Shown here one piece after another: positions 1-64,000 of a DNA stretch of 64,000 nucleotides. Numbering within the stretch: the first letter of the stretch is position 1; each line of letters starts with the position of its first letter. A program made the translations under genes and the position numbers. The stretch comes from an uncultured Eubacteriales bacterium (GTDB lineage Bacteria; Bacillota; Clostridia; Christensenellales; CAG-138). The stretch spans positions 9,022 to 73,021 of the forward strand of contig CADAGD010000018.1 of the NCBI GenBank assembly GCA_902787375.1. Reading direction: 5' to 3'. The notes below the pieces were generated by a model that was given only the letters and a program-made list of their open reading frames with translations, was not told where the DNA came from and did not search any database.

Positions 1-36
1 CTAATTTGGTTATCAATATAAAACACGAGGCTTTCT

Positions 37-822
37 ATGAAGTTTTCTCCTCTTTACAGCGGCTCATCCGGCAACTGCTCGGTAGTCAGCTCAGGCAATA
101 CCCACATACTTGTTGACGCGGGCATGACCGGAAAAGCGATAACATCCGCCCTCTCCGACGTCGATATCGACCCCTGCAGCATCTCGGCTATAGTCGTGAC
201 CCATGAACACTCCGACCATATAAAAGGAGTCGGCGTCATGTCGCGCAAATACGATATACCCGTCTATGCAAACGAAGGCACATGGAAGGCTATGGCTCCG
301 CTTGTAGGCAATATCTCCATGAAGAACATACGGACATTTGTAACGGGACAGAATTTTTATATTGGCTCATTCGACCTCACCCCCTTCCGCATAAGCCATG
401 ACGCCGCCGAGCCCGTTGGGTTTAAATTCTTTGAAAAGGGCAGCAAGCTCGTATACATGACCGATACCGGCTGTGTTTCAGAGGCACTTCGTGAAACCGC
501 CTCCGACGCCGATCTGCTCTTTCTCGAATCCAATCACGATGTCGATATGCTGAAAAACGGCTCATATCCCTATCAGCTCAAGATGCGTATACTGTCGAAA
601 AAGGGGCATCTCTCAAATGATGCCGCCGGCGACCTTCTTGCCAAGCTGTTTCTATCGGGTATGAGGCGGGTTATACTCGCTCATCTCAGCCACGAGAACA
701 ATACAGAGAGCGTTGCCTATAACACGGTTCGGGGCATACTTAATAAAAACGGCATCCCGGAAAAGGATTTCTTTCTCAAGGTCGCGCATCGTGACAGGGT
801 AACCGGCGTGTTTGAAATTTGA
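37..822 (+). CDS. yycJ: MBL-fold metallo-hydrolase, YycJ/WalJ-like
   Basis: 261-aa ORF with the metallo-beta-lactamase motif VTHEHSDH (HxHxDH) and N-terminal LYSGSSGN. It lies two genes upstream of rlmH, as in Firmicutes yycJ...rlmH synteny. Confidence 0.8.
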   Translation: MKFSPLYSGSSGNCSVVSSGNTHILVDAGMTGKAITSALSDVDIDPCSISAIVVTHEHSDHIKGVGVMSRKYDIPVYANEGTWKAMAPLVGNISMKNIRTFVTGQNFYIGSFDLTPFRISHDAAEPVGFKFFEKGSKLVYMTDTGCVSEALRETASDADLLFLESNHDVDMLKNGSYPYQLKMRILSKKGHLSNDAAGDLLAKLFLSGMRRVILAHLSHENNTESVAYNTVRGILNKNGIPEKDFFLKVAHRDRVTGVFEI

Positions 823-870
823 GTGGACGTTGATAAAAAGTGTACAGAATCCGGATGGAGGATTGATATT

Positions 871-1842
871 ATGACCAATTTAAACAAGCGTACCTCGCTG
901 CTCTTTTTGGTATGCTTCCTGCTTTATCTGTCGCTGTCAATGGTTCTGAGAGCAGCTATTGACGAGTCTGACACGAATATGCTCTATTTCGCAAACGCGG
1001 TATTTATTTCGATTCCTTCGTTCCTTCTCCCCTCCCTCTTTTTCAGGAGAAAAAACCATTTTGAAAGTTTCAAGATGCCTCCCGTTTCACACATGCTTTT
1101 GGCAGTTGTGCTGGGTATCGGATGCGTTTTCCTGAATCAATCGCTCTCCTACCTCAACGCTTCTCTGCTCTACGGCTTGGATATGGAATCAAATGCCACT
1201 ACTGCTCTGACCATTCGCGGTCTGAACACATGGAATATGCTCTTTTCGCTTGCCATTATTCCTCCCATATGTGAGGAGTTCTTAATGCGCGGCACTCTCC
1301 TTGAATCATGGGGACGAACCTCCCCCATAGCTGCCGCTCTGCTCACAAGCCTATTGTTCGGGCTTCTCCATGCCGCTCCGAGTATGCTCATAGTCTACTT
1401 TGGAATAGGTCTGCTCTGCGCGTTCATATACATTATCACTCGAAATGTATGGATAACTGTGACCGTGCATTTTATAAACAATCTTTCGTCGGTATTGATA
1501 GCTTACGCTTTGGGGGATTCTTTGGATGCGCTCGAAGAAGGTCAATCCGTCAACGAAGCCATGGGTGCGCTTAACAGTTTAATCGACGTCAGACTTGTCT
1601 ATCTGTTCCTCTTCTTTATGTCCGCCCTGTTTGCCGCCGCTATAATTGTACCCATTGTATTCGCGCTGAGAAGCTCCTGCCGCAAGCATGGCATAGGCAT
1701 GTTTGCCAAGCCATCCGTTCAGGAATACAACACCGCAAAGCATTCAATATTCAGCGATCCGATACTCTGGCTTACGATAGCTCTGCTTCTCGTACTCAAC
1801 ATCATATCGGGGCTCTATGAATTCAAGGTGATCAAGCCATGA
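871..1842 (+). CDS. CPBP family intramembrane metalloprotease (CAAX-protease-like)
   Basis: Multi-TM ORF with CPBP motifs EEFLMRG, FGLLHA and HFINN. GGAGG lies 9 nt upstream of ATG 871; the track start at 823 is a GTG without an SD. The stop overlaps the rlmH start (ATGA). Confidence 0.75.
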   Translation: MTNLNKRTSLLFLVCFLLYLSLSMVLRAAIDESDTNMLYFANAVFISIPSFLLPSLFFRRKNHFESFKMPPVSHMLLAVVLGIGCVFLNQSLSYLNASLLYGLDMESNATTALTIRGLNTWNMLFSLAIIPPICEEFLMRGTLLESWGRTSPIAAALLTSLLFGLLHAAPSMLIVYFGIGLLCAFIYIITRNVWITVTVHFINNLSSVLIAYALGDSLDALEEGQSVNEAMGALNSLIDVRLVYLFLFFMSALFAAAIIVPIVFALRSSCRKHGIGMFAKPSVQEYNTAKHSIFSDPILWLTIALLLVLNIISGLYEFKVIKP

Positions 1843-2318
1843 AGATACGAATTATATGCGTTGGCAAGCTCAAGGAACGCTTCTATACCGATGCGCTTTC
1901 GGAATTCTCCAAGCGTCTGTCACGCTTCTGCGAGCTTGAGATAATTGAGATACCCGATGAAAAGGTTGCCGAGAATCCCTCGGCGGCGGACATAGAAAAG
2001 GTCAAATCCACCGAATGCAGGAAGATAGCCGATAAGCTTTCCAGCAATGATTACATAATCGCCCTCGATCCACGCGGAAAACAGTTTTCGAGCGAGGAGC
2101 TTGCCTCACATCTCGCCGAGTGTATGCTTGGCGGCAAAAGCCGTATAGCAATGCTCATTGGCGGCTCCCACGGGCTTACCCGGGAGCTTAGAAACAGCGC
2201 GAATTTGGTTCTGAGCTTCTCCCGTATGACCTTCTCTCACCAGATATTTCGCATAATGCTGCTTGAACAGGTGTACAGAGCATTCAAAATCATAAATGGT
2301 GAACCGTATCACAAATAG
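1839..2318 (+). CDS. rlmH: 23S rRNA (pseudouridine1915-N3)-methyltransferase RlmH
   Basis: 159 aa, with the typical SPOUT RlmH N-terminus MKIRIICVGKLKE and C-terminal GGSHGL...SFSRMTFSHQ. Confidence 0.9.
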   Translation: MKIRIICVGKLKERFYTDALSEFSKRLSRFCELEIIEIPDEKVAENPSAADIEKVKSTECRKIADKLSSNDYIIALDPRGKQFSSEELASHLAECMLGGKSRIAMLIGGSHGLTRELRNSANLVLSFSRMTFSHQIFRIMLLEQVYRAFKIINGEPYHK

Positions 2319-2368
2319 GATCATACTCCTGTGTTTTCAAAACCCAATTCCGTTTAATCCAAAATTTT

Positions 2369-2420
2369 AACCGGCGAAGCGTTGAGCCCTGAATCACTCC
2401 CCGCTTCGCCGGTTTTCGTT
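2369..2420 (+). terminator. Intrinsic terminator after rlmH
   Basis: A 13-bp stem, AACCGGCGAAGCG (2369-2381) with CGCTTCGCCGGTT (2402-2414), is followed by TTTTCGTTT. Confidence 0.7.
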
Positions 2421-2502
2421 TGACTATTGGATGAAGTCAAGCATAACCATGACTTCCATTGGCGGTATCCCGCAATGGGGATACCGCCTGCTTGATTGAA
2501 AT

Positions 2503-5500
2503 TTACCATGCGTAACTGTTGCTGCCGGCAACTACCTGAATACACCTTAAAGCATCCAAGCTTGATATTCTGTTGTTCTTATCAAAGTCCGCCGCAATAA
2601 AGTTTACTATTCCAAGTGTTCTGTTGCCTATGCTCGCCTGCTTTATGAATGTTGCGTCTACTGACGAGAGCTTTGCGTCAAGATTCGCATCACCCTTTAC
2701 AACAACAATTATCTCTACATCGGCATCGTTAACTGTGACCGTATAGCTATGTGTGTTGCCGCTTGTCGTGCATTTAAGAACTGTATATGTGTCGTTTCCT
2801 GTCATGAGAGCAACGGTACAAACCAGATCGCAAGCAACTGTGAATGTCACGTTACCGCTGTACAGCGTATCTGCAGAGATGCTTGTGGTAGCTTTGCCCT
2901 TTGTCTTATCAACAACGATTATATGATAACCATCGCCGCCTCCGGTTGCGGGAATCTCGACCTCCCTCGTCTGGGTCGTAAACATGCTGTTTGCGAACGT
3001 GGCGGTATAGACGCCGGTTCCGGGGGTGGTATCGGTGGGCTGCACGGTTACAGCGTATGTGGCTGTGACTGTTTCCGTAATAACATGGCTCGGATCGTTA
3101 GCGCAAACCGATGTGGCGGTAACGCTGTAGCCGGATGCCGTTTCAGTCCATTCATATGTGGGTGTGCCGTAATCATGTCCAATGGCATTCAGGCGAATCT
3201 TCTTGACGTCCTCATATGTATTGCCGTCAAGCTCGACCGTTGCGATATAGACGATCTCACCGCTTTCCTCGCATACGTTGCCGTCATGCTGAACCGTGAT
3301 GACAGCATCCATTGTCATTGTATGCGAAGCATCCTTCGTGCAGACAAAGTTTGCAGTAGCAGCGGTGTATCCGTCGTCATCGTTGCCGACCCATGTGAAG
3401 GACTCAAACTCCCACTCATGACCGCAGCCGCTTACCGTCTTGGAATCGATCTCTGAAAGAGCAAGATCGCCGTTGCGCTCTATGGTGCTTACAGTTACAA
3501 TGCTGTCATTGCATTTTCTCTCGAAGTGCAGGGCAGCTACAGGACGACCTGCGAATACCGCGTTGTACTTATCGGCAAACGCCAGTCTGATAAGTCCATT
3601 GTCATCCTTATAAGAGCAGTATTCGGCATCGTTGTCAAGACCTGTAAATATCAGCTCATCCGTATCATACTCAATCGTTATAAGTCCGTTGAATACATCC
3701 TGAGTATCGGATATCTGGATGAGGACATCTTCTTCATCCCCATATTCGGGATCGCTGATCTCCGCGGGTGTTATCGAGTTTGCAACAGTCCTGACGTCGG
3801 TTATTCTATTCAATCCGCCGGCAGGGGCCTTCTTACCGGCAATGCCGCTCAGCTCCTTAGCCTGAGCCTTGAATTTTGCCATAGTATCGGCATTCATCAT
3901 TTCATCGCGTGTGATATTCACTCTCTCGCAGTCCAGCTTGCTCGACTGTCCGTTTACCGAGAGGTTCGGAGCAACAGTGCCGTTCACATACAGACCGCAG
4001 ATGGGCCATGTATCCTCACCGAAGCCTCCGGCGTAGAATATCTCGCCATCCGACATTCTGATTATGATAAGCTCGGCATAATTGTTGCCCGCATGTGCCC
4101 AGTAGAGGTAGGTTCCGTCATAGTACAATGACTGGAACAGGAAGTATGTATTGACTCCCGTTTCGAGAACCAGTACGGGATCGGTAAAGTAGCATTCTTC
4201 GCCAAGAACGAGTGTGGTTTCCCATACCCTTCCACGCTCATCAAGGAAGTAATACGAGGATTCCAGCTCGCCAAGCTCCTTCGCGGTAACGCCTACGATG
4301 AACACGTCGCCGTCGCCAAGGCCAAGCAATGCAAGCGGGATACCCGTGTAGTATTCTTCGTTGCCATCATCCTCAGGTATCATGCTGCCCATTGCAAGAT
4401 ATGCGCCGGAGCTGTAAACCATATAATCGGTATAGATTGACGACGCAGGTGCAATATCGGTCATCCATGCATAGTTCTCACCAACATATGACAGGGAATA
4501 ATCGCTCCTGTTTACAGTAAAGAGCGCGGATGTCGCATAATCAAGATCCAAGCTGCCTGCCGAGAGTGTGTTCGCTCCTGACATGAAAGCCGAATGCAGC
4601 GCGGGGCTGTCGATGCCCTCGTTATGGAGCGGGTTCCAGTTGGGGATATTGTTCGTGTTGAATCCCGCAAAGTACGCGCTCTGATTATCCCAGAGTATGG
4701 CGTTCATCTCCTTATTGATCGTTATAACATTTACAGTACATGTCGCCGTCTTGGTGCTGTCGCCGTTAGCCGTCGCCGTTATGACAGCGGTTCCCTCGGA
4801 AACGCCCGTTATACGTCCGATCTGGCTTACAGTAGCGACGGACGGATTGCTGCTCGACCATGTGACCGTCCTATCCGAGGCGGTAAGGGGCATTACCGTT
4901 GCCTCAAGATCGGCTATGCTGCCCTTATAAATCTCAATGAAATCGGGATCTATGGCAACATCGGATACAGCGGTGGGATCCAAGCCGCCTGTAACTATCT
5001 TCTTGTACAGATATATGCTCTGAGCGGATGAGCTTATGGCAAACGTATTATTCTGGGCTACCATATAAGCTCCGTTTCCGGTTCCCAACCTGTCACTTGC
5101 GCCATCCCAGACCCATGTATTATATGACACGGAGGCGGAAATCTGTATGCTCGCGGAAGCCGTGTTATTCGATCTGCGCAGATAAACGCCGTTGTTTGAG
5201 AACGTCCCTCCGGTTGAAGCGCTTGTGTACGTCCATACCGAGTTGTTGTCAACACAGTCTTTATCAATAAAGATCGTTCCATCGTTCTCGATCGTCACAG
5301 CGTCAGAGGCTAAATAATATGAAATATAGACCGTACCCTGTGTTGTATAGCTGAGAGCGTATGCAGCACCCGGCTCACAGCTATTGACGATCAGGTACTC
5401 GCTGCCATCCTCAATTTCATGGGCAAGCTCATACCTTACCGTCTGGTTTTCTCCGCCGATATTGTCATTTACCTTGACCGCAACAGCGCTGTCATTTGCC

Positions 5501-8500
5501 GCATAGTCGCCTGCATATACCGCGACATAGCCGTTGGCGTTGGCGATCGCGTCGGCGATATTCAGCCTTACGGTATAGCTGTCGGTTCCGGGAATTGCCT
5601 CGGCATACTTGACGTCGCCGTTAAGGCTCATAACAGCTACATAAGCTATGTTCACGTTATCGGAAACCGTGACATTCAGGAAATTGCCGCTGAGACTTGT
5701 ACTCTCAATAACGGGCGGAGTGTCGTCTATCGTGAAGTCATATCCGATATACGCGCCCTTGCCAAGCACATTGCTTGTGAGTACATCTACGCTCGCATCA
5801 ACGTCGAGCTTGCCTGCGTAGTAGGTTGTTATATCGTCCCAATACTTCATCGCGTAGTATTCGGGAATAGCATAATAACCGAACCTGAACGCACTTCCCT
5901 CAGGAATCCCGTACCCCGACAGATTATAGTATAAATCCAACGCTCTTGTAGCCCTGTTCTGCCACAGCCCGTTGTTTATATTGTAGTAAAGACCGTCAAC
6001 ATTATAATCGTCAATGTTTCCGTCAAACAGGCTCAGAACATTGCCGCCGACCTCATCAATCGTACTTAACGCGAACAGAGTTGTTCCGGCGGAACGCAGA
6101 ACATTGTAATAAACGCTTCCGAGTGTATCCGTAGACCTCAACGCAATGCGATCCTCAGGGAACTCATCCTCAATCGCGTAGGGATTGCCGACCACTCGAT
6201 ATGTCTTACCGTTCCTCACATATGTGACATAGTTTGTATCCGCGAATCCCGAATACGGCGTCTTATCAGTTCCGTAAAGGGTATCCACATATGAGGTATT
6301 GTCGAACATAGAAGCATCCGTCCAGTTGCCATAGAAGCCGAGTATGGGGATGCTGTGCAGGTGGCTGTAGTCGGTACTCTTGATGTCGCTTGTTATGCAC
6401 TCAACATATGTATAACCCTCAATGTACGCGCCGTTTTCGAACTCGTTAAGCACAGCTCTCTGCTCGTCCGTAAGATTGATGTTTACGGTAACGTCCACCG
6501 AGCCGCCTGCCGGAACAAAGAATCCGTCGGCACTTGCTTCGGGAGTCCAGTCGATGAGCAGGTATGCGTCATATGTTGTAACGCTTCCGTCGCCGTCAAG
6601 ATCGGCAGCGACAGTATTTGTAACAGCCTTGGCGCGGTTGCCGGCAAGGTAGTCAAGTATCGCCTGAGCGTCGTCGTTATCGGTATCGCCGTCATTATCG
6701 ACGTCATGGCTCTGAATGCTTGAAGCTATGCCGTCCCAGATATAGGATACACCGCCGCCGGGGAGCATCTGTGTTTCATGGGTTACGAACTCGCCGTTTA
6801 TTCCCTGTGTGAACAGATCGGTCAGCAGCGAGAACTCAAGATCCACCGTGGACGTGTTGTAAACAGTAAAGTTATAGCTGTAAACACCGGTTTTTGCGGG
6901 ATCGTCGCCAAGCTCGACCTTTATCTTGCCGTCGGCGGCAGCACCCGTAAGGGCTGTGAGGTTATCATCCTCTGCACTCATCATTATGACAGTCGCGGCG
7001 TTTATGGCCCTGCTTACGTCTACAAGTCCCGCGCCCTGCTGCAGTACCGAAGCATAGCTGCCGTTGGGCTTCATGACGGTTGCCGTGGACATGAGCAAGC
7101 TCTGTATTATCTCACGGGTAGTATAGTTGTTGCTCAAATCGACATTCTTTGCCGACATGGGATTCTCTCTGAGATACTGGGCTACAACTGCGGAAAGACC
7201 CGCGATATGCGGAGCCGCCATGGATGTTCCGCTCATTATCTCATACTTATCCGTGCCGCCCGAAATTCTTCCGTTGGGAAGCACATGAGTACCGGCAACT
7301 GAGTAGATCGAACCGCCGGGAGCGGTTATTTCCGGCTTCATCAGCAGGGAGCCGGGTGCGCCCCATGAGCTGAAGTCCGAAACATTGGCTTCCTCACGGG
7401 TTATAAGGCTTCCGTGAACGGGTATATTCGTTACCTGAACGATGCCCGTATAGTATGTATAGTCGCCGACGGTATGAACCGCTGAGTTGGATTTGAGTGC
7501 TTCAGCGTTCGCAAGGGAAATGGTTACCATCGGGAATGTTCCCGTATAATCGTCAAGAAGCATTGATATTGTGCCGGGAATATTATTCGCGACAACAAGA
7601 GCTCTCGGATTATAGTCTATAAGGTTATTGCCCTTTTCCGAGAACGAGATGCTTCCGCGGTTTACGATAACCACTTTTCCGGTAAGGTCAAACTCCTCGT
7701 TTATCGCGCTGTAGTTTTCCGGCTCGCCGACCGCGTCAATATAGACGAAGTCATACCTTCCGGCAATAGTTACCATTTCGGGATTGCTGTACAGATCGCC
7801 CTCGAAGCTCTCGGTGCGCTCGACATAGAATACCTTCTGGTTGCCGTTGAAGATAAGCGGCGTACCCGTTTCACCGATATTGTCGGCGGAGGCTACCGTC
7901 ATGCCGTTGATGTAGGTTCCCGGACTTCCGCCGGTGTGGAAGCTGACGTCGTCCTTATACATCGGAGTTACCGCCGCGTCGTCAAAAGCACCCGCATTAC
8001 CTGCGGAAATGGAAACCACCATTCCCTCATTGCCGACCTTATCAACGAGGCTGTTGAAAATCTCCTGGTACTGATACGAGTATGTATAACCGGGAGCATA
8101 GGAGCCGAATGAGAGGTTTGCCGCGTCGCAGTCGAGCATTATGGCGTCCTCAAGGGCTGCCATATAGTCCGAATCATACGCGCCGCCCCTGACGCCGAAC
8201 ACCTTCATTATCAAGAGCTGAGCGTCGGGAGCCATGCCGACCGAATGAACAAGATCAATGGCGTCAACGTATCCCGCCGCCCCGTTTTCGACAAAACGGT
8301 TGGCCGCAGCAATACCGGCTACATGGGAACCATGCTCGCCATTCAGATCGTTCAAATGGGATATATCATTATTTCTGTCAACATAGTTATAACCATATGG
8401 TATTTTGGAATTGATATATGTTCCGCTTCCGTTGAGATCAAGATTGCTCGGAACGCTTGTCATAAGGTCTATGGCTTTTCCGGTCTGCGCAATGGCATAA

Positions 8501-9183
8501 TCGAAAGCACCGGAGTCAAAGGACTGATGGTTCACATCAATACCGGTATCTATCATGGCGATACGGCTTCCCGCGCCGGTGTAGCCGAGTCCGCTGTCCC
8601 ACGCGAGAACCGCGCCGACCATGTCGGTTGAGGTATTGGCTGTGTTGGGATGTGAAACCTCCTCCTTGGGAGCTTCATAATAGTTCTCAAGCTCGACCAT
8701 TTTTACGCCGGCTGTCTGGCGAATCTTCTCAATATCGCCGTAGCGTACTTCCGCCGATATGGCGTTGACCGCCAACGTAAGGTTCCACTCAACCTTTATG
8801 TCGGATTTGATTGCCTTTTCAATACTCTCCGTAATCCGCTTCTGCTCATTCTTTATGGATTTACGGTAGTTTGCCGCCTCGGTATTTGTTCCTATTCCCT
8901 TGGCGGAATACCCGGCGTCAATGGCTGCCGGAGATTCGAGGAATATGGATACTCGAACCATCTCATCAGGCGAAAACTCAGCCTTTTCCTCGGCTGAGCC
9001 TGCTTTCTCACCCTTGTCCTCACCCATAATGGGAACATTAAGGGTACTCGGATCGATTTTTACCGTTTCCGGCTTCCTGCTGCCGTCGTCGCGGACAACT
9101 GACGCGATTGCCGTCGAGGATATGGACGCAAGCATCAGAACCGCAAGCACGAATGCCAGAAGACTTCTAAGTGTCCTGTTCAT
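2503..9183 (-). CDS. Giant secreted S8 (subtilisin-like) serine protease with PA-domain insertion, Big_2-like and cohesin-like modules and a C-terminal dockerin-like module
   Basis: 2,226-aa ORF with a signal peptide (MNRTLRSLLAFVLAVLMLASISSTAIA). The subtilase triad is visible in MIDTGID (Asp codon 8548-8550), GEHGSHVAG (His 8323-8325) and SGTSMAAPHIAG (Ser 7222-7224). A PA domain is indicated by GKVVIVNRGSISFSEKG. The C-terminus carries a duplicated Ca-binding segment (GDANLDAKLSSVDA...DFDKNNRISSLDA). A sigma-A promoter and AGGAGG lie upstream. Confidence 0.9.
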   Translation of the reverse strand: MNRTLRSLLAFVLAVLMLASISSTAIASVVRDDGSRKPETVKIDPSTLNVPIMGEDKGEKAGSAEEKAEFSPDEMVRVSIFLESPAAIDAGYSAKGIGTNTEAANYRKSIKNEQKRITESIEKAIKSDIKVEWNLTLAVNAISAEVRYGDIEKIRQTAGVKMVELENYYEAPKEEVSHPNTANTSTDMVGAVLAWDSGLGYTGAGSRIAMIDTGIDVNHQSFDSGAFDYAIAQTGKAIDLMTSVPSNLDLNGSGTYINSKIPYGYNYVDRNNDISHLNDLNGEHGSHVAGIAAANRFVENGAAGYVDAIDLVHSVGMAPDAQLLIMKVFGVRGGAYDSDYMAALEDAIMLDCDAANLSFGSYAPGYTYSYQYQEIFNSLVDKVGNEGMVVSISAGNAGAFDDAAVTPMYKDDVSFHTGGSPGTYINGMTVASADNIGETGTPLIFNGNQKVFYVERTESFEGDLYSNPEMVTIAGRYDFVYIDAVGEPENYSAINEEFDLTGKVVIVNRGSISFSEKGNNLIDYNPRALVVANNIPGTISMLLDDYTGTFPMVTISLANAEALKSNSAVHTVGDYTYYTGIVQVTNIPVHGSLITREEANVSDFSSWGAPGSLLMKPEITAPGGSIYSVAGTHVLPNGRISGGTDKYEIMSGTSMAAPHIAGLSAVVAQYLRENPMSAKNVDLSNNYTTREIIQSLLMSTATVMKPNGSYASVLQQGAGLVDVSRAINAATVIMMSAEDDNLTALTGAAADGKIKVELGDDPAKTGVYSYNFTVYNTSTVDLEFSLLTDLFTQGINGEFVTHETQMLPGGGVSYIWDGIASSIQSHDVDNDGDTDNDDAQAILDYLAGNRAKAVTNTVAADLDGDGSVTTYDAYLLIDWTPEASADGFFVPAGGSVDVTVNINLTDEQRAVLNEFENGAYIEGYTYVECITSDIKSTDYSHLHSIPILGFYGNWTDASMFDNTSYVDTLYGTDKTPYSGFADTNYVTYVRNGKTYRVVGNPYAIEDEFPEDRIALRSTDTLGSVYYNVLRSAGTTLFALSTIDEVGGNVLSLFDGNIDDYNVDGLYYNINNGLWQNRATRALDLYYNLSGYGIPEGSAFRFGYYAIPEYYAMKYWDDITTYYAGKLDVDASVDVLTSNVLGKGAYIGYDFTIDDTPPVIESTSLSGNFLNVTVSDNVNIAYVAVMSLNGDVKYAEAIPGTDSYTVRLNIADAIANANGYVAVYAGDYAANDSAVAVKVNDNIGGENQTVRYELAHEIEDGSEYLIVNSCEPGAAYALSYTTQGTVYISYYLASDAVTIENDGTIFIDKDCVDNNSVWTYTSASTGGTFSNNGVYLRRSNNTASASIQISASVSYNTWVWDGASDRLGTGNGAYMVAQNNTFAISSSAQSIYLYKKIVTGGLDPTAVSDVAIDPDFIEIYKGSIADLEATVMPLTASDRTVTWSSSNPSVATVSQIGRITGVSEGTAVITATANGDSTKTATCTVNVITINKEMNAILWDNQSAYFAGFNTNNIPNWNPLHNEGIDSPALHSAFMSGANTLSAGSLDLDYATSALFTVNRSDYSLSYVGENYAWMTDIAPASSIYTDYMVYSSGAYLAMGSMIPEDDGNEEYYTGIPLALLGLGDGDVFIVGVTAKELGELESSYYFLDERGRVWETTLVLGEECYFTDPVLVLETGVNTYFLFQSLYYDGTYLYWAHAGNNYAELIIIRMSDGEIFYAGGFGEDTWPICGLYVNGTVAPNLSVNGQSSKLDCERVNITRDEMMNADTMAKFKAQAKELSGIAGKKAPAGGLNRITDVRTVANSITPAEISDPEYGDEEDVLIQISDTQDVFNGLITIEYDTDELIFTGLDNDAEYCSYKDDNGLIRLAFADKYNAVFAGRPVAALHFERKCNDSIVTVSTIERNGDLALSEIDSKTVSGCGHEWEFESFTWVGNDDDGYTAATANFVCTKDASHTMTMDAVITVQHDGNVCEESGEIVYIATVELDGNTYEDVKKIRLNAIGHDYGTPTYEWTETASGYSVTATSVCANDPSHVITETVTATYAVTVQPTDTTPGTGVYTATFANSMFTTQTREVEIPATGGGDGYHIIVVDKTKGKATTSISADTLYSGNVTFTVACDLVCTVALMTGNDTYTVLKCTTSGNTHSYTVTVNDADVEIIVVVKGDANLDAKLSSVDATFIKQASIGNRTLGIVNFIAADFDKNNRISSLDALRCIQVVAGSNSYAW

Positions 9184-9256
9184 TATTTTTTCCTCCTTTT
9201 GCTTTTTTTGTTAAAGAATAACATGATGCCACATTACTCTCAATCGTATATCCAAT

Positions 9257-9285
9257 ATTATATCCTATATGTCATATATTGTCAA
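9257..9285 (-). promoter_or_regulatory. Sigma-A-type promoter of the S8 protease gene
   Basis: On the minus strand: TTGACA, 17-nt spacer, TATAAT, about 70 nt upstream of the start codon. Confidence 0.55.
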
Positions 9286-9424
9286 CGACCAATCGCGCTT
9301 TTTCACCAAAAAGCCTTATTTTTCATGGCTTTTTAAGTATTATATTGTTGAATCTGACGGCATGTTTGACAAATAAAAAAAGCGTCATTCCACAGGAACG
9401 CGCTTCATCAAAATAAAACCGTGC

Positions 9425-10240
9425 TTATAACGAATCATCAATCCCAACCATCATCCTGTAATGCTCAAGGAACGAGGCTTTAGCGTCCTTTGCGGCCTTG
9501 GACAGGGGAAATATAACGTCAAAAGCATGTATATCGGCGTGGAATACATCCACCACCGCATTTACTCCCGCCTCATTGAGCTTTCGTACATACTCCAATG
9601 TTTCGATATAGAAGGGCTCTCCGTCGGCTACAAAAGTATAGCACGGCGGAAGCCCCTCATAATTCTTTCGTCTTGACGGGGAGGCGTATTCGGGAATTCC
9701 ATCATTATCGGCAATGGGCCCCAGATACTTGCGCCATGCCTCATGATTCCTTTTTGTGTTCCATCCGAGGCTGTTGTTGTCCCTTGATGATTCGGTATCA
9801 TAGCAATCCAACATGGGGTAAATGGGGAATTGGCAGAAAATATCCACCTCTCCCCTGTCATGCGCCAGCATACAGATCGCCGCGGTCAAACCTCCTCCGG
9901 CACTTTCCCCGCCTACCATTATTCTGTTCCTGTCTACACCGAGACTGTAAGCGTTATCCTTGAGCCACAGCAATGTGTCATAGCAATCGTCAAGGGCTGC
10001 GGGATAGGGCGCATCATTTGAAAGCCTGTAATCAGGAGAAACAACCACCGCTCCGAACTGCTTTGCGGCGTCCCTTATCCTCGAAAAATGAACCATTTCC
10101 GGCACTCCCTCGTAATAGCCCCCTCCGTGTATCCAAAGCACTCCGGGCAGAGGCTCGGTCTGTATGCGCGGTCTTAATATGACCACCTTCATATTCCCTG
10201 CCTTTGTTTCAATAAAGCGAGTTTCTGAAACAAGACGCAT
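9425..10240 (-). CDS. Alpha/beta hydrolase (HSL-type esterase/lipase fold-3)
   Basis: 271 aa with the oxyanion motif HGGGY and the nucleophile elbow GESAGG. Confidence 0.8.
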   Translation of the reverse strand: MRLVSETRFIETKAGNMKVVILRPRIQTEPLPGVLWIHGGGYYEGVPEMVHFSRIRDAAKQFGAVVVSPDYRLSNDAPYPAALDDCYDTLLWLKDNAYSLGVDRNRIMVGGESAGGGLTAAICMLAHDRGEVDIFCQFPIYPMLDCYDTESSRDNNSLGWNTKRNHEAWRKYLGPIADNDGIPEYASPSRRKNYEGLPPCYTFVADGEPFYIETLEYVRKLNEAGVNAVVDVFHADIHAFDVIFPLSKAAKDAKASFLEHYRMMVGIDDSL

Positions 10241-10276
10241 TGCTGTTTTCCCTTCCGTTTGTGTTATTTGGTTATG

Positions 10277-10765
10277 TTATCCGCAAAGCTCCATATAGAT
10301 ACTCTCTGCCGGGTCTTCTCCCAAGGCTGCAACATGCTCAGGCATGTTCTTCTTTTTGAAGCCCAATCGCTCATACAAAGCTATCGCCTTGGCGTTTCGC
10401 GGGTTGGGATTGACCCATACGGTTTTTGCGCCGTTTTTAAAAGCTTCCTCTATGGAATGGGAAAGTGCTTTTGCGGCAATACCCCGCCCGCGTGCAAACC
10501 CGAACAGCTTTATATCGAGGGATGCGCTGTCATGCTCCCTATCTATATCGTAGTATGTTTCGCCGCAGTACACACCGTCCTCATAGATCGAATAGTGAAC
10601 CGCCCGCGGTCTTTGCGATATGTTCCATTTGAGCCATTCTTCCATGGCCTCGTCCGTTTCATGGAGTCCGTCGGGAAAGCCCACGAACCTCATGACATCT
10701 CCGTCAGCCCAAAGGCGTTGTATGTTTTTAATATCCTCTTTTGTCGTTTCCTTGATCTCAAGCAT
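10277..10765 (-). CDS. GNAT family N-acetyltransferase
   Basis: 162 aa with the acetyl-CoA binding motif FARGRGIAAKAL and C-terminal ALYERLGF. Confidence 0.8.
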   Translation of the reverse strand: MLEIKETTKEDIKNIQRLWADGDVMRFVGFPDGLHETDEAMEEWLKWNISQRPRAVHYSIYEDGVYCGETYYDIDREHDSASLDIKLFGFARGRGIAAKALSHSIEEAFKNGAKTVWVNPNPRNAKAIALYERLGFKKKNMPEHVAALGEDPAESIYMELCG

Positions 10766-10846
10766 AATAACCTCTCATTTTGATACGACGCGGCGGATAT
10801 TATTCTGCAGTAAGGCGGGGAAATTCATCCCCGCACACATCTCCCG

Positions 10847-11218
10847 TCACTCGACCTTCTCGATGGGAGCGTCCACCGCGTTTTTCTTGACGGACTCTAT
10901 GCCGTTCATGCAGCTTGCCAAAGCCTTATAGCCTTCCGAAACGGCTATTATTTCGCCGTTCCTTGCCTTGAGCCTGAAACGGAACTCGCCCGCCTTGTCA
11001 GTATACACCTCGAATTTCGGGTGCTTCTGAACCTCAAAGCCCTCGACTGTTTGGTTCTCAACAGGAGCTATAGGCGCGTTTCTCATAACGCTGTCGATAC
11101 CGTTGCGGCATGAAGCCTCGCTGTTGTAGATCTCGCTGGTCGCAATCACCTCTCCGTTCGCGGCTTTAAGGTCGAACTTTATACCCGTGTTTGTATTCTT
11201 AATAATAAATTTACCCAT
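10847..11218 (-). CDS. YegP family protein (tandem DUF1508 repeats)
   Basis: Two YegP repeats (F.LKA.NGE.IATSE.Y.S...C.NGI.SV). AAGGAGG lies 8 nt upstream of the ATG at 11218 (MGKFIIK); the track start 11278 has no SD. Confidence 0.8.
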   Translation of the reverse strand: MGKFIIKNTNTGIKFDLKAANGEVIATSEIYNSEASCRNGIDSVMRNAPIAPVENQTVEGFEVQKHPKFEVYTDKAGEFRFRLKARNGEIIAVSEGYKALASCMNGIESVKKNAVDAPIEKVE

Positions 11219-11446
11219 TGTTTTAACCTCCTTTTTCGGTCTTGTGTATAATATACAGCATTTTTCCTGTTTTTTCAATAGGTATTTTAAAATACATTTG
11301 TACGGAATCCGAACGTCCGGGAAGGCTCATTCTCAAATTTATAAGACAGCGCAACATGATATATTGTGTTTAAATGTCTCAAAAACGAGATTTTCCTTTT
11401 CAAATGTGGTATAATCGAATCAAATTAAGAGATTGGATGGTTAAGC

Positions 11447-13063
11447 ATGGAACAAACAAAAAAAGAACGAGGCATAAGACGTTATGCCGTATACACCAAG
11501 GGTTTTTTAACTCCGACACTTCTCACTCCCCTTTTCATGGTTTTTGAGGTCGCGCTTGAGGTTCTGATACCGCTGCTCATGGCAGCCATTGTGGATGGCG
11601 GTCTATATGCGCGCGAGGATTTTCTTTTGCGGTCAGTCATACCCGCCGAGCTTAAAACAGGCTCCGTTGATCTTATATTCACACTCGGCGGCTTGATGGT
11701 GCTTGCCGCTCTGCTTTCGCTCACCTGCGGTATGCTTGCGGCAAGGACGGCTGCGGTCGCGTCAATGGGATTTGCCAAGAATCTAAGACGTGCGATATTC
11801 GACAAGATACAATCCTTTTCATTTGCAAACACGGATAAGTTCTCAACATCATCACTCATCGTTCGTTCAACGACCGACGTCACGATGATCCAGAACGTAT
11901 TCCAGCAGATGATCCGTATGTTCGTTCGTGCGCCGATGATGATGATATTCGCCGCCATAATGGCGTTCAATATCAATTCCGAGCTTTCATGGATATTTGT
12001 AGTCGCAATCCCATTCCTGCTTCTCTCGATAGTTATACTCGTATCGAAGGGACATCCGCGCTTCATGAAGATGCTCAAAAAGACCGACGCCATGAATACA
12101 TCCGTACAGGAGAACCTCATCGCCATGCGCGTCGTCAAGGCATTCGTGCGCGAGGATTATGAAAAAAAGAAATTCCACGATTCCGTCAACGATCTGAAAA
12201 ACGCTCAGATACACGCCCAGAAGATATTCACTTTCGCAGGCCCCATACAGCTCATCATAATGTGGACTTGCACGGTCATACTTCTCGCTCTCGGCGGAAT
12301 GCAGATAATCCATTACAAGTCATTCGGCCCCGGTGAGCTTACAAGTCTTATGACATACACCACGCAGATAATAAGCTCGCTTGCCATGGTCTCCTTTATA
12401 ATCGTATCGCTTGCCATGGCGAAAGCCTCCGTTTCACGTATAAACGAGGTGCTTGACGAGCAGATAGACATAATCGGCGCGCATTCCAATCTGAAGGTCG
12501 AAAACGGCGATATAGAATTCAGGAATGTTGATTTCAGCTATATAAGGGATCCAAAAAACCTTACCCTTTCCGGCATAAACTTTCATATCAAATCCGGTGA
12601 AACGATCGGTGTTGTCGGCGGAACGGGCGAGGGAAAATCCACTCTGGTTCAGCTCATACCCCGTTTTTACGATGTTCTGTCCGGCGAGGTGCTTATATCC
12701 GGACATAATGTCAAGGAATACTCTCTGTATGAGCTGCGTGAAGGCGTTTCCATGGTACTCCAGAAGAACATGCTGTTCTCAGGCTCCATAAAGGATAACC
12801 TCCGCTGGGGCAACCCGAACGCAAGCGACGAGGAGATCGTGGAGGCGTGCAAAATGGCTTGCGCTCATGATTTCATAACCGGCTTTGCCGACGGCTACGA
12901 CACCGATCTCGGTCAGGGCGGGTGCAATGTTTCAGGCGGTCAGAAGCAGCGTCTTTGCATAGCGCGCGCGCTTCTTAAAAAGCCCAAGATACTGATACTT
13001 GACGACTCCACATCGGCTGTCGATACCGCAACCGATGAAAAAATACGCGAACCACAAAAATAA
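11447..13063 (+). CDS. ABC transporter permease/ATP-binding protein (type-1 exporter), C-terminally disrupted
   Basis: Six-TM domain followed by an NBD with Walker A GGTGEGKST, signature VSGGQKQR and Walker B ILILDDSTSAVD. The frame then stops after DEKIREPQK, and the H-loop/C-terminus continues in another frame (next feature). Confidence 0.8.
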   Translation: MEQTKKERGIRRYAVYTKGFLTPTLLTPLFMVFEVALEVLIPLLMAAIVDGGLYAREDFLLRSVIPAELKTGSVDLIFTLGGLMVLAALLSLTCGMLAARTAAVASMGFAKNLRRAIFDKIQSFSFANTDKFSTSSLIVRSTTDVTMIQNVFQQMIRMFVRAPMMMIFAAIMAFNINSELSWIFVVAIPFLLLSIVILVSKGHPRFMKMLKKTDAMNTSVQENLIAMRVVKAFVREDYEKKKFHDSVNDLKNAQIHAQKIFTFAGPIQLIIMWTCTVILLALGGMQIIHYKSFGPGELTSLMTYTTQIISSLAMVSFIIVSLAMAKASVSRINEVLDEQIDIIGAHSNLKVENGDIEFRNVDFSYIRDPKNLTLSGINFHIKSGETIGVVGGTGEGKSTLVQLIPRFYDVLSGEVLISGHNVKEYSLYELREGVSMVLQKNMLFSGSIKDNLRWGNPNASDEEIVEACKMACAHDFITGFADGYDTDLGQGGCNVSGGQKQRLCIARALLKKPKILILDDSTSAVDTATDEKIREPQK

Positions 13064-13221
13064 TAATCGCTCAGCGCATAGCTTCCATAATGTACAGCGA
13101 CCGCATAATCGTCATGGATAAGGGCCGCATATCGGATATGGGAACTCACGACGAGCTTATGGCAAGGAGCGTTATCTATCGTGAGGTCTATAACTCCCAA
13201 ATGGAAGGAGGCAATGAATAA
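13054..13221 (+). pseudogene. Out-of-frame C-terminal remnant of the preceding ABC transporter NBD
   Basis: The other frame reads TKIIIAQRIASIMYSDRIIVMDKGRISDMGTHDELMARSVIYREVYNSQMEGGNE-stop. This is the H-loop and C-terminal region expected after Walker B. Its stop overlaps the ATG of the partner ABC gene at 13221. Confidence 0.7.
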
Positions 13222-15143
13222 TGGCTCGTCAAAGTGATATAATCGCAAGGCACAAGGGCAAAAGAAAGCCGGACAACTTTTTCAAGACAATCGGACGTCT
13301 GCTTTCATATTATAAGAACTGCAAATGGGCGTTCATATCCGCCATACTCTTTATACTTGCCTATGCGGCAACAACCATCATAGCCGGAGCCCTGCTCAAG
13401 CCTCTGACCGATATACTTGAAAACTCGCTTGCCGACAAGGCGGGCATATACATGGATGAGCAGGTAGCAAAATACACCACGCTGCTCATTTATATGGCAT
13501 TCCTGTATTTTGCCGGCGCGATAACCAATTACGCTTTGAACCGTCTGATGCTGCAATGTACGGCGGTCGTAATGGCGAAGCTGAGGACTGATTTATTCGA
13601 CCGTATGCAGGAGCTGCCCGTCGCGTTTTTCGACGGCAAGACCCACGGCGAGCTGATGAGCTATTATACAAACGACGTAGACGCCATACGAGAAATGCTC
13701 AACCACAGCCTGACGCAGCTCCTTATATCCGCATTTTCGCTGATAGGCGTTATATTCACGATGATACGCCTGTCCCTCCCACTATTCCTCATAGTGCTGG
13801 TGCTTGGCACGCTCGTTGTGCTTATAACCAAATTCATCGCCTCCAAATCCGGCAAGAATTTCGTTCATCAGCAGAAGGCACTTGCGACCGTCAACGGATA
13901 CATCGAGGAGATGATGGAAGGTCAGCGCGTCGTCAAGGTGTTCAACCATGAGGAAAAGGTCATGGAAGACTTTGAGGTCATTAACGAGGAGCTGCGCCAT
14001 GTAGCCACGAGGGCGAACACGCTCGCCTCCATTATGGGCCCCATAATGAACAATCTTTCGCATATATTCTATGCGCTGACGACCACCATCGGCGTACTGT
14101 TTGCCGCCAACGGCGAGCTTATCAAATCGCTCTCCAAGGGTTCAAGCTTCAACTGGCAGTTGATAGGTGTGCAGGGCTCGGTGCTTGTAACATTCCTATC
14201 ATTCATTCGCCAGTTCTCGAACCGCGTTTCGGAGATCTCACAGCAGTTCAACTACATACTGCTCGCCCTTGCCGGCGCGGAGCGCGTTTTCAAGCTCATG
14301 GATATGCCCCCTGAGATAGACGACGGCGACGTCATACTTGAAACCAAGCCCGACGGCACCAAGGTTTGGAGCTTTATAGACGAGAACGGTAAAACCTTTG
14401 AGATTCCGCTCGTCGGAAAAATCGAGCTGCATGACGTCGATTTCAGCTATGATGGCTCAAAGCTCGTGCTTGAGGATGTGAACGTATACGCCAAGAAGGG
14501 ACAGAAGATAGCCTTTGTCGGCTCCACCGGCGCAGGCAAGACCACCATAATAAATCTAATCAACCGCTTCTATGACGTTGCCGACGGTGAAATAACATAT
14601 GACGGCATCGACATACGGCGCATAAAGAAGGACGACCTCCGCGGCACTCTGGGAATGGTTCTTCAGGATACGCACCTCTTCACGGGTACTGTCATGGACA
14701 ATATCCGCTATGGCAAGCTTGACGCCACTGATGAGGACTGCATAACCGCCGCGAAGATAGCAAACGCTCATTACTTCATATCCCATCTTCCTGAGGGATA
14801 TAACACGATGCTCTACTCTGACGGCGCGAATCTTTCGCAGGGACAGCGTCAGCTCATAGCCATTGCGCGTGCGGCAGTCGCCTCCCCCGTCGTTCTGATA
14901 CTGGATGAAGCCACAAGCTCCATCGACACCAGAACCGAGAAGCTCATTGAAAACGGAATGGATAAGCTCATGGAGGGACGCACGGTATTTGTTATTGCCC
15001 ACCGCCTTTCCACCGTCCGCAACTCCAATGCCATAATGGTTCTTGAGCATGGAAAGATAATCGAACGCGGAGATCACGAGTACCTGATAAGCCAGCAGGG
15101 AAAATATTATCAGCTCTATACAGGCGCGTTTGAGCTTTCGTAA
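13221..15143 (+). CDS. ABC transporter permease/ATP-binding protein (heterodimer partner)
   Basis: 640 aa with a TM domain plus an NBD: GSTGAGKTT, LSQGQRQL, LILDEATSSID and the H-loop IAHRLST. Confidence 0.9.
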   Translation: MARQSDIIARHKGKRKPDNFFKTIGRLLSYYKNCKWAFISAILFILAYAATTIIAGALLKPLTDILENSLADKAGIYMDEQVAKYTTLLIYMAFLYFAGAITNYALNRLMLQCTAVVMAKLRTDLFDRMQELPVAFFDGKTHGELMSYYTNDVDAIREMLNHSLTQLLISAFSLIGVIFTMIRLSLPLFLIVLVLGTLVVLITKFIASKSGKNFVHQQKALATVNGYIEEMMEGQRVVKVFNHEEKVMEDFEVINEELRHVATRANTLASIMGPIMNNLSHIFYALTTTIGVLFAANGELIKSLSKGSSFNWQLIGVQGSVLVTFLSFIRQFSNRVSEISQQFNYILLALAGAERVFKLMDMPPEIDDGDVILETKPDGTKVWSFIDENGKTFEIPLVGKIELHDVDFSYDGSKLVLEDVNVYAKKGQKIAFVGSTGAGKTTIINLINRFYDVADGEITYDGIDIRRIKKDDLRGTLGMVLQDTHLFTGTVMDNIRYGKLDATDEDCITAAKIANAHYFISHLPEGYNTMLYSDGANLSQGQRQLIAIARAAVASPVVLILDEATSSIDTRTEKLIENGMDKLMEGRTVFVIAHRLSTVRNSNAIMVLEHGKIIERGDHEYLISQQGKYYQLYTGAFELS

Positions 15144-15409
15144 TGTATTATGTCGGGGATGCTTTGGAAACATGGTATCCCCTTTTTAGTAAGTGCTGAT
15201 CAACATGTATGGCTCCCGTTTTCAAAGGGAGCCGGCAAATCCGGCTTAATGGAAAAACCAATGAGCAAAAAATCATGCGAATGCTTGGTTTTAAAGCTTA
15301 TCTTCACACCTTTGGTCACCTGCCATTGTCGCTTAAATCAGGATGCAGGTACTTGAGTTAATCAGCGTTTATTTTAGGCTGTTATTCAGTTTAAGGAGTA
15401 TTTCCGCCA

Positions 15410-16072
15410 ATGCTTACAATGGACAGATTCCCCGTTATCTCAACAAAGGAACAGCTAAAATCGCTTGTATCCGATATAGGCTTCCTGCCCTTCTTTTCAT
15501 GCGGCATACCCGGCTTTTGCCTGCGCGATACCGTCAATTCAGCCGTATGGTTTGTCAAGGATGTTGAAGGCCCCTGGGAATGGAAAACCGATGTGGGCAT
15601 ATACGGAAAGCTCTTTCGCGGCAAGGCGGTGTTCATGTCCCCCGAATGGTATGGTATTCTCGCATGTTATCGCCGCGACGGTTACGACTACGAGGGAATG
15701 TTTGAGGACGGGCTTCTGTCCCGCAACGCTCTGTCTGTTATGGAGAGTATCGGAAACGAATCCTTAATAAGCACCGTTCTGCGCTCAAGAGTTCAAATGG
15801 AAAGCTCGGCATTCGACAAGGCGATAACGGAGCTGCAGATGAAATGCTTCCTGCTGCCGTCGGGCTTTGAATACGCGATTGATAAAAACGGACGTCCCTA
15901 TGGCTGGGGTATTGCAAAATACACGCCGTCAGACAACATATATGGAAAGCTCATAGCAGACGCCGAATCCGAATACACGCCCGATACGGCAAAAGAAATG
16001 CTTATCGAGCGTGTAATGGAGGTCTGCCCCGGCGTCGATATAAAAAAAGCCGAGAGGCTGATTCGCGGATAA
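15410..16072 (+). CDS. Hypothetical protein, possibly AlkZ/YcaQ-related winged-helix protein
   Basis: 220-aa ORF with AAGGAG 11 nt upstream. The family guess rests only on recalled resemblance of the N-terminus (GFLPFF...PGF...W..K...GPWEWK). Confidence 0.5.
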   Translation: MLTMDRFPVISTKEQLKSLVSDIGFLPFFSCGIPGFCLRDTVNSAVWFVKDVEGPWEWKTDVGIYGKLFRGKAVFMSPEWYGILACYRRDGYDYEGMFEDGLLSRNALSVMESIGNESLISTVLRSRVQMESSAFDKAITELQMKCFLLPSGFEYAIDKNGRPYGWGIAKYTPSDNIYGKLIADAESEYTPDTAKEMLIERVMEVCPGVDIKKAERLIRG

Positions 16073-16130
16073 TTGCATGGTCATTGTTCTTCTTTTGCAT
16101 TTCTAAAATCTTATATCACGTTAAAAGCAC

Positions 16131-16159
16131 TTGCATACATCAAATTGTTTTGTTATAAT
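16131..16159 (+). promoter_or_regulatory. Sigma-A-type promoter upstream of the PT-rich protein/lipoprotein pair
   Basis: TTGCAT, 17 nt, TATAAT. Confidence 0.5.
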
Positions 16160-16283
16160 AGATAATAGGGTATTTTGAGGATAGTGGTGCTATGCTCCGC
16201 TTCATTACGCCGAGCATGAGCCTTTGCCTTCAAATACGCCATGAGCAATATAACCCATGTCCTTTGGAAAGGAAGTAAATGAA

Positions 16284-17096
16284 ATGATAAAAAAAATCAT
16301 TGGGCTTTCGCTTTCATTCGTTATGCTTTGCTGTGCCACCGGCACATATGCGTCAGCGGCGAATGATGCAGCGTCAAGGCAATCCGAAATTGTTTTTACC
16401 ATTGATCCGCCTGCGGAGGAAACGGATGCTCCACCAACTCATGCGCCGACGGATACTCCGGCTCCGACAGCAACCCCAACTGCCGCTCCGACAGCAACTC
16501 CGACCGTTGCTCCGACCGCGACGCCGACCGCAAAGCCCACGGCAACACCGACTGCCAAGCCTACAGCAGTACCCACACAGGCTCCTACGGCCGCTCCGGT
16601 TATTACGCCAAGACCGACGTCGGTTCCGACAACTCAGTCTCCTTATGTAACAACCGCTCCGGTCATAACCCCAACGCAGCAGCCCAGCTACATTGCATAT
16701 ACTCTCTGGGATTATGCGGCGGATACCATCCAGAAGGTCGTTCGTGATACACCGTTTGAAATAGTCCTCGTCGAAGGCGTTTCGGATTATCTGACCTTCT
16801 CCAACTTCTACGGCAATATACCCGACACAGTCGAGTTCATCAACAGCATAGAGACCGATGGGCTTTGTATGCTCAAGGGCATGGTAAATGCCAACAGCTC
16901 CTATGAGCTTGGTCTTGAATTTACACTAAAGGGCGGACAAAAGCTCATGCTGAATTTCAGCATATCGGCAGTTGACGAGATCGCCGTCGAGCCGACCCTC
17001 AGCCCATACGCATTTCCTGAGGCGCATAAGCTCATACCGTTCGGCGGCAATCCGTCAGCCATGACAGCGCTGCCGCATAGGAAGGAGGATGCATGA
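16284..17096 (+). CDS. Secreted protein with Pro/Thr-rich linker
   Basis: Signal peptide MIKKIIGLSLSFVMLCCATGTYASA, then a roughly 45-aa (A/T)PT-repeat linker. The stop overlaps the next start (ATGA). Confidence 0.7.
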   Translation: MIKKIIGLSLSFVMLCCATGTYASAANDAASRQSEIVFTIDPPAEETDAPPTHAPTDTPAPTATPTAAPTATPTVAPTATPTAKPTATPTAKPTAVPTQAPTAAPVITPRPTSVPTTQSPYVTTAPVITPTQQPSYIAYTLWDYAADTIQKVVRDTPFEIVLVEGVSDYLTFSNFYGNIPDTVEFINSIETDGLCMLKGMVNANSSYELGLEFTLKGGQKLMLNFSISAVDEIAVEPTLSPYAFPEAHKLIPFGGNPSAMTALPHRKEDA

Positions 17097-18241
17097 TTAT
17101 GAAACGATTCATTCGCTTATCAGTGTTATCCATGATGGCGTTGATGCTTTTCTCGGCTTGCGGATGCAGCCTTTTCGGAACGTCAAAGCCCTCCGAAACT
17201 CCTCTGCCGACGGAGAACTCGGCAGTCATTGACAACGCGATGCTTGAAAGCTTTGTCGGCGACTGGTACGGCGTATATACTGTCGCCGAAGCAAGGGGCA
17301 TATATGCTCCGAACTCCAGAGTGAGCAACGACTGCGCGATGCGTGTGGCTGTTGACAGCACCGGAAACGGCGTCTGCTATTTGCAGGTCAACGGAATGGA
17401 GAATATCCCCGGCAGCACCAGCTCCAACGTGTTCTCCCAATGTACAGCCAAGCTCAACAACGGCTCGCTCGATATACTCGGAACCATAAACGACAGGGAT
17501 ATTGCCTGGAGCTTTAACCTCATAAACAACGAGCTTAAACTTGTCGAGGTGTACGGCGATGTTACCGACAATATGCGCATCGAGATAACCGTATCGCGTC
17601 CCGATGCCATTGCGGCAAGCAACATTATACCCGAAGCCATGGATTACATAATAAAGAACGGCTTTGGCGGCATCGTTGATATGCTTGGCGGAAAAACCTC
17701 CGAGCTTCCGCAAGTGACCGTGCCTGAGGGCTGTGAACCGCACCTGTTTTTCGATGGCAGTGTCACATCGACAACGCCCGCTCCCACAACCTCAGCCAAT
17801 ATGGTTCAGAGTGCCGACGGGCATATAACGATTACCCTCCCCGATGAATACAAGGTCATAACCAATACTGCGACGGGCTTTATAGTTGCCTGCCCCGAAA
17901 AGGGCATTAAGCAGGTCGATTTTGCGGTCTCAACATGGAATACGGATTCACTCTCATTCCTTCTGAGCAATACGCCCAATATCACAGACCTGTATCATTA
18001 CACTATCGACGGCTTTGACTTCTATGGAAGCTTCATCACCCCCGAAAGCGAGGAAGGCACTCCCACGGAAGAACCCTCAAATTCAACCGTGTTCAAGCTC
18101 TGCGGTACAAACAATACCGGAAGCCTTATCATAATCAATATCACGATGGATCTTGACGCGTTCTCCGCCTACTCCTATGTGAATGTTGATAATGCCGACT
18201 TCTCGCAGCTTATACTCGGCGCAAGATTTTCCATGATTTGA
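17093..18241 (+). CDS. Lipoprotein, function unknown
   Basis: N-terminus MIMKRFIRLSVLSMMALMLFSACG contains a lipobox (LFSAC). The gene is translationally coupled to the upstream gene. Confidence 0.7.
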   Translation: MIMKRFIRLSVLSMMALMLFSACGCSLFGTSKPSETPLPTENSAVIDNAMLESFVGDWYGVYTVAEARGIYAPNSRVSNDCAMRVAVDSTGNGVCYLQVNGMENIPGSTSSNVFSQCTAKLNNGSLDILGTINDRDIAWSFNLINNELKLVEVYGDVTDNMRIEITVSRPDAIAASNIIPEAMDYIIKNGFGGIVDMLGGKTSELPQVTVPEGCEPHLFFDGSVTSTTPAPTTSANMVQSADGHITITLPDEYKVITNTATGFIVACPEKGIKQVDFAVSTWNTDSLSFLLSNTPNITDLYHYTIDGFDFYGSFITPESEEGTPTEEPSNSTVFKLCGTNNTGSLIIINITMDLDAFSAYSYVNVDNADFSQLILGARFSMI

Positions 18242-18257
18242 TTGAAAATATGCAGCG

Positions 18258-18285
18258 AAAAGCCCCGCCTGTCGGCGGGGCTTTT
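18258..18285. terminator. Bidirectional intrinsic terminator
   Basis: AAAAGCCCCGCC-tgtc-GGCGGGGCTTTT lies between the convergent lipoprotein (+) and four-helix-bundle (-) genes. Confidence 0.75.
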
Positions 18286-18329
18286 GCCAACCCAAAACCG
18301 CGCGGCATGGCGGCAGGGCATGAGTGCAG

Positions 18330-18677
18330 TTATTCGATTTTTGCTTTTGCGGTATTGACAGAAGAAATGAGTTTTTTTTTGACTTCGATGCACTTATTGA
18401 GGATGCCTTTATTGGAATAATACCCGCTTTCGATCAAAAGCTCGATCCAGTATTCGGTTTCCGAGCATTCCTTGAGGGCAATCTGCAATTTTGCGATAAA
18501 ATCCGCAGTTCCGTGAGCATATTGCGCTTCGCGCACATTAGCACCGACAGACGTCCCGGAGCGAAGAAATTGATTTATTAGAGCGCTTTCGCATTTTGAA
18601 ATTCTTAATTTCTTGCACACCTCGATTACTTCAAGCGCAAGTTCTTTTGATTTGACCATCAACGGACTTTCTTTCAT
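18330..18677 (-). CDS. Four-helix-bundle protein (23S rRNA intervening-sequence protein / Avd-like family)
   Basis: 115 aa with the family signature RSGTSVGANVREAQ....S..DFI.KL.IALKE..ET.YW. AAGGAG lies upstream. Confidence 0.8.
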   Translation of the reverse strand: MKESPLMVKSKELALEVIEVCKKLRISKCESALINQFLRSGTSVGANVREAQYAHGTADFIAKLQIALKECSETEYWIELLIESGYYSNKGILNKCIEVKKKLISSVNTAKAKIE

Positions 18678-18700
18678 GCTTTTTTCTCCTTTATAGTTTT

Positions 18701-18811
18701 ACTTCTTCACTTTTCACTATTCACTATTCACTATTACCTTTTACCTCCCAAAAATCCTGCGCGGAAAAGCAGGAATGGAAAGTTAATAGTGAAAAGTGAA
18801 TAGTGAATAAG
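18701..18811. repeat. Inverted heptamer-repeat tracts (CACTATT/CACTTTT units) in the tRNA-Cys trailer
   Basis: Tandem 7-mers at 18708-18735. 18706-18721 and 18785-18800 form a perfect 16-nt inverted match, and 18718-18731 matches 18796-18809 in a second register. Confidence 0.8.
18750..18774 (-). terminator. Second terminator-like hairpin in the tRNA-Cys trailer
   Basis: On the minus strand: TCCTGC-ttttccgc-GCAGGA followed by TTTTT. Confidence 0.45.
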
Positions 18812-18812
18812 G

Positions 18813-18842
18813 AAAAATCCTACGCTGTCGCGCAGGATTTTT
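18813..18842 (-). terminator. Intrinsic terminator directly after tRNA-Cys
   Basis: On the minus strand: AAAAATCCTGCG-cgacag-CGTAGGATTTTT, a 12-bp stem with one G-U pair followed by a T-run. Confidence 0.7.
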
Positions 18843-18915
18843 GGAGGCACCATCCAGAATCGAACTGGAGATGGCGATTTTGCAGACCGCTGCCTTACCG
18901 CTTGGCTATGGTGCC
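18842..18915 (-). tRNA. tRNA-Cys (GCA)
   Basis: The hand-folded 74-nt cloverleaf is GGCACCA..CTGCAAA..TGGTGCC-T-CCA. The anticodon loop is CTGCAAA and CCA is encoded. Confidence 0.9.
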
Positions 18916-18984
18916 ATATAAAAATAATGCTGTGAATCAGGATACAAGACGGTTCCGAAAGCCTTGAAGCGGACTCACAGTTCC

Positions 18985-19018
18985 AATTATATGCAGGGAA
19001 GCATCCCTACATATAATT
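18985..19018 (-). other. 15-bp hairpin immediately 3' of tRNA-Gly
   Basis: AATTATATGCAGGGA (18985-18999) pairs with TCCCTACATATAATT (19004-19018) with one mismatch. No U-run follows on the tRNA strand. It could be a processing or stability structure in the 102-nt Gly-Cys spacer. Confidence 0.3.
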
Positions 19019-19093
19019 GGAGCGGGAAACGGGGCTCGAACCCGCCACCTCCGCCTTGGCAAGGCGGCGCTCTACCAAATGAGCTATTCCCGC
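19018..19093 (-). tRNA. tRNA-Gly (GCC)
   Basis: 76 nt: GCGGGAA...anticodon loop TTGCCAA...TTCCCGC-T-CCA, with T-loop GGTTCGAGC. Confidence 0.9.
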
Positions 19094-19096
19094 GAG

Positions 19097-19172
19097 TGGT
19101 GCCTCAGAGTGGAGTTGAACCACCGACACGGGGATTTTCAGTCCCCTGCTCTACCTACTGAGCTACCGAGGC
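19097..19172 (-). tRNA. tRNA-Phe (GAA)
   Basis: 76 nt: GCCTCGG...anticodon loop CTGAAAA...CTGAGGC-A-CCA. Confidence 0.9.
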
Positions 19173-19177
19173 AAATA

Positions 19178-19254
19178 TGGCGACCCGAAGGGGGCTCGAA
19201 CCCCTGACCTCCAGCGTGACAGGCTGGCATTCTAACCAACTGAACTACCGGGCC
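19178..19254 (-). tRNA. tRNA-Asp (GTC)
   Basis: 77 nt: GGCCCGG...anticodon loop CTGTCAC...TCGGGTC-G-CCA. Confidence 0.9.
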
Positions 19255-19256
19255 AA

Positions 19257-19332
19257 TGGTGGAAACAATAGGGCTCGAACCTATGACCCTCTGCTTGTAA
19301 GGCAGATGCTCTCCCAGCTGAGCTATGCTTCC
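19257..19332 (-). tRNA. tRNA-Val (TAC)
   Basis: 76 nt: GGAAGCA...anticodon loop CTTACAA...TGTTTCC-A-CCA. It is the first gene of the tightly packed cluster (2-5 nt spacers). Confidence 0.9.
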
Positions 19333-19359
19333 ACATCGTCGCCGTCCGACGACTTTTCT

Positions 19360-19388
19360 ATTTTACACGATAGCGGAGCATTTGTCAA
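19360..19388 (-). promoter_or_regulatory. Sigma-A-type promoter of the tRNA Val-Asp-Phe-Gly(-Cys) cluster
   Basis: On the minus strand: TTGACA, 17 nt, TAAAAT, ending about 27 nt upstream of tRNA-Val. Confidence 0.6.
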
Positions 19389-19430
19389 TACCCAAAATAG
19401 AGTTTTTTAAAAATATTTTATAAAAATCCG

Positions 19431-20216
19431 TCAATCGCCATCGCCGAACGTGATAAAGTATCTGAAACCGCTCTTTGATACTATTATGCGTCCCCTGTTT
19501 TCATAGGTTCTAGTGCGTCCGTCCCTCATATTGACGGGTACGGCAATGACCGTCCTTTCCCTGCCGCTTATAAACACCCTGCCGACAAGCTCCTCCTCTC
19601 CGCTCTTTTGCTTCCATGAGGAGCCGGGGAATGTTTTCGGGAAGGGGTTTTCGACATTTTTATAATCGTCCGCAGGCTTTTTCTCCGCCGCAATATCCTC
19701 CGAGGCTTTATCCTCCGAAGCTTCAATACCCGCTTCCGTTCCGCTCAGCATATTAAAAAGCATTCTCGCCTGCGCCAGTATGCCCTCCGTGACGTCGGAT
19801 GTATGCTTTACACTCGGCGTCGGCGGAAGCTTCTGTCTTGCGTTGCCGTTCGTGTCGGCATCGTGTTCGGGCATACGCTCAGTTGTGCCCTTCGCGGAGT
19901 ATTCCGCCGCCCTTATGCGAATCTCATCCAGAATTCCCGCACGGTTTTGCCTGCAAGCTCCTGTGAAACCGCTTGCAATGAGTTTGCCCTCCTTCGCAAG
20001 AGCCATGGCGCATATGCCCGTCTGGGGAATATCCAGCGTACCGTCATATGACTCTGTTCTCAGTATCCCGTTACTGCCAACGGTGAACACGCTCAGCCCG
20101 TGCAAATCACCTCGAAGCTTCAGGCTGACGTTCGTTATGCCGCCGCTCTCTTTAAGCAGCGCGCCTCCCCTTTGAGTTCCGGAAAGCATTATTCTTGTTA
20201 TTATCTCGTTTGCCAT
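19431..20216 (-). CDS. Hypothetical protein
   Basis: 261-aa ORF with host-like composition and an acidic low-complexity middle. I recognise no motif. Confidence 0.55.
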   Translation of the reverse strand: MANEIITRIMLSGTQRGGALLKESGGITNVSLKLRGDLHGLSVFTVGSNGILRTESYDGTLDIPQTGICAMALAKEGKLIASGFTGACRQNRAGILDEIRIRAAEYSAKGTTERMPEHDADTNGNARQKLPPTPSVKHTSDVTEGILAQARMLFNMLSGTEAGIEASEDKASEDIAAEKKPADDYKNVENPFPKTFPGSSWKQKSGEEELVGRVFISGRERTVIAVPVNMRDGRTRTYENRGRIIVSKSGFRYFITFGDGD

Positions 20217-20348
20217 ATTACATTATATGTGCAATACGGCAAATACGCCCATGCGCGGCATTATATATACATAATCAAAGGCACTTTATTTTTGGAGCGA
20301 TTTCTGCTATACTGTTTACAGCAATCATCTGTTTGGGGGTGAGTTTAA

Positions 20349-20882
20349 ATGAAGGACGGCACAGCGGACTCCATAATAAACGCCGCATCGGAACTGTTTT
20401 CCGAGCTAGGGGTATGGGGAACCAGTCTTGGGGATATAGCCAAAGCAGTCGGCATAAGCAAGGGAACGCTTTACTATCACTATCCTGCCAAGCAGGATAT
20501 AGTGGAAATCGTTTCAACACGCTGTATAAGCGATATAGGCGACCGCATACTGGGATGGATCGACGGCATAAGCGGAGATTCCGAGCCGCGCAGGGCATTA
20601 TCTGAGCTGTGTGAAGCTCTGTTGGGGGAGGCAGGTCTGCGTCTTTTCATCTCGATCTACAATGCCGCGGAGCCTGAGGGCGATATGGAAGCCTCCATCG
20701 ACCGTGCCATGAGCGAATGGAACGTGATGTTGGATGTCGGTGCGCTGCGTATGCGGGCGGGAGCCGCCGCGAAGATGAAGCGGATAGCGCCTGCGATAAT
20801 ACCGTTCCTCTGCGGTCTTGCCGCCCTTAACGCGGACATGGACTATGCAAAGGCGGCATTCACCGCGTTTGTTCTCGGATGA
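20349..20882 (+). CDS. TetR/AcrR family transcriptional regulator
   Basis: N-terminal HTH AASELFSELGVWGTSLGDIAKAVGISKGTLYYHYPAKQDIV. Confidence 0.85.
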   Translation: MKDGTADSIINAASELFSELGVWGTSLGDIAKAVGISKGTLYYHYPAKQDIVEIVSTRCISDIGDRILGWIDGISGDSEPRRALSELCEALLGEAGLRLFISIYNAAEPEGDMEASIDRAMSEWNVMLDVGALRMRAGAAAKMKRIAPAIIPFLCGLAALNADMDYAKAAFTAFVLG

Positions 20883-20931
20883 GCGGGTATCCGAAATGCG
20901 GCACATCAAAAGCCACCGTCCTAAACCGAAC

Positions 20932-20970
20932 CGGAATAAAAAAGCGGAATAAAAAACCCGAATAAAAAAG
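20932..20970 (+). repeat. Three tandem 13-nt A-tract units
   Basis: CGGAATAAAAAAG / CGGAATAAAAAAC / CCGAATAAAAAAG, immediately upstream of the promoter at 20994. Confidence 0.8.
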
Positions 20971-20993
20971 ATGCAATAAGTTTAAAAATATGG

Positions 20994-21022
20994 TTGACAA
21001 TATTTAGCAAATAGATTAAAAT
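20994..21022 (+). promoter_or_regulatory. Sigma-A-type promoter with A-tract UP-like repeats
   Basis: TTGACA, 17 nt, TAAAAT, preceded by three tandem 13-nt A-tract units (20932-20970). Confidence 0.55.
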
Positions 21023-21512
21023 AATATAGAAAACAAAATAACGCGGCAGTCGGGAAGATGCGGCAACATCCTCCCGACCTGCATATGTGAACCACCCACA
21101 TACACAACGGGTCTATTGCCCGTACACGCATTCATATTATACGGAAATTTCTCCTCATTTTCAAGCCCCTTTTGGGTGCAGCGGAGGCTTTCCGATGTGC
21201 GCGAGGCTGTGTATGTAAGGTACATGGCTGTTTTTGTTTTCCGAAAGTCCTTGGGGGCGGGAAAACCTGCCCCAAGGAACCGCTTTCGGGCTGCGCGCTT
21301 CGGAAGGCTTTTCTGTTACCCTTTAACACAATATATTATCGGCACTCCAAACCCATCAATACTCAAAAAGGGGGAACTATATTGAAACAATATTCAATCA
21401 ATAATCTTAGAAAACTGTTATTAATATAATAGGCATTAGATAGATCAGTCATTTGGAGTGCAGAAGCTGAACGGGATTAACAGCAATTTGCTTTTTGGAA
21501 CGTTGCCCCCTG

Positions 21513-21540
21513 AAAACCACATAGTGGTTTTGCTTTATAG
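21513..21540 (+). terminator. Terminator/attenuator-like hairpin about 45 nt upstream of the mosaic gene
   Basis: AAAACCAC-ata-GTGGTTTT followed by GCTTTAT. Confidence 0.4.
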
Positions 21541-21586
21541 TTCACAAATTACACCAAATTAAGATGCTGTAAAGGAGGACAATACA

Positions 21587-24500
21587 ATGAAAAAAACACT
21601 TATTAAACTAATGTCATTGATACTTGTAGTATCGTTTTTGACAATTTCAGTACCTATCGGAGCTTCCGATATTGTTAGTACTAACTGTGAAAAAACTCAA
21701 GCAACAAAGACGCAATCTCACTACAATAACTTTTCTAGTAATTATACTTTAACCGGAAATGGTGCAACAGACATGGTTGCTATAGCACTTGCTCAGGAAG
21801 GAAAGACTGGTAATCAGCTTGGATATACTGAACAATGGTGCGCTGATTTTGTTTGTGACTGTGCTTGTCTTGCCGGACAAAGTGCGGCTATTCCATTTTA
21901 TGGTGCAGTTGCTGGATTAAGAAGTAGATTAATAAATGCGGGGGGAACTTACGTTACAGTTGGAACTGCACGTCCTGGCGATCTCTGTATTATTGATTGG
22001 AACGGAACCGGAAATAACAATCATATAGAAATAGTCTACTCGGCAAATGGCTCGACAATATCAACAATAGGTGGAAACTCTGGTTCTGCATCAAGTTTAT
22101 ATTCACGAAGCGTTAAAAAGCATAACCCATTAAGCAACTCAGTAATAACATGTATCATTCGACCCAACTATTCAGGTTCCTCAAATCCCGTTAATCCACA
22201 ACCAAATCCCAACCCTCAGCCAAGTGGAGATCAGCTTCCTGTAGGTTGTGTCGATAATGTATCAGGAAGTCCTGGGACAATCACGGTAGCAGGATGGGCA
22301 TTCGATCCTGATTGTTCAAGCATGAGTATAAAAATCCATGTATATTTTGATGGAACACATGTATATACACTTGATACAAATCATGATCGTTCAGATGTTC
22401 GTGCCGCTTTTTCAATAGATGGATTTCACGGCTTTGAAGGTAACCTTGCCACATCAAAAACCGGTTCTGTAAGCGTCAAAATTTATGCTATTGGCGTTGA
22501 TTGTAACGGACATGACCAACAGGGCAATACACTGCTGTATGAGGGTAGTGTTAGCGTAAGCGCAAGTCCTGAGCCCCCATCTAACTACTATCATCTTGAC
22601 GTAAATGGTGTTCTTGACGGAAAACTATCTCCTAATCTTGGTTCATATGGCACCGTAGATATATATATAAACGGTGAGCTTGTAGCTGCAGATGCAACAG
22701 ATTTTTACCAAACTTATCCTAGTGGAACAATCTATGAGGTGAAGCAGCCTGATCCAAATTACGGATACTCCTTTTCCGGTATCGCAAACGGAAGCTTGAA
22801 AGGAACGATTAATGGCGAAACAGAAGTTCGGCTGAAGTTTGATTATAATAATCTCAGTGCAATCATTGAAACGCCTGAAGCCCACTATTACAACGGTCAT
22901 ACCTATTATCTGTTTACAACACCCTGCACATGGTATTATGCAAATGAATACTGCGTAGCCAACGGGGGACATCTTGTAACTATAACATCTGCCGGAGAAA
23001 ATGATTTTGTCAGAAATCTATTTTCAGGCATGCAAAGAATTTGGATAGGCGGAACCAACTGCAATCTGGACTCGAACTATGAATGGGTTACACGTGAATC
23101 CTTCTCGTTTACTGATTGGAGGGGCAGTCAGCCCGATAACTCTTTCAATTCAGGCGATTACGAACACTACATAGAGTATTATGCCGAATCGATGGAAGGT
23201 CATTGGAATGATGCCGTTGGCTTTATTAAGTCGCCTTTTGTCATGGAAATGGACGGCATTCCGGTTGGTTTAACCGAAGAAGTCAGCGGAGCTGATGGCA
23301 GAGTATATCTCAAAGGTTGGGCATACGATCCCGATTGCCCTTCTGCAAGCGTAAAAATGCATATTTATGTCAACGGCGATTATGCTGGTACTCTTATCGC
23401 AAATAAGCCAAGATCCGATGTAAATACTGCGCATGGAATTACCGGCAATCACGGTTTTGAAGGTTGGGTAAGAACCTCACGTACCGGTAGTCAGCCTATA
23501 CAGATTTTTATCATTGATCTAAATGCTAATGGTCAACCCGGTGACCAGATACCACCTCGTACATTGGAGGGTATTCATTTCACAACCATCAGTAACACAA
23601 CAAATCAATACTATTATGTTCGTTTTTTTGGAAAGGACAAGAGTGAAATACTTGATCATCAACTCGTATTAAAGGGTTCCTCTGCTACTCCTCCGCAAAC
23701 ACCGAGAATTGAAGGATTTGTTTTTTCGCATTGGAGTGAAAGCTACACAAACATAACAGCAGATAAAGAAATAGTTGCGATATACGAGCAAGAACCTACT
23801 CCAACGGAATGTCCTACGGCAACTCCTACTGTGGCTCCTACCGCAACTCCTACTGTGGCTCCTACTGTAGCTCCTACACCTACTCCAACAACTGCTCCTA
23901 CAGCAACCCCAAATCCGATTCCGGAGAACGAACCCAAAATCGTAGTCAGTAGTCCAACTGCAGTAACAGGCAATACAGTTACCGCAACCGTAAGTATCGA
24001 AAACAACCCCGGCTTTATTAACATGAAGCTTCACCTGAGATATGATCCTCTCCTTACTCTTGTTTCGGTTGAAAATACTGGACTAATTCCCGGATTTGAG
24101 GGTTCTTCTGATATAGCCAACCCATACCTGCTTGTCTGGAATAACGATACTACTGCGACAAGTAATATTATGTCGAACGGAACTATCGCTGTGCTGACAT
24201 TCGCTGTACCTGATGGTACCGAAGCGGGGGATTATGCAATTACCATAGATTATAATGTTATCGATGATGATATACATGATTATAATCTTGACACGGTTGA
24301 GTTCTTCATAGTCAACGGTCATATTCATGTCATCGATGTACTTCTTGGTGATGTCAATTCTGATGGCAGAGTTACCACAATAGACAGAGCAATCCTTGCG
24401 CGTTATCTTGCAGGCTGGGCAAACTATCCTTCTTCTATGATAAACTTTGTTGCTGCCGACGTTAATCTTGATGGCAAGGTCACAACAAAAGATCGTGCAA

Positions 24501-25198
24501 TACTTGCTCGACATCTTGCCTGTTGGACAGGGTATGAAGAACTTCCGCATCTGGACAAAGGTATTCATGTTCAAAGAGCCCTGATACAAGAAGGAGAGCC
24601 GACAATTATCGTCGGAACAGTTGAAGGACATCCCGGCGACATTGTTACTGTGCCTGTTAGTATTCAAGATAATCCCGGTTTCATTGATATGAAGCTCAAA
24701 CTCAGCTTCGATCCTGCACTAACACTTATTGAGGTACAAGATACAGGTATTCTTCCGGGCAAGGAACACTCTAACACTCTCGGCAATCCTTATATTCTTG
24801 TTTGGAACAACGATATCACGGCAAACGATGATCTCTATGTGGATGGAGTAATAGTCAATCTGGTATTCCAGATTTCCGAAAATGCTGAAGCAGGTGAGTA
24901 TTACGTCAACATCTCCTATGACAATAGTCAAGAAGAGATACTTGATTATAATCTCAATACTGTAGAATTCGCTGTTGTAAACGGCACAGTTGCCACTAAT
25001 ATAGGTATCCTTGGTGATGCCAACGGCGACGGCGAATTTACATTCAATGATGTAACAGTTCTATACTTCTACCTGCTCAACGGCAATGTGACAGAGATTA
25101 CGCCTAAGAGTTTGACAAATGCCGATCTGAATCACGATGGAGTTGTGAGTGTATCAGACATAACCCTTATGTATAACCGTCTTCTTGGCGGAAAATAA
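21587..25198 (+). CDS. Secreted mosaic protein with CHAP amidase, two GW/RSDV beta-repeats, C-type lectin domain, InlB-B-like repeat, PT linker, then cohesin, dockerin, cohesin, dockerin
   Basis: 1,203 aa with AAGGAGG upstream and a signal peptide. The CHAP domain shows Cys in EQWCADFV (codon 21839-21841) and His in NNHIEIV. The CTLD reads CVANGGHLVTITS...WIGG...QPD (23129-23137)...WND (23204-23212). The two cohesins read NPGFINMKL.../NPGFIDMKL.... The two dockerins are duplicated EF-hand pairs (DVNSDGRVTTIDRA...DVNLDGKVTTKDRA; DANGDGEFTFNDV...DLNHDGVVSVSDI). Confidence 0.9.
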   Translation: MKKTLIKLMSLILVVSFLTISVPIGASDIVSTNCEKTQATKTQSHYNNFSSNYTLTGNGATDMVAIALAQEGKTGNQLGYTEQWCADFVCDCACLAGQSAAIPFYGAVAGLRSRLINAGGTYVTVGTARPGDLCIIDWNGTGNNNHIEIVYSANGSTISTIGGNSGSASSLYSRSVKKHNPLSNSVITCIIRPNYSGSSNPVNPQPNPNPQPSGDQLPVGCVDNVSGSPGTITVAGWAFDPDCSSMSIKIHVYFDGTHVYTLDTNHDRSDVRAAFSIDGFHGFEGNLATSKTGSVSVKIYAIGVDCNGHDQQGNTLLYEGSVSVSASPEPPSNYYHLDVNGVLDGKLSPNLGSYGTVDIYINGELVAADATDFYQTYPSGTIYEVKQPDPNYGYSFSGIANGSLKGTINGETEVRLKFDYNNLSAIIETPEAHYYNGHTYYLFTTPCTWYYANEYCVANGGHLVTITSAGENDFVRNLFSGMQRIWIGGTNCNLDSNYEWVTRESFSFTDWRGSQPDNSFNSGDYEHYIEYYAESMEGHWNDAVGFIKSPFVMEMDGIPVGLTEEVSGADGRVYLKGWAYDPDCPSASVKMHIYVNGDYAGTLIANKPRSDVNTAHGITGNHGFEGWVRTSRTGSQPIQIFIIDLNANGQPGDQIPPRTLEGIHFTTISNTTNQYYYVRFFGKDKSEILDHQLVLKGSSATPPQTPRIEGFVFSHWSESYTNITADKEIVAIYEQEPTPTECPTATPTVAPTATPTVAPTVAPTPTPTTAPTATPNPIPENEPKIVVSSPTAVTGNTVTATVSIENNPGFINMKLHLRYDPLLTLVSVENTGLIPGFEGSSDIANPYLLVWNNDTTATSNIMSNGTIAVLTFAVPDGTEAGDYAITIDYNVIDDDIHDYNLDTVEFFIVNGHIHVIDVLLGDVNSDGRVTTIDRAILARYLAGWANYPSSMINFVAADVNLDGKVTTKDRAILARHLACWTGYEELPHLDKGIHVQRALIQEGEPTIIVGTVEGHPGDIVTVPVSIQDNPGFIDMKLKLSFDPALTLIEVQDTGILPGKEHSNTLGNPYILVWNNDITANDDLYVDGVIVNLVFQISENAEAGEYYVNISYDNSQEEILDYNLNTVEFAVVNGTVATNIGILGDANGDGEFTFNDVTVLYFYLLNGNVTEITPKSLTNADLNHDGVVSVSDITLMYNRLLGGK

Positions 25199-25234
25199 TT
25201 CTTAGCATCAAATAAACGTCGTTTATCCGTGTTC

Positions 25235-25270
25235 TGCCTCCCTTTTTTCACAGGGGAGGCATTTTGTTTG
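25235..25270 (+). terminator. Intrinsic terminator after the mosaic gene
   Basis: TGCCTCCC...GGGAGGCA stem followed by TTTTGTTTG. Confidence 0.7.
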
Positions 25271-25300
25271 TCTGCCTTCCTGCCTGATTTGCAACATAAA

Positions 25301-25328
25301 GGGACGGTCTATTCGCACAGACCGTCCC
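25301..25328 (-). terminator. Intrinsic terminator after the M42 gene trio
   Basis: The 10-bp stem GGGACGGTCT/AGACCGTCCC is followed on the minus strand by TTTATGTT. Confidence 0.65.
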
Positions 25329-25352
25329 CTATTGTAATTTGCTTTTTCGCTA

Positions 25353-26363
25353 TCAGCTCAGCGGAAGCTCCTCACTTTCCGCAAGAGCGCGGACGAACCT
25401 GACCGCCTCGGCGCAATCATCCAGATCCGCCATTTCGACGGGGGAATGGATATAGCGGGTGACTATGGAAACGCAGCCCGAAGCGACGCCGCCCCTTGCT
25501 GACTGAATGGCTCCGCTGTCGGTTCCGCCCGCCTTTAGTATTTCATTCTGGGTCTTGATGCCGTTATCATTTGCGACCTTGCGCATGAAGTCGATAACGG
25601 GCTTTGTGAACACCGCCGACCTATCCATGTATTTTATCGTCGCGCCCTCGCCCATCTTCATGGGAAGGGGCATACATTCGGGGGTATCCGCCGACATTGT
25701 GACGTCCATATTTATCGAGAAATCCGGGGCGATCGAGTATGCCGCGGCGGTCGCTCCGCGAAGCCCGACCTCCTCCTGCGTGGTGAAGCACACGCATATC
25801 TCATGCGGGGATTTCATATCCTTCATCGCCTCAATGAGTATGGCGCAGCATATCCTGTCGTCGAGCGCACCGCAGGCGACGCGGTTCCCCATATCGACAA
25901 AATGCGGGGCGTATGTGCATATATCGCCTATGCTGACATGCCCTTCCGCCTTCTCGCGGCTGTCACAGCCTATATCAATGAACATCTGCGCAAGCGTCGG
26001 CTTGCCGTCCGTGACGGTCTTCTGCTCATAATACGTCACGCCCCTGACGCCGTTCTCGAATACGACCTCGCGGCAGGCGGTTATAGCGGGATTTATTCCT
26101 CCGACCGGAGCAAACCTCAAAAAGCCCTTCTCGTCAATGTCGGTGACGATCAGCCCTATCTGATCCATATGCGCCGAGAGCATCACGCGCTTGCCGCTCG
26201 TACCCTTTTTCGTGCATATGAGATTGCCCATGGCGTCCCTTCGTATCTCATCCACATACGGGGATATGCGTTTTTCTATAAAATCGGCAATCCTTTCCTC
26301 ACGTCCCGTGGGGCCGTAAACCTCCGTTATCTCACGAATCAGCTCTTTTAATTCATTACTCAT
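25353..26363 (-). CDS. M42 family metallo-aminopeptidase (TET/FrvX/CelM-like), paralog 1
   Basis: Motifs HMDQIG, LDDRICC and TTQEEVGLRGA. GAGGTG lies 5 nt upstream of ATG 26363, and the start overlaps the stop of paralog 2 (ATGA). Confidence 0.85.
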   Translation of the reverse strand: MSNELKELIREITEVYGPTGREERIADFIEKRISPYVDEIRRDAMGNLICTKKGTSGKRVMLSAHMDQIGLIVTDIDEKGFLRFAPVGGINPAITACREVVFENGVRGVTYYEQKTVTDGKPTLAQMFIDIGCDSREKAEGHVSIGDICTYAPHFVDMGNRVACGALDDRICCAILIEAMKDMKSPHEICVCFTTQEEVGLRGATAAAYSIAPDFSINMDVTMSADTPECMPLPMKMGEGATIKYMDRSAVFTKPVIDFMRKVANDNGIKTQNEILKAGGTDSGAIQSARGGVASGCVSIVTRYIHSPVEMADLDDCAEAVRFVRALAESEELPLS

Positions 26364-27412
26364 TTTAACACCTCGCAAAACTTTTTGTCCTCAAGGAAAT
26401 AATCGGCAAGCAGCAGCATGTTTTTGAAATCCTCCCATGAAGCAACGCTTGTCGCGGAGTGGATATACCTGCACGGAAGCGATATGCCCCCTGCGATACA
26501 CCCGCCCATGTCGATATGCACGCGGCCTATGTCCGTCCTTCCGTTCGTGCCTTGGCGCATCTGGAACGGTATCCCATGCTCCTGCGCCGTGCTTCTCAGA
26601 GCGTCGAACATCTTGGGACGCACGACCGTTCCTCCGTCCATGAACGTGATTGCCGGCCCTCTGCCCACTCTTGTAACGGACTCATGCCCCTTCGCTTCGG
26701 GCATGTCGTTCGCCGTCGTTCCCTCAAAATTCAGCGCAATATCTGGCTTTACATGGTCGGCAACAAGATTGGCTCCCCGTAGGCCCGCCTCCTCCTGCAC
26801 GGTAAAGCAGGCGTAAATATCGCAGTCATAATCCTGCTTCAAAAGCTCTATCAGTATGGCGCATCCGACCCTGTCGTCAAGTGCCTTGCCCATGAACATT
26901 CCGTCTCCGAACTCGGAAAACTTCGTCGTGAAGCAGGCATAATCGCCCACCTTGACATATTTCTTCGCTTCATCGGCATCCTTCGCGCCAATATCTATCG
27001 TGAGCCTCTTATGCGGCACGCTCGACGCAAAGTCTTCCTCACTTTGGAGGTGTATGGGCTTTGTGCCGACCACTCCCGGCACGCCGTCCCTGCCGACCGC
27101 TACACGGCGTCCCGGCATTACGCGGCAGTCTATGCCCGCAGGAGAATATTCGAGCTCGCCGTCGCTGCGTATGTTGTTTATCAGCATACCGACCTCGTCC
27201 ATATGCGCCATCAGCGCGACCTTGGGCTTCCCCTCCTTCTTCTTTCTCGCATAGAGGTTGCCCATCGTATCGGTATAGACCTCGTCACAAAGAGGCGTCA
27301 CAGCCTCCCTTATGAATCTGCGCACCTCTCCCTCGTCGCCGCTCACGCCGCGTATGTTTGACAGCTTCTCAAGGCAGGTATCCGCAAGCTTTATGTCCAT
27401 CAGTCGAGGCAT
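26360..27412 (-). CDS. M42 family metallo-aminopeptidase, paralog 2
   Basis: Motifs HMDEVG, LDDRVGC and TVQEEAGLRGA. GGAGGG lies 7 nt upstream of ATG 27412. Confidence 0.85.
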   Translation of the reverse strand: MPRLMDIKLADTCLEKLSNIRGVSGDEGEVRRFIREAVTPLCDEVYTDTMGNLYARKKKEGKPKVALMAHMDEVGMLINNIRSDGELEYSPAGIDCRVMPGRRVAVGRDGVPGVVGTKPIHLQSEEDFASSVPHKRLTIDIGAKDADEAKKYVKVGDYACFTTKFSEFGDGMFMGKALDDRVGCAILIELLKQDYDCDIYACFTVQEEAGLRGANLVADHVKPDIALNFEGTTANDMPEAKGHESVTRVGRGPAITFMDGGTVVRPKMFDALRSTAQEHGIPFQMRQGTNGRTDIGRVHIDMGGCIAGGISLPCRYIHSATSVASWEDFKNMLLLADYFLEDKKFCEVLK

Positions 27413-28449
27413 AGCATTTCCCTCCAATTCTCATCCAGAGCTGTTATGAATTCCGCGCAGAGCCTTCCGCAGTTGAGCAGAGTTTCTCCGCTTATCGTTT
27501 CCACATTTGTGTGCATATAGCGCAGCGGCGGAGAAATCAGCACGCACGGCACTCCCATGCCCGCAACCTGCATATCCGTAGCATCCGTTCCCGTAGCTCC
27601 CATGCACGGCTCATAGTCCCATTTAAGCTTCGCGCCGTCGGCTGCCTCCTTGAGCTTTGCAAACATCTTGGGATGGATATTCGGCCCCACCGCAAGGAGC
27701 ATCTCGTCCATATCGGCTTCATCGGGCGTGCATGCCGCCTTGCCGAATGTCACGTCCATTACGATTCCCATATCCGGCTTGACGCTGACAGAGGCTGTCC
27801 TTGCGCCAAGTCCCGTCTTTTCCTCATTGACCGAGGCGCACATTACGACCTTGCAGTTGAATCTGCGCTTTTTCAGTATCTCAAGGCAGTAAAGCTCCGC
27901 CGCTATAAGCGCTCTGTCATCGAGCGTCTTGGATGATATGAAGCCGTTTTTAAGCTCAAGAACATCCTCAGGATAGAATGTTATCCTATCGCCGACGCTG
28001 ACAAGCTCGCACACTTTTTCATACGGATAGCCCAAATCGACAAACAGCTCGTCCCATTTGTAGGCGGCGTCCTTCGACGCGGTAAGATGCGGAGGTATGG
28101 CTCCCACAACTCCCGTCAGCCTCTCGGCTCCAAGCACAAGCACACGCGATCCGGGCAGCACGCGCGGATCAACTCCCGCAACGGACGCCATCCTAAGCAT
28201 TCCGTTCTTCTCAATGCCCGTGACGCACATCCCTATCTCGTCCATGTGTGCCATAATAAGCAGGGTGGGGCCGCTGTCACCAACCTCGGCAAATACATTG
28301 CCGTTCACATCGGAATAAACACGCGCATTATCAAAGCCTTCCGTATACTGCTCGAAAAGCTCCTTCACAACGCCGTTTATCCCGCAATGCTCAAAGCCCG
28401 TCACGCCCTCCGCCTTGACAAGCCTGTTCAAAACATTGACTAAATCCAT
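27400..28449 (-). CDS. M42 family peptidase paralog 3 (divergent active-site region)
   Basis: HMDEIG is retained, but LDDRALI and SVNEEKTGLGA replace the DDRxGC and QEExGLRGA motifs. The gene overlaps paralog 2 by 13 nt. Confidence 0.8.
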   Translation of the reverse strand: MDLVNVLNRLVKAEGVTGFEHCGINGVVKELFEQYTEGFDNARVYSDVNGNVFAEVGDSGPTLLIMAHMDEIGMCVTGIEKNGMLRMASVAGVDPRVLPGSRVLVLGAERLTGVVGAIPPHLTASKDAAYKWDELFVDLGYPYEKVCELVSVGDRITFYPEDVLELKNGFISSKTLDDRALIAAELYCLEILKKRRFNCKVVMCASVNEEKTGLGARTASVSVKPDMGIVMDVTFGKAACTPDEADMDEMLLAVGPNIHPKMFAKLKEAADGAKLKWDYEPCMGATGTDATDMQVAGMGVPCVLISPPLRYMHTNVETISGETLLNCGRLCAEFITALDENWREMLCLD

Positions 28450-28593
28450 AGGCTCTACCTCCTATTTTTTAAACTTATCACATTATAACATATCGCTTGT
28501 CGAAAGGGAATATAATTTATACTCTTCGGTTGAAAAAAGGGACTTTTTGAATTATAATAAGGTCAGAAGATTTTTTATTTCTATGGAGGAGTT

Positions 28594-29046
28594 ATGAAAC
28601 TTGCGGAAGCCTTACAGGAGCGTGCGGACATCAACCGCCGCATGGAACAGCTCCGTGTGCGTCTTATAAGGAACGCCACGGTTCAGGAGGGTGAAAAGCC
28701 CGCCGAGGATCCGAACGAGCTTATAAAGGAGCTTGATGATTGCTCCGCGCGTCTTGAGGAATTGATGACACGCATAAACAAGACCAACTCAATGACAAGC
28801 GTGGACGGAAAAACGCTTACGGAGCTTATCGCAAAGCGTGACGCTCTGACATTTAAGGTATCCATCTATCGCAGCTTTCTCAATGAGGCGTCGAATCTCG
28901 CTTCAAGAGCCACAAGGAACGAGATAAAGATTTTAAGCACGGTAAATGTCCGCAAGCTCCAGAAACAGGTCGATGACATGAGCCGCGACCTGCGTCTGAC
29001 CGACAACGCGCTGCAACAGGCGAATTGGACGGTCGATTTGCTTTAA
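28594..29046 (+). CDS. DIP1984 family (septicolysin-like) protein
   Basis: 150 aa with the typical N-terminus MKLAEALQERADINRRMEQLRVRL and GGAGG upstream. Confidence 0.75.
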   Translation: MKLAEALQERADINRRMEQLRVRLIRNATVQEGEKPAEDPNELIKELDDCSARLEELMTRINKTNSMTSVDGKTLTELIAKRDALTFKVSIYRSFLNEASNLASRATRNEIKILSTVNVRKLQKQVDDMSRDLRLTDNALQQANWTVDLL

Positions 29047-29277
29047 GCTTAACGACGGTAGTTTCACGGGGCGAGTGTCAAACCTCCTTGAGACAGAGGG
29101 TATAAAGGGTTCTCAACTGTATTGACGCAAACAGGGCCGCGTTTTTTTATAATCGTTATGCCCCAATCGCGTACATGCGCATCGTTATTCCTTTTGGGAA
29201 AAGACATATAATCACCACGACGCTGACCGTGAAATGAGGGCGGGATCGGGGATAAAACCGTTAAAGCATTACCGAAA

Positions 29278-29307
29278 CAATAAGCTAAGTGCTTATTGAG
29301 TTTTTTT
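29278..29307 (+). terminator. Intrinsic terminator abutting the left repeat element
   Basis: CAATAAGC-taagt-GCTTATTG followed by AG and T7. The repeat terminus begins 2 nt later. Confidence 0.6.
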
Positions 29308-29308
29308 G

Positions 29309-29364
29309 CCACCTCATCCACCACCGTCGGGGCGGCGGTTCCCCTTCCCCTCATAGGGGAAGGC
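29309..29364 (-). repeat. Two-hairpin dispersed element, copy 1 (minus orientation)
   Basis: The minus strand reads GCCTTCCCCTatgAGGGGAAGG-G-GA-ACCGCCGccccgaCGGTGGT-GGATGAGGTGG. It has the same layout as the copy at 30918-30967. Confidence 0.75.
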
Positions 29365-29405
29365 AGATATTTTCAGCACATTTGGGGGTTGTCAGCAGTC
29401 TGAAA

Positions 29406-29441
29406 GCCTTGGGCTTTCCGTGCTTACGGAAGGCTCAAGGC
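29406..29441 (-). terminator. Hairpin after the PadR-DUF2812 operon
   Basis: A 16-bp stem (two wobble pairs) with a 4-nt loop lies 30 nt downstream of the DUF2812 stop. The U-run is weak (TTTC). Confidence 0.5.
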
Positions 29442-29470
29442 GTTTTACATATGATTTTATTCGGTTTTTA

Positions 29471-30376
29471 TCAATCAAGTGAGCATTTTATTTCGTATCC
29501 CGATTCGTATGAGCTGCTTACCCAATACTTTCCCGCGGGCAGCCACAGGCGAATACCATTTTCATGGAAGCTTTTCTCCGTCACCGTATAGACCATGTTG
29601 CCCTCGGCGTTGAGAACACTTATCGTAACCGGAGCCTCGGCGTCTATGTCAACGTCGAGATAGTAGTTATCGGGATAGCGCACCTCAAAATCAATAAAAC
29701 GATTATCGACCATGGGCGTGGAAACAGAATCCGCCTGCGACGCCATTGAAAAGTTAGGACGCATGATCATCAACACGCATGAGAGTGTGCCGCAAATTAC
29801 GACCGTTCCCAGCAATACAGGAAGGAAAGCCGCACTTCCCTTTCTTCTGTGCGCAGAGTCGGGATTTCTCATTATTAAGCCGCCCCGTATCAAAAACGCG
29901 CTGACCAACACGCACATCAAGGCCAATATGAGCGATGGCATCCTTGGCTTGTCTATGCACCAAATCCCCTCCGCTAATGCCATCAAGCCTTCTATTGCTC
30001 CGAGTATGAACGCAAACCTTGCCCAACGCCTGTTCATTTCCTCAAGAGATTGCCTGTCGGTAAATATCTCATACGCTTCCTCAGGCTGCGATGGGTCATA
30101 GAGCTTCCTGAAATAATGCCAGCCGTTGAATGTGGAATTGACGTATTCCCAACCCTGTTCGCGGAATGTTTCAATATAACGACCCATATCGGTTATGCTA
30201 TTGTAGTCTATCTGATAGCGGTAGCGTAAATTGTTGTTCTTTTTAAATTTGCAACTAAAGACTCCCGCTTTCACAAGCTGCCAGCCCTTATCCGACGCGC
30301 TGTTTAAATCATCAATCTCCTTCTGATAATTCCACGCGGCATACATTCTGAAAACCCTTTTACTCTGTTTGGACAT
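29471..30376 (-). CDS. DUF2812 domain-containing membrane protein
   Basis: The N-terminal DUF2812-like region reads Y...EIDDLNSASDKGWQLVK..VFSCKFKK, followed by TM helices. The gene lies downstream of PadR, which is the usual pairing. GGAGGAGG lies 7 nt upstream of ATG 30376. Confidence 0.75.
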   Translation of the reverse strand: MSKQSKRVFRMYAAWNYQKEIDDLNSASDKGWQLVKAGVFSCKFKKNNNLRYRYQIDYNSITDMGRYIETFREQGWEYVNSTFNGWHYFRKLYDPSQPEEAYEIFTDRQSLEEMNRRWARFAFILGAIEGLMALAEGIWCIDKPRMPSLILALMCVLVSAFLIRGGLIMRNPDSAHRRKGSAAFLPVLLGTVVICGTLSCVLMIMRPNFSMASQADSVSTPMVDNRFIDFEVRYPDNYYLDVDIDAEAPVTISVLNAEGNMVYTVTEKSFHENGIRLWLPAGKYWVSSSYESGYEIKCSLD

Positions 30377-30378
30377 GA

Positions 30379-30690
30379 TCACACCTCCTCCGCATTCTTC
30401 AACATACGTTTTAGCCTTGCTATCTCCGCGCTCAGCGCATCCCGCCCGCTTTCGGTGATTTGATAAAGCCTTCTGCGCTCAAGCCCCGCCTCGTTGGACA
30501 TTATCTCACATATCCAACCCTTCTTCATCATGTTGCTCGTCGCTCCGTACATGGTTCCCGATCCAATCGTAACCTCTCCATCGGACAGGTTCTCCGTCAT
30601 CCGCATTATGCCATACCCGTGATTCGCGCCCTTCGCCAGGCACAGCAGTATGTAGTAATAGCTTTCCGACATTGGTTCATTCTTCTTCAT
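30379..30690 (-). CDS. PadR family transcriptional regulator
   Basis: 103 aa with the winged HTH YYILLCLAKGANHGYGIMRMTENLSDGEVTIGSGTMYGATSNMMKKGWI. Confidence 0.9.
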   Translation of the reverse strand: MKKNEPMSESYYYILLCLAKGANHGYGIMRMTENLSDGEVTIGSGTMYGATSNMMKKGWICEIMSNEAGLERRRLYQITESGRDALSAEIARLKRMLKNAEEV

Positions 30691-30725
30691 ATATATCGCC
30701 TCCCGTTATGTCGTGGTACGACTGT

Positions 30726-30754
30726 ATCATATCACGATATATGTCGTGTGTCAA
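30726..30754 (-). promoter_or_regulatory. Putative padR promoter with overlapping palindromes
   Basis: On the minus strand: TTGACA, 17 nt, TATGAT. The spacer contains the near-palindrome ATATGT-N9-ACATAT (PadR boxes are typically ATGT-N8-ACAT). Confidence 0.5.
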
Positions 30755-30776
30755 CATATTTTTATTATATATTTTA

Positions 30777-30805
30777 TTGATTGTGCCATTGGCTTCTGCT
30801 ATAAT
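30777..30805 (+). promoter_or_regulatory. Orphan sigma-A-type promoter, divergent from padR
   Basis: TTGATT, 17 nt, TATAAT. This is a paralog of the promoter at 31681-31709. No convincing CDS lies downstream. Confidence 0.5.
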
Positions 30806-30852
30806 ACTGCCATGCAAAGCCTTTCGGATAGAGAGTATCTTGAGATTAATTC

Positions 30853-30889
30853 GCAAAAAAAGACCGCTGACTTGAGTTTGTCAGCGGTC
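30853..30889 (-). terminator. Intrinsic terminator (minus strand)
   Basis: The perfect 10-bp stem GACCGCTGAC/GTCAGCGGTC is followed on the minus strand by T8. It lies about 220 nt downstream of the lipoprotein gene stop. Confidence 0.6.
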
Positions 30890-30917
30890 AGACTACGGAC
30901 AAAGTCTGCTTTTCTTG

Positions 30918-30967
30918 GCTTCCCCTTTGAGGGGAAGCTGTCAGACGAAGTCTGACTGATGAGGTGG
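30918..30967 (+). repeat. Two-hairpin dispersed element, copy 2 (plus orientation)
   Basis: GCTTCCCCTttgAGGGGAAGC-T-GTCAGACgaaGTCTGAC-TGATGAGGTGG. Confidence 0.75.
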
Positions 30968-31003
30968 AAACAATGGCACTATCAAAATTAGAGGATTTTT
31001 TTC

Positions 31004-31034
31004 GGGGCTTAGCGCAAAAGCTCCTTCTTTTTTT
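31004..31034 (+). terminator. Intrinsic terminator (plus strand) about 225 nt downstream of the orphan promoter
   Basis: GGGGCTT-agcgcaa-AAGCTCC (one mismatch) followed by TTCTTTTTTT. Confidence 0.5.
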
Positions 31035-31109
31035 CGCCTCATGTGCCCAATGAGGCATTGCTTGCCAGATGTTGACTACCTTCCTAATCGGCTAAAAAGC
31101 ACGATGTAC

Positions 31110-31556
31110 TTAGCTATCCATCGTTATCAGATATGCAACTTCCTCTACTGCATCGTATACACACATAGAAACAGCTGTATATTTCTGTGATTTTGGATTT
31201 CGATTAATAAACATCCAATAGCCGTCGGTTATCTCAGGAAGCTCAACATAATTAGATACGCTTTCTAAAAACAACTCGGCATTTTCAGAGATGGGGAAAC
31301 TATTCCATTTCGAGAGCTCTTTCCGTGCCTCGCTATCCAAAGTTATTTTATATAATGCGATCCCCTCATAAGGAAATCCCTCATAATTATTGAATAACTC
31401 TTCAAACCTGAGGCTGTCTTTGTCAACGTCAAGCTCGAAATCTCCTATAAATTGCGTCTTAGCATCTTTTCTTACATTGTTAAAGGCACACGCTCCCAAA
31501 AGAGAAACGGCTATTAACAGCATTGTTGCGCAAACAAGCAGATTAACTCTTTTCAC
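31110..31556 (-). CDS. Lipoprotein, function unknown
   Basis: GTG start with GAAAGGA upstream. The signal/lipobox is MKRVNLLVCATMLLIAVSLLGAC. Confidence 0.65.
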   Translation of the reverse strand: MKRVNLLVCATMLLIAVSLLGACAFNNVRKDAKTQFIGDFELDVDKDSLRFEELFNNYEGFPYEGIALYKITLDSEARKELSKWNSFPISENAELFLESVSNYVELPEITDGYWMFINRNPKSQKYTAVSMCVYDAVEEVAYLITMDS

Positions 31557-31630
31557 AAAAAAATCCTTTCTGTTTACACAGTATTATAGTTGTAGGGGTA
31601 TGGAAATTCGCTGTCTTACAGTACAACTAT

Positions 31631-31659
31631 ATTGTATAACGACAAATACCGTATGTCAA
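31631..31659 (-). promoter_or_regulatory. Putative promoter of the lipoprotein gene 31110-31556
   Basis: On the minus strand: TTGACA, 17 nt, TACAAT. Confidence 0.5.
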
Positions 31660-31680
31660 TACGCTCAATTATATATTTTA

Positions 31681-31709
31681 TTGACTATGTCACCGGATGC
31701 TGCTATAAT
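31681..31709 (+). promoter_or_regulatory. Sigma-A-type promoter of the nucleotidyltransferase gene
   Basis: TTGACT, 17 nt, TATAAT, 50 nt upstream of ATG 31760. Confidence 0.55.
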
Positions 31710-31759
31710 ACTGCCATAGTCCAAATAGTATTGTGAGATTAAAAGGAGAACCGCCGCTC

Positions 31760-32533
31760 ATGGAAAAAGCCATAGCCCGTATGATGAGGGAAATTGATCG
31801 CATACTGAACCACAACACTCACAGCGCATGGCTGTACGGCAGCATCGTTCTGGATGATTTTCAGCTTGGTTGGAGCGATATTGATTTCGTATTCCTATCC
31901 CAATCTCCCATCACCGAATCTCAGGCACGGGAGCTGCTCATGCTGCGTCAGACATTGGCTGAAGCCGAACCTAATAATCCCTACTATCGCTTATTCGAGG
32001 GCGTCATAGTCGATTATAACGGCTATTTCAGCGGTTCCTTTGAACGACTGGTCTATTGGGGAACATCCGGGCAACGTATAACAGACAACTGCTCACCCGA
32101 TGTATTTTCAAGATATGAGCTTGCCCATTACGGAAGGCGTATTTGGGGAACGGCAGACAGGAGCATATTCGTATCTCCCGAAAGGTCGGAGCTTATTGCC
32201 GCTGTCAGAAATCATTACGACGCCATACGCAGATACGTCACAAGTACGGATAAATCGCTCTACTCATGCGGATGGCTGCTCGATATATCAAGGTGCATAT
32301 ATACCCTGCGCCACAATGATGTGATATCCAAAACACGCGCGGGCTGTTGGGCTTTGGAGGAACATATATTTGCCGATGAAAGCCCGCTTCGCAGGACGCT
32401 CGATATAAGGCGCGCTCCGCTTGATTACAAAAACCGTGATGATGTGCGGCAATGGCTCGCAACGCTCGCTCCCGTCGTTCAGCAATACGCCGATGTGCTT
32501 GAGCGCGAGCTTAACTTCTTTTCCGCTTTTTAA
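31760..32533 (+). CDS. Nucleotidyltransferase domain protein (aminoglycoside adenylyltransferase / DUF4111-like)
   Basis: Pol-beta NTase motif LYGSIVLDDFQLGWSDIDF (GS...D.D). AAAGGAG lies upstream of ATG 31760. Confidence 0.7.
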   Translation: MEKAIARMMREIDRILNHNTHSAWLYGSIVLDDFQLGWSDIDFVFLSQSPITESQARELLMLRQTLAEAEPNNPYYRLFEGVIVDYNGYFSGSFERLVYWGTSGQRITDNCSPDVFSRYELAHYGRRIWGTADRSIFVSPERSELIAAVRNHYDAIRRYVTSTDKSLYSCGWLLDISRCIYTLRHNDVISKTRAGCWALEEHIFADESPLRRTLDIRRAPLDYKNRDDVRQWLATLAPVVQQYADVLERELNFFSAF

Positions 32534-32565
32534 AACAGCAAGCCGCAAATCAGGCTTTTATATCC

Positions 32566-32594
32566 TTGACATTTCCCATCCGTTGGGCTACAAT
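32566..32594 (+). promoter_or_regulatory. Sigma-A-type promoter of the NTP_transf_5-like gene
   Basis: TTGACA, 17 nt, TACAAT. Confidence 0.5.
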
Positions 32595-32696
32595 GCAACA
32601 GTATCTTGAAATGCGCTGTAACAAAACTTTTCTGCCGATACACAGACCTCTTTGTCAGCACTTTTCACACTCAGAAAAAGCGAAAGGTGGAATCCC

Positions 32697-33884
32697 ATGC
32701 TCCCAGCAGATATGCCTTGCAATCAAAGATTTGTGCTTGCTCTTGTTCGAGAAAGCTTCGGCATTCCTTCAGATTTTCCCGAACCTGACAACATTGCTGA
32801 AATAGCCGAAATGATAGTTTGGAACGATATACTACTTACTGTATACCCCACGCTAAAACTCCTCGTGAAAAAGCATTCCGGTAACGGCTATGATGCAGCC
32901 TCGATGCTTATCAAGAGGTTGCATTCCTCTTTACTTAGTGCAATACGAGTAGCGACAATTCAAGAATACGAAGGCAAAAAAGTTATTGAAAGCCTTAGTC
33001 GTGCGGGTCTAGATTGTATTGCCTTAAAAGGCTGGGAGTTGCGTAATTATTATCCTGAGAGACTTATGCGTCAAATGTGTGATTTGGACATTCTTATCAG
33101 GCCATTTAACCGCATTGATGTCAATGCAGTTATGAGCAGTTTAGGATTTGCCAAATGTGGAGGGGATTCATGGAAGCATCATACTTTTAAAAAAGATGTA
33201 TTGTATGTTGAAATTCACAAACGTTTGACAGAAAATGTCAGTAATCAAAAGAAGTGGGAATGTACCATTTGGGAAAAAGCACTTGAACAACAACGGCATA
33301 TATTCAAGATGTGCAATGATGATTTTTATATATTTCATTTCATTCATTTATATAATGATTTTAAAGTAGGCAATCTGATTATACGGAGGATAGTAGATAC
33401 ATGGCTACTAAAAAAAACTGTTAACAATTGGGATTATGTTAATAGAATACTCAACGATCTTGGATTACTGCTTTTTCATGAAAGAATGATTAATCTTGCA
33501 GCAGCTTGTATGGGAGATTCTGACTTTGACTCCAACTCTAAGTATTTGCTAAACTACTCTTTAAAGGATTCTGTCTCAAGAAAAAGCAAACTATATAAGG
33601 CAGTACGAATCCAATCCATGTCCGGCGGAAAGAGCATGTGGCTTGGCAAGCTCAAATCGTTTACCGCAGCCATATTTCTGCCCTTTCACAGGATGAAAGC
33701 ACATTATCCTCTTTTGAAGAAAGTGCCGATATTGCTTCCGTATTTCTGGATAAAAAGGATTTTCTCGCTTTTATCGGGGAACACACAAAAATACCGTCAA
33801 ATGCTCGACTACAGCGATATAGATAAATCCGATTATGAAACGGCGAAGCGTTTTCTCAGGGCGGGCGGCATAGAAAACAAGTAA
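32697..33884 (+). CDS. Uncharacterised nucleotidyltransferase family protein (NTP_transf_5-like)
   Basis: Motif ALKGWELRNYYPERLMRQMCDLDILIRP...H.F.K....VEIHKRL. AAAGGTGG lies upstream of ATG 32697. The central part (about 33100-33600) is visibly A/T-richer. Confidence 0.65.
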   Translation: MLPADMPCNQRFVLALVRESFGIPSDFPEPDNIAEIAEMIVWNDILLTVYPTLKLLVKKHSGNGYDAASMLIKRLHSSLLSAIRVATIQEYEGKKVIESLSRAGLDCIALKGWELRNYYPERLMRQMCDLDILIRPFNRIDVNAVMSSLGFAKCGGDSWKHHTFKKDVLYVEIHKRLTENVSNQKKWECTIWEKALEQQRHIFKMCNDDFYIFHFIHLYNDFKVGNLIIRRIVDTWLLKKTVNNWDYVNRILNDLGLLLFHERMINLAAACMGDSDFDSNSKYLLNYSLKDSVSRKSKLYKAVRIQSMSGGKSMWLGKLKSFTAAIFLPFHRMKAHYPLLKKVPILLPYFWIKRIFSLLSGNTQKYRQMLDYSDIDKSDYETAKRFLRAGGIENK

Positions 33885-33947
33885 TGCTTTAGCACATGAA
33901 TCAGTACAGAATTACAGCCATCGGGGAACCTTAGCAGCAAGCTATGT

Positions 33948-33977
33948 TCCGTCGCTCCAACGAGCGGCGGACTTTTT
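33948..33977 (+). terminator. Intrinsic terminator after the NTP_transf_5-like gene
   Basis: TCCGTCGCTC-caac-GAGCGGCGGA followed by CTTTTT. Confidence 0.7.
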
Positions 33978-34163
33978 AATAGGCTGTCAATATGTGCTGA
34001 TATTCACAGTTTTTTAGATGCCGTCAACTATTCCCGCATTTTTGCAAGCCACATACCGTATATGGCGATTTTCGCACCAAAATGTTCATCTGCTGTAAGA
34101 AGCTTGCTGATTCTTACGCAGTAATATGTGAATCGATTCAAAACAACGAAGGGAGGTGAGCGG

Positions 34164-34715
34164 TTGAGCGACGAAAAGCTTTTGAAGCTACTCAAGTCCG
34201 ATCCCGACAGGGGAATGCATGAGATCGTAAAAACGTATTCCGGTCTTGTATGGGCGATAGTAAGAGGACGTCTGCATCCTCCGAGCTTTTCGGAAGCGGA
34301 CACTGAGGAGTGTGTTGCAGACGTTTTCACCGAGTTTTGGCTTTATCGGGAAAGGTTCGATCCCTGCAGGGGAAGTATAAAATCCTTTCTTGCGAAAGCC
34401 GCGCTCAACAACGCTTACGACGTTATGAGGCGGGCAAGACGCTCCGAGAAAGATATATCCATGGATGGTATGAGCGAGCTTATACCATCGAACGCGGACG
34501 CTGAACACGGAGCCGAAAGGGCGGAGCTGATTTCAGCCATAGAATCCCTCGGAAAGCCGGATAGCGAAATAATAGTCCGTAAATACCTGATCGGACAATC
34601 GTCGAAGGAGATTTCCGAAAGGCTCAGGATAAGCGTTCCTAATGTTGACACGAGAACACACAGAGCGATAAAAAAACTGCGTACAATTATAGGAGGTGCG
34701 GAAAATGAGGGATAA
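34164..34715 (+). CDS. ECF-type sigma-70 family RNA polymerase sigma factor
   Basis: Region 2 reads VADVFTEFWLYRERFD and the region 4 HTH reads SSKEISERLRISVPNVDTRTHRAIKKLR. GGGAGG lies 7 nt upstream of TTG 34164; the track GTG at 34128 has no SD. Confidence 0.8.
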   Translation: MSDEKLLKLLKSDPDRGMHEIVKTYSGLVWAIVRGRLHPPSFSEADTEECVADVFTEFWLYRERFDPCRGSIKSFLAKAALNNAYDVMRRARRSEKDISMDGMSELIPSNADAEHGAERAELISAIESLGKPDSEIIVRKYLIGQSSKEISERLRISVPNVDTRTHRAIKKLRTIIGGAENEG

Positions 34716-36213
34716 TATTATGGATTTTGAGCCGGAGGAGCTTGACACGCTCCTTGACGGCATCGACGAGAAAAAGCTGAGCAGAGAGAAAAACAAGCGC
34801 ATTATGGAAAGGCTCGACGCCCAAACGGGGCTTGAAACAGCCGGGAAAAGACGTCAAGCTCCAAGGCTTTCAAAACGAGGGTGGCTTGCGATCGCTGCCT
34901 GCGCGGTACTGGTCATTGGCATGACATTCGGCGGCTATGCTATTGCAGCCGAAGCGAAAGAGTATAACGCTGCCATCGAGTATTTTGAAGCAAACGGCTT
35001 ATCCACCGAAGGGCTTTCCCGCGCGGAGATAAAGGCGGTCTATCGTGACATAACGACCGAGAGCTTTACCTACAGTAAGACTGCGGAGGTGCTTTCACAC
35101 AGCCGCGAAACGAACAATTTCGAGGGTTGGGAGATAATGTTAGGTGACAACCCCATAACATCGGATTTCATTTCCGTATATCTTTCGGAAACAGAAAAGA
35201 AACTCGACGCGCGGGAATATCAATGCTTTGTAATTAACGAATCAGAGGGTGGCGTATGGAAAGAAGTTAACAGAAAAATAGTATGGGAGTTTTCCTCTCC
35301 CGAATTATATTCATGCTCTACGGCAGTTTCCGTAAAAGGAGGAACAGCGGCATTTGGACAGAGATTAATCAAATCCGACAAGGGAAGCATCGTACTGCCT
35401 GCCGTTTTCAAGCTGAACGATGACGGCGAGCTTCTGTGGATGACCAAATGGGGCGACGATCAGGAATATGACTCCTCCGACATGATCGAATATGATTCCA
35501 ATAACCTTGTACCGGAACAGGACGGAGGCGTTACTGCATTCTCCGTAAAACGCAACTACGCGAAGTATGAAATCGCAATATGCGTGACAAGGTTCGATGC
35601 AAACGGGAACATAGTATTCAACGTTGAGAATCCTGTTGGAAACTATTGGATCAATGAAGTGTATAAATGCGAAGACGGATACATCGCGCTTCCTTTAATC
35701 ATAACAAAGGATAATATAGATCATGAATCAAGCGTAATGAAATTTGACGAACACGGTGTACTGACGGGAGAATTTTCATTTGATGTTGATTCTATGAATG
35801 TCAAAATAAAGGACATCAAGTTTATCGGCGAAAAGCTGTATGTATCCGCGACCGTGACCGACCCTGAAAAGCTCCATAAGCTTATCGGGCAGGACACAGA
35901 GGTGAAAGCCGAAGATATTTATACCGCAATGCTCTTTGCCTGTGATTCCGAAGCCGGAACACTCCATGAGTTCTATCAGGTAAACGGAGCCGAGGCGTCG
36001 TTGTTTATGGAGGGGAACGAGCTTGTTTGGAATGTGAAAAAGATTGCTTCTCTCCAATTCTTCCCCGAAGATGAAAACTTGCTATGTGAAATGAGGGGTA
36101 CGGCGGATGTTTGGAGGTTTAGCTTTGACGATGCCTGTAAGCTGATTGACAGCACTTCAACAGGCGAGTTTGCAACGATACATAATTTGTTCGGCCCGAT
36201 AAGCCGCCCATAG
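34705..36213 (+). CDS. Putative anti-sigma factor: single-pass membrane protein with large extracytoplasmic domain
   Basis: The gene overlaps the sigma gene by 11 nt, with AGGAGG 8 nt upstream. A short cytoplasmic N-terminus precedes the TM helix WLAIAACAVLVIGMTFGGYAIAA and a roughly 400-aa outer domain. Confidence 0.6.
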   Translation: MRDNIMDFEPEELDTLLDGIDEKKLSREKNKRIMERLDAQTGLETAGKRRQAPRLSKRGWLAIAACAVLVIGMTFGGYAIAAEAKEYNAAIEYFEANGLSTEGLSRAEIKAVYRDITTESFTYSKTAEVLSHSRETNNFEGWEIMLGDNPITSDFISVYLSETEKKLDAREYQCFVINESEGGVWKEVNRKIVWEFSSPELYSCSTAVSVKGGTAAFGQRLIKSDKGSIVLPAVFKLNDDGELLWMTKWGDDQEYDSSDMIEYDSNNLVPEQDGGVTAFSVKRNYAKYEIAICVTRFDANGNIVFNVENPVGNYWINEVYKCEDGYIALPLIITKDNIDHESSVMKFDEHGVLTGEFSFDVDSMNVKIKDIKFIGEKLYVSATVTDPEKLHKLIGQDTEVKAEDIYTAMLFACDSEAGTLHEFYQVNGAEASLFMEGNELVWNVKKIASLQFFPEDENLLCEMRGTADVWRFSFDDACKLIDSTSTGEFATIHNLFGPISRP

Positions 36214-36279
36214 GGTAAGAACCGATCAAGTTGAAAACTCGATTCCCTCCGTATTCGGAATGACCGATTCATAACAACA

Positions 36280-36311
36280 AGCGAGGTCAGCAAATGCTGC
36301 ACCTCGCTTTG
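36280..36311. terminator. Hairpin between the convergent anti-sigma and ggt genes
   Basis: AGCGAGGT...ACCTCGCT stem flanked by an A-rich and a T-rich tract. Confidence 0.5.
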
Positions 36312-36360
36312 TCGATTCCATATTTGATTTTGAATGGTATTGTCAATACCGAAGTGCTTC

Positions 36361-38148
36361 TTACGGATTTACCTGCTCTGTCTGATCGGGATTCTCGGTT
36401 GCTTCGCTGCTCTCAACGCTTCCGTTCCTGCGCTGGTCGGCAGCTCCAAAGGCGTTGCCATCCTTATCAATTCCGACGGCGTTAAACGCTCCGAAATACT
36501 CCCTTGTCGAATAATAGAGCTTCTGGAAGCCATTCGCGTCAAGCGTGCCTTCGGGGTCTATAATATCCCTGTCCTCCATATAATACTGTACGCCGTTCAT
36601 AACGATTCTCGACTTATCGCACGCCTCCTGCAATGTTTCGCCATTGAAGTAGCGTATGATTATCTGCATAACGACCTGCGGTATCCTGTCGCCGCCGGAG
36701 GAGCCGAGCGCAAGCTTTGTGCCATCCTCGCAGAATATGAATGTCGGAACCGCGAAGGAGCGCGGACGCTGTCCCCTGACGCAGTAATTCTTGGCATTTG
36801 GATCACCGCTTGAGGTGACCATTGTGTTGTTGAGGAAGAATCCATCGACATATGTGCCGAGTCCGAAGAAGTCCGAGAGCGTATTGGTAACGGATACCAT
36901 CATTCCATCCTTATCTATTATGGAGATATGGGTGGTGGACTCATGCTCAGGATCGGATTCAATGAACTCAGGATTTCCCGATCTTACCATTTCAATGAGG
37001 CTTGCTATATGCTCATCGGTAAGCAGGTCGCCCGGTACCGTATGGAATGCGGGATCGCAAATGTTCTTCCTTCTGTCCTTCAGAGTGACCGATGATATGG
37101 ACGCCATCAGTTTGGCATACCTCAGCACGTCGTCATCATATGTTCCGAGCTCGACATCCTCGGCAATTTCGAGCATCTGGATGAGAGTTGTTCCCGAAAA
37201 CGGAGCGGACGCAGATACGATCTTATTTCCCCGATAGGTTCCCTCGACCGGCACACGCTCATAAACACGGTAGTTGTCGAAGTCCTCATCCGTGAGCTTA
37301 TAGTTAAGCGCTTCAATTATATGCTCTCTGATGGATTGATCCTTGCCATAGAAGATATTGCTTCCATAGCGTTGTATAAGCCTGTATGTATTGGCAAGCT
37401 CCTTCTGATAGACCGTTTCGCCCTCTTTAAGGAGCCTTGAGCCGGAGAAAAACTGGGGGTTATTCTTGCTGCTGAGCTTTGAATGGGACGACTGCAGATG
37501 CCTTGCGAAGCTTGCGCTTATCGCAAAGCCGTTATCGGCATATTCTATCGAGGGCTGTATGAGGCTTCCCCATGACTGGGTTCCGTACTTTTGGAATACG
37601 GTTTCCATGCCCTTTACAAAGCCGGGAACGCCCGTCTTATTGAATGTACCGCTGACTATATCGGCTCCCGCCGCGTCACGGTAATCGTAGAACATGCTGG
37701 TATCGGTGGTGGGATCGTAGACCAGCATTCCTCCTCCGCCGCCTATTCCTGAAGCATAGGGCTCAAGTACGCCCAACGCAAATGATACCGCGACCGCCGC
37801 GTCCACAGCGTTACCGCCGCTCTCAAGCACATGACTGCCTATTGCGGCGGCAAGCGGGTTTGAGCAGCTTACAACGCCCGATCCCGCTATTATGAGGGGA
37901 GACTCCGTGGACTCCGGCGTAACCTCAGCAGACTCGCTCGGCTGTATATTGTTCCCGCCGTTATTTGATTCTCCGTTTGTTTCGCTTGCCTGTACGTCCG
38001 CGTTTTTCTCATCATCCGGATGGCTTATGAGCTTGGGAACGTACACTATCGCTATAAGTGCGAAAATCAGAACCATTGCAATGCAGACGAATGCCAAAAG
38101 TCCCTTGTTTGTCATGCTTTTGCTGTTACTATTATCCATGTTTACCAA
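36361..38148 (-). CDS. ggt: Gamma-glutamyltransferase family protein (CapD-like), N-terminally membrane anchored
   Basis: GGT motifs GGGGMLVYDP and the autoprocessing-site ESTTHISIID. The N-terminus has a TM helix plus a low-complexity linker. It is the last gene of the pgs operon. An alternative ATG start lies at 38139. Confidence 0.85.
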   Translation of the reverse strand: MVNMDNSNSKSMTNKGLLAFVCIAMVLIFALIAIVYVPKLISHPDDEKNADVQASETNGESNNGGNNIQPSESAEVTPESTESPLIIAGSGVVSCSNPLAAAIGSHVLESGGNAVDAAVAVSFALGVLEPYASGIGGGGGMLVYDPTTDTSMFYDYRDAAGADIVSGTFNKTGVPGFVKGMETVFQKYGTQSWGSLIQPSIEYADNGFAISASFARHLQSSHSKLSSKNNPQFFSGSRLLKEGETVYQKELANTYRLIQRYGSNIFYGKDQSIREHIIEALNYKLTDEDFDNYRVYERVPVEGTYRGNKIVSASAPFSGTTLIQMLEIAEDVELGTYDDDVLRYAKLMASISSVTLKDRRKNICDPAFHTVPGDLLTDEHIASLIEMVRSGNPEFIESDPEHESTTHISIIDKDGMMVSVTNTLSDFFGLGTYVDGFFLNNTMVTSSGDPNAKNYCVRGQRPRSFAVPTFIFCEDGTKLALGSSGGDRIPQVVMQIIIRYFNGETLQEACDKSRIVMNGVQYYMEDRDIIDPEGTLDANGFQKLYYSTREYFGAFNAVGIDKDGNAFGAADQRRNGSVESSEATENPDQTEQVNP

Positions 38149-38150
38149 CC

Positions 38151-39320
38151 TTATTTAATTATGAGTTTGCCGTTCTCTATTGTGTAATCGGATGTGCCAA
38201 TATCCGAAACAAGAGTTCTGAGTATTATTGAGGAATCTGAGATGCTCGGCCGGCCGTCCTGAACGGTCAGCGGAACCAGCTCATATGTCACATCCCCCGC
38301 GTCGTCAAATACGCAGTTGAGGACAGCACCCCTCTGTGTCATGGTATAAGCCTCGTTTGCGACAAGATTGCCAAGACCGTAGAATATCATTCCGTCGCCG
38401 TACTTTTCCGCGGAAAGCACTATCTGTATGCCCGTTCCGACTACCATGTCGGCACCGCAGTCCACTATCGAGTGACATATGTCACGCATATAATTTGAAG
38501 GCTTGAGCAGGTAATGCTCCGCCCAACTAACCGTAACCACAATGAATGCGTCGGGATTCTGCTCCCTGAGATTAGTCACATCGCGGACGATGTTGTTATC
38601 CTTATCATTATAGGTTCTGACGTCGTATGATCTGTAATTGCGGGTTCTGTCATCCGAGGTTTCAACTCCAACATGAATTATATCGACGCCCTTCTCTCTG
38701 TCCAGATACCTTGTATATACGGCAGCGTCTGCGGATGACGATGTATCAAGTCCCGATACGGCTATTCCTCCGGCATCCTCCGGCCCGTTTACAACAGGCG
38801 CGTGAGCGGACTCCAACAAGCGTGAGGTTTCAAGCGCGCCCTTTGAGCCATAGCGGAATATGTTTGCGTTGCATATTGTTGCGTCCCTGACGCCGATGTC
38901 GAAAAGAGCATCAGCGAAATCAGAATTGAAATACCTGTCCGCGAATTTGATAGACATTCCACTCTGATAGGTTTCAACCGCGTCCTCGATTATAGGATCG
39001 TTTATAGCAACACTCAGCAGGTCGGACTTATCGAATATTCCCTTCACGCCATCAAAACACTTCTCATAATCAGCGGTGGTCATAAGCTTTCCGTCGCCAA
39101 CGCAGTTTACATTGCCTGTGTATGTGGCGGTGAACTTGCCCGTGCCGGCGATTCCGTCATACTCAGGCGCAGCCCCGCCTATCGGGATGTATCTTAGCGC
39201 GACAGCAACGCCCATAAGCACAACCGACGAGCATATGTAGACCCATGGCGACGCTGTTTTGCGCCTCCTTATAGACCGCTGTATGCGCTGTTTGAATTTG
39301 AGTTTGTTATTGCGCTCCAT
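38151..39320 (-). CDS. pgsA: Poly-gamma-glutamate biosynthesis protein PgsA/CapA
   Basis: 389 aa with an N-terminal TM anchor and a CapA-type (metallophosphatase-like) domain. The call rests on its position after pgsC. Confidence 0.75.
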   Translation of the reverse strand: MERNNKLKFKQRIQRSIRRRKTASPWVYICSSVVLMGVAVALRYIPIGGAAPEYDGIAGTGKFTATYTGNVNCVGDGKLMTTADYEKCFDGVKGIFDKSDLLSVAINDPIIEDAVETYQSGMSIKFADRYFNSDFADALFDIGVRDATICNANIFRYGSKGALETSRLLESAHAPVVNGPEDAGGIAVSGLDTSSSADAAVYTRYLDREKGVDIIHVGVETSDDRTRNYRSYDVRTYNDKDNNIVRDVTNLREQNPDAFIVVTVSWAEHYLLKPSNYMRDICHSIVDCGADMVVGTGIQIVLSAEKYGDGMIFYGLGNLVANEAYTMTQRGAVLNCVFDDAGDVTYELVPLTVQDGRPSISDSSIILRTLVSDIGTSDYTIENGKLIIK

Positions 39321-39330
39321 CGTTCGCTCC

Positions 39331-39780
39331 TCAGACCATCGCTATTAATTCAACGAGCACATATACTATTGCCGTAACGCTTACAGCACCGACGAGAGTG
39401 TACTTTACGCCCTGCTTTGATATTGTGCTTGCTATAAGCGCGGCTGTAACAACACCTACGCTTGTCAATGCGTCCAAATCATCAAACACTCCGCGAAGCG
39501 CGATATTGATTATTATTCTGAATATCAGAGCCGTAAGTATCAGCGCGACAAACTTGCGCTTTCCGTACAGCATCATTATTCTTGAAAGACCGAACTCAAC
39601 GACAACATATGCCATTATTCCAATGGACAATGTGCTTATGAGTATGCTCGGCTGGTTTACAGTCAGCGCGAGATACGCGGGAACAACTATGCCTCCCGCC
39701 GATATTCCCGTCAGCTCGGTAAATATAAGGCTGATGACGATACCTAAAATAATTGTTGTATATACATATGACAGTTCCAT
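39331..39780 (-). CDS. pgsC: Poly-gamma-glutamate biosynthesis protein PgsC/CapC
   Basis: 149-aa polytopic membrane protein reading ELTGISAGGIVVPAYLAL, with the typical PgsC size and sequence. Confidence 0.85.
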   Translation of the reverse strand: MELSYVYTTIILGIVISLIFTELTGISAGGIVVPAYLALTVNQPSILISTLSIGIMAYVVVEFGLSRIMMLYGKRKFVALILTALIFRIIINIALRGVFDDLDALTSVGVVTAALIASTISKQGVKYTLVGAVSVTAIVYVLVELIAMV

Positions 39781-39785
39781 ACAGA

Positions 39786-41003
39786 TCAGGCGTTTACGCC
39801 ATCCTCCTTTTCATTTTTACCTATGCTCATAATTCCCTCTATCAGCTCCTCGCCAATGCCGTGGATGTTTCCGATACCGAATATCACCGCGTTGCCCAGG
39901 CGTTTTTTGATTTCATCAATTACCTTCGCCGGCTTTGCCGAATCAAGGTTCAAATACTCCGCCTTGAATTTTCCCGCATGATAGGCGTCCGTAATGGGTT
40001 TAGTGTTCTTGCCCACCGCTATGACCGTTTTGCAGGGCAGATACGGCATGACGTCCAGAGCCATCTGGCGCGTCCTGTCTCCCCTGTCTCCTCGACAGTT
40101 GGCAAGGACTATAAGGTTCTCATCCGAACAGCCCCTGTGCTTGACATAATCCCATATCTCCAAAGTGGAAACAGGATCGTTCGCCGCAAAACCGTTTACG
40201 AAGAAATCTCCGTTTTCGGGAGCACCGACGGGATTGACGGTCGCTATGCCCGGATCGGGCGGAGCTGTGAGTATGCCCTCAAGAGCCTCCTCATAGTCAA
40301 TGCCCAACGCCTCCGCAAGAGCGAGCGGAACCGCGACGTTGTTGGGGAATACCGCGTAATTGAATCTGTCAAGGTATCCCTCAGGTATTTTGGACTCGTC
40401 CGCGACATATACCTTGGTATTGCGCTCCTTTGCGATCTTCGTGAAATAATGGGTATAATCGCTTGCGCCGAGTACCAGTATGCCGTTATAGGGAATCGTA
40501 ACGGTGAACGCCAACGCTATCTCGTCAAGCGTCGGCCCCATCTCGTCGATGTGGTCGGGCAGGACATTGACAATGACTCCTATCTGAGCCTTTATCATCT
40601 GCTCCTGATATATCTTCTGAAGCTCAGGCTTTACCGCCATGCACTCGCATACGAGCGCCTCCGCGCCCCTATCCGCCGCACGGCTTATGACGCCTATCTG
40701 CTCCTTGATATTGGCTCCCTCCGGCTTTCTGTCTATGGGCTCCTCATCCGCGTCCCAGTAGAGCATTCTTGCCGCGCTTCCCGTGGTCTTGCCGATTACC
40801 TTAACGCCATGGTATTTGAGCATCGCGGTTATCATCCTTGTTATGGTGGATTTGCCGCGTATGCCGTTTACATTGATGCGCATTGGTATTTTCTCGACCT
40901 GCCTTAAATGCTTTTTCTTCTCAAGCACACCGAGAATTATCAGCGCAACCGCGCAAAGCGCGAAGATTATATACACGCCTATGTATTCCAAAAGTCCCTC
41001 CAT
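39786..41003 (-). CDS. pgsB: Poly-gamma-glutamate synthase PgsB/CapB (Mur-ligase-like amide ligase)
   Basis: N-terminal TM helix, then the ATP-binding motif VNGIRGKSTITRMI. Confidence 0.85.
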   Translation of the reverse strand: MEGLLEYIGVYIIFALCAVALIILGVLEKKKHLRQVEKIPMRINVNGIRGKSTITRMITAMLKYHGVKVIGKTTGSAARMLYWDADEEPIDRKPEGANIKEQIGVISRAADRGAEALVCECMAVKPELQKIYQEQMIKAQIGVIVNVLPDHIDEMGPTLDEIALAFTVTIPYNGILVLGASDYTHYFTKIAKERNTKVYVADESKIPEGYLDRFNYAVFPNNVAVPLALAEALGIDYEEALEGILTAPPDPGIATVNPVGAPENGDFFVNGFAANDPVSTLEIWDYVKHRGCSDENLIVLANCRGDRGDRTRQMALDVMPYLPCKTVIAVGKNTKPITDAYHAGKFKAEYLNLDSAKPAKVIDEIKKRLGNAVIFGIGNIHGIGEELIEGIMSIGKNEKEDGVNA

Positions 41004-41066
41004 TGACGCCTTTAATTAGGGTATAAAAGCCCTTCGACGTCGTTCTCGCATATCATGCCAAATTTT

Positions 41067-41095
41067 ATAATAGCACACACAGCGTTTAAAATCAA
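41067..41095 (-). promoter_or_regulatory. Putative pgs operon promoter
   Basis: On the minus strand: TTGATT, 17 nt, TATTAT, about 60 nt upstream of pgsB. Confidence 0.4.
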
Positions 41096-41195
41096 CAATA
41101 ACCTCATTTTTTCAGCAGAAATATAGGATTTTGGGGATGTAAAACCCACAGTATTGCAATTTCTGTATTTTTCTTGTCTTTCTCAAGCCGGAAAA

Positions 41196-43103
41196 TCAAT
41201 CGTCAACGGCATCCTTTTCCTCAACATACCTTGCCGCCTGAGTTGAGAACAGAGTGAAATACTTGCCCTTCTTCTCCATAAGCTCCTTATGAGAACCCTT
41301 TTCAACTATGCAGCCGTTTTCCATGACGAGTATCGTATCCGCTATCGTTGCGCTTGAAAGGCGGTGGGATATGAAAATGCTTGTCTTGTTTTTTCTCAGC
41401 TCATTGAATCTGTTGAATATGTCCTGCTCCGCCATGGGATCGAGCGAAGCCGTCGGCTCGTCGAGTATGAGTATATCCGAGTCGGAATAGAATGCGCGCG
41501 CGATGGCAAGCTTCTGCCATTGACCTATGGAAAGCTCCGCTCCGTTGGCGTCAAAATAGCGCATGAGCGGTGTGTCATAGCCGTTTTCGAGCTTCTCAAT
41601 GAACACATTCGCGCCGCTCTGCTCCGCCGCCTCACGCCTTGCGGACTCGCCCGCGTCACGCTCAATATCGCCAAATACGATGTTTTCCCCTGCCGTAACC
41701 GCGTATTTTCCGAAATCCTGGAATATCATTCCGAACATATCATACAGCTCGTCCACGGCATATTCCCTTATGTCATGCCCGTCAAGGAGAACCGTTCCCG
41801 ATGTGGGATCGTACAGCCTTGTGAGCAGCTTGACAAGCGTGGTCTTTCCGGCTCCGTTCAAGCCGACAATAACGACCGTTTCGCCGCCGTGTATCGTGAG
41901 ATTTATATCCTTCAGCACATCCCTGTCCATTCCCTGATAGCGGAAATATACATGCCTGAACTCTATGGTATGGGCCGTATTCCTGCGCACATGCCTCGGC
42001 TCCTCGATGCACGGAACTATGGTCGGCTTTTCATCAAGGAATGTTATAAGGTTCTCTATGAAAAGGGTTCCCTCATAAATGCTTGCCGTGGAAGTTATCA
42101 GATTTGACACACCCGCGCCTATTGCGGTTATGGCTCCCGTGTATAGCGAAAAATCGCCTACTGCGAACTCATGCCTGAAAACGCCCTTTGCTATGAATAT
42201 GTACAGCAGACAATATACGACTGTAGTAAGTGCCGCCGCCGCTACTCCGTAAAGCGTTTCCTCTATCCTGAGCCTGCGCAGACCGCTGTAATACTCATCG
42301 AAAGCATTCTTGTACTTTTCGGTGAACGTATCGCCGAGATTGAACATTCGTATCTCCTTGACGAGGTCTTTATCTATCACGGTGGAGGCGTAATAGTCCA
42401 TCTGGCGGCGGTTCTTGGAGCGGAAGAACATATAGTTGACGTTCTTGCGCCTATATACAAAATTAACGACCGTGACCGGTATTGACACCAATACGATGAG
42501 TATGGGCGACCACCAGCTCACGGCAAAAAGCACGGCTATGTAGCTTATAATGCTTATGACCACGCTCAATACAGAGAATGTAGAGCTCATTATCTGTATG
42601 GGGCGCATACCCGCTTCGCGGTTGGCATTCTCCATTCTCGCATAGAAATCAGGAGAATCGTACTTCGCCATATCGACCTGCTTCGCCTTATCCATTATCA
42701 GCATCTTGACATGGTTCGAGACCTGCTCGCCCGATATGGATGTGACAGTCGCGTACAGGCGCGTTACAGCCTGATTGATAAAAGTATAGGCAAACTGCAG
42801 CACGAGCAGCACCGCTATAACTCCGAACGTCAGCAAAGCTCCCGAATAGGCGTCGGCAAGCCTGTTTATGATCGCCGCGCCGATTATGGAGCCGACCACG
42901 GGCATTATGCCGTTGAACGCCGCCATGAACAGCATTACAAAAAGGAGCGACCGCTTTGTATCCCAGACCAGTTTGAATATGTAAAACAGTCTTGAAAAAA
43001 AGCCGGACGCTAACCTTTTAAGATACAATGGCAGCTCCGCGAAGTTTCTCGGTTTTGGAACGCGGTATCTGTCATTTACAGATGTTTCCGATATGTTTCT
43101 CAT
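41196..43103 (-). CDS. ABC transporter permease/ATP-binding protein (exporter)
   Basis: 635 aa with a TM domain plus an NBD: GLNGAGKTT, LSIGQWQK, ILILDEPTASLD and the H-loop ISHRLSS. Confidence 0.9.
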   Translation of the reverse strand: MRNISETSVNDRYRVPKPRNFAELPLYLKRLASGFFSRLFYIFKLVWDTKRSLLFVMLFMAAFNGIMPVVGSIIGAAIINRLADAYSGALLTFGVIAVLLVLQFAYTFINQAVTRLYATVTSISGEQVSNHVKMLIMDKAKQVDMAKYDSPDFYARMENANREAGMRPIQIMSSTFSVLSVVISIISYIAVLFAVSWWSPILIVLVSIPVTVVNFVYRRKNVNYMFFRSKNRRQMDYYASTVIDKDLVKEIRMFNLGDTFTEKYKNAFDEYYSGLRRLRIEETLYGVAAAALTTVVYCLLYIFIAKGVFRHEFAVGDFSLYTGAITAIGAGVSNLITSTASIYEGTLFIENLITFLDEKPTIVPCIEEPRHVRRNTAHTIEFRHVYFRYQGMDRDVLKDINLTIHGGETVVIVGLNGAGKTTLVKLLTRLYDPTSGTVLLDGHDIREYAVDELYDMFGMIFQDFGKYAVTAGENIVFGDIERDAGESARREAAEQSGANVFIEKLENGYDTPLMRYFDANGAELSIGQWQKLAIARAFYSDSDILILDEPTASLDPMAEQDIFNRFNELRKNKTSIFISHRLSSATIADTILVMENGCIVEKGSHKELMEKKGKYFTLFSTQAARYVEEKDAVDD

Positions 43104-43160
43104 AGCCGTACCTCATGTTTTTTATATGATTTTAAGGCATACGGCTGTTTTTTTCAACTA

Positions 43161-44549
43161 TTATTTTGATATGCCTATACATTGTTGACTTTTGTCATTC
43201 AGCACCCTGCGAAAGAACACTATCTGGAACGGTACTGATATGATGAACGTGGCAAGATCGGCGGCGGGCTGAGTCATCTGAACGCCCGCAAGTCCTATTG
43301 CCTTGGGAAGCAGAAGTATGATGGGGACAAAGAATATGCCCTGCCTGCATGACGCGAGTATGGATGCGGCAAAGCTGAAGCCAAGGCATTGGTAAAGCTG
43401 ATTCACGAATGTGGAGTAAGCCATGAACGGCATCACCGCGCAGGCGTACTGCAACGCCTGTGCGCCTATCTCGACGACCTTATCGTCATCACGGAACCAT
43501 CTCATTATGGCTTCCGTATTAACCCCAATTCCCACGGCGGCAATACAGCATATGACAGTACCTGTGACGCACGCGAAAACGAATGCTTTTTTGACCCTTT
43601 CAAGCTTTCTTGCTCCATAGTTGTACCCCGCAACCGGCTGAAAGCCCTGACCTATGCCTATCATAAGCGATCTGACGAGCATGTATATCTTGTTTGAGAT
43701 CGTGACTGCGGCAACCGCCTCATCCGAGAAGGCTCCTCCATAGTATGCCGCGCCGTGATTTAAAAGCGCGGAGGCGACGCTTGCCATGCCCTGACGGCAT
43801 ATCGTGGGAAAGCCTATTTTCATTAGCTGCCAATAGACATCTATTCTGCGTGAAACAGCCCTCGGCCGTATCCTTATTATGCTTTTGCCGGACCTGAATA
43901 TCAGGAAAAGCACCGCAAGGCTTACCGTTTGGCTTACTATCGTCGCAAGCGCGGCTCCGGCGATACCCATATGGAATGTTGATATGAAGAGCGGATCAAG
44001 TCCAATATTGACAATTCCGCCGGCACACAGACCGATCATTGAAAGGTTTGCCTCACCTTCGGATTTGAGTATGTTATTCAGTACGAATGACAGGCACATT
44101 ACAGGCGCGCCGATAAGTATTATCCTTGTGTAGTCGCAGGCATACGGAAGTATTGTTTCCGTAGCTCCAAGGAGCCTCATTAAAGGCGCAAGGCATGAAA
44201 GCCCCGTAACAAGCAGGAATAATCCCAGTATTATCGCGCCGCATATCGCGCTGTTCGCGTACATCTCCGCCTCGGCATCCTTCTTTTCACCAAGCTTTCT
44301 TGAAACTATCGAGGCACAGCCCATGCTTATTCCGAAGCCGAACGCCTGTATTATAGCCTGAAGCGCGAAAGCGACGCCGACTGCCGCCGACGCGCTTGTG
44401 TTTATGCGCGATACAAAATAGGTATCCGCCGTATTGTAAATAATCGTTATAAGCTGTGAGAATGTGGTGGGTATCGCAAGCGATGTCACGAGCTTCGCTA
44501 TGCCCGTTTCGGTCATTCGCCTATGCTGTTCTGAGCTTTTTAATTCCAT
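43161..44549 (-). CDS. MATE family efflux transporter
   Basis: 462 aa, 12-TM, with the typical MATE N-terminus PTTFSQLITIIYNTADTYFVS. Confidence 0.85.
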   Translation of the reverse strand: MELKSSEQHRRMTETGIAKLVTSLAIPTTFSQLITIIYNTADTYFVSRINTSASAAVGVAFALQAIIQAFGFGISMGCASIVSRKLGEKKDAEAEMYANSAICGAIILGLFLLVTGLSCLAPLMRLLGATETILPYACDYTRIILIGAPVMCLSFVLNNILKSEGEANLSMIGLCAGGIVNIGLDPLFISTFHMGIAGAALATIVSQTVSLAVLFLIFRSGKSIIRIRPRAVSRRIDVYWQLMKIGFPTICRQGMASVASALLNHGAAYYGGAFSDEAVAAVTISNKIYMLVRSLMIGIGQGFQPVAGYNYGARKLERVKKAFVFACVTGTVICCIAAVGIGVNTEAIMRWFRDDDKVVEIGAQALQYACAVMPFMAYSTFVNQLYQCLGFSFAASILASCRQGIFFVPIILLLPKAIGLAGVQMTQPAADLATFIISVPFQIVFFRRVLNDKSQQCIGISK

Positions 44550-44563
44550 ATAATAAGACCTCG

Positions 44564-45742
44564 CTACAGATTGAACAGCATGACGGCGAGCTTATAGAGC
44601 CAATTAGCCGCAATGCCCGCAAAAAGACCTCCGACGGTATGGGATATTATCGCCTTACCCGTCAAATATTTGAATCCAAGACTGTCCATCATCGAAACAT
44701 GTGTCGAGAGATAGCCGCTCCAGCACATACACATGGCGGTGAAAACAGCGACGTCATGCGCGTCGGCAAGCCCCGACGAGAGCAGATTCGGCACTATTCC
44801 CATTGCCGCCCCAGCGGAGCCAAGAGCCGTTATGGGGACAGATATGCCTCCTGCTGAAACAAATCCGAAAAGCGGCTTCAATATGAAGTTTATCTTGTCA
44901 GCGACTATCGGGAGCAGACCTATGCCCTCGTATGCCGCGCCTGTATACACCTCTGTGGAATTTGTCAGCATCATTACGACAGTGCAGATTATGACGACTC
45001 CGGGAATTATTCCAAGCCCAAGTTGGACGCCGCTCTTTCCTCCATCAAGCAGCGAGTTCATTATCCTCATGCTCAGCGTATTCTCCGATTCATGCTGAAC
45101 CTTCATCTCGGTCTTATCGGAGTCCTCAACGGCAGGAGCTTCCTTGCCGAAAACCTTCTTTGTAAATGAAAGCATTATGCGCGTTGAAACTATGCTTCCC
45201 AATATCGCCGAAAGATTGCCGACAAGCACGGCGGGCATAAGGCTTGTTCCCGCCGCCTTTTCCTGCCCCAGCATATATGTTGTGACAATGAGCCCCATTC
45301 CGAATGATGTACCTATATTGGTCAGCGCGGGAAGCTGGTATCTCTTGAAGAACGATTTAAATCCCTTATCGTCGGCAAGGGAGAGTATGGCGGGATTATC
45401 CGAAAGATACGTCGTTACAACGCCTAAGGCACCCGCGCCCGGCAGGTCATAGAGCGGTTTCATCAGCGGTGAGAGTATCTTGTTGAGGAGCCTTACGACC
45501 CCAAACTCATTGAACAAGGCCGAAAGCGCCCCCATCAATACCGCGATCGCCATTATATAGAAGCAGGTGTTCACGAGTATGTCAAACGCTGTATTCATGA
45601 GCGTGCTGAACATATTGGACAGCCCCATAGGAACCGCGAAAAGCGTGAAAAAGCCTATTATTATCGCTATACATATGAGCGCGGAGCCCCACCACGGAAG
45701 CAGCTTTTTGCGCCTGTTTATCTTGTATTTTTCTCTGTGCAT
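44564..45742 (-). CDS. Nucleoside-recognition (Gate) domain membrane protein, YjiH-like
   Basis: Polytopic ORF. The family assignment comes from recalled resemblance (LLNKILSPLMKPLYDLPGAGALGV...). The start is uncertain (45742 or 45766; the track start 45865 is unlikely). Confidence 0.55.
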   Translation of the reverse strand: MHREKYKINRRKKLLPWWGSALICIAIIIGFFTLFAVPMGLSNMFSTLMNTAFDILVNTCFYIMAIAVLMGALSALFNEFGVVRLLNKILSPLMKPLYDLPGAGALGVVTTYLSDNPAILSLADDKGFKSFFKRYQLPALTNIGTSFGMGLIVTTYMLGQEKAAGTSLMPAVLVGNLSAILGSIVSTRIMLSFTKKVFGKEAPAVEDSDKTEMKVQHESENTLSMRIMNSLLDGGKSGVQLGLGIIPGVVIICTVVMMLTNSTEVYTGAAYEGIGLLPIVADKINFILKPLFGFVSAGGISVPITALGSAGAAMGIVPNLLSSGLADAHDVAVFTAMCMCWSGYLSTHVSMMDSLGFKYLTGKAIISHTVGGLFAGIAANWLYKLAVMLFNL

Positions 45743-45894
45743 ATTCAATTCCCGCCTGCCTTTCATGGGGCTTTCCCGCAAAAAAATACAGCTCTCGACA
45801 AGCCCCATGCAAATAATACTCCAATCCTCATTGAAAAAAAAGCGAGTGTTTGTTATAATAAACATGAGAAAATTTCATGTCTGGAGAAGGTCAT

Positions 45895-46800
45895 ATGAAA
45901 TCCATAACAAATCCCGCCAAATATGCCGTGCTTCTCACCGTATCCGAAGCGGGCTCCCTCACCTCCGCGGCGGAGCGTCTTGGCTACACTCAATCGGGAA
46001 TAAGCCATATAATAGCCGACTTGGAAGCGGAATGCGGCTTTCCCCTCATACTCAGGAACAAGAGCGGCTCCAAGCTCACCCGTGACGGCGAAAAACTGAT
46101 AGAGCCGATACGCGCTCTCATACACTCACAGGAGCAGCTCACATCCGCCATTGACGAGATAAACGGACTTCGCAGCGGGCATGTGCGCGTCGGCATGTTT
46201 TCAAGCGTCGCGGTGCATTGGGCTCCCGAAATAACATCGGGCTTTACAAGCCTCTACCCCAACATAAAGCTTGAGCTTTTTTCCGGGTTGTACCACGAGA
46301 TAGAAAACAAGGTGCTTTCCGAGGAGCTTGACTGCGGCTTTCTGACAAAGCACACCAAGCAGAAGCTTGATTTTACAGAGCTTTCCCACGACCGTCTGCT
46401 CGCGGTCGTTCCAAGGGCGCATCCGTTCTCAAAGCTCTCACGTCTGCCCGTCAGCCTCATTGAGAAGGAGGATTTCATAATCCCCGGAGAGGGAACGGGC
46501 TATGATATAGGCGATATTTTTAAGTCCCGGCACATAACTCCCCGCGTGAAATACGCGCTCTCGGACGATTACGCCGCCCTTTCGATGGTCGAGCGCGGGC
46601 TTGGCATAACAATTCTCCCCGAACTGATACTCGAAGGCCGCGCCGATAACGTGTCCGTGCTGGAATTCGACCCGCCTTTCCACCGCACCATAGGGCTTGT
46701 TTCGCATCCCGGACGTTCCATATCCCCCGCCGCGAGGGCGTTTATGGAGTTTGTAAAGGACTTTGCCTCTCGGCACGGCTCCGATGCAAAGCCCGTTTAA
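45895..46800 (+). CDS. LysR family transcriptional regulator
   Basis: The HTH reads YAVLLTVSEAGSLTSAAERLGYTQSGISHIIADLE. GGAGAAGG lies upstream of ATG 45895. The gene is divergent from the membrane-protein gene. Confidence 0.9.
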   Translation: MKSITNPAKYAVLLTVSEAGSLTSAAERLGYTQSGISHIIADLEAECGFPLILRNKSGSKLTRDGEKLIEPIRALIHSQEQLTSAIDEINGLRSGHVRVGMFSSVAVHWAPEITSGFTSLYPNIKLELFSGLYHEIENKVLSEELDCGFLTKHTKQKLDFTELSHDRLLAVVPRAHPFSKLSRLPVSLIEKEDFIIPGEGTGYDIGDIFKSRHITPRVKYALSDDYAALSMVERGLGITILPELILEGRADNVSVLEFDPPFHRTIGLVSHPGRSISPAARAFMEFVKDFASRHGSDAKPV

Positions 46801-46979
46801 TAATATATTAAAATTCATGCAACCTTTTCACTCTCCCGTACGTTTAATAAAAGGAAAGCAGCGGGAACCGCATCGAAGAAAACCGGAAATGTCGTTTCCG
46901 CGCAGCTTTCGTAAATGACATTTTTGAACGTCCACTTGGTTTTCCATATCATACTGCTGCATATTCAAAGGAGAGCTCA

Positions 46980-47828
46980 ATGAAAAGAACAGTTTTGATT
47001 GTTGTGACGGCGGCGATGGCTGTACTTTGCGTCGGCTGCGCTTCCGAGAAGGAAGATCGTCAGGCATTATCAGACGATGTAAAAACATACGTCAGCGGCG
47101 AGGGAAGCCTTAAAGCAGATGCAAGTTTTACAGGCTGCATTGATGCCGCTCCTGTCATTTTTAAGGGCGTATGCGTTGAGAGCAATCTCAATGAGGAAAT
47201 ATTGGCCGCCGATTTAAGCGTCAGGGTCGCAAAGGTTTTCAGGGGCGACATACATGAAGATGATGTTCTGTTTGTCCGCGCCGACGACATATCCTTTGTC
47301 AAGGATGAGGAATACCTGTTTATGACAATACCGATGGCTTCGGTCTATGAGGATATTGAGCTGTATTATCAGGCTGACTCGGTTTTTCCAATGAAGGAGG
47401 GCGGCTCATATGAAGGCTATCTCAAGGATATAAGTGGACTCTCAAACGATGAGCTTACAGCTAAGCTTGAGGAATACGTTTCGGAAAACGAGTACAGGGG
47501 CGAATACAACATGCTTGGCTCATACTGCAAATCGGACGATGTAAACAAGGTATTCGATTTTTCCGATTGCGTGGTGAAGGTAAAGGTTAAGAGCGTTTTC
47601 CTTGACAGCATATCCGACAGAACAACCTATGTCTGTACCGTACTTGAATCCGTTAAGGGCAAAGCTTCGGAAGAAATAAATGTGACGGCTTTCAAGAACA
47701 GTCTGGAGGAGGGCAAGGAATATCTGCTTCTGCTCATGGGTTCCGAAGAGAACGGCTACACGATGTCCTCTAAAATAAGCGTGCTTGACGCCGATAGCGA
47801 ACAGTCAGCTTTAATACTCGGAGAATAA
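46980..47828 (+). CDS. Lipoprotein, function unknown
   Basis: MKRTVLIVVTAAMAVLCVGCAS contains a lipobox. AAAGGAGAG lies upstream. Confidence 0.7.
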   Translation: MKRTVLIVVTAAMAVLCVGCASEKEDRQALSDDVKTYVSGEGSLKADASFTGCIDAAPVIFKGVCVESNLNEEILAADLSVRVAKVFRGDIHEDDVLFVRADDISFVKDEEYLFMTIPMASVYEDIELYYQADSVFPMKEGGSYEGYLKDISGLSNDELTAKLEEYVSENEYRGEYNMLGSYCKSDDVNKVFDFSDCVVKVKVKSVFLDSISDRTTYVCTVLESVKGKASEEINVTAFKNSLEEGKEYLLLLMGSEENGYTMSSKISVLDADSEQSALILGE

Positions 47829-47851
47829 TAAAGAAATATGATGCTATAATA

Positions 47852-47882
47852 AAACGTCCGTCGGCAAAACAGACGGACGTTT
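47852..47882. terminator. Bidirectional intrinsic terminator
   Basis: AAACGTCCGTC...GACGGACGTTT lies between the lipoprotein gene (+) and etfA (-). Confidence 0.7.
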
Positions 47883-47905
47883 CAGTTTGGCTCAGTTCAG
47901 CTTGT

Positions 47906-48919
47906 TTATTTTGATTCTTTCATTGCGATTATCTTCTTCGTCAGCATGGGTATGACCTTATTCAGATCGCCGACCACGCCGTAATCCGCGACATTGAATA
48001 TGGGTGCTGTCTCATCGCGGTTGACGGCGACTATTATATCGGACTCCTCCATACCTGCGATATGCTGAATGGCTCCTGAAATACCTACGGCGATATAGAG
48101 CTTGGGTCTGACGGTCTTTCCGGTCTGCCCGACCTGTATCTCCTTATCCGCCCAGCCGGCGTCAACGGCGGCTCTGGACGCCGCGACACGTCCTCCGAGG
48201 GCGTCGGCAAGCTCGCGGAGCATATCGAAATTCTCCTTGGAGCCCATTCCCCTGCCTCCCGCGACGAGTATGTCCGCCTCGGAAATATCCTCTGATTCGT
48301 TGAACTTTTTGATAACGTCAAGAACCTCTATATACCTGTCGTTCCTCTCGAATTTCACTCCGAACGGAACCACTCTCGCCCTTCTGCCCTCCTCGCGCTC
48401 GGCTTTCTGCATAACGCCGGGGCGCACGGTCGCCATCTGCGGACGGAACTCCGGGCAGACTATCGTCGCCATCAGGTTTCCTCCGAAGGCGGGTCTTGTC
48501 ATAAGCAATCTTCCCGTTTCCTGCTCTATCTCAAGCTTTGTGCAGTCAGCCGTAAGTCCCGTATGCACCCTTGCCGAAACCCTCGGAGCAAGGTCGCGTC
48601 CTATTGTGGTCGCGCCGTAAAGAACAATCTCCGGCTTGAAAAACTCTATCGCGCTGTGCATCGCATGGGTATAAGGCTCCGTCATGTAGGTTTCAAGCGC
48701 GGGATCGTCAATAAGCACAACCGTATCCGCGCCGTATTCGCCCAGCTCATCGGCAAGCCCCGCAACATTATGTCCGCAAAGCACGGCGCAGATGCTTGTG
48801 TTGAGCTGTTTTGCAAGCTCCCTGCCCTTGCCGATAAGCTCGAAACTCACGGGAGCTATGACCCCATCCACCTGCTGAACAAACACATAGACTCCCTTAT
48901 ATTCGCTAAAAGATTTCAT
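47906..48919 (-). CDS. etfA: Electron transfer flavoprotein subunit alpha
   Basis: 337 aa with the C-terminal FAD-binding region LYIAVGISGAIQHIAGM. It follows etfB and bcd. Confidence 0.9.
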   Translation of the reverse strand: MKSFSEYKGVYVFVQQVDGVIAPVSFELIGKGRELAKQLNTSICAVLCGHNVAGLADELGEYGADTVVLIDDPALETYMTEPYTHAMHSAIEFFKPEIVLYGATTIGRDLAPRVSARVHTGLTADCTKLEIEQETGRLLMTRPAFGGNLMATIVCPEFRPQMATVRPGVMQKAEREEGRRARVVPFGVKFERNDRYIEVLDVIKKFNESEDISEADILVAGGRGMGSKENFDMLRELADALGGRVAASRAAVDAGWADKEIQVGQTGKTVRPKLYIAVGISGAIQHIAGMEESDIIVAVNRDETAPIFNVADYGVVGDLNKVIPMLTKKIIAMKESK

Positions 48920-48931
48920 TTTAACACCTCA

Positions 48932-49717
48932 TCAGATAACAAAACGCTCACGGAGCTTTTCCGCTATATAATCCGCCTCTGCCTCAGCGTCAAGCGTGAC
49001 GACCTCACCCTTGCCCTTGACCGCCTTCGGGAAGGACTCCTTTACCCTTGTGGGCGAACCCTTCAAGCCTATATTGGAGTCGTCAACCGGAACGTCGGGA
49101 CGCGTCCAGACAGTAACCTGCTTCTCGCGGTACGCGCTGAATATTCCTCCCGGAGTCATGTACCTCGGACGGTTCAGCTCCGTCAATGCCGTGACAAGGC
49201 AGGGCATCTTGACCCTTACGACCTGATAGCTGTTCTCGAACTGTCTTTTGACTATGAGCGAATCTCCGACCACTCTTATCTCCTCCGCGTAGCTGACATT
49301 CGGTATGCCGAGATGCTCCGCCATCTGCGGCCCGACCTGCGCCGTATCGCCGTCTATCGCCTGACGTCCTGTAAAGACTATATCATACGGAAGCTTCGAT
49401 ACCGCCGCGGCTATTGTGGACGAGGTTGCCCATGTATCCGCGCCTCCGAAAGCGCGGTCGCTGACAAGGTAAGCCTCATCCGCGCCCATGGCAAGTGCCT
49501 CACGCAGCACGGCATCCGCCTGCGCCGGGCCCATGGAAACCGCCCTGACGGTTGCTCCGAACTCATCCTTTATTCTCAGAGCCGCCTCCAAGCCCGCCTT
49601 ATCGTCCGGGTTCATTATGGAAGGCACTCCCTCCCTTATGAGCGTGCCTGTTTTGGGATCGAGCCTGACCTCGTTCGTATCAGGAACCTGCTTTATGCAA
49701 ACAACTATATTCAACAT
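48932..49717 (-). CDS. etfB: Electron transfer flavoprotein subunit beta
   Basis: 261 aa with the N-terminus MLNIVVCIKQVPD. Confidence 0.9.
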   Translation of the reverse strand: MLNIVVCIKQVPDTNEVRLDPKTGTLIREGVPSIMNPDDKAGLEAALRIKDEFGATVRAVSMGPAQADAVLREALAMGADEAYLVSDRAFGGADTWATSSTIAAAVSKLPYDIVFTGRQAIDGDTAQVGPQMAEHLGIPNVSYAEEIRVVGDSLIVKRQFENSYQVVRVKMPCLVTALTELNRPRYMTPGGIFSAYREKQVTVWTRPDVPVDDSNIGLKGSPTRVKESFPKAVKGKGEVVTLDAEAEADYIAEKLRERFVI

Positions 49718-49735
49718 ACTGTAATTCTGCCTCCG

Positions 49736-50875
49736 TCAATTAAGAAGGTTCCCCGAAATGACCATGCGCTGCACTTCGCTTGTACCCTCATATATCTCGG
49801 TTATCTTGGCGTCGCGCATCATGCGCTCGACCGCGTATTCGCGCGTATATCCGTATCCACCGTGGAGCTGTACGCACTTTGTCGTGACTTCCATTGCCGT
49901 TTCAGCCGCAAAGAGCTTCGCCATTGCCGCTTCAACGCTGTAACGCTTCTGCGTATCCTTCGCGTAAGCCGCCTTATAAACGAGCAGCTTTGCCGCTTCA
50001 ACCTTCGCCGCCATATCGGCTATTGCAAACTGCGTATTCTGGAACGCCGAAAGGGGTCGGGAAAACTGCTTTCTCTGCTTTACATAGGCTATTGTGTTTT
50101 CAAGCGCGCCCTCGGCTATGCCGAGTGCCTGCGCCGCAATGCCGATGCGCCCGCCGTCGAGGGTTCCCATGGCTATCGAAAAACCCTTGCCCTCGGCTCC
50201 GAGCATGTTCGTCCTCGGTATACGGCAGTCGCGGAATATCAGCTCATATGTCGATGAGCCCCTTATGCCCATCTTCTTCTCCTTGGTGCCGAAAGTAAAG
50301 CCCGGAGTACCCTTTTCAACTATGAACGCGGACATTCCCTTGGTTCCCTTGGATGGATCTGTCAGGGCGAATATGATGTATATATCGGCTTCCTTGCCGT
50401 TGGTTATGAATATCTTGCTGCCGTTTATGATGTATTCCTCGCCGTCAAGCACAGCTCTTGTGGCTACTCCTCCGGCGTCGGTACCCGCGCCCGGCTCGGT
50501 CAGCGCGAAGGCACCGAGCTTCTCGCCGGATGCAAGCGGCTTTAAAAAAAACTCCCTCTGATCCGCGGTTCCATACTTATAGATGGGATCGCAGCAGAGC
50601 GAAGTATGTGCGGATATTATTACGCCCGTCGTGGCGCAGCGTTTTGAAATCTCCTCGACGCATAGTACATATGTCAGCGAATCGCATCCCTGACCTCCAA
50701 ACTCGCGCGGTATGGGAATGCCCATAAAACCGTTTTTCTGAAGCTTAGCAATGGTTCCCCTCGGAAATTCCTCGGTCTCATCAACCTCGGCGGCGTAGGG
50801 TTTTACCTCGTTCTCAGCGAACTCAGAGAACAGTGTCCTCGCCATTTGATGTTCGGAACTGAACTTAAAATCCAT
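49736..50875 (-). CDS. bcd: Acyl-CoA dehydrogenase (butyryl-CoA dehydrogenase type)
   Basis: ACAD motifs are present and the C-terminus reads ITEIYEGTSEVQRMVISG. GGAGG lies 7 nt upstream of ATG 50875 (MDFKFSSEH). Gene order is bcd-etfB-etfA. Confidence 0.9.
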   Translation of the reverse strand: MDFKFSSEHQMARTLFSEFAENEVKPYAAEVDETEEFPRGTIAKLQKNGFMGIPIPREFGGQGCDSLTYVLCVEEISKRCATTGVIISAHTSLCCDPIYKYGTADQREFFLKPLASGEKLGAFALTEPGAGTDAGGVATRAVLDGEEYIINGSKIFITNGKEADIYIIFALTDPSKGTKGMSAFIVEKGTPGFTFGTKEKKMGIRGSSTYELIFRDCRIPRTNMLGAEGKGFSIAMGTLDGGRIGIAAQALGIAEGALENTIAYVKQRKQFSRPLSAFQNTQFAIADMAAKVEAAKLLVYKAAYAKDTQKRYSVEAAMAKLFAAETAMEVTTKCVQLHGGYGYTREYAVERMMRDAKITEIYEGTSEVQRMVISGNLLN

Positions 50876-50953
50876 AAATGCCTCCACTTTTATCGTTATG
50901 AACCGCAGGCGCTCACCCCGTGTATCCCAAGCCAAGCGTCTGCGTTCATTTAT

Positions 50954-50982
50954 ATTATAACCTTATTCCCACACTGTTTCAA
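50954..50982 (-). promoter_or_regulatory. Sigma-A-type promoter of bcd-etfBA
   Basis: On the minus strand: TTGAAA, 17 nt, TATAAT. The roughly 75-nt 5' UTR contains a long imperfect hairpin. Confidence 0.55.
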
Positions 50983-51012
50983 TCGACGAATCAAGTATAT
51001 TTATCAATCGGC

Positions 51013-51942
51013 TCAGCTTGTCGCTATAACGGCTACCGTGACAGCCGAGTTATTGTTCTGGGTGCGTTTGAGGCTCCCCGAAGCCGCAATAAAGAACATA
51101 TCCCTGTCCGGATGAACTATGAGGTTGGCGATGGCAAGCCTGACATCCTCAAACATGCGCCATTTTTTGAAGCGTTTATCCTCGTTGAGAATATCCCTCA
51201 CCGATATTATATCATCCAGCCTTTCAAGAGTTCCCGAAGGATCGAGCAGCATACTCTCAAGCTCATAATAAAAGCTCGCGCCCCTGACATATTCCTTTAT
51301 CCGTCCCTTGAGTTCCACGGCGTCGGAGCATTTTGCCGCCGTATCCCCGTCCTTGAGCGCGAGTATCTGCGCGGACGACCATGGCAGACGAAGCCTGTGC
51401 GCACTCCTTGAGAGTCTGAAAAACTCCTCCGCCCTCTCGGCTTTTTCTTCAGGATCGGAGCCGTCGATCGCGCTTATGACGTAGTTTATCTTATCCATCA
51501 TAAGCGTTCTTAATCCGTGCTTCTTAAGGAAGCATTCATACTGTTTTTTCGCTGCTGCGGCTATGCTTTCAAACTCCTCATTTCCCTTTGAGCAGGCAAG
51601 AAGCACAGCGGACGGCGCGTTATACTGGTTTGATTTCATATACCGTTTCAAGGCGGTATACGCCTCATCGTATTTCTCAATGCTGAAAACGCCCTCATCC
51701 CTTATCATCGCCGCAACCATAACTGGAGCAATCTCTCCTCTCGCGTACGATAATATGCCGTTCATATCCTTTAAGACGTCATAGCACCGCTTTATATCAG
51801 CCGCGCCGACCCGGATACCCGCCGATGCGATATACGCAGACGCTATTCCCGGCATGACATTTCCCCTGAAGCGCATGGCTTCATTGAATGCCGAAACATT
51901 CTCAAAAAACAGCTCCGTCCTTGTTACGATTTCGTCGTTCAT
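51013..51942 (-). CDS. Hypothetical protein (possibly DUF4003 family)
   Basis: GGAGGA lies 6 nt upstream of ATG 51942 (MNDEIVTR). The family guess is from memory only. Confidence 0.5.
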   Translation of the reverse strand: MNDEIVTRTELFFENVSAFNEAMRFRGNVMPGIASAYIASAGIRVGAADIKRCYDVLKDMNGILSYARGEIAPVMVAAMIRDEGVFSIEKYDEAYTALKRYMKSNQYNAPSAVLLACSKGNEEFESIAAAAKKQYECFLKKHGLRTLMMDKINYVISAIDGSDPEEKAERAEEFFRLSRSAHRLRLPWSSAQILALKDGDTAAKCSDAVELKGRIKEYVRGASFYYELESMLLDPSGTLERLDDIISVRDILNEDKRFKKWRMFEDVRLAIANLIVHPDRDMFFIAASGSLKRTQNNNSAVTVAVIATS

Positions 51943-52107
51943 CTGACATCCTCCTCTGTTTTTCATCATTATACCATGTCGAAAGCGATATTTGAATACG
52001 GCATATGTAAAGTATATGTAAAATATAAAAAAGCCGTCTGAAATAAAACAAGGCAGCTTTTTTAATTGTGCTATCACACAAATATAACTCAGCTCATAAT
52101 CTACACT

Positions 52108-52788
52108 ATGGAAACGAGCATAATTGTCCGAAAGAGAAGCAGACGCAAATTAAAGCATCGCGGACTGTTCGCGGCAGTCGCGGTGACGGCGTTGGCAGCC
52201 GCGGCACTTGGACTCATCAACTCCGCCGTGCGGGGGCCGCTTTTGAACGCCGCAAGGGAAAGCGCGGTAAACGCTTCCACACGCGCGCTCAACACCGCAG
52301 TTATTGAAGTGCTTGATGAAGGGCATCAGCTTCCCGAACTCACAAGGGTTCAGACGGACGACGCGCTCATAATAACCGCAGACGCCTCAAGCCTGAACTC
52401 GCTGATAACCAAAATCACCGCAAGGGCGCAGGAGCTTATATCGAGCATGGGTTCGGGAGGAGTTTCCGTGGATTTGGGCTCCGCGATGGGCTTTGTGCCT
52501 ACAGGGGGCGGAATGGATATCCGCGTCGGCTTTACCCCGAAGGGTTCGGTCACTCCGCATATCAGCGCGAATCTGCGCTCATCGGGCATAAACCAATCCC
52601 TGTTTTCGGTGGAGCTTACATTGACGGCGCATCTGCGCATATTCCTTGCCGGTATTGACGATGAGATGACCGTCAGCAACACGGTTCCGATATGTGAAAC
52701 GGTTATAGTCGGCAAGGTTCCGCAGGTTTACACCAATGTGGCAAACGAGGAGGATATGCTCAACCTCGTTCCCACAAGCCTGCCGTAA
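52108..52788 (+). CDS. yunB: Sporulation protein YunB-like
   Basis: An N-terminal basic region is followed by a TM helix. The C-terminal pattern is NTVPICETVIVGKVP. The start codon is uncertain because there is no clear SD. Confidence 0.6.
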   Translation: METSIIVRKRSRRKLKHRGLFAAVAVTALAAAALGLINSAVRGPLLNAARESAVNASTRALNTAVIEVLDEGHQLPELTRVQTDDALIITADASSLNSLITKITARAQELISSMGSGGVSVDLGSAMGFVPTGGGMDIRVGFTPKGSVTPHISANLRSSGINQSLFSVELTLTAHLRIFLAGIDDEMTVSNTVPICETVIVGKVPQVYTNVANEEDMLNLVPTSLP

Positions 52789-52791
52789 ATC

Positions 52792-54858
52792 CTATTCAGG
52801 TAATATGCTGCCCATTCCGGGAACGGACGGCTTTTGCGAATTGCCCGCGCTGAATCTTACAGGCAGCGAATAGACGCCTGTGAACTCATACGGTTCTCCG
52901 AAAGCGATAATATTTTCGCTCATAAAGCCGGCATGACCTTCATCGGTCGTTATGTAATGCCATTTGCCTATGCTCAGCCACGACGTCAGCTTTGTTCCCC
53001 TTGGCAGCGTCGTTATAAGCGTGCTTGAAACCGCCCACGGCTGTGAGCGCAGACTGCCGCTGCTTGCCGAAACCTCTCCGTCCATCAATGTAAACACTCC
53101 GTCAACCGGCGACGGAAACGCCGCTATTTCGGAATTAAGGAGCGTTATATAGCCCTTATTCCCATTCCATACCGCCTTGTACCAACCGTTATCGGTGACG
53201 CCGAGAATCTCAAAATATTCATTCTGCCTTACTATTCCGAGAACGTCCGAGTATATGTCCGGCTCGCCTCTCAGCACCGTTTTCTCCGCGGTGCATACGC
53301 CAAACGCCAATACCTTCCCGTCATCGGGAGCGTTTGTCGGCGTGGGTGTCGGCGTCGGTGTCGATGTCGGCGTGGGTGTCGGCTTGGGCGTTGGCGTCGG
53401 CGTGGGCGTCGGCGTCGGTGTAGCTGTAGGCGTCGGCTGCGCTGTTTCCGGGTTCGCCTCCGTTATCGAAACAAGTCGGCAATTCGGATAATAGAACGCA
53501 AGTATTTCGCTGTAGCTCTGATTGTAAATCCGCGCCCTGTATATGGCACCAAGCTGCGAGAGCCCTATTCCGTGTCCGTTTCTGGAGCTTATGAGGGTAT
53601 ATCCGTTCGACTTGGTCTTCCCCCAGTAGAGCTTGAGATTCTTTGTAAAACATCCCTTGGAGGACGAATAGCTGTCCCCGCTTCCGTCAAGGTCTGAAAG
53701 CTGATATGTTTTCAGATCCTTTATGTCGCAGTTTATGGAAACGGTCTTATTGGCTGTCGCCTTGCCCTTTGTGTACTCGACCACAGCCCCAATATGCAGC
53801 TTGCGCATATTCCTCGTCGTGCCGGAAACGGGATCGTAGGCATAGAGTGAGTTTATCGAAACCACCCTCTTGGGCGCAATGCCGTAACTGTCACGCGCCT
53901 TGCAGAGTATGAAATCCCTGAATCGGCTGCTGTCGCCTGTGCCGCCAAATGTTACCTCGACTATCTCCTTATGGCTGGCGGTTGTATCATTGTTGAACTC
54001 TATATCATCCACCGCCACGCCGTATGCCGGATCGAACACCGAGGAGCCGTACAGATGGGACGGGAGCGAGGTTTCACCTCCGTTTGTGTTGCTGTACTGC
54101 GCCGGCAGGAGCTTATCTCCGTCAAAAACAAGTGCCTTGCCCACGACGGCTAAACAGGCGGGCATTGTAGAAAGCCTGCTCTCGCTGTAACCGCGGTATA
54201 GCTGGTTCATGCTCACCGCGCTGTCATCCAGATCGTATTCGTTGCTCGGATCAATATAGTACATTCCGAATGTCTTTGCCGCAACAGCCTGCGCCTTTAA
54301 TGCCTCTTCCGGTGCGCTTGTTCCTATCTCATAGCTGACGATTCCGTATATGTAATAAGCAAGCGGAACCGTGTTTATCATTTGCACCTTGCCTGAGTTT
54401 GCCCCGAACCTGAAATTGCCAAGATAGCTCTTGCCGAGCGTTATGCTGTTCGCGCTGTAGGTCAATGTCGCATAGCCCGCCGTATAGCTGACCGCCGTCC
54501 TTGTAAGCTCAAGCGTGCTGCCTGAAGTCAAAAGCGCGTTTGTTGAGCGATTGTAAACCTTGACATTGCTGCCCGAAACGGAAACCTTTATCTTATAAGG
54601 GGAGCTTGCGGTTCCGCTCAGCACTCCCGAAACATTCGTAAGACGGTATCCGCCGATAAGGTCAAGATTTATGTATGAGGTGTTGCCCGTCGTGATAAGT
54701 ACTCGGATGGTGCTGAAATCCATCGTTATGGGCGGCTGTTTTCGTTCGGGGCCGTCGGCCTCGCGTGCCATTACTATTGCCGAAAAGCATGGCAGCATAA
54801 TAACGGCAAGCATGAATGCCGCCGCTTTGGTCAAAGCAGACCGTATTTTTTTATACAT
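52792..54858 (-). CDS. SpoIID/LytB domain protein with PT linker and C-terminal SH3-like repeats
   Basis: Signal peptide, SpoIID motifs AQAVAAKTF and NGHGIGLSQLGA, a (PT)n linker at about 53322-53440, then two SH3b-like segments. Confidence 0.8.
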   Translation of the reverse strand: MYKKIRSALTKAAAFMLAVIMLPCFSAIVMAREADGPERKQPPITMDFSTIRVLITTGNTSYINLDLIGGYRLTNVSGVLSGTASSPYKIKVSVSGSNVKVYNRSTNALLTSGSTLELTRTAVSYTAGYATLTYSANSITLGKSYLGNFRFGANSGKVQMINTVPLAYYIYGIVSYEIGTSAPEEALKAQAVAAKTFGMYYIDPSNEYDLDDSAVSMNQLYRGYSESRLSTMPACLAVVGKALVFDGDKLLPAQYSNTNGGETSLPSHLYGSSVFDPAYGVAVDDIEFNNDTTASHKEIVEVTFGGTGDSSRFRDFILCKARDSYGIAPKRVVSINSLYAYDPVSGTTRNMRKLHIGAVVEYTKGKATANKTVSINCDIKDLKTYQLSDLDGSGDSYSSSKGCFTKNLKLYWGKTKSNGYTLISSRNGHGIGLSQLGAIYRARIYNQSYSEILAFYYPNCRLVSITEANPETAQPTPTATPTPTPTPTPTPKPTPTPTSTPTPTPTPTNAPDDGKVLAFGVCTAEKTVLRGEPDIYSDVLGIVRQNEYFEILGVTDNGWYKAVWNGNKGYITLLNSEIAAFPSPVDGVFTLMDGEVSASSGSLRSQPWAVSSTLITTLPRGTKLTSWLSIGKWHYITTDEGHAGFMSENIIAFGEPYEFTGVYSLPVRFSAGNSQKPSVPGMGSILPE

Positions 54859-55567
54859 TGTTTTCCTCCAATATCTTTTTTACCGCCTCCGCAGCAAGCG
54901 TGATGCCGAATACGGAGGGGACAAACGGTACTGAAGCGGGAGTGGACCGCTTCATCTCCGGGTCGGGCGCGGGTATTACATGAGCTTTCGGCTCCTCAAT
55001 GGAATAAACAACCGTTAGCGACTTAATTCCGCGCGCCCTCAGCTCACGCCGCATAACGCGAGCCAGCGGGTCTATTGAGGTCTTATAAATATCCGTCACG
55101 CGAACGGCGGTAGGATCAAGCCTGTTGCCTGCGCCCATTGACGACAGTATCGGTATGCCGAGCCTTGCGCACTCGGTTATGAGCGCAAGCTTCGCCGTTA
55201 CGTTATCGACCGCGTCTATAACGACCGAGGCGTCATGCGGTATCAGCGAAGCCGCATTATCCGCCGTAACAAACTCCGAAACGGCTGTGACCCTGCAATC
55301 GGATACCTCCTCTACGCAGCCCTTGATTGCTGCCGCCTTAGGCATACCTATGGTAGTCTTTTTTGCGCAGAGCTGTCTGTTCAGATTGCTTGCCTTTACG
55401 CAGGCATTGTCCACGACCGTGAGCCTGCCTACTCCGGCGCGGGCAAGCGCGTCGCAGGCGTGACCTCCGACTCCGCCCGTTCCGAAAACAGCGACATGCG
55501 CCCTCTCAAGTATGCCCTCGGCTTCAGCTCCGAGAAGCATTGCCGTTCGATAAAAGCTTTCTTTCAT
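54851..55567 (-). CDS. tcdA: tRNA threonylcarbamoyladenosine dehydratase (ThiF/E1-like)
   Basis: Rossmann motif VAVFGTGGVGGHACDALARAGVGRLTVVDNACVKASNLNRQ in a 238-aa protein. Confidence 0.85.
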   Translation of the reverse strand: MKESFYRTAMLLGAEAEGILERAHVAVFGTGGVGGHACDALARAGVGRLTVVDNACVKASNLNRQLCAKKTTIGMPKAAAIKGCVEEVSDCRVTAVSEFVTADNAASLIPHDASVVIDAVDNVTAKLALITECARLGIPILSSMGAGNRLDPTAVRVTDIYKTSIDPLARVMRRELRARGIKSLTVVYSIEEPKAHVIPAPDPEMKRSTPASVPFVPSVFGITLAAEAVKKILEENNV

Positions 55568-55739
55568 TCAGAATAATACCTCAAAGTTAAAATCCCACAT
55601 TTATATTATACTGTTTTTTTCAAGAAAATCAAGCCTTTTTCAAAAAGAGTCCTCTCGTGCCGTTATGACGCCGACTTTGCCCGTCTGCATTCATTTAATA
55701 TTCGACTCAAGATGATTTTATTTTTTACATTAGTTTTTG

Positions 55740-55768
55740 TTGCAAACGGCAATTTCATATGCTATAAT
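55740..55768 (+). promoter_or_regulatory. Sigma-A-type promoter placed for a leaderless acyltransferase mRNA
   Basis: TTGCAA, 17 nt, TATAAT. The ATG (55775) begins 7 nt after the -10 box. Confidence 0.5.
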
Positions 55769-55774
55769 GGAGGC

Positions 55775-57076
55775 ATGAAACAGAAGAATGAAAAACATCG
55801 TCATATAAAAATATCGTGGCTTCCGCTCGATAACGCCGCCAAGATATACCCTCCCGCTATGACGGAGGGTTGGAACGCGCTGTTCAGGGTTTCGGTAACG
55901 CTCAATGAGCCCGTGGACCGTCAGATATTGAAGCGTGCGCTTCTCAAAACGATAGCCAGATTTCCGAACTTCGCCATGCAGCTCAGGCGAGGATTTTTCT
56001 GGTATTATCTTGACAAGCTTGACGGCGCTCCTGAGATACAGGACGACGTTCAGAATCCCTGTGCGCGAATGCGTTTTTCCGAGAACGGAGGCTTTGCCTT
56101 CAGGGTTCGCTGCTATAACAGGAGAATAGCTGTCGAGATATTTCACGTTATAACCGACGGAGGCGGAGGGCTTTCCTTTTTAAAGACGCTCACGGCGGAG
56201 TATCTGACTTTGAAATACGGAGTTGAAATACCGCGAGCCGGCGATCTTCTCGACTGCAATGACGCTGTTTCTCCCGAAGAGATAGCCGACGGCTTTCCCA
56301 AATACGCTGGGCCGAAGTCCGTATCGGAGCCGGCATGTACCGCCTATCATCTCAACGGCACTCCCGATCCCGACTTTCTTCACGTCACAACGGGTATATT
56401 GGATGCGGCGGAAATATCCTCGCGGGCAAAGGCTCTCGGCGCAACCGTGACCGAATATCTGACGACCGTGCTGCTCTTTGCCGCCTCCGATTGGAAGAAG
56501 GCGCGCTCCGAGTTCAGGCAGAAGCGGCGTCCCGTAAAGGTGACCGTTCCCGTGAATCTGCGGAAGGTTTTCGGCTGTAAGACGCTGCGTAATTTTGCCA
56601 ATTACGCCAATGTCGGGCTTGATACCCGTCTTGGTGAGTACAGCTTTGAGGAAGCGGTAAAGATAGTGCATCACCAGCTCAAACTTGAAACCGACCCCCA
56701 CAGGCTTGCCGCCAAGATAGCGAGCAACGTCAATATAGAAAAGAACGTGTTCATGCGGCTTGTTCCGCTTTTCATAAAAAACCCCATAATGAGCCTTGCG
56801 TATCGCGTGGAGGGCGACCGAAAAAGCACGACCTGCCTTTCAAATCTCGGTCGTGTGGAGCTTCCCGAACAGATGTGCCCGTATGTGGAACGCTTTGATT
56901 TCATGCTCGGCTCGCTCATAGAGAATCCGGTCGCATCGGCAGCGGTGAGCTATGATGGGAAGCTTGCTATAAACTTCACCCGAACCATTGAGGAAACATT
57001 CCTTGAGCGGGCTTTTTTCACAAGACTTGTGAAGATGGGCATACATGTGAAGCTTGAAAGCAATCAGGGCAATTAA
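55775..57076 (+). CDS. HxxxD-motif acyltransferase (alcohol acetyltransferase / condensation-domain-like)
   Basis: The catalytic motif HVITDGGG (HxxxDG) is present, with N-terminal LDNAAKIYP. The ATG lies 7 nt after a TATAAT box, so the mRNA may be leaderless. Confidence 0.7.
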   Translation: MKQKNEKHRHIKISWLPLDNAAKIYPPAMTEGWNALFRVSVTLNEPVDRQILKRALLKTIARFPNFAMQLRRGFFWYYLDKLDGAPEIQDDVQNPCARMRFSENGGFAFRVRCYNRRIAVEIFHVITDGGGGLSFLKTLTAEYLTLKYGVEIPRAGDLLDCNDAVSPEEIADGFPKYAGPKSVSEPACTAYHLNGTPDPDFLHVTTGILDAAEISSRAKALGATVTEYLTTVLLFAASDWKKARSEFRQKRRPVKVTVPVNLRKVFGCKTLRNFANYANVGLDTRLGEYSFEEAVKIVHHQLKLETDPHRLAAKIASNVNIEKNVFMRLVPLFIKNPIMSLAYRVEGDRKSTTCLSNLGRVELPEQMCPYVERFDFMLGSLIENPVASAAVSYDGKLAINFTRTIEETFLERAFFTRLVKMGIHVKLESNQGN

Positions 57077-57099
57077 TTGTTATACATTGGAGGTTATAA

Positions 57100-57804
57100 A
57101 TGTCATACTGTGTAAACTGCGGAGTGGAGCTTGGCGCGTCGGAGAAGCACTGTCCTCTCTGCGGAGTTGAGGTAATTAATCCGGCTGTCCGCTTCGACGC
57201 CGGCGCGGAGAAGCCTTTCCCCATGGATATAGAGAAGGTGCGTCACAAGCTTGTAAGGATAGCCGCCGCCCGCATTCTCGGAGTGCTTCTTGCGATACCG
57301 TTTATATCAATACTGCTTGTCGATCTTGTGCAGGACGGAGCATTGACCTGGTCGCTGATTCCGGCGTCCGCAATAGCTCTTGCGTTCATGCTCGCCGTGT
57401 TCCCCTGTCTTTTCAGCAAGCCCCGCGTATGGTTCTTCATACTCATGGGAACATTGGAGATCGCATTGTTCCTGTTTGTGCTTCTGATGATACTCGGCGG
57501 AAGCTGGTATTACCTGTTTGCGCTTCCCATAACCTTTCTGACGGGCGCGGCTCTGACGGGCGGCTGTCTGATAATCACGGCTCGAAAGGTTTGGCTTCCG
57601 CTCAAGGTGATTATAGTGTTTCTCATACTCATGGTCTATGTGATAGTGCTTCAAATGCTGATAGAGATATATCTGCGCGGATGTATAAAGCTCGACTGGT
57701 CGCTCTATGCGGGAGTTTCCTGCGGACTTCTGAGCCTTGCCGCGCTCATAGTGGGACGCCTTGTACAGAGGAACGAAAACTTCCGCAAGCAAATGTTCTT
57801 CTAA
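57100..57804 (+). CDS. Zinc-ribbon membrane protein (DUF6320-like)
   Basis: The N-terminus reads CVNCG...HCPLCG (CxxC...CxxC) and is followed by about 5 TM helices. GGAGG lies upstream. Confidence 0.7.
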   Translation: MSYCVNCGVELGASEKHCPLCGVEVINPAVRFDAGAEKPFPMDIEKVRHKLVRIAAARILGVLLAIPFISILLVDLVQDGALTWSLIPASAIALAFMLAVFPCLFSKPRVWFFILMGTLEIALFLFVLLMILGGSWYYLFALPITFLTGAALTGGCLIITARKVWLPLKVIIVFLILMVYVIVLQMLIEIYLRGCIKLDWSLYAGVSCGLLSLAALIVGRLVQRNENFRKQMFF

Positions 57805-57873
57805 GGCAAACAGCTCCCTCCGTCCCTGCCGCTTTTGACAATCCCGACAAAACAAATATACTTTATTAAGGGC

Positions 57874-57902
57874 TTGACATTCCCCTTCATCTGCTCTATA
57901 AT
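57874..57902 (+). promoter_or_regulatory. Sigma-A-type promoter of tRNA-Arg
   Basis: TTGACA, 17 nt, TATAAT, ending 16 nt upstream of the tRNA. Confidence 0.65.
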
Positions 57903-57918
57903 ACCTTATTGTTGAGAT

Positions 57919-57995
57919 GCGCCCTTGGCTCAGCTGGATAGAGCGTTTGGCTACGGACCAGAAGGTCGGGGGTTCGAATCCCTCAGGGCGCGCCA
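57919..57995 (+). tRNA. tRNA-Arg (ACG)
   Basis: 77 nt: GCGCCCT...anticodon loop CTACGGA...AGGGCGC-G-CCA. It has its own TTGACA-17-TATAAT promoter. Confidence 0.9.
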
Positions 57996-57997
57996 AT

Positions 57998-58040
57998 AGC
58001 GAAAATCCTGTCGATGACAATCGGCGGGATTTTCGCTTTG
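57998..58040 (+). terminator. Intrinsic terminator directly after tRNA-Arg
   Basis: An 18-bp stem (AGCGAAAATCCTGTCGAT / ATCGGCGGGATTTTCGCT, with wobble pairs) has loop GACA and is followed by TTTG. Confidence 0.75.
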
Positions 58041-58134
58041 TATTCTTAAGTTTTAAGTTTTCAGTCTTCATTCTTCGGTTCCCCGACAGGATTTTCTAAA
58101 TGAATACTGAAGACTTAAGACTGAAAAATGAATA
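58041..58134. repeat. Inverted heptamer-repeat tracts (TYTTNAG units) in the tRNA-Arg trailer
   Basis: Six tandem 7-mers lie at 58044-58085 (TCTTAAG TTTTAAG TTTTCAG TCTTCAT TCTTCGG TTCCCCG). An imperfect inverted copy lies at 58098-58134, with a perfect 11-nt core (58058-58068 vs 58117-58127). Confidence 0.7.
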
Positions 58135-58150
58135 AAGGAAGAGAAGATCA

Positions 58151-58768
58151 ATGAATCCTGAGCAGTATTTGAGCAATCCATGTAAGGCGTCATCCCTGCC
58201 GTTTTGGAAAACGAACCTTATCTCTTTGCCGCCGTCTATGTCGATTGTGCGCGATGATTTGTTTCCCGGTCTGCGAGAAGGAAGCTTTGACACCCTGTAT
58301 TTTAAGCTGCTGCATCGGCTCAATGCTTTGTCGCCCTATACTCTTCCCAACGGTTTTTCTTTCACATCAGTTGATGAGCACAGCATGGCTGCCCATATTT
58401 CCCATTGCTACGAGGAAGAGAGCGTTTCCGTTGAGGAATTGAAACAGTATAAGAAACGAAGCGTTTATTCACCCGATTTGTGGATCGGGCTCAAGGAAAA
58501 CGATTCCGGGAAACTTGTCGCAACCGGGATCGCTGAGTTCGACCAAGAGATCAAAGAAGGCGTTCTTGAATGGATTCAGGTATCTCCCGATTTCCGAAGA
58601 CGGGGTCTGGGACGTTTTGTTGTGAATGAGCTGTTGATCCGTCTTGTAAACAGAGCAGATTTTGTCACAGTTTCCGGACGAATGAACAATCCGAATAATC
58701 CCTATGCTCTGTATTTGAACTGCGGTTTTGAAACCCCGGTAATCTGGCATGTGGTTCGGGGGCAATAA
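58151..58768 (+). CDS. GNAT family N-acetyltransferase
   Basis: Acetyl-CoA motif IQVSPDFRRRGLGRFVVNELL. AAAGGAAGAG lies upstream. Confidence 0.75.
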   Translation: MNPEQYLSNPCKASSLPFWKTNLISLPPSMSIVRDDLFPGLREGSFDTLYFKLLHRLNALSPYTLPNGFSFTSVDEHSMAAHISHCYEEESVSVEELKQYKKRSVYSPDLWIGLKENDSGKLVATGIAEFDQEIKEGVLEWIQVSPDFRRRGLGRFVVNELLIRLVNRADFVTVSGRMNNPNNPYALYLNCGFETPVIWHVVRGQ

Positions 58769-58830
58769 CCTCAAGAGTCGGATCCATCTATCAAACACAC
58801 CAATCCATCTTTTTCGTACCCGCTTGCCAG

Positions 58831-58861
58831 AAAAAAACACTACGAAAGCAGTGCTTTTTTT
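58831..58861. terminator. Terminator-like hairpin after the GNAT gene
   Basis: A7-CACTAC-gaaa-GCAGTG-C-T7. Confidence 0.5.
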
Positions 58862-58865
58862 CAAC

Positions 58866-59015
58866 GATGTGTTCCGCTTGCGCGGAACGTGATGTTTCCT
58901 TCGGGCGTGATGCTTGCTTCGCAAGTGATGTACGCTTTGCGCGTGAAAGGCGGAACACATCACATCACTTTGCCGCAAGGCATAACATCACTTGCGCCGC
59001 AGGCGCAAACATCAC
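58866..59015. repeat. Convergent GTGATG / CATCAC motif array with interspersed GC-rich mini-hairpins
   Basis: GTGATG-type motifs start at 58889, 58907, 58925 and 58943 (exact 18-nt phasing). CATCAC occurs at 58958, 58963, 58986 and 59010. A 12-nt perfect inverted repeat pairs 58866-58877 with 58950-58961. Confidence 0.8.
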
Positions 59016-59169
59016 TATATCCCGCGAGTTCGACTTCATCTGTCAAAAACGTGAATTCATCTCCCCATCCCAATCCGACATTGCGGACAAATCCGTCCGT
59101 CAAAGGCAAAAAGTCATATCCGTTGTTATAAAAGCCGCGTCTGCTATGAAAAAGCCGCCGCATTTCAAA

Positions 59170-59198
59170 TTGATTCTTCGTATGCGGTTTGCTATACT
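59170..59198 (+). promoter_or_regulatory. Putative merR-family gene promoter
   Basis: TTGATT, 17 nt, TATACT. Confidence 0.45.
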
Positions 59199-59231
59199 TT
59201 AACCAAGAAAACAAAAAGGAGAATCAATATT

Positions 59232-59675
59232 ATGGATGGAAAATACTGTTTGAACGATCTGGCACTCATGACCGGCTTTACCACCAGAACGCTGCGCAAC
59301 TACATGGCTCAAGGACTTCTGAACGGAGAAAAGACAAACGGCATGTGGCAATTCACCACGGAGGAGATAGAACGCTTCTGTCAAGAGCCTTTCGTGAAGG
59401 AGGGGCTGCGGATAAAGCGCAACAGCGTCGTCTTTGACTTCATGGCAGGCATACATAAGAGCGAGGAGCGTTCTTGCGTCATTCTGGACATTCCCGCCTC
59501 CATGGAAAAGTTCAATAAAATCTCGGCATTCTTCTGTGACAAAATGAATGATGTTGAGGATATTTCGTTCAATTCCGGGTGGGATAAAGGTATCTGCCGC
59601 GTAATCCTTTCCGGCAATGCCGATTCCGTCGCGTATATCATTAGGTCATACTATTCCGCCGAACTTGACGATTGA
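59232..59675 (+). CDS. MerR family transcriptional regulator
   Basis: N-terminal HTH LNDLALMTGFTTRTLRNYMAQGLL. AAAGGAG lies upstream. Confidence 0.8.
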   Translation: MDGKYCLNDLALMTGFTTRTLRNYMAQGLLNGEKTNGMWQFTTEEIERFCQEPFVKEGLRIKRNSVVFDFMAGIHKSEERSCVILDIPASMEKFNKISAFFCDKMNDVEDISFNSGWDKGICRVILSGNADSVAYIIRSYYSAELDD

Positions 59676-59753
59676 TTCCGCTCCTCAATAATATCAAAAA
59701 GAAAAAGCCGTATCAGCAGCCTTTTCTTTTAACCTTTTATAGCATATTTACAT

Positions 59754-61286
59754 TTACTTTATAACCTGCTGCGGTTCATCGGAGTCCTCATGCTTTTTAC
59801 CGGAAAGCATGAGGTTTGTTATAATGCCGAGTATGAGGGCGCAGGCGACCTCGGTCACGGTTATGGTCTGACCTCCGCCGGTTACGAAGCTGAGCGCCAT
59901 ACCACCGACGCCGGATATGAGAATCACCGATACCACAAAGAGGTTGCGATTATCGTTAAGATCGACGGGTTGGAGCATTTTAAGTCCCGAAACCGCTATA
60001 AAGCCATAGAGCGTCATGCAGACGCCGCCCATCACGCACGCGGGAATGGAGTCGAGGAACGCGACGAAGGGAGCGATGAAGGCGACTATCATGGCAAGCA
60101 CGGCGGCATATGTAATGGATATGACGGAGGCATTGCCGGTTATGGCGACACAGCCGATGGATTCGCCGTATGTGGTATTGGGACATCCGCCGAACAGCGC
60201 ACCCGCAAAGGAGCCCACGCCGTCGCCGAGGAGCGTATTGGAGAGTCCCGGATCATCGAGCAGGTCTTTGCCGATTATTGACGAGAGGTTCTTATGGTCA
60301 GCAAGATGCTCCGCGAAAACGACGAAAGCGACGGGAACATAGGCAACCGCTATTGTTCCAATGTACGCGGGAGTGAGAACCTCAAAGCCCTTGAAAGCCT
60401 TTATAGTGACAAAATCGGGTACGGATATGAATGTGCTGAGTCCTACGCCGTTTTCAGCGAGCTTTTTAAAGGGAGTGAAGTCGATTATCTTCAGGGCGTC
60501 AATATTCTGCGCGTTGCCTATCAGCGTAAATACAAGCGCGAGCGCATAGCCCGCCAAAATACCTATTATGAACGGAATGAGCCTTATGCGCTTTTCTCCG
60601 TATGTTGAGCAGATTATGACTACGAACAGCGTGACGAGCGCACAGGCAAGCGCGGCATAGGGAGAAGCCGCCATGACGGTTCCCTTGCTCTGCACGGTGT
60701 AATGGTATACGCCGTTCTCATCGGCAACGGCATATTCGGGAACCTCGGCATACGCTTCGCTGCCGGGAGCGGCATCCACCGTGACATACTCCGTCTTGGG
60801 GTTGACGACGTCGCCCGTCATCATATCTCCGACGGCGTTGCCCGCGAGCGAAAGACCAATAATGGCAACTATCGGGCCAATTACAGCTGCGGGCATTATC
60901 CTGTTTATCCATTTTACGCCAACCATTTTGACGATAACGGAGATTACTGCATAGACCAGAGCCGCGAATGCCGCGCCGATGATTATGCCGAGATACCCCA
61001 TTTCCATTGAAGCCGCACCCGCGAATGCCGCGAACATCGAGGGCAGAAACGCGAACGACGAGCCGAGGAATACCGGACTGCGGAATTTTGTGAAAAGCTG
61101 ATAGATTATAGTGCCGACGCCCGCTCCGAAAAGAGCTGCCGAGGCTGAAAGCTCCGCCCCCGCGACGTTGTTCACGATCGCCGGAACCGCTATGGTCGCC
61201 GCCATTATTGCCAAAAGCTGCTGAAAGGCAAACATCAGGCATTGTAAAAACTTGGGCTTGTCCTTGACGTTGTAGATGAGATTCAT
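59754..61286 (-). CDS. NCS2 family nucleobase:cation symporter (uracil/xanthine permease-like)
   Basis: 510-aa polytopic protein with N-terminal FQQLLAIMAATIAVPAIV and the motif GESIG. Confidence 0.8.
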   Translation of the reverse strand: MNLIYNVKDKPKFLQCLMFAFQQLLAIMAATIAVPAIVNNVAGAELSASAALFGAGVGTIIYQLFTKFRSPVFLGSSFAFLPSMFAAFAGAASMEMGYLGIIIGAAFAALVYAVISVIVKMVGVKWINRIMPAAVIGPIVAIIGLSLAGNAVGDMMTGDVVNPKTEYVTVDAAPGSEAYAEVPEYAVADENGVYHYTVQSKGTVMAASPYAALACALVTLFVVIICSTYGEKRIRLIPFIIGILAGYALALVFTLIGNAQNIDALKIIDFTPFKKLAENGVGLSTFISVPDFVTIKAFKGFEVLTPAYIGTIAVAYVPVAFVVFAEHLADHKNLSSIIGKDLLDDPGLSNTLLGDGVGSFAGALFGGCPNTTYGESIGCVAITGNASVISITYAAVLAMIVAFIAPFVAFLDSIPACVMGGVCMTLYGFIAVSGLKMLQPVDLNDNRNLFVVSVILISGVGGMALSFVTGGGQTITVTEVACALILGIITNLMLSGKKHEDSDEPQQVIK

Positions 61287-61447
61287 TTTTTCTCTCCTTT
61301 GATAGATTTATGCAAAAAGCATATATTCTCCATTATTCTACCATGCGGCGCGATAATTGTAAATGATAATCTGAGCCTGTTTGTATTGTTTTTGTGTGTT
61401 TTTGTTTGAAACCGGAAAATGTCTTTTTTATTGCCGAATGCCTTTAT

Positions 61448-61486
61448 GGGGATTATATCCCCTTAACTTCGGAGATTATAACCCCC
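61448..61486 (+). promoter_or_regulatory. Two direct copies of GG(G/A)GATTATA(T/A)CCCC upstream of the XRE gene (candidate operator)
   Basis: GGGGATTATATCCCC (61448-61462) and GGAGATTATAACCCCC (61471-61486). Each is internally near-palindromic. Confidence 0.3.
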
Positions 61487-61518
61487 ATACTTATTCTTGT
61501 CAATGAGGGGGTGAAAAT

Positions 61519-61722
61519 ATGATCGTTTTTGAAAGGCTTTGGAACGTGATGCGCGAAAAAGGCGTTTCAACATATCAGCTTAGAGAACGCTGCGGAATCG
61601 ACAGCAAAACCATTCGACGTCTTAAAGCAAACGATAACATTGAAACAAAAACGCTGAATAAGCTGTGCGCCGCTCCGGAGTGCCGTCTGGAGGATATTGC
61701 CGAGTATAAGCCCGATTTTTAG
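61519..61722 (+). CDS. XRE-type helix-turn-helix DNA-binding protein
   Basis: 67 aa reading RLWNVMREKGVSTYQLRERCGIDSKTIRRLKANDNIETKTLNKLC. GAGGGGG lies upstream. Confidence 0.8.
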   Translation: MIVFERLWNVMREKGVSTYQLRERCGIDSKTIRRLKANDNIETKTLNKLCAAPECRLEDIAEYKPDF

Positions 61723-61765
61723 TTTGTTAAGGATTATATTAAGTTTTTTATAGAGCCGCCTCTTT

Positions 61766-61797
61766 CGCCTCATCAGTCAGACTGTCAGCTTCACCTC
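61766..61797 (-). repeat. Degenerate third copy of the element (tail and middle only)
   Basis: The minus strand reads GAGGTGAAGCTGACAGTCTGACTGATGAGGCG, which shares AAGCTG.CAG...TCTGACTGATGAGG with copy 2. The first hairpin is not intact. Confidence 0.5.
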
Positions 61798-61976
61798 AAG
61801 TAGACAATGATTAATTAGCGTCTTGAGAATGAGCTGATTTAAAGCATATAGCTTTCAATCGATTTTTGCCGTTCTACCCTGCCGCTTTTCAAAAAAAGTA
61901 CTATCAGAGCTTTCTGATTTAATCAGCATTTACTCAATGGGAAGCCGAGAAAAACGAACTTTGTCAGTAAACCGAA

Positions 61977-62010
61977 CCCCGTCCCATAAGCGGAACGGGG
62001 CTTTGTTTTC
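61977..62010. terminator. Hairpin between the XRE gene (+) and the STAND gene (-)
   Basis: CCCCGTCC...GGAACGGGG stem followed by CTTTGTTTTC. Confidence 0.55.
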
Positions 62011-62019
62011 TGTATTGAA

Positions 62020-64000
62020 TCAGTCGAGCGAGGAAATGAGCTTTTTCACCCACTCGCCAAATGCCGCTTCGTCCGACGGATCGCCGCCCTTGGCGGAGTA
62101 GATGGTGGAAAGCCCGCTCAGCGTATTTTGGGCATCTTTTTCTAATCCACATTTTTTACGAATGCTGTATGCCCTTGCCAGATTTGCCGCGGCGTCGTCA
62201 TAAGGCTTTCCCAGTTTATAATATAACGCGCCCATATTGTTGTAGATTCGGGCAGTTTCAGGGTGTTCCATGCCAAGCACCTTTTTATTTATCGCTAACG
62301 CACTTTCACAGTAGGAAAGTGCCAAGTCCGGTCTATCATCCTCGTCAAAACATCTCGCCATATTGTTGTAGATTCGAGCAAATTCAGGGTGTTCCTTATC
62401 AAGCACATTTTTATATATTGCCAACGCCTTTTTACAGTAAAAACGTGCCACTTCCGGATTATCCTTGAAATAACATACCGCCATATTGCCATATATTTTG
62501 GCAATTTCAGGGTGTTTCTTGCCAAGCACCTCTTTATATATCGCCAATGCCTTTTTAAAGTAAAAAAGTGCCAAGTCTGGATTATCCTCGGCATAACACG
62601 CCGCTATATTGTTATAGACTTTTGCAGTATCAATATTCTTTTTGCCAAGCATCCTCTCATCTATCTGCAACGCTTTTTCATAATGCTCAATTGCAATTGT
62701 GTATTCGCCCTTGGCGTAATACACTGCCGCTATATTATTGTAAGCGATCGCAAGATCAGTTGAATCAGTTTTGTATATTTCGATGCACCTGTCATCGAGC
62801 CACAGAGCATTCTCATACGAACCCTGTTCTTTTGAAAGCAGCCCCGCTTTGAGCGCGATATCTCCGAGAAGCTTTTTCTTTTCCTTTTCTTCAAAGGCTT
62901 TAAGCAGGGCAAGGGTCTGCGCCTGCGCGGGCTGCGGTTTATAGCGAAGCTTAACATCATTCCAAGCCGTATCAAACTCTTTCTTCAAAACTTTAGCTAT
63001 GCTTTCGATATCCTCGAAAGTGGGTTCGAGCTTCCTCCTCAGCACCTCGGAAACGACATTGTGCATGGTATACTCAAGTCCCTTTTCGCGCAGCCAGCCG
63101 AGCTTGGCAAGCTCGTTCAGTCCGTTATTGTCCTCCTCGCAGCACCATTTGACAAGCGCGTCGGAGGGGATTTGGGTAACATCGAGTACGCAGAGCTTCT
63201 TCAAAAGCGGTATCAGCTCCGGATGCTCCTCGGAAATTCCCGTTATATCAAAGAGCATTTCAAGATGCTCTATGAATTTACGGTCTTCCGCGCTGTTATT
63301 TGCGCTTATCTTCGTGTTGATGCCTTCGAGCGAGAAGCCCTTCTCACGCATCACGGAAAGTATTTGGGAGGGCTTTTTGCCCGAAAAACGGCAGGTCTTG
63401 GCAAGCAGCTCAAGCGTCAGCGTATGGTTGCCGGAAAGCTCGACTATCTGCTCCACCGTTTGCTTCTCCTCCTCGGAATAAGCACGGCGTTCTCCCCCGT
63501 CGTTCGGTGCAATATGGTACCTTCTGAACATCTCGACCGCTTCCTTATCATCAAGGGGCTTAAGCTCAAAGCTCTTTAAGCCGCTGCTGAAGCCGCGATT
63601 GATCTCCAACCTCGACGTGACGAGTATCGAAGCTTGGGCATTGCCGAATCTGTTTATAATGTATTTCGCGTCATCTCCATTTTGAACATTATCAAATATT
63701 ATAAGACTACCATTGTCAAGCTCATTGAGTTCTTTAACGGCTGCGGCTGTTCTCTCGCTCTCGTCCTTGCCGCCCTCGGCACATTTGGCAAGCGCGGAAG
63801 CCGGCGAATCCGAACAGTCAATAAGATATGCCCTCCTGTTGAAGCCTCCCTGCGCAAGCTTCCTTGCAAACTCCGTCTTTCCGAATCCGCCCCATGTGTG
63901 TATCAGCACACGGTTGCCCCCATTCAGCATCCCAAGGACATCTTCCAGATCGGCTTCGTGACCGCAGTACTCGTCCACCGCGTCCCCCGCAGCGGGGAGA
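62020..64000 (-). CDS. NB-ARC-like STAND NTPase fused to TPR repeats (5'-partial, runs off the window)
   Basis: Motifs are Walker A WGGFGKTEFARKLA, Walker B LIIFDNV, RNBS-B-like ILVTSR, ELKPLDDKEAVEMF and GNHTLTLELLA. At least four 41-42-aa TPR units follow. The reading frame stays open upstream of the GTG at 63978 to the window edge. Confidence 0.8.
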   Translation of the reverse strand, partial: LPAAGDAVDEYCGHEADLEDVLGMLNGGNRVLIHTWGGFGKTEFARKLAQGGFNRRAYLIDCSDSPASALAKCAEGGKDESERTAAAVKELNELDNGSLIIFDNVQNGDDAKYIINRFGNAQASILVTSRLEINRGFSSGLKSFELKPLDDKEAVEMFRRYHIAPNDGGERRAYSEEEKQTVEQIVELSGNHTLTLELLAKTCRFSGKKPSQILSVMREKGFSLEGINTKISANNSAEDRKFIEHLEMLFDITGISEEHPELIPLLKKLCVLDVTQIPSDALVKWCCEEDNNGLNELAKLGWLREKGLEYTMHNVVSEVLRRKLEPTFEDIESIAKVLKKEFDTAWNDVKLRYKPQPAQAQTLALLKAFEEKEKKKLLGDIALKAGLLSKEQGSYENALWLDDRCIEIYKTDSTDLAIAYNNIAAVYYAKGEYTIAIEHYEKALQIDERMLGKKNIDTAKVYNNIAACYAEDNPDLALFYFKKALAIYKEVLGKKHPEIAKIYGNMAVCYFKDNPEVARFYCKKALAIYKNVLDKEHPEFARIYNNMARCFDEDDRPDLALSYCESALAINKKVLGMEHPETARIYNNMGALYYKLGKPYDDAAANLARAYSIRKKCGLEKDAQNTLSGLSTIYSAKGGDPSDEAAFGEWVKKLISSLD

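Follow-up and report, generated by a model that had tools for sequence, protein, structure and literature searches.

A putative secreted CHAP and C-type lectin protein with a cohesin-dockerin-cohesin-dockerin tail from an uncultured Eubacteriales bacterium

The window, i.e., the whole 64-kb stretch of DNA that was analysed, comes from an uncultured gut Clostridia bacterium and contains a 1203-codon gene whose product is proposed to be a secreted, multi-modular surface enzyme and a probable cell-wall cutter. From the N-terminus onwards it carries a signal peptide, CHAP, an Ig-like repeat, a CnaB-like domain, a C-type lectin domain (CTLD), a further Ig-like repeat, a weak Flg_new repeat, a PT linker and two successive cohesin-dockerin pairs (Coh-Doc-Coh-Doc). 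The features of the locus are the following:

21300..25300, no strand: low-GC tract, GC 0.34-0.47 (flanking host-like DNA 0.55-0.60)
21571..21578, + strand: strong Shine-Dalgarno sequence AAAGGAGG, read from the sequence, with the ATG 8 nt downstream
21587..25198, + strand: complete ORF, 1203 aa plus stop codon, single reading frame
21587..21664, + strand: predicted signal peptide, aa 1-26, with cleavage between MKKTLIKLMSLILVVSFLTISVPIGA and SD (sequence features)
21719..22171, + strand: CHAP-type papain-fold amidase/peptidase domain, aa 45-195, Pfam core 80-164 (PF05257)
22172..22219, + strand: Pro/Asn-rich linker, aa 196-211 (translation)
22220..22561, + strand: repeat RepA, copy 1, Ig-like β-sandwich, aa 212-325, no Pfam model (AF2, alignment)
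22562..22876, + strand: "spacer," CnaB/pilin-like β-sandwich, aa 326-430, no Pfam model (AF2)
22877..23254, + strand: C-type lectin domain, aa 431-556 (PF00059, PDB matches)
23255..23581, + strand: repeat RepA, copy 2, aa 557-665 (identity to copy 1)
23582..23794, + strand: weak Flg_new/InlB-B-like repeat, aa 666-736 (PF09479, BLAST)
23795..23923, + strand: PT linker, aa 737-779 (translation)
23924..24334, + strand: cohesin 1, aa 780-916 (PF00963, 43.4 bits)
24335..24556, + strand: dockerin 1, aa 917-990 (PF00404, 56.4 bits)
24557..24994, + strand: connector of ~13 aa and cohesin 2, aa 991-1136 (PF00963, 49.6 bits)
24995..25195, + strand: dockerin 2, aa 1137-1203 (PF00404, 41.5 bits)
25235..25271, + strand: intrinsic-terminator-like hairpin (25235-25261) and T-run (sequence)

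The first 26 residues would act as a Sec signal peptide, of which they show the typical features (KK in the n-region, a hydrophobic core and small residues ahead of the cleavage site), and they are kept in a strain allele with a swapped head. The NCBI MAG annotation of the gene begins at M63, by which the signal peptide is lost. This truncation, the strongly foreign codon usage and the loss of the terminal dockerin in the relative P0003 could point to an artefact or a decaying gene, either an assembly chimera or a recent transfer that is unexpressed or non-functional in its host. Such an explanation is highly improbable, given that the identical 1203-aa protein is found on three independent metagenome contigs with the same neighbours each time, and that near-identical intact alleles occur in further samples (the 90%-identity cluster has nine members). 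The 3.6 kb of the ORF contain no internal stop codon, every motif residue is intact, and the gene is bracketed by the strong Shine-Dalgarno sequence and the terminator.

The domains named in the original prediction (CHAP, Lectin_C, two cohesins and two Dockerin_1 modules) all score above their Pfam thresholds when the segments are scanned in isolation. For CHAP (PF05257), whose cut-off is 26 bits, the isolated segment reaches 30.9; scanning the whole protein gives a borderline 25.4, and the precomputed Pfam match on the exact protein is flagged "weak." The two catalytic residues proposed earlier, the Cys of EQWCADFV (C85) and the His of NNHIEIV (H146), are both invariant in an alignment of 43 homologues, as are N164 and Q70, and by this alignment the predicted head is shown to have the residues needed for activity. 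The segment matches three PHROG endolysin families (21357, 21825, and 9589; E 3e-13, 2e-9, and 6e-7), its sole match among solved structures is weak (E 0.005), and CHAP-bearing homologues also carry the wall-binding modules PG_binding_1, PG_binding_3, SH3_3 and SLH. Peptidoglycan is the probable substrate, and the endolysin matches, together with the homologues bearing PG_binding_1, SH3_3 or SLH, lend support to the hypothesis of a lectin-targeted peptidoglycan hydrolase. CHAP enzymes often serve in cell separation, and those homologues that carry SLH or PG_binding_1 would attach to the wall of their own cell. Both points would also suit a housekeeping autolysin, tethered to the wall or surface scaffoldins of its own cell and trimming its own peptidoglycan for daughter-cell separation or turnover; the lectin would then bind the producer's own secondary cell-wall polysaccharide. 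This alternative is unlikely.

The hydrolase head is followed by a stalk of β-rich domains. The predicted GWAFDPD...RSDV...HGFEG repeats proved to be two real copies of ~110 aa each, 42% identical to one another (alignment of 24 sequences). The AF2 model of copy 1 has a pLDDT of 95.2, and Foldseek retrieves only generic Ig/E-set matches (TM ≤0.57). Neither the query repeats nor 10 homologous repeat regions gave any Pfam match, and the GBS Bsp-like repeat PF08481, considered as their identity, was rejected on the same set. Separately, PF08481 occurs elsewhere in some proteins that bear these repeats. What had been described as a β-rich spacer is a discrete domain, modelled with a pLDDT of 93.2 and weakly matching pilin and SdrD B domains in the PDB. 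Among homologues, 14 of 23 copies of it lie immediately ahead of a CTLD, and the spacer and the following lectin appear to be one cassette. The InlB-B-like repeat is a weak call: scanned alone, the segment gives PF09479 just 16.3 of the 27 bits that its cut-off requires, but BLAST aligns it at 32-34% identity with the genuine Flg_new repeats of the relative P0004. The PT linker differs in repeat number among strains, giving variants of 1195, 1199, and 1203 aa.

The CTLD is recognized both by Pfam (Lectin_C PF00059, 48.0 bits vs. a cut-off of 22.6 for the isolated segment) and by PDB matches that include mannose receptor 2 and langerin (E 1.8e-17 to 1e-14). All five canonical ligands of Ca2+ site 2 are present in Q515-P516-D517, E526, and W540-N541-D542, where QPD is the galactose-type motif. 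The canonical disulfides (C1-C4, C2-C3) are mostly absent, with only C456 (C1) kept, Met at the C4 position and no Cys after WND; the loss of these residues is common among bacterial homologues and so does not exclude the CTLD fold. A census of 73 homologous bacterial CTLDs gave EPN in 44 and QPD in 21, with WND kept in 59, and this preserved split between mannose-type and galactose-type motifs argues for real sugar binding, which in the present domain would be Ca2+-dependent. The QPD motif also suits mucin-type sugars, in line with an adhesin or adaptor scaffoldin whose lectin would attach to Gal/GalNAc glycans of host mucin or plants while its tail recruits dockerin proteins; the CHAP head would be a protease acting on substrates other than peptidoglycan, or vestigial. 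This reading is quite unlikely, since the catalytic Cys/His/Asn are strictly conserved and the head is endolysin-like.

The modules of the tail exceed the Pfam cut-offs (24.1 bits for Cohesin PF00963, 22.9 bits for Dockerin_1 PF00404) with the scores given in the feature list above. Aligned with the solved type-I cohesins 4ums, 3ul4, 3kcp, and 1aoh, the cohesin family profile spans positions 4-135 of 135, and the two cohesins are 49% identical. Each dockerin has two D-x-N/D-x-D/N-G Ca2+-binding loops. In dockerin 1, whose nearest PDB sequence is a C. thermocellum GH9 type-I dockerin, the two loop/helix segments share 18 of 24 residues; dockerin 2 is divergent and asymmetric (10/24), and just 7 of the 116 dockerins of relatives are closer to its type. 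Both are joined to the preceding cohesin without a linker. A Coh-Doc-Coh cassette is found in 41 of 252 relatives with constant spacing (no linker from cohesin to dockerin, a gap of ~17 aa from dockerin to cohesin). The isolate Ruminococcus sp. zg-924 encodes a CHAP protein next to an LRR protein, with nearly identical Coh-Doc cassettes on the two, and P0015 ends in SLH repeats placed after Coh-Doc-Coh, which indicates that relatives are wall-anchored. Dockerins that hold the protein at the producer's surface would equally serve an autolysin, and the adhesin alternative is favoured by adhesin-type proteins, LRR/BspA-like or with Big_2, that bear Coh-Doc(-Coh) tails but have no hydrolase. Within the 64 kb, the only other dockerins are two on an S8 subtilase 12 kb upstream; no cohesin beyond those of this ORF and no anchoring scaffoldin (a sortase- or SLH-bearing cohesin protein) was seen there.

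The gene had been described as A/T-rich, and its composition bears this out. Its GC3 of 0.318 compares with a mean of 0.576 (sd 0.067) for the genes of the window (z = -3.9) and makes it the strongest GC3 outlier among them, while GC1 and GC2 are normal. The claimed codon contrast between PT linkers largely holds: third-position T occurs in 21 of 36 P/T/A codons of the present linker and third-position G in 19 of 35 in that of the gene at 52792-54858, but the linker of the gene at 16257-17096 is mixed and not dominated by CCG/ACG/GCC. The nearest related species has neither the gene nor any Coh/Doc ORF at its syntenic locus. In strain L010, at the same site, the catalytic head is swapped at sharp breakpoints. 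The allele P0002, from a strain other than the present one, lacks CHAP and retains the lectin and tail. The replacement heads weakly resemble papain-fold peptidases (C39 E 0.011, CHAP E 8e-4), a likeness suggesting that an enzymatic head is under selection. P0002 suits the adhesin alternative; the papain-fold likeness of the replacement heads speaks against it. The compositional island and the empty syntenic locus are at odds with a housekeeping autolysin, replacement of the head by an unrelated module is unexpected of an essential division enzyme, and a SpoIID/SH3 wall enzyme of host composition is already encoded in the window. The GC3 outlier, the absence at the syntenic locus and the strain-level head replacement strengthen the earlier suggestion of horizontal acquisition, and such acquisition with cassette shuffling is well supported. 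Low GC3 is also seen in relatives in other hosts, so that the compositional signal could partly reflect the class of gene and not one transfer.

No paper on this domain combination was found in full-text literature searches, in agreement with the original prediction, which knew of no characterized protein of this make-up. The architecture is nevertheless not singular. Of the 252 relatives, 8, all of them uncharacterized and metagenomic, unite a CTLD, cohesin and dockerin with a CHAP domain of this type, and two relatives (P0004 and P0158) have the same domain order, Coh-Doc-Coh-Doc included. The gene thus belongs to a shuffled family, which may have evolved by exchange of four cassettes: the cysteine-peptidase head, the Ig-like repeats, the spacer with its CTLD, and Coh-Doc(-Coh).

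The preferred reading, with a probability of roughly 0.55, is a peptidoglycan hydrolase targeted by its lectin, with cohesin-dockerin contacts that serve both to anchor it and to link it into networks. The CHAP head would be a papain-fold Cys/His enzyme, either an amidase or an endopeptidase, with the stem peptides of peptidoglycan as its target, and the Ig-like and CnaB-like β-sandwiches would form a stalk carrying one Ca2+-dependent lectin of galactose/GalNAc type. This lectin may steer the enzyme to a glycopolymer that contains Gal/GalNAc, for which a polysaccharide of bacterial cell walls is the likeliest candidate. The tail is predicted to consist of two rigid, linker-less cohesin-dockerin dyads, whose dockerins could plug the protein into cohesins of the producer's surface or of further copies and whose cohesins could take the dockerins of sister molecules or of other secreted proteins, such as the S8 subtilase. 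Chains or networks might result, as experimentally shown for R. bromii Amy4. Such an enzyme would most likely lyse neighbouring cells, or trim their walls, at the surface of the producer, for antagonism or nutrient scavenging and not for housekeeping; the present results do not separate antagonistic from autolytic use. The gene is an accessory island, acquired recently, in which strains exchange the catalytic head. A bolder and distinctly improbable extension would see in the linker-less Coh-Doc(-Coh) a horizontally mobile, self-polymerising "surface-matrix" tail and in CHAP-CTLD a contact-dependent, glycan-addressed antibacterial weapon. If true, daisy-chaining would knit proteases, BspA-like adhesins and cell-wall hydrolases with lectins into a non-cellulolytic assembly outside the cell, and strains would exchange warhead and address label in the way of polymorphic toxins.

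Among known proteins, CHAP hydrolases and phage endolysins share the CHAP fold signature, the Cys/His(/Asn) set and the pairing of a catalytic head with a wall-targeting module. Their targeting modules are SH3b, LysM or choline-binding, whereas the present protein has a C-type lectin and Ig-like repeats, and differs further in its cohesin-dockerin assembly modules; no gene related to it was found in the phage records searched. The CTLD resembles animal C-type lectin CRDs (mannose receptor 2, langerin, the Gal-type QPD lectins) in its fold by sequence and its full Ca2+ site 2, but has a bacterial context, has largely lost the canonical disulfides and is always preceded by a dedicated CnaB-like spacer domain. 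Non-cellulosomal cohesin-dockerin systems, such as the glycosidase/toxin complexes of Clostridium perfringens, assemble secreted enzymes unrelated to cellulose degradation; they involve other enzyme classes (GH84, sialidases) and, unlike the present protein, mostly split cohesin and dockerin between proteins.

The ruminococcal systems offer closer parallels. RflaF_05439 of R. flavefaciens FD-1 (NlpC/P60_1-NlpC/P60_2-XDoc, PDB 4EZY) binds the surface protein ScaE, a result cited by its authors as unpublished (PMC3573020). Like the present protein, it comes from ruminococcal-type Clostridia, has a secreted papain-fold (NlpC/P60-superfamily) cysteine peptidase head and a C-terminal dockerin for tethering to a cell-surface cohesin, rides on the cohesin-dockerin system without being a CAZyme, and has a function inferred from its fold alone. 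It differs in having two heads in tandem instead of one, a catalytic module in which CHAP is undetectable by sequence, an R. flavefaciens-type X-Doc dyad, and no cohesins, lectin or Ig-like stalk of its own. R. bromii Amy4, a GH13 amylase with one cohesin and one dockerin, is likewise a single polypeptide in which catalytic module, cohesin and dockerin are combined. Its cohesin was found to bind the dockerin of Amy4 itself as well as dockerins from other enzymes, which permits multimerisation, mini-complexes and anchoring through a sortase-linked scaffoldin (PMC4611034). In Amy4 the binding was measured, the head is an amylase and the cohesin and dockerin are single; the present protein has a peptidase-type head and two linker-less dyads that may pair likewise. 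The monovalent ScaC-type adaptor scaffoldins of R. flavefaciens and R. albus also unite Coh and Doc (PMC4081043), and bridge or switch specificities in the surface complex. They are small and lack enzyme and lectin, whereas here the Coh-Doc unit is doubled, forms the tail of a large enzyme and contains cohesins with a type-I-like profile. R. flavefaciens is also known to have peptidases and LRR proteins that bear dockerins (PMC2930009).

The uninterrupted ORF encodes a protein of 1203 aa, in which a CHAP head is followed by a ~110-aa repeat (RepA1), a CnaB-like spacer, a C-type lectin domain (CTLD), a second repeat copy (RepA2), a weak Flg_new segment, a PT linker and two cohesin-dockerin dyads (Coh1-Doc1-Coh2-Doc2). 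The features referred to are as follows.

Features in the window (coordinates, strand, description, basis)
21587-25198, + strand: target ORF, uninterrupted, 1203 aa (translation)
22220-22561 and 23255-23581, + strand: RepA copies of the target (alignment, no Pfam model)
22562-22876, + strand: spacer domain, aa 326-430 (AF2 model, pLDDT 93.2)
25235-25261, + strand: terminator-like hairpin 3' of the target (sequence)
2503-9183, - strand: Peptidase_S8 subtilase, 2226 aa, with PA insert, Big_2 and two dockerins (domain scan)
16257-17096, + strand: 279-aa protein with PT linker, no Pfam match (Pfam)
52792-54858, - strand: SpoIID + SH3_3 protein with long PT linker and host-like codon usage (Pfam, codon usage)

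Direct reading places AAAGGAGG, a strong Shine-Dalgarno sequence, 8 nt 5' of the ATG, and the N-terminal sequence MKKTLIKLMSLILVVSFLTISVPIGA, with SD after it, looks like a Sec signal peptide. In the NCBI MAG copy (P0135, 1141 aa) the annotation begins at Met63 and thereby omits this peptide (window 21587-21773, aa 1-62); the upstream ATG with its strong Shine-Dalgarno is the better start. The target lies between a TetR regulator gene on its upstream side and, downstream, three genes for M42 peptidases; its flanks contain no phage or mobile-element genes, and no regulatory RNA was found in the 704-bp spacer upstream of it.

In Pfam scans of the whole protein two Dockerin_1 stretches, two Cohesin stretches and Lectin_C pass, and CHAP falls just below its cut-off (25.4 bits vs 26). 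Scanned as isolated segments, CHAP (30.9 bits), Lectin_C (48.0 bits), both Cohesin (43.4 and 49.6 bits) and both Dockerin_1 segments (56.4 and 41.5 bits) are over cut-off. Since the main calls are thus supported, the domain order that the original prediction had read from the translation is correct, with the coordinates it gave. For its InlB-B-like repeat, the segment reaches only 16.3 bits for Flg_new, below the cut-off of 27, but is 32-34% identical to repeats of the relative P0004, which themselves score 150 bits for Flg_new. Neither the two RepA repeats nor the beta-rich spacer has a Pfam match.

The catalytic residues of the head are intact. Across 43 aligned homologous heads, W84-C85, H146, G163-N164 and Q70 never vary; they include the Cys and His (C85, H146) initially singled out. 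The CHAP segment matches three PHROG endolysin families (E 3e-13, 2.4e-9 and 6e-7) and, among solved structures, weakly a C. difficile cell-wall hydrolase (E 0.005). This endolysin similarity, together with the wall-binding modules of homologues, suggests that the head would hydrolyse peptidoglycan.

The solved sequences closest to the CTLD are those of animal CTLDs, namely mannose receptor 2, DEC-205 and langerin (E 1.8e-17 to 1e-13). The domain carries Q515-P516-D517, E526 and W540-N541-D542, which in C-type lectins make up the complete primary Ca2+/sugar site in the galactose-type (QPD) form. Among 73 homologous bacterial CTLDs the EPN motif occurs in 44, QPD in 21 and WND in 59, and the site is fully canonical in 52; the canonical disulfide cysteines are mostly missing. 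The coherence of the EPN/QPD split argues that the bacterial domains really bind sugars, and the QPD lectin may therefore address the enzyme to a Gal/GalNAc-bearing glycopolymer.

Around the lectin, RepA and the pre-CTLD spacer can be defined as two widespread domains that fold confidently but are not covered by any Pfam model. The RepA copies (aa 212-325 and 557-665) are 42% identical to each other and follow the consensus GWAFDPD...R.DVN...HGF...YAINVGGG. From an alignment of 24 sequences, AF2 confidently (pLDDT 95.2) predicts an Ig-like/E-set beta-sandwich, for which Foldseek finds only generic neighbours in the PDB, such as the C-terminal domain of sulfite oxidase and the N-terminal domain of chitinase A (TM ≤0.57). 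The spacer model is a beta-sandwich with weak similarity to B domains of Gram-positive surface proteins (pilin, SdrD and Cna). Fold-level identification of either domain failed, as the Foldseek matches in the PDB are generic Ig/E-set or CnaB/pilin-like with TM ≤0.57, and function is not transferable from them. Because GBS_Bsp-like repeats (PF08481) co-occur in many homologues, RepA was considered as a divergent form of that repeat; the idea was rejected, since the target repeats and ten homologous repeat regions have no Pfam match at all. RepA occurs in Firmicutes, in a RICIN-domain protein on a plasmid of R. albus 7, in S53 peptidases of Curtobacterium (Actinobacteria) and, in five tandem copies, in a T9SS pectate-lyase protein; its sites outside the window include P0042 and NC_014824.1 62448-62789. 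The spacer (consensus LDVNGxLDG...YGTVDVYINGxxVADDVxDY...GTxYEIxDI) directly precedes the CTLD in 14 of 23 homologue copies, which indicates from the sequences that the two travel as one cassette. It is also seen alongside an N_methyl (type IV pilin-like) signal (P0078 and P0080), and three tandem copies are present in P0060.

A word-indexed search recovers 87 relatives with mosaic Pfam content, their modules including CHAP, Flg_new, Lectin_C, Dockerin_1, Cohesin, PG_binding_1, RicinB, SLH, SH3_3, LRR_5 and GBS_Bsp-like. In a full HMMER scan of 1.84 billion representatives, 27,966 proteins reach E ≤1e-3 and 1,035 reach E ≤1e-30, the majority of which share single domains. Names are uninformative throughout the relatives, the labels being only 'lectin-like protein' or 'GBS Bsp-like repeat-containing protein'. 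A local census, in which HMMs built from the target family were run on 252 retrieved relatives, gives the frequency of each combination.

Census of domain combinations among 252 retrieved relatives
CHAP of the target's type + CTLD + cohesin + dockerin: 8/252, one of the eight being the target's own 90% cluster
Coh-Doc-Coh: 41/252
Coh-Doc-Coh-Doc: 11/252
Spacer-CTLD cassette: 27/252

Two relatives, P0004 and P0158, share the order of the target to the final Coh-Doc-Coh-Doc, both with an additional PG_binding_1. Single Coh-Doc dyads form the C-terminal end of LRR/BspA-like, Big_2, Flg_new and SLH proteins, and P0015 combines CHAP, Coh-Doc-Coh and three SLH repeats. The nearest isolate with a related gene is Ruminococcus sp. 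zg-924. The target is thus one member of a recurrent, shuffled and uncharacterised family of gut Clostridia and not a categorically new system. The claim that no characterised protein has this combination stands as far as full-text literature searches go, in which no publication joining a CHAP domain or a C-type lectin to cohesin-dockerin modules turned up, but the architecture itself recurs.

Cohesin-dockerin assembly is best known from cellulosomes and amylosomes. The target belongs to two known kinds of protein, dockerin-borne papain-fold peptidases and enzymes with their own cohesin and dockerin. To the first kind belongs RflaF_05439 of R. flavefaciens, with two NlpC/P60-fold modules and an X-dockerin that binds the sortase-anchored ScaE cohesin according to unpublished results of its authors; its function is unproven (PMC3573020). 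The dockerin inventory of R. flavefaciens also includes peptidases, transglutaminase-like proteins, a VanY protease, LRR proteins and serpins (PMC2930009). The ScaC-type Coh+Doc adaptors are another precedent (PMC4081043). For the second kind, the cohesin of R. bromii Amy4 recognises the Amy4 dockerin as well as dockerins of other amylases, and the Amy4 dockerin binds the anchoring Sca2 (PMC4611034). Monovalent adaptors possibly form fibre-like extensions, according to a 2026 survey (PMC13463774).

The cohesins of the target are 49% identical to each other, and the family profile aligns end to end with solved type-I cohesins, among them 4ums, 3ul4, 3kcp and 1aoh (E 2e-12 to 3e-9). Doc1 resembles C. 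thermocellum type-I dockerins, and its two segments are identical at 18 of 24 positions, a degree of symmetry that would fit a dual binding mode; Doc2 has diverged, and its segments are asymmetric (10/24). Both cohesins join their own dockerin without a linker (...NGHIHVIDVLLGDVNSDG and ...NGTVATNIGILGDANGDG), and this spacing is fixed in relatives, with no Coh-to-Doc linker and a median Doc-to-Coh gap of 17 aa. Fold-back binding inside one dyad is therefore judged geometrically unlikely, which favours intermolecular chaining as the predicted arrangement. Through its dockerins the protein would be tethered to surface cohesins of the producer or to those of sister molecules, and its own cohesins would bind further dockerin proteins. 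Besides the target, the S8 subtilase (dockerins internal at ~aa 826-877 and C-terminal at ~aa 2163-2222) alone carries dockerins within the 64-kb window, and it is thus the sole candidate ligand there for the target's cohesins. Position-specific typing, in which second cohesins are mostly Coh2-like and the dockerins of relatives nearly all Doc1-like, is uninformative on pairing. PDB 8zvk ('AaBglC') was rejected as a solved Coh-Doc dyad, the re-searched match covering PT linker and dockerin only; a literature search found no paper on it.

The gene is A/T-rich relative to its neighbours, as had been noticed by eye. Its GC3 is the lowest of the 42 window genes (0.318 vs a mean of 0.576, sd 0.067, z = -3.9) and is low throughout all domains (0.19 to 0.44), with ordinary GC1 and GC2; the low-GC tract spans ~21300-25300 and has a sharp downstream edge. 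The S8 subtilase is host-like (GC3 0.573). The genes at 52792-54858 and 16257-17096 are the two whose PT linkers had served as the host-like comparison. A second compositional outlier is an NTP_transf_5 (uncharacterised nucleotidyltransferase) gene at 32652-33884 (+ strand; GC3 0.380, z = -2.9), probably another foreign gene.

The loci of the closest related species recovered (L017-L021; M42 proteins at 67-77% identity) contain hyp261-TetR and the M42 block, and no target homologue or cohesin/dockerin ORF lies within ~8 kb. The block is inverted relative to the window, placing the target exactly at a rearrangement junction. In L010, another strain of the target's own species, the flanks of the locus are 99% and 96.7% identical, and an unrelated 612-bp module (L010 2365-2976, a ~204-aa head with the motif …VGCLVTS…NNGHYVAVDN…) replaces window 21664-22551 (CHAP, linker and RepA1, aa 27-322). 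The head of this allele, P0002, has no Pfam or PDB match itself and is also found as the N-terminal part of P0174, P0217 and P0220; a weak match of P0220 to Peptidase_C39 is the sole lead to its identity. The different head of the relative P0003 weakly matches CHAP. The PT linker differs in its number of repeats between strains, giving variants of 1195, 1199 and 1203 aa. Foreign composition, absence from related species, head swap and linker variants together support a lineage-specific horizontal acquisition, as originally proposed, followed by cassette exchange, and make the locus a clean example of alleles exchanging whole cassettes at one chromosomal site.

The acquisition signal carries a caveat, as relatives in other hosts also tend below the GC3 of their neighbours: P0014 (0.343 vs 0.52-0.54), P0003 (0.652 vs mostly 0.69-0.87) and P0004 (0.584 vs mostly 0.63-0.75, with two of six neighbours lower, at 0.375 and 0.379). 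The family overall therefore looks like an exchangeable accessory class. Phage or plasmid origin of the target was rejected: the only phage relatives found are CTLD-only matches in Flavobacterium phages, and plasmid matches cover RepA or CTLD alone.

The observation is thus confirmed, and the proposal of a lectin-targeted peptidoglycan hydrolase displayed or multimerised through cohesin-dockerin contacts is supported in part. What the sequences establish are the domain identities, the presence of the catalytic and Ca2+-site residues, the recurring cassettes, the accessory and foreign status of the gene and the allelic exchange of its head; the mechanistic steps built on them are inferred. Because the protein is accessory and swaps its warhead, we find action on neighbouring cells somewhat more likely than housekeeping autolysis. 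The family suggests that uncultured gut Clostridia may use a plug-and-socket arrangement to display peptidoglycan hydrolases, joined to animal-like C-type lectins, at the cell surface; if confirmed, this would carry cohesin-dockerin pairs beyond polysaccharide digestion into the remodelling of cell walls or antagonism between bacteria. The protein gives good experimental handles, and its lectin 'address', exchangeable hydrolase 'warhead' and putative self-assembling tail could be reused in engineered lysins.

The tail also varies among relatives. Many Coh-Doc-Coh proteins end in a beta-rich domain of ~90-100 aa instead of a second dockerin (e.g. …VFCGVYNNSGKMIAVRSVQV…FDYAKAFVVDSDFRPLC; P0008, P0009, P0164, P0185, P0190, P0230, P0242, P0271 and P0274), and the P0003 relative (L014 11121-11288) ends after the second cohesin with no terminal dockerin, a 46-aa non-dockerin-like ORF following. 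In Ruminococcus sp. zg-924 two adjacent genes (L004 10001-12874 and 13062-15221), read from their translations as CHAP-…-RicinB-like-Cys-rich repeats and LRR-Big_2, carry near-identical C-terminal Coh-Doc cassettes, which suggests that the cassette was recently duplicated or converted and that the two proteins share an assembly partner. In L098 (4795-7685) the P0158 gene, whose overall architecture is that of the target, has after it a gene encoding Coh-Flg_new-Coh-Flg_new-Doc and a relaxase fragment, a hint that in this lineage the gene is linked to a mobile element.

Follow-up and report, generated by a model that had tools for sequence, protein, structure and literature searches.

The protein encoded at positions 21587 to 25198 of the window, which is the whole 64,000-nucleotide (64-kb) stretch of DNA analyzed here, ends in two alternating cohesin-dockerin pairs, and on balance appears to be an enzyme whose self-matched cassette is fused to its own adaptor. 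The first dockerin (Doc1) would close as a clasp on the second cohesin (Coh2), leaving the first cohesin (Coh1) free, and the second dockerin (Doc2) would be aimed elsewhere. The modules, the recurrence of their layout, their covariation and their equivalents as separate genes are observations, from which we infer the binding partners and whether binding takes place within or between chains.

Architecture of the gene and its modules

The features discussed below are as follows.

21587..25198, + strand: whole gene, 1203 aa, a single uninterrupted frame in the ORF list
21824..22078, + strand: CHAP domain, aa 80-164 (PF05257, 30.1 bits, cut-off 26)
22925..23239, + strand: C-type lectin domain, aa 447-551 (PF00059, E 1.4e-10)
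23792..23926, + strand: Pro/Thr-rich linker upstream of the cassettes, aa 736-780, from the translation
23927..24337, + strand: cohesin 1 (Coh1), aa 781-917 (PF00963, 43.4 bits, E 4.9e-11)
24341..24547, + strand: dockerin 1 (Doc1), aa 919-987 (PF00404, 56.2 bits, E 4e-15)
24548..24592, + strand: Doc1-Coh2 linker of 15 aa, aa 988-1002, without a signal peptide
24593..25000, + strand: cohesin 2 (Coh2), aa 1003-1138 (PF00963, 49.8 bits, E 5.4e-13)
25007..25195, + strand: dockerin 2 (Doc2), aa 1141-1203 (PF00404, 41.2 bits, E 1.9e-10)
25235..25271, + strand: terminator-like hairpin and T run, 37 nt past the stop codon
2503..9183, - strand: S8 protease (subtilase), 2226 aa, with two dockerins

The protein is composed, in order, of a signal peptide, the CHAP domain, a repeat domain, a beta domain, the C-type lectin, a repeat domain, a Flg_new-like domain and the Pro/Thr linker followed by Coh1-Doc1-Coh2-Doc2. 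Pfam matches were obtained for CHAP (the N-terminal segment being scanned on its own), Lectin_C, Cohesin (twice) and Dockerin_1 (twice). The CHAP domain, a peptidoglycan amidase/endopeptidase fold, carries the candidate catalytic residues Cys85 and His146 in motifs that are both intact in the translation (QWCADFV and NNHIEIV). The translated lectin domain contains QPD (aa 515-517) and WND (aa 540-542), presumably a Ca-dependent sugar site. The protein is most likely a secreted enzyme of an uncultured gut clostridial bacterium, combining CHAP cell-wall hydrolase and C-type lectin domains. The hairpin downstream of the gene, found by a consensus scan, has 10 pairs, 6 of them G-C, and is followed by TTTTGTTTGT.

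Three independent metagenome contigs encode the identical 1203-aa protein, and a 94%-identical CDCD tail lies behind a different N-terminal domain in another protein (P0048), which together exclude an assembly chimera. An artefact of assembly or gene calling was ruled out by the three contigs and by the 47 different proteins that contain a fused unit with a short linker and no signal peptide. Synteny with the nearest relatives (L005-L008) extends to three M42 peptidase genes only; no cohesin or dockerin was found within 10 kb of these genes in the relatives, which shows merely that the gene is absent from that position there.

Module limits were set with local HMMs and, scanned one by one, all four modules exceed the Pfam gathering scores (24.1 for cohesin PF00963 and 22.9 for dockerin PF00404). 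The first-pass annotation had described an alternating cohesin-dockerin-cohesin-dockerin arrangement, and this is indeed what the single ORF contains, with module boundaries that agree to within a few codons. The proposed paralogy of the two cohesins is likewise upheld by a gap-free identity of 48% over 132 aa, as is the dissimilarity of the dockerins: Doc1 and Doc2 share 35% identity and have unlike recognition positions, and each differs from both dockerins of the S8 protease. All the dockerin repeats conform to the type I pattern, in which a 12-residue Ca-binding loop (D-x-N/D-x-D-G ... D12) and a helix occur twice; the loops DVNSDGRVTTID, DVNLDGKVTTKD, DANGDGEFTFND and DLNHDGVVSVSD, predicted from sequence, are each followed by a predicted helix. 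The Doc1 repeats are nearly identical (18 of 23 residues) and present T931, R934 and A935 in repeat 1 and T967, R970 and A971 in repeat 2 as recognition residues, with a conserved W-x-GYE-x-LP tail that recurs in homologues. Doc2, by comparison, has asymmetric repeats that agree at 10 of 23 residues, carry V1156 and I1192 at position 13, and are not followed by the GYE-LP tail; when Doc2 is compared by itself, its nearest genomic matches come from dockerins of Bacteroidota MAGs (35-48% identity).

The AlphaFold2 model of the four modules has a mean pLDDT of 90.7 and a pTM of 0.70. Both cohesins are all-beta modules (pLDDT 91-98; 91-97 in Coh1) which, together with Foldseek support, agree with the nine-stranded beta jelly-roll of cohesins. 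Against solved type I cohesins, Foldseek gave TM scores of 0.74-0.82 and rmsd values of 2.2-2.9 Å for a cohesin of the model, either Coh1 or Coh2; for the four-module model it returned per-domain matches only and none for the module arrangement. The pLDDT falls below 50 solely in the Doc1-Coh2 linker (residues 213-216 of the region). It declines to 66-87 in Doc2, where the alignment is very shallow, and the Doc1 tail is ordered (about 90).

Recurrence of the layout and its two-gene equivalents

An exhaustive HMMER search yielded 9327 matches, 371 of them at E<=1e-30, and architectures were derived for 186 sequences, among which Coh-Doc (69), Coh-Coh-Doc (31), Coh-Doc-Coh (27) and Coh-Doc-Coh-Doc (10) were counted as overall arrangements. 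The layout had initially been considered exceptional, which was wrong, as 47 of the 186 homologues contain Coh-Doc-Coh units, 49 in all. The cohesin-to-dockerin junction is essentially linkerless throughout these units, and their dockerin-to-cohesin linker mostly spans about 13-26 aa, with a maximum of about 32. The two cohesins of one protein share 22-74% identity, often exceeding the identity to the Coh2 of any other protein; the pattern of own versus foreign Coh2 identity is mixed, and compatible with a single ancient origin or repeated origins of the unit.

Partner domains in 30 Coh-Doc-Coh proteins include Flg_new, LRR, SLH, Lectin_C, Big_2, CHAP, PG_binding and M23. No glycoside hydrolase occurs among the top 25 of the 32 families in these proteins, nor among the scanned ORFs of the 64-kb window; the dockerin-bearing glycoside hydrolases held on cohesins by which a cellulosome or amylosome is recognized were thus found in neither set. 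The same family also includes proteins consisting of 4-6 tandem dockerins alone, of the Doc1-like type. The cassette family is large, with thousands of database matches, and comes almost wholly from uncultured organisms. The Coh-Doc-Coh layout, recurrent in many gut bacteria, seems to be undescribed, and no description of it or of a linkerless self-matched cassette was found in the literature outside subscription journals.

The C-terminus may be regarded as a fusion of two units that are encoded elsewhere as neighbouring genes. In the split layout, an enzyme-Coh-Doc gene is followed by a gene whose product starts with a signal peptide and cohesin and continues either into a membrane anchor or into another dockerin of a different kind. 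The adaptor role suggested by the first-pass annotation finds support in one such unfused pair (locus L087): an M23x2-SH3-Big_2x2-Coh(D)-Doc(R) gene, with a 231-aa signal peptide-Coh(D)-Doc(A) gene 20 nt downstream. The upstream and downstream cohesins are identical in their code residues, as defined below, in two loci (L086 and L089) and agree at two of the three code positions in a third (L085). L001, L086 and L092 each encode a protein whose cohesin is N-terminal and whose C-terminus consists of a transmembrane helix plus a basic tail, as do five or more other loci, for which only the N-terminal-cohesin gene was looked at. The genomes with split genes are mostly distant from those in the covariation alignment.

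Covariation and the predicted binding partners

MI-APC was used to measure covariation in an alignment of 160 Coh|Doc cassettes (Neff 132). The residue at cohesin position 74 (D854 in Coh1) pairs with dockerin position 13, at Z 11.1 for repeat 1 and Z 11.5 for repeat 2; cohesin 70 covaries with dockerin 10 and cohesin 121 with dockerin 14, and the dockerin repeats covary mutually, with Z up to 24. The main combinations of cohesin 74 with the two dockerin positions 13 are D-R/R (79 cassettes), S-V/V (12) and G-S/S (7), and Asp is the cohesin residue in 81 of the 83 cassettes bearing R/K at both positions 13. In Coh-Doc-Coh units the two cohesins usually share their code residues and track the dockerin between them, the order Coh1-Doc-Doc-Coh2 reading D-R-R-D in 17, S-V-V-S in 9 and G-S-S-G in 4. 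In the protein studied here, Coh1 (V850, D854, L901) and Coh2 (V1072, D1076 and L at the equivalent of position 121) have the same code residues.

On an NJ tree built without the covarying columns, cohesin 74 changes on 36 branches, 15-18 of which coincide with a change at dockerin 13, as against 4-5 expected; for control columns the median co-change is 15% and the highest 38%. Even with this tree-based control, common descent or gene conversion among the modules could still have raised the covariation.

These patterns make self-recognition, raised in the first-pass annotation, plausible at the sequence level, Doc1 having R13 in both repeats and the partner Asp being present in both cohesins. 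The first unit, Coh1|Doc1, would be a linkerless self-matched cassette in which positions 10, 13 and 14 of both Doc1 repeats fit a cohesin of its own type, with Arg934/Arg970-Asp854 as the central pair. The second unit, Coh2|Doc2, may act as an adaptor, and Coh2 would be a second acceptor for a Doc1-type dockerin, because its recognition residues, including Asp1076, equal those of Coh1. As read from sequence, cassette 2 combines an Asp cohesin with a V/I dockerin and so stands apart from 81 of the roughly 92 Asp cassettes. Other Asp/non-Arg cassettes are few, several of them closing a multi-cohesin protein or lying in a small one. The earlier prediction of two binding specificities accords with this, since the dockerin positions found to covary with the cohesin are occupied differently in Doc1 and Doc2, yet a single-position mismatch is not proof against the binding of Coh2 by Doc2. 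With Val1156 and Ile1192, Doc2 would dock the entire protein onto a cohesin of another kind, encoded beyond the window and probably on a surface anchor; no cohesin partner for it was found in the 64 kb.

The Doc1-linker-Coh2 segment was modelled at a pLDDT of 93.2 and a pTM of 0.87, against about 0.6 by our own estimate for two undocked domains of this size, which suggests docking within one chain, judged from pTM alone with a program that may dock any cohesin with any dockerin. In the most likely resting state, Doc1 would reach over the 15-residue linker and sit on the Coh2 of its own chain as a closed clasp, and the free Coh1 would capture the Doc1-type dockerin of another protein.

Alternatively, Doc1 may reach the cohesin of a neighbouring chain and produce head-to-tail or branched chains. 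The head-to-tail chains envisaged earlier are possible, but AlphaFold2 favours the closed Doc1-Coh2 form at least as much. It is a good deal less probable than the clasp that Doc1 passes over its own Coh2 and pairs with Coh1 or Coh2 of further copies or with cohesins of different cassette proteins, each molecule then being a unit of one donor and two acceptors that forms surface chains rooted via Doc2 or membrane-anchored cohesins. The single specificity code of both cohesins fits Doc1, anchor genes of the type signal peptide-cohesin-transmembrane helix with the same code follow single Coh|Doc genes, and the tandem-dockerin proteins of the family would cross-link cohesins. There is also a precedent in Ruminococcus bromii Amy4, whose dockerin recognizes its own cohesin (PMC4611034). 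Against such chains stand the confident placement of Doc1 relative to the same-chain Coh2 and the 15-aa linker, which would give the partner in the same chain a much higher local concentration than any in trans.

An improbable alternative is that the protein is an ordinary multi-specific adaptor, the mode of classical scaffoldins, with no binding within the protein, all four partners encoded elsewhere and a covariation due to descent and concerted evolution. The identity between Coh1 and Coh2, often highest within one protein, points to repeated duplication or gene conversion, and exceptions to the Asp/Arg rule exist (D-L/L, for example). However, the covarying dockerin positions 10, 13 and 14 overlap the classical type I recognition sites (positions 10 and 11), the covarying cohesin columns lie in or beside predicted strands 3, 5 and 8 (in our own numbering), the same-branch co-changes exceed those of every control column, and the code holds across neighbouring genes in loci mostly distant from the training set.

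Lastly, it is very improbable that one of the cohesins holds a dockerin of the S8 protease and tethers it to an anchor, as first suggested: the protease gene lies 12 kb away in the same window and its two dockerins are the only others in the 64 kb, but it is neither adjacent nor co-oriented, both repeats of both its dockerins have Ala at position 13, a residue accompanied in the family by Gly, Ser, Ala or Pro cohesins and by Asp just once, and its C-terminal dockerin is of the type (...SYAW) that is terminal and outward-facing in another Coh-Doc-Coh protein (P0050), suggesting a different cohesin target.

Meaning and comparison with known systems

In the usual cohesin-dockerin assembly, a scaffold bears many cohesins and each enzyme one dockerin, almost always for the breakdown of fibre or starch. 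Here, by contrast, a donor and its matching acceptor stand back to back in one protein, often with a second acceptor, and cell-wall hydrolases, lectins and adhesins are the cargo. If the self-matching of the fused cassette is true, specificity would follow a simple sequence code with an Asp-Arg pair at its centre, such proteins would be natural self-assembling building blocks, and there would be reason to assign cellulosome-like complexes a part in gut cell-cell interaction or bacterial antagonism. Tentatively, cassettes, Coh-Doc-Coh proteins, poly-dockerins and single-cohesin membrane anchors may make up a widespread and undescribed self-assembling surface system in uncultured gut and rumen Clostridia. 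Each component would then combine a donor with one acceptor or two, all of one specificity, daisy-chaining or branching from the membrane; the cargo of the system would be peptidoglycan hydrolases, lectins and adhesins, not plant-fibre enzymes, and the whole would be a machine built like a cellulosome and directed at other cells, for attack or for binding.

The nearest parallel is Amy4 (Sca1), an enzyme of the R. bromii amylosome, for which self-aggregation is considered possible (PMC4611034). Both proteins are enzymes, not pure scaffolds, from gut Clostridia, with cohesin and dockerin modules in the catalytic chain, the present ORF joining CHAP to two cohesins and two dockerins. Amy4, however, has one cohesin and one dockerin on a GH13 amylase of a starch-degrading complex, whereas the window protein alternates two of each, with two predicted specificities and CHAP and lectin cargo; self-recognition was demonstrated for Amy4 and is here suggested by covariation and the pTM of 0.87.

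The best sequence and fold matches are type I pairs (6kgc, 1g1k, 4uyp, 1ohz and 2vn5, TM about 0.8), and the near-identical Doc1 repeats resemble those of the dual-binding-mode systems of Clostridium thermocellum, C. cellulolyticum and C. acetobutylicum. In those systems, cognate cohesin and dockerin are on separate proteins, whereas here they are joined without a linker and a second matching cohesin follows. The modules of Archaeoglobus fulgidus, which interact, also combine a cohesin and a dockerin in one non-cellulosomal protein (fold match 2xdh, TM 0.78), but in an archaeal host, as a single pair and with other associated domains. The W-x-GYE-x-LP tail of Doc1 resembles the conserved terminal extension of the R. 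flavefaciens ScaA dockerin, which forms an intramolecular clasp and contributes to the structure (PMC3821032); this resemblance serves as a lead only.

Adaptor scaffoldins join a cohesin and a dockerin of different specificity and thereby connect cargo to anchor (PMC5301203, PMC12484212). Examples are R. flavefaciens ScaC, which has a single cohesin and a single dockerin, and A. cellulolyticus ScaB. As predicted from sequence, cassette 2 and the 231-aa L087 protein are laid out in the same way. The adaptors known so far are cellulosomal proteins in their own right and have no catalytic role; in the window protein, where the CHAP motifs of Cys85 and His146 are intact and, as far as the listed partner families show, no carbohydrate-active enzyme is involved, the adaptor would be fused behind an enzyme that has a self-matched cassette of its own.

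The cohesin-dockerin gene, its modules and their recurrence

The cohesin-dockerin-cohesin-dockerin arrangement (Coh1, Doc1, Coh2, Doc2) noticed in the first-pass annotation is real and no artefact, since gene calling gives an identical 1203-aa protein on each of three metagenome contigs. All four C-terminal modules fall within a single open reading frame, followed 3' of its stop codon by a terminator-like hairpin, and each exceeds the Pfam gathering score when scanned singly.

Features of the gene and its 1203-aa product
21587-25198, + strand: the open reading frame
N-terminus: signal peptide
aa 80-164: CHAP domain, Cys85 and His146 motifs kept
~aa 217-330 and ~aa 556-660 (nt about 22235-22576 and 23252-23566), + strand: repeated beta domain
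aa 447-551 (nt 22925-23239), + strand: C-type lectin domain, QPD at aa 515-517 and WND at aa 540-542
between the second beta-domain copy and Coh1: Flg_new-like segment, then Pro/Thr linker
aa 781-917: Coh1
aa 919-987: Doc1
between Doc1 and Coh2: 15-aa linker
aa 1003-1138: Coh2
aa 1141-1203 (nt 25007-25195): Doc2

The two cohesins are 48% identical without gaps and the two dockerins 35% identical; by direct reading, the paired repeats of Doc1 agree in 18 of 23 residues and those of Doc2 in 10 of 23. Upstream of the tail, the protein combines a CHAP hydrolase with a lectin whose motif is of the galactose type, which speaks for cell walls or glycan-coated surfaces as its target, and not for plant fibre. 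In the lectin homologues of two Coh-Doc-Coh proteins from the database search (P0053 and P0055), EPN replaces QPD, which hints that sugar specificity is switched within the family. The two copies of the beta domain have the motif GWA-x-DPDC ... HGFEG in common and no Pfam match; the domain is shared with an M23 peptidase homologue (P0067) and a further homologue (P0049).

A word-based protein search recovered mostly relatives with single Coh-Doc tails. An exhaustive HMMER search over 1.84 billion representatives gave 9327 matches, 371 of them with E<=1e-30, and many of the top matches span query positions 3-357 unbroken, corresponding to Coh1-Doc1-Coh2. Local cohesin and dockerin HMMs were used to annotate 186 sequences; taken as a whole, 69 proteins were Coh-Doc, 31 Coh-Coh-Doc, 27 Coh-Doc-Coh and 10 Coh-Doc-Coh-Doc, and four had tandem dockerins only. 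The Coh-Doc-Coh unit itself was found 49 times, in 47 proteins; the cohesin-to-dockerin junction is essentially linkerless in all 49, and the gap from the dockerin to the next cohesin is mostly about 13-26 residues, with a maximum of about 32. Doc2 immediately follows Coh2 only in the window protein and in P0048, a relative whose last 424 aa are 94% identical. P0048 shares the lectin, the repeat domain and the four-module tail, and carries a different N-terminal domain in place of CHAP, a case of module shuffling in which the assembly tail stays constant. In the remaining Coh-Doc-Coh-Doc proteins the terminal dockerin is preceded by a spacer of ~65-190 aa, which resembles Flg_new repeats in the four read closely (P0051, P0053-P0055). 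The tandem-dockerin proteins (P0005, P0016, P0068 and P0175) bear 4-6 GYE-x-LP-tailed dockerins and no cohesin, and could cross-link cohesin-bearing proteins.

The Pfam partners of 30 Coh-Doc-Coh proteins comprise Flg_new (11), BspA-type LRR (6), SLH (6), Lectin_C (5), Big_2 (4) and CHAP (3), together with PG_binding, M23, ricin and lipase; no glycoside hydrolase is among the families listed for these proteins. Nearly all genome matches belong to uncultured Clostridia of the gut or rumen (Oscillospiraceae, Acutalibacteraceae, Ruminococcus and unclassified lineages); the hosts are goats, deer and non-industrialised humans.

Covariation between cohesin and dockerin

Mutual information with APC correction was calculated for 160 linkerless cohesin-dockerin pairs (Coh|Doc cassettes; Neff 132). 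Of all couplings, the strongest connect the two dockerin repeats (Z up to 24), and the repeats are therefore kept symmetric. Between the domains, the top coupling joins cohesin position 74 (D854 in Coh1) to dockerin position 13 of both repeats (R934, Z 11.1; R970, Z 11.5), followed by cohesin 70 (V850) with dockerin position 10 (Z 6.0 for repeat 1 and 8.1 for repeat 2) and cohesin 121 (L901) with dockerin position 14 (Z 5-6). Positions 10 and 11 of the dockerin belong to the classical type I recognition sites. The covarying cohesin columns lie in or beside predicted strands 3, 5 and 8, numbered in the strand order of the model, which form the dockerin-binding face of solved type I complexes.

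The combinations of cohesin 74 with the two dockerin 13 residues included D-R/R (79 cassettes), S-V/V (12), G-S/S (7) and G-D/N (6); where both dockerin residues are R/K, the cohesin residue is Asp in 81 of 83 cassettes. As a phylogenetic control, a neighbor-joining tree was built without the covarying columns: cohesin 74 changes on 36 of its branches, and dockerin 13 also changes on 15-18 of these, against a chance expectation of 4-5. For control cohesin columns, the median overlap with dockerin 13 changes was 15% and the highest 38%.

Both cohesins of a Coh-Doc-Coh unit usually carry the same residue at position 74, which tracks that of the dockerin (D-R-R-D in 17 units, S-V-V-S in nine, G-S-S-G in four). 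In the window protein, Coh1 and Coh2 have the same residue at 8 of 11 compared covarying positions, including 70, 74 and 121. At position 13, the two repeats of Doc2 have V and I, which places the second cassette (Coh2|Doc2) among the few that combine Asp with a residue other than Arg; several others of this kind are the last cassette in a multi-cohesin protein, or occur in a small protein.

The first-pass annotation had also envisaged a bridge from these cohesins to a secreted S8 protease encoded in the window.

Features of the S8 protease
2503-9183, - strand: secreted S8 subtilase, 2226 aa, with PA insert, Big_2 domain and two dockerins
aa 826-877 (nt 6553-6708), - strand: internal dockerin
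about aa 2163-2224 (nt 2512-2697), - strand: C-terminal dockerin

In both protease dockerins, position 13 is Ala in each repeat; by the family pattern they would not fit the Asp cohesins, and the proposed bridge finds no support. The Coh-Doc-Coh protein P0050 ends in the same dockerin type as the protease C-terminus. A stretch of the protease at ~aa 1814-1930 is weakly cohesin-like (local HMM i-E 0.04; Pfam Cohesin E 0.011, with 16.4 bits falling short of the 24.1 cut-off). Besides Coh1 and Coh2, the 64-kb window contains no clear cohesin.

Predicted pairing, split genes and origin

The first cassette (Coh1|Doc1) would be self-matched, Coh2 would offer a further acceptor site for dockerins of the Doc1 type, and Doc2 may serve as an outward-facing plug into a cohesin encoded outside the window, predicted to be membrane- or SLH-anchored and to lack Asp at position 74. 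The four-module tail, modelled from a 30-sequence alignment, reached pLDDT 90.7 and pTM 0.70, with pLDDT <50 only at its residues 213-216, within the linker. Doc1-linker-Coh2 alone gave pLDDT 93.2 and pTM 0.87, compared with our own estimate of near 0.6 for undocked domains of 65 and 137 aa on a floppy linker, so that, as read from pTM, the model fixes Doc1 relative to Coh2. Doc1 may close on the Coh2 within the same chain, the reading suggested by AlphaFold2. Alternatively, Doc1 may bind the cohesins of neighbouring chains and generate polymers, as first proposed from the layout. Whether Doc1 binds within or between chains, Coh1 would be available to recruit a further protein through its Doc1-type dockerin.

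Related loci, mostly distant from the covariation alignment, present similar parts as two genes, one ending in Coh|Doc and closely preceding a signal peptide-cohesin gene. The second protein takes two forms. One has Cys-rich (CxxC) repeats and ends in a transmembrane helix with a Lys/Arg basic tail. Its gene comes right after the Coh|Doc gene in L001 (10001-16286), L086 and L092, the loci with this form whose upstream gene was examined; similar N-terminal-cohesin proteins occur in L115, L127, L130, L132 and L144. This recurrent small protein resembles a membrane anchor with a single cohesin. In the other form (L087; L085), the cohesin is followed by another, different dockerin. The residues at cohesin positions 70, 74 and 121 are the same upstream and downstream in L086 (VDV), L087 (SDM) and L089 (NDG), and two of three match in L085 (SDV upstream, ADV downstream). 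The clearest parallel to the window protein is L087, in which an M23x2-SH3-Big_2x2-Coh(Asp)-Doc(Arg) gene is followed 20 nt downstream by one whose 231-aa product has the order signal peptide-Coh(Asp)-Doc(Ala). The window protein looks like a fusion of two such neighbouring genes and, by the logic of fusion, its first dockerin and second cohesin would be partners.

Next to the gene lie conserved peptidase genes.

Flanking feature
25353-28449, - strand: three tandem paralogous M42-family peptidase genes (341, 355 and 349 aa)

These paralogues are about 30% identical to one another, and the trio is kept together in Christensenellales-like MAGs. The M42 peptidase flanking the cohesin-dockerin gene is 74-75% identical to those of uncultured Clostridia MAGs and about 60% identical to those of Christensenella and Christensenellales MAGs. 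Across 21000-25500, the G+C content is 40-44% in the cohesin-dockerin gene, against 50-56% in both flanks, and the gene is missing at the matching position beside the peptidase trio in the nearest MAGs; both are compatible with its horizontal acquisition. Ruminococcus sp. zg-924 encodes the closest genome-borne relative of the protein as a whole. For Doc2 alone, the closest genomic matches (35-48% identity) are dockerin-like modules of Bacteroidota MAGs, not Clostridia, assigned to Muribaculaceae and Prevotellaceae (L125, L134, L135, L141, L151, L155, L157, L162).

Comparison with known systems

The modules themselves are ordinary type I-like cohesins and dockerins. In the literature searched, we found no description of a linkerless self-matched Coh|Doc cassette, of a Coh-Doc-Coh unit with matched flanking cohesins, of the fusion of such a unit to an adaptor, or of its association with cell-wall hydrolases, lectins or adhesins. 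Adaptors made of a cohesin plus a dockerin are known, R. flavefaciens ScaC and others among them. Amy4 of R. bromii combines a cohesin and a dockerin on one enzyme and exhibits self-recognition (PMC4611034); the window protein resembles it in carrying both modules on an enzyme, yet the self-recognition known for Amy4 is here inferred.
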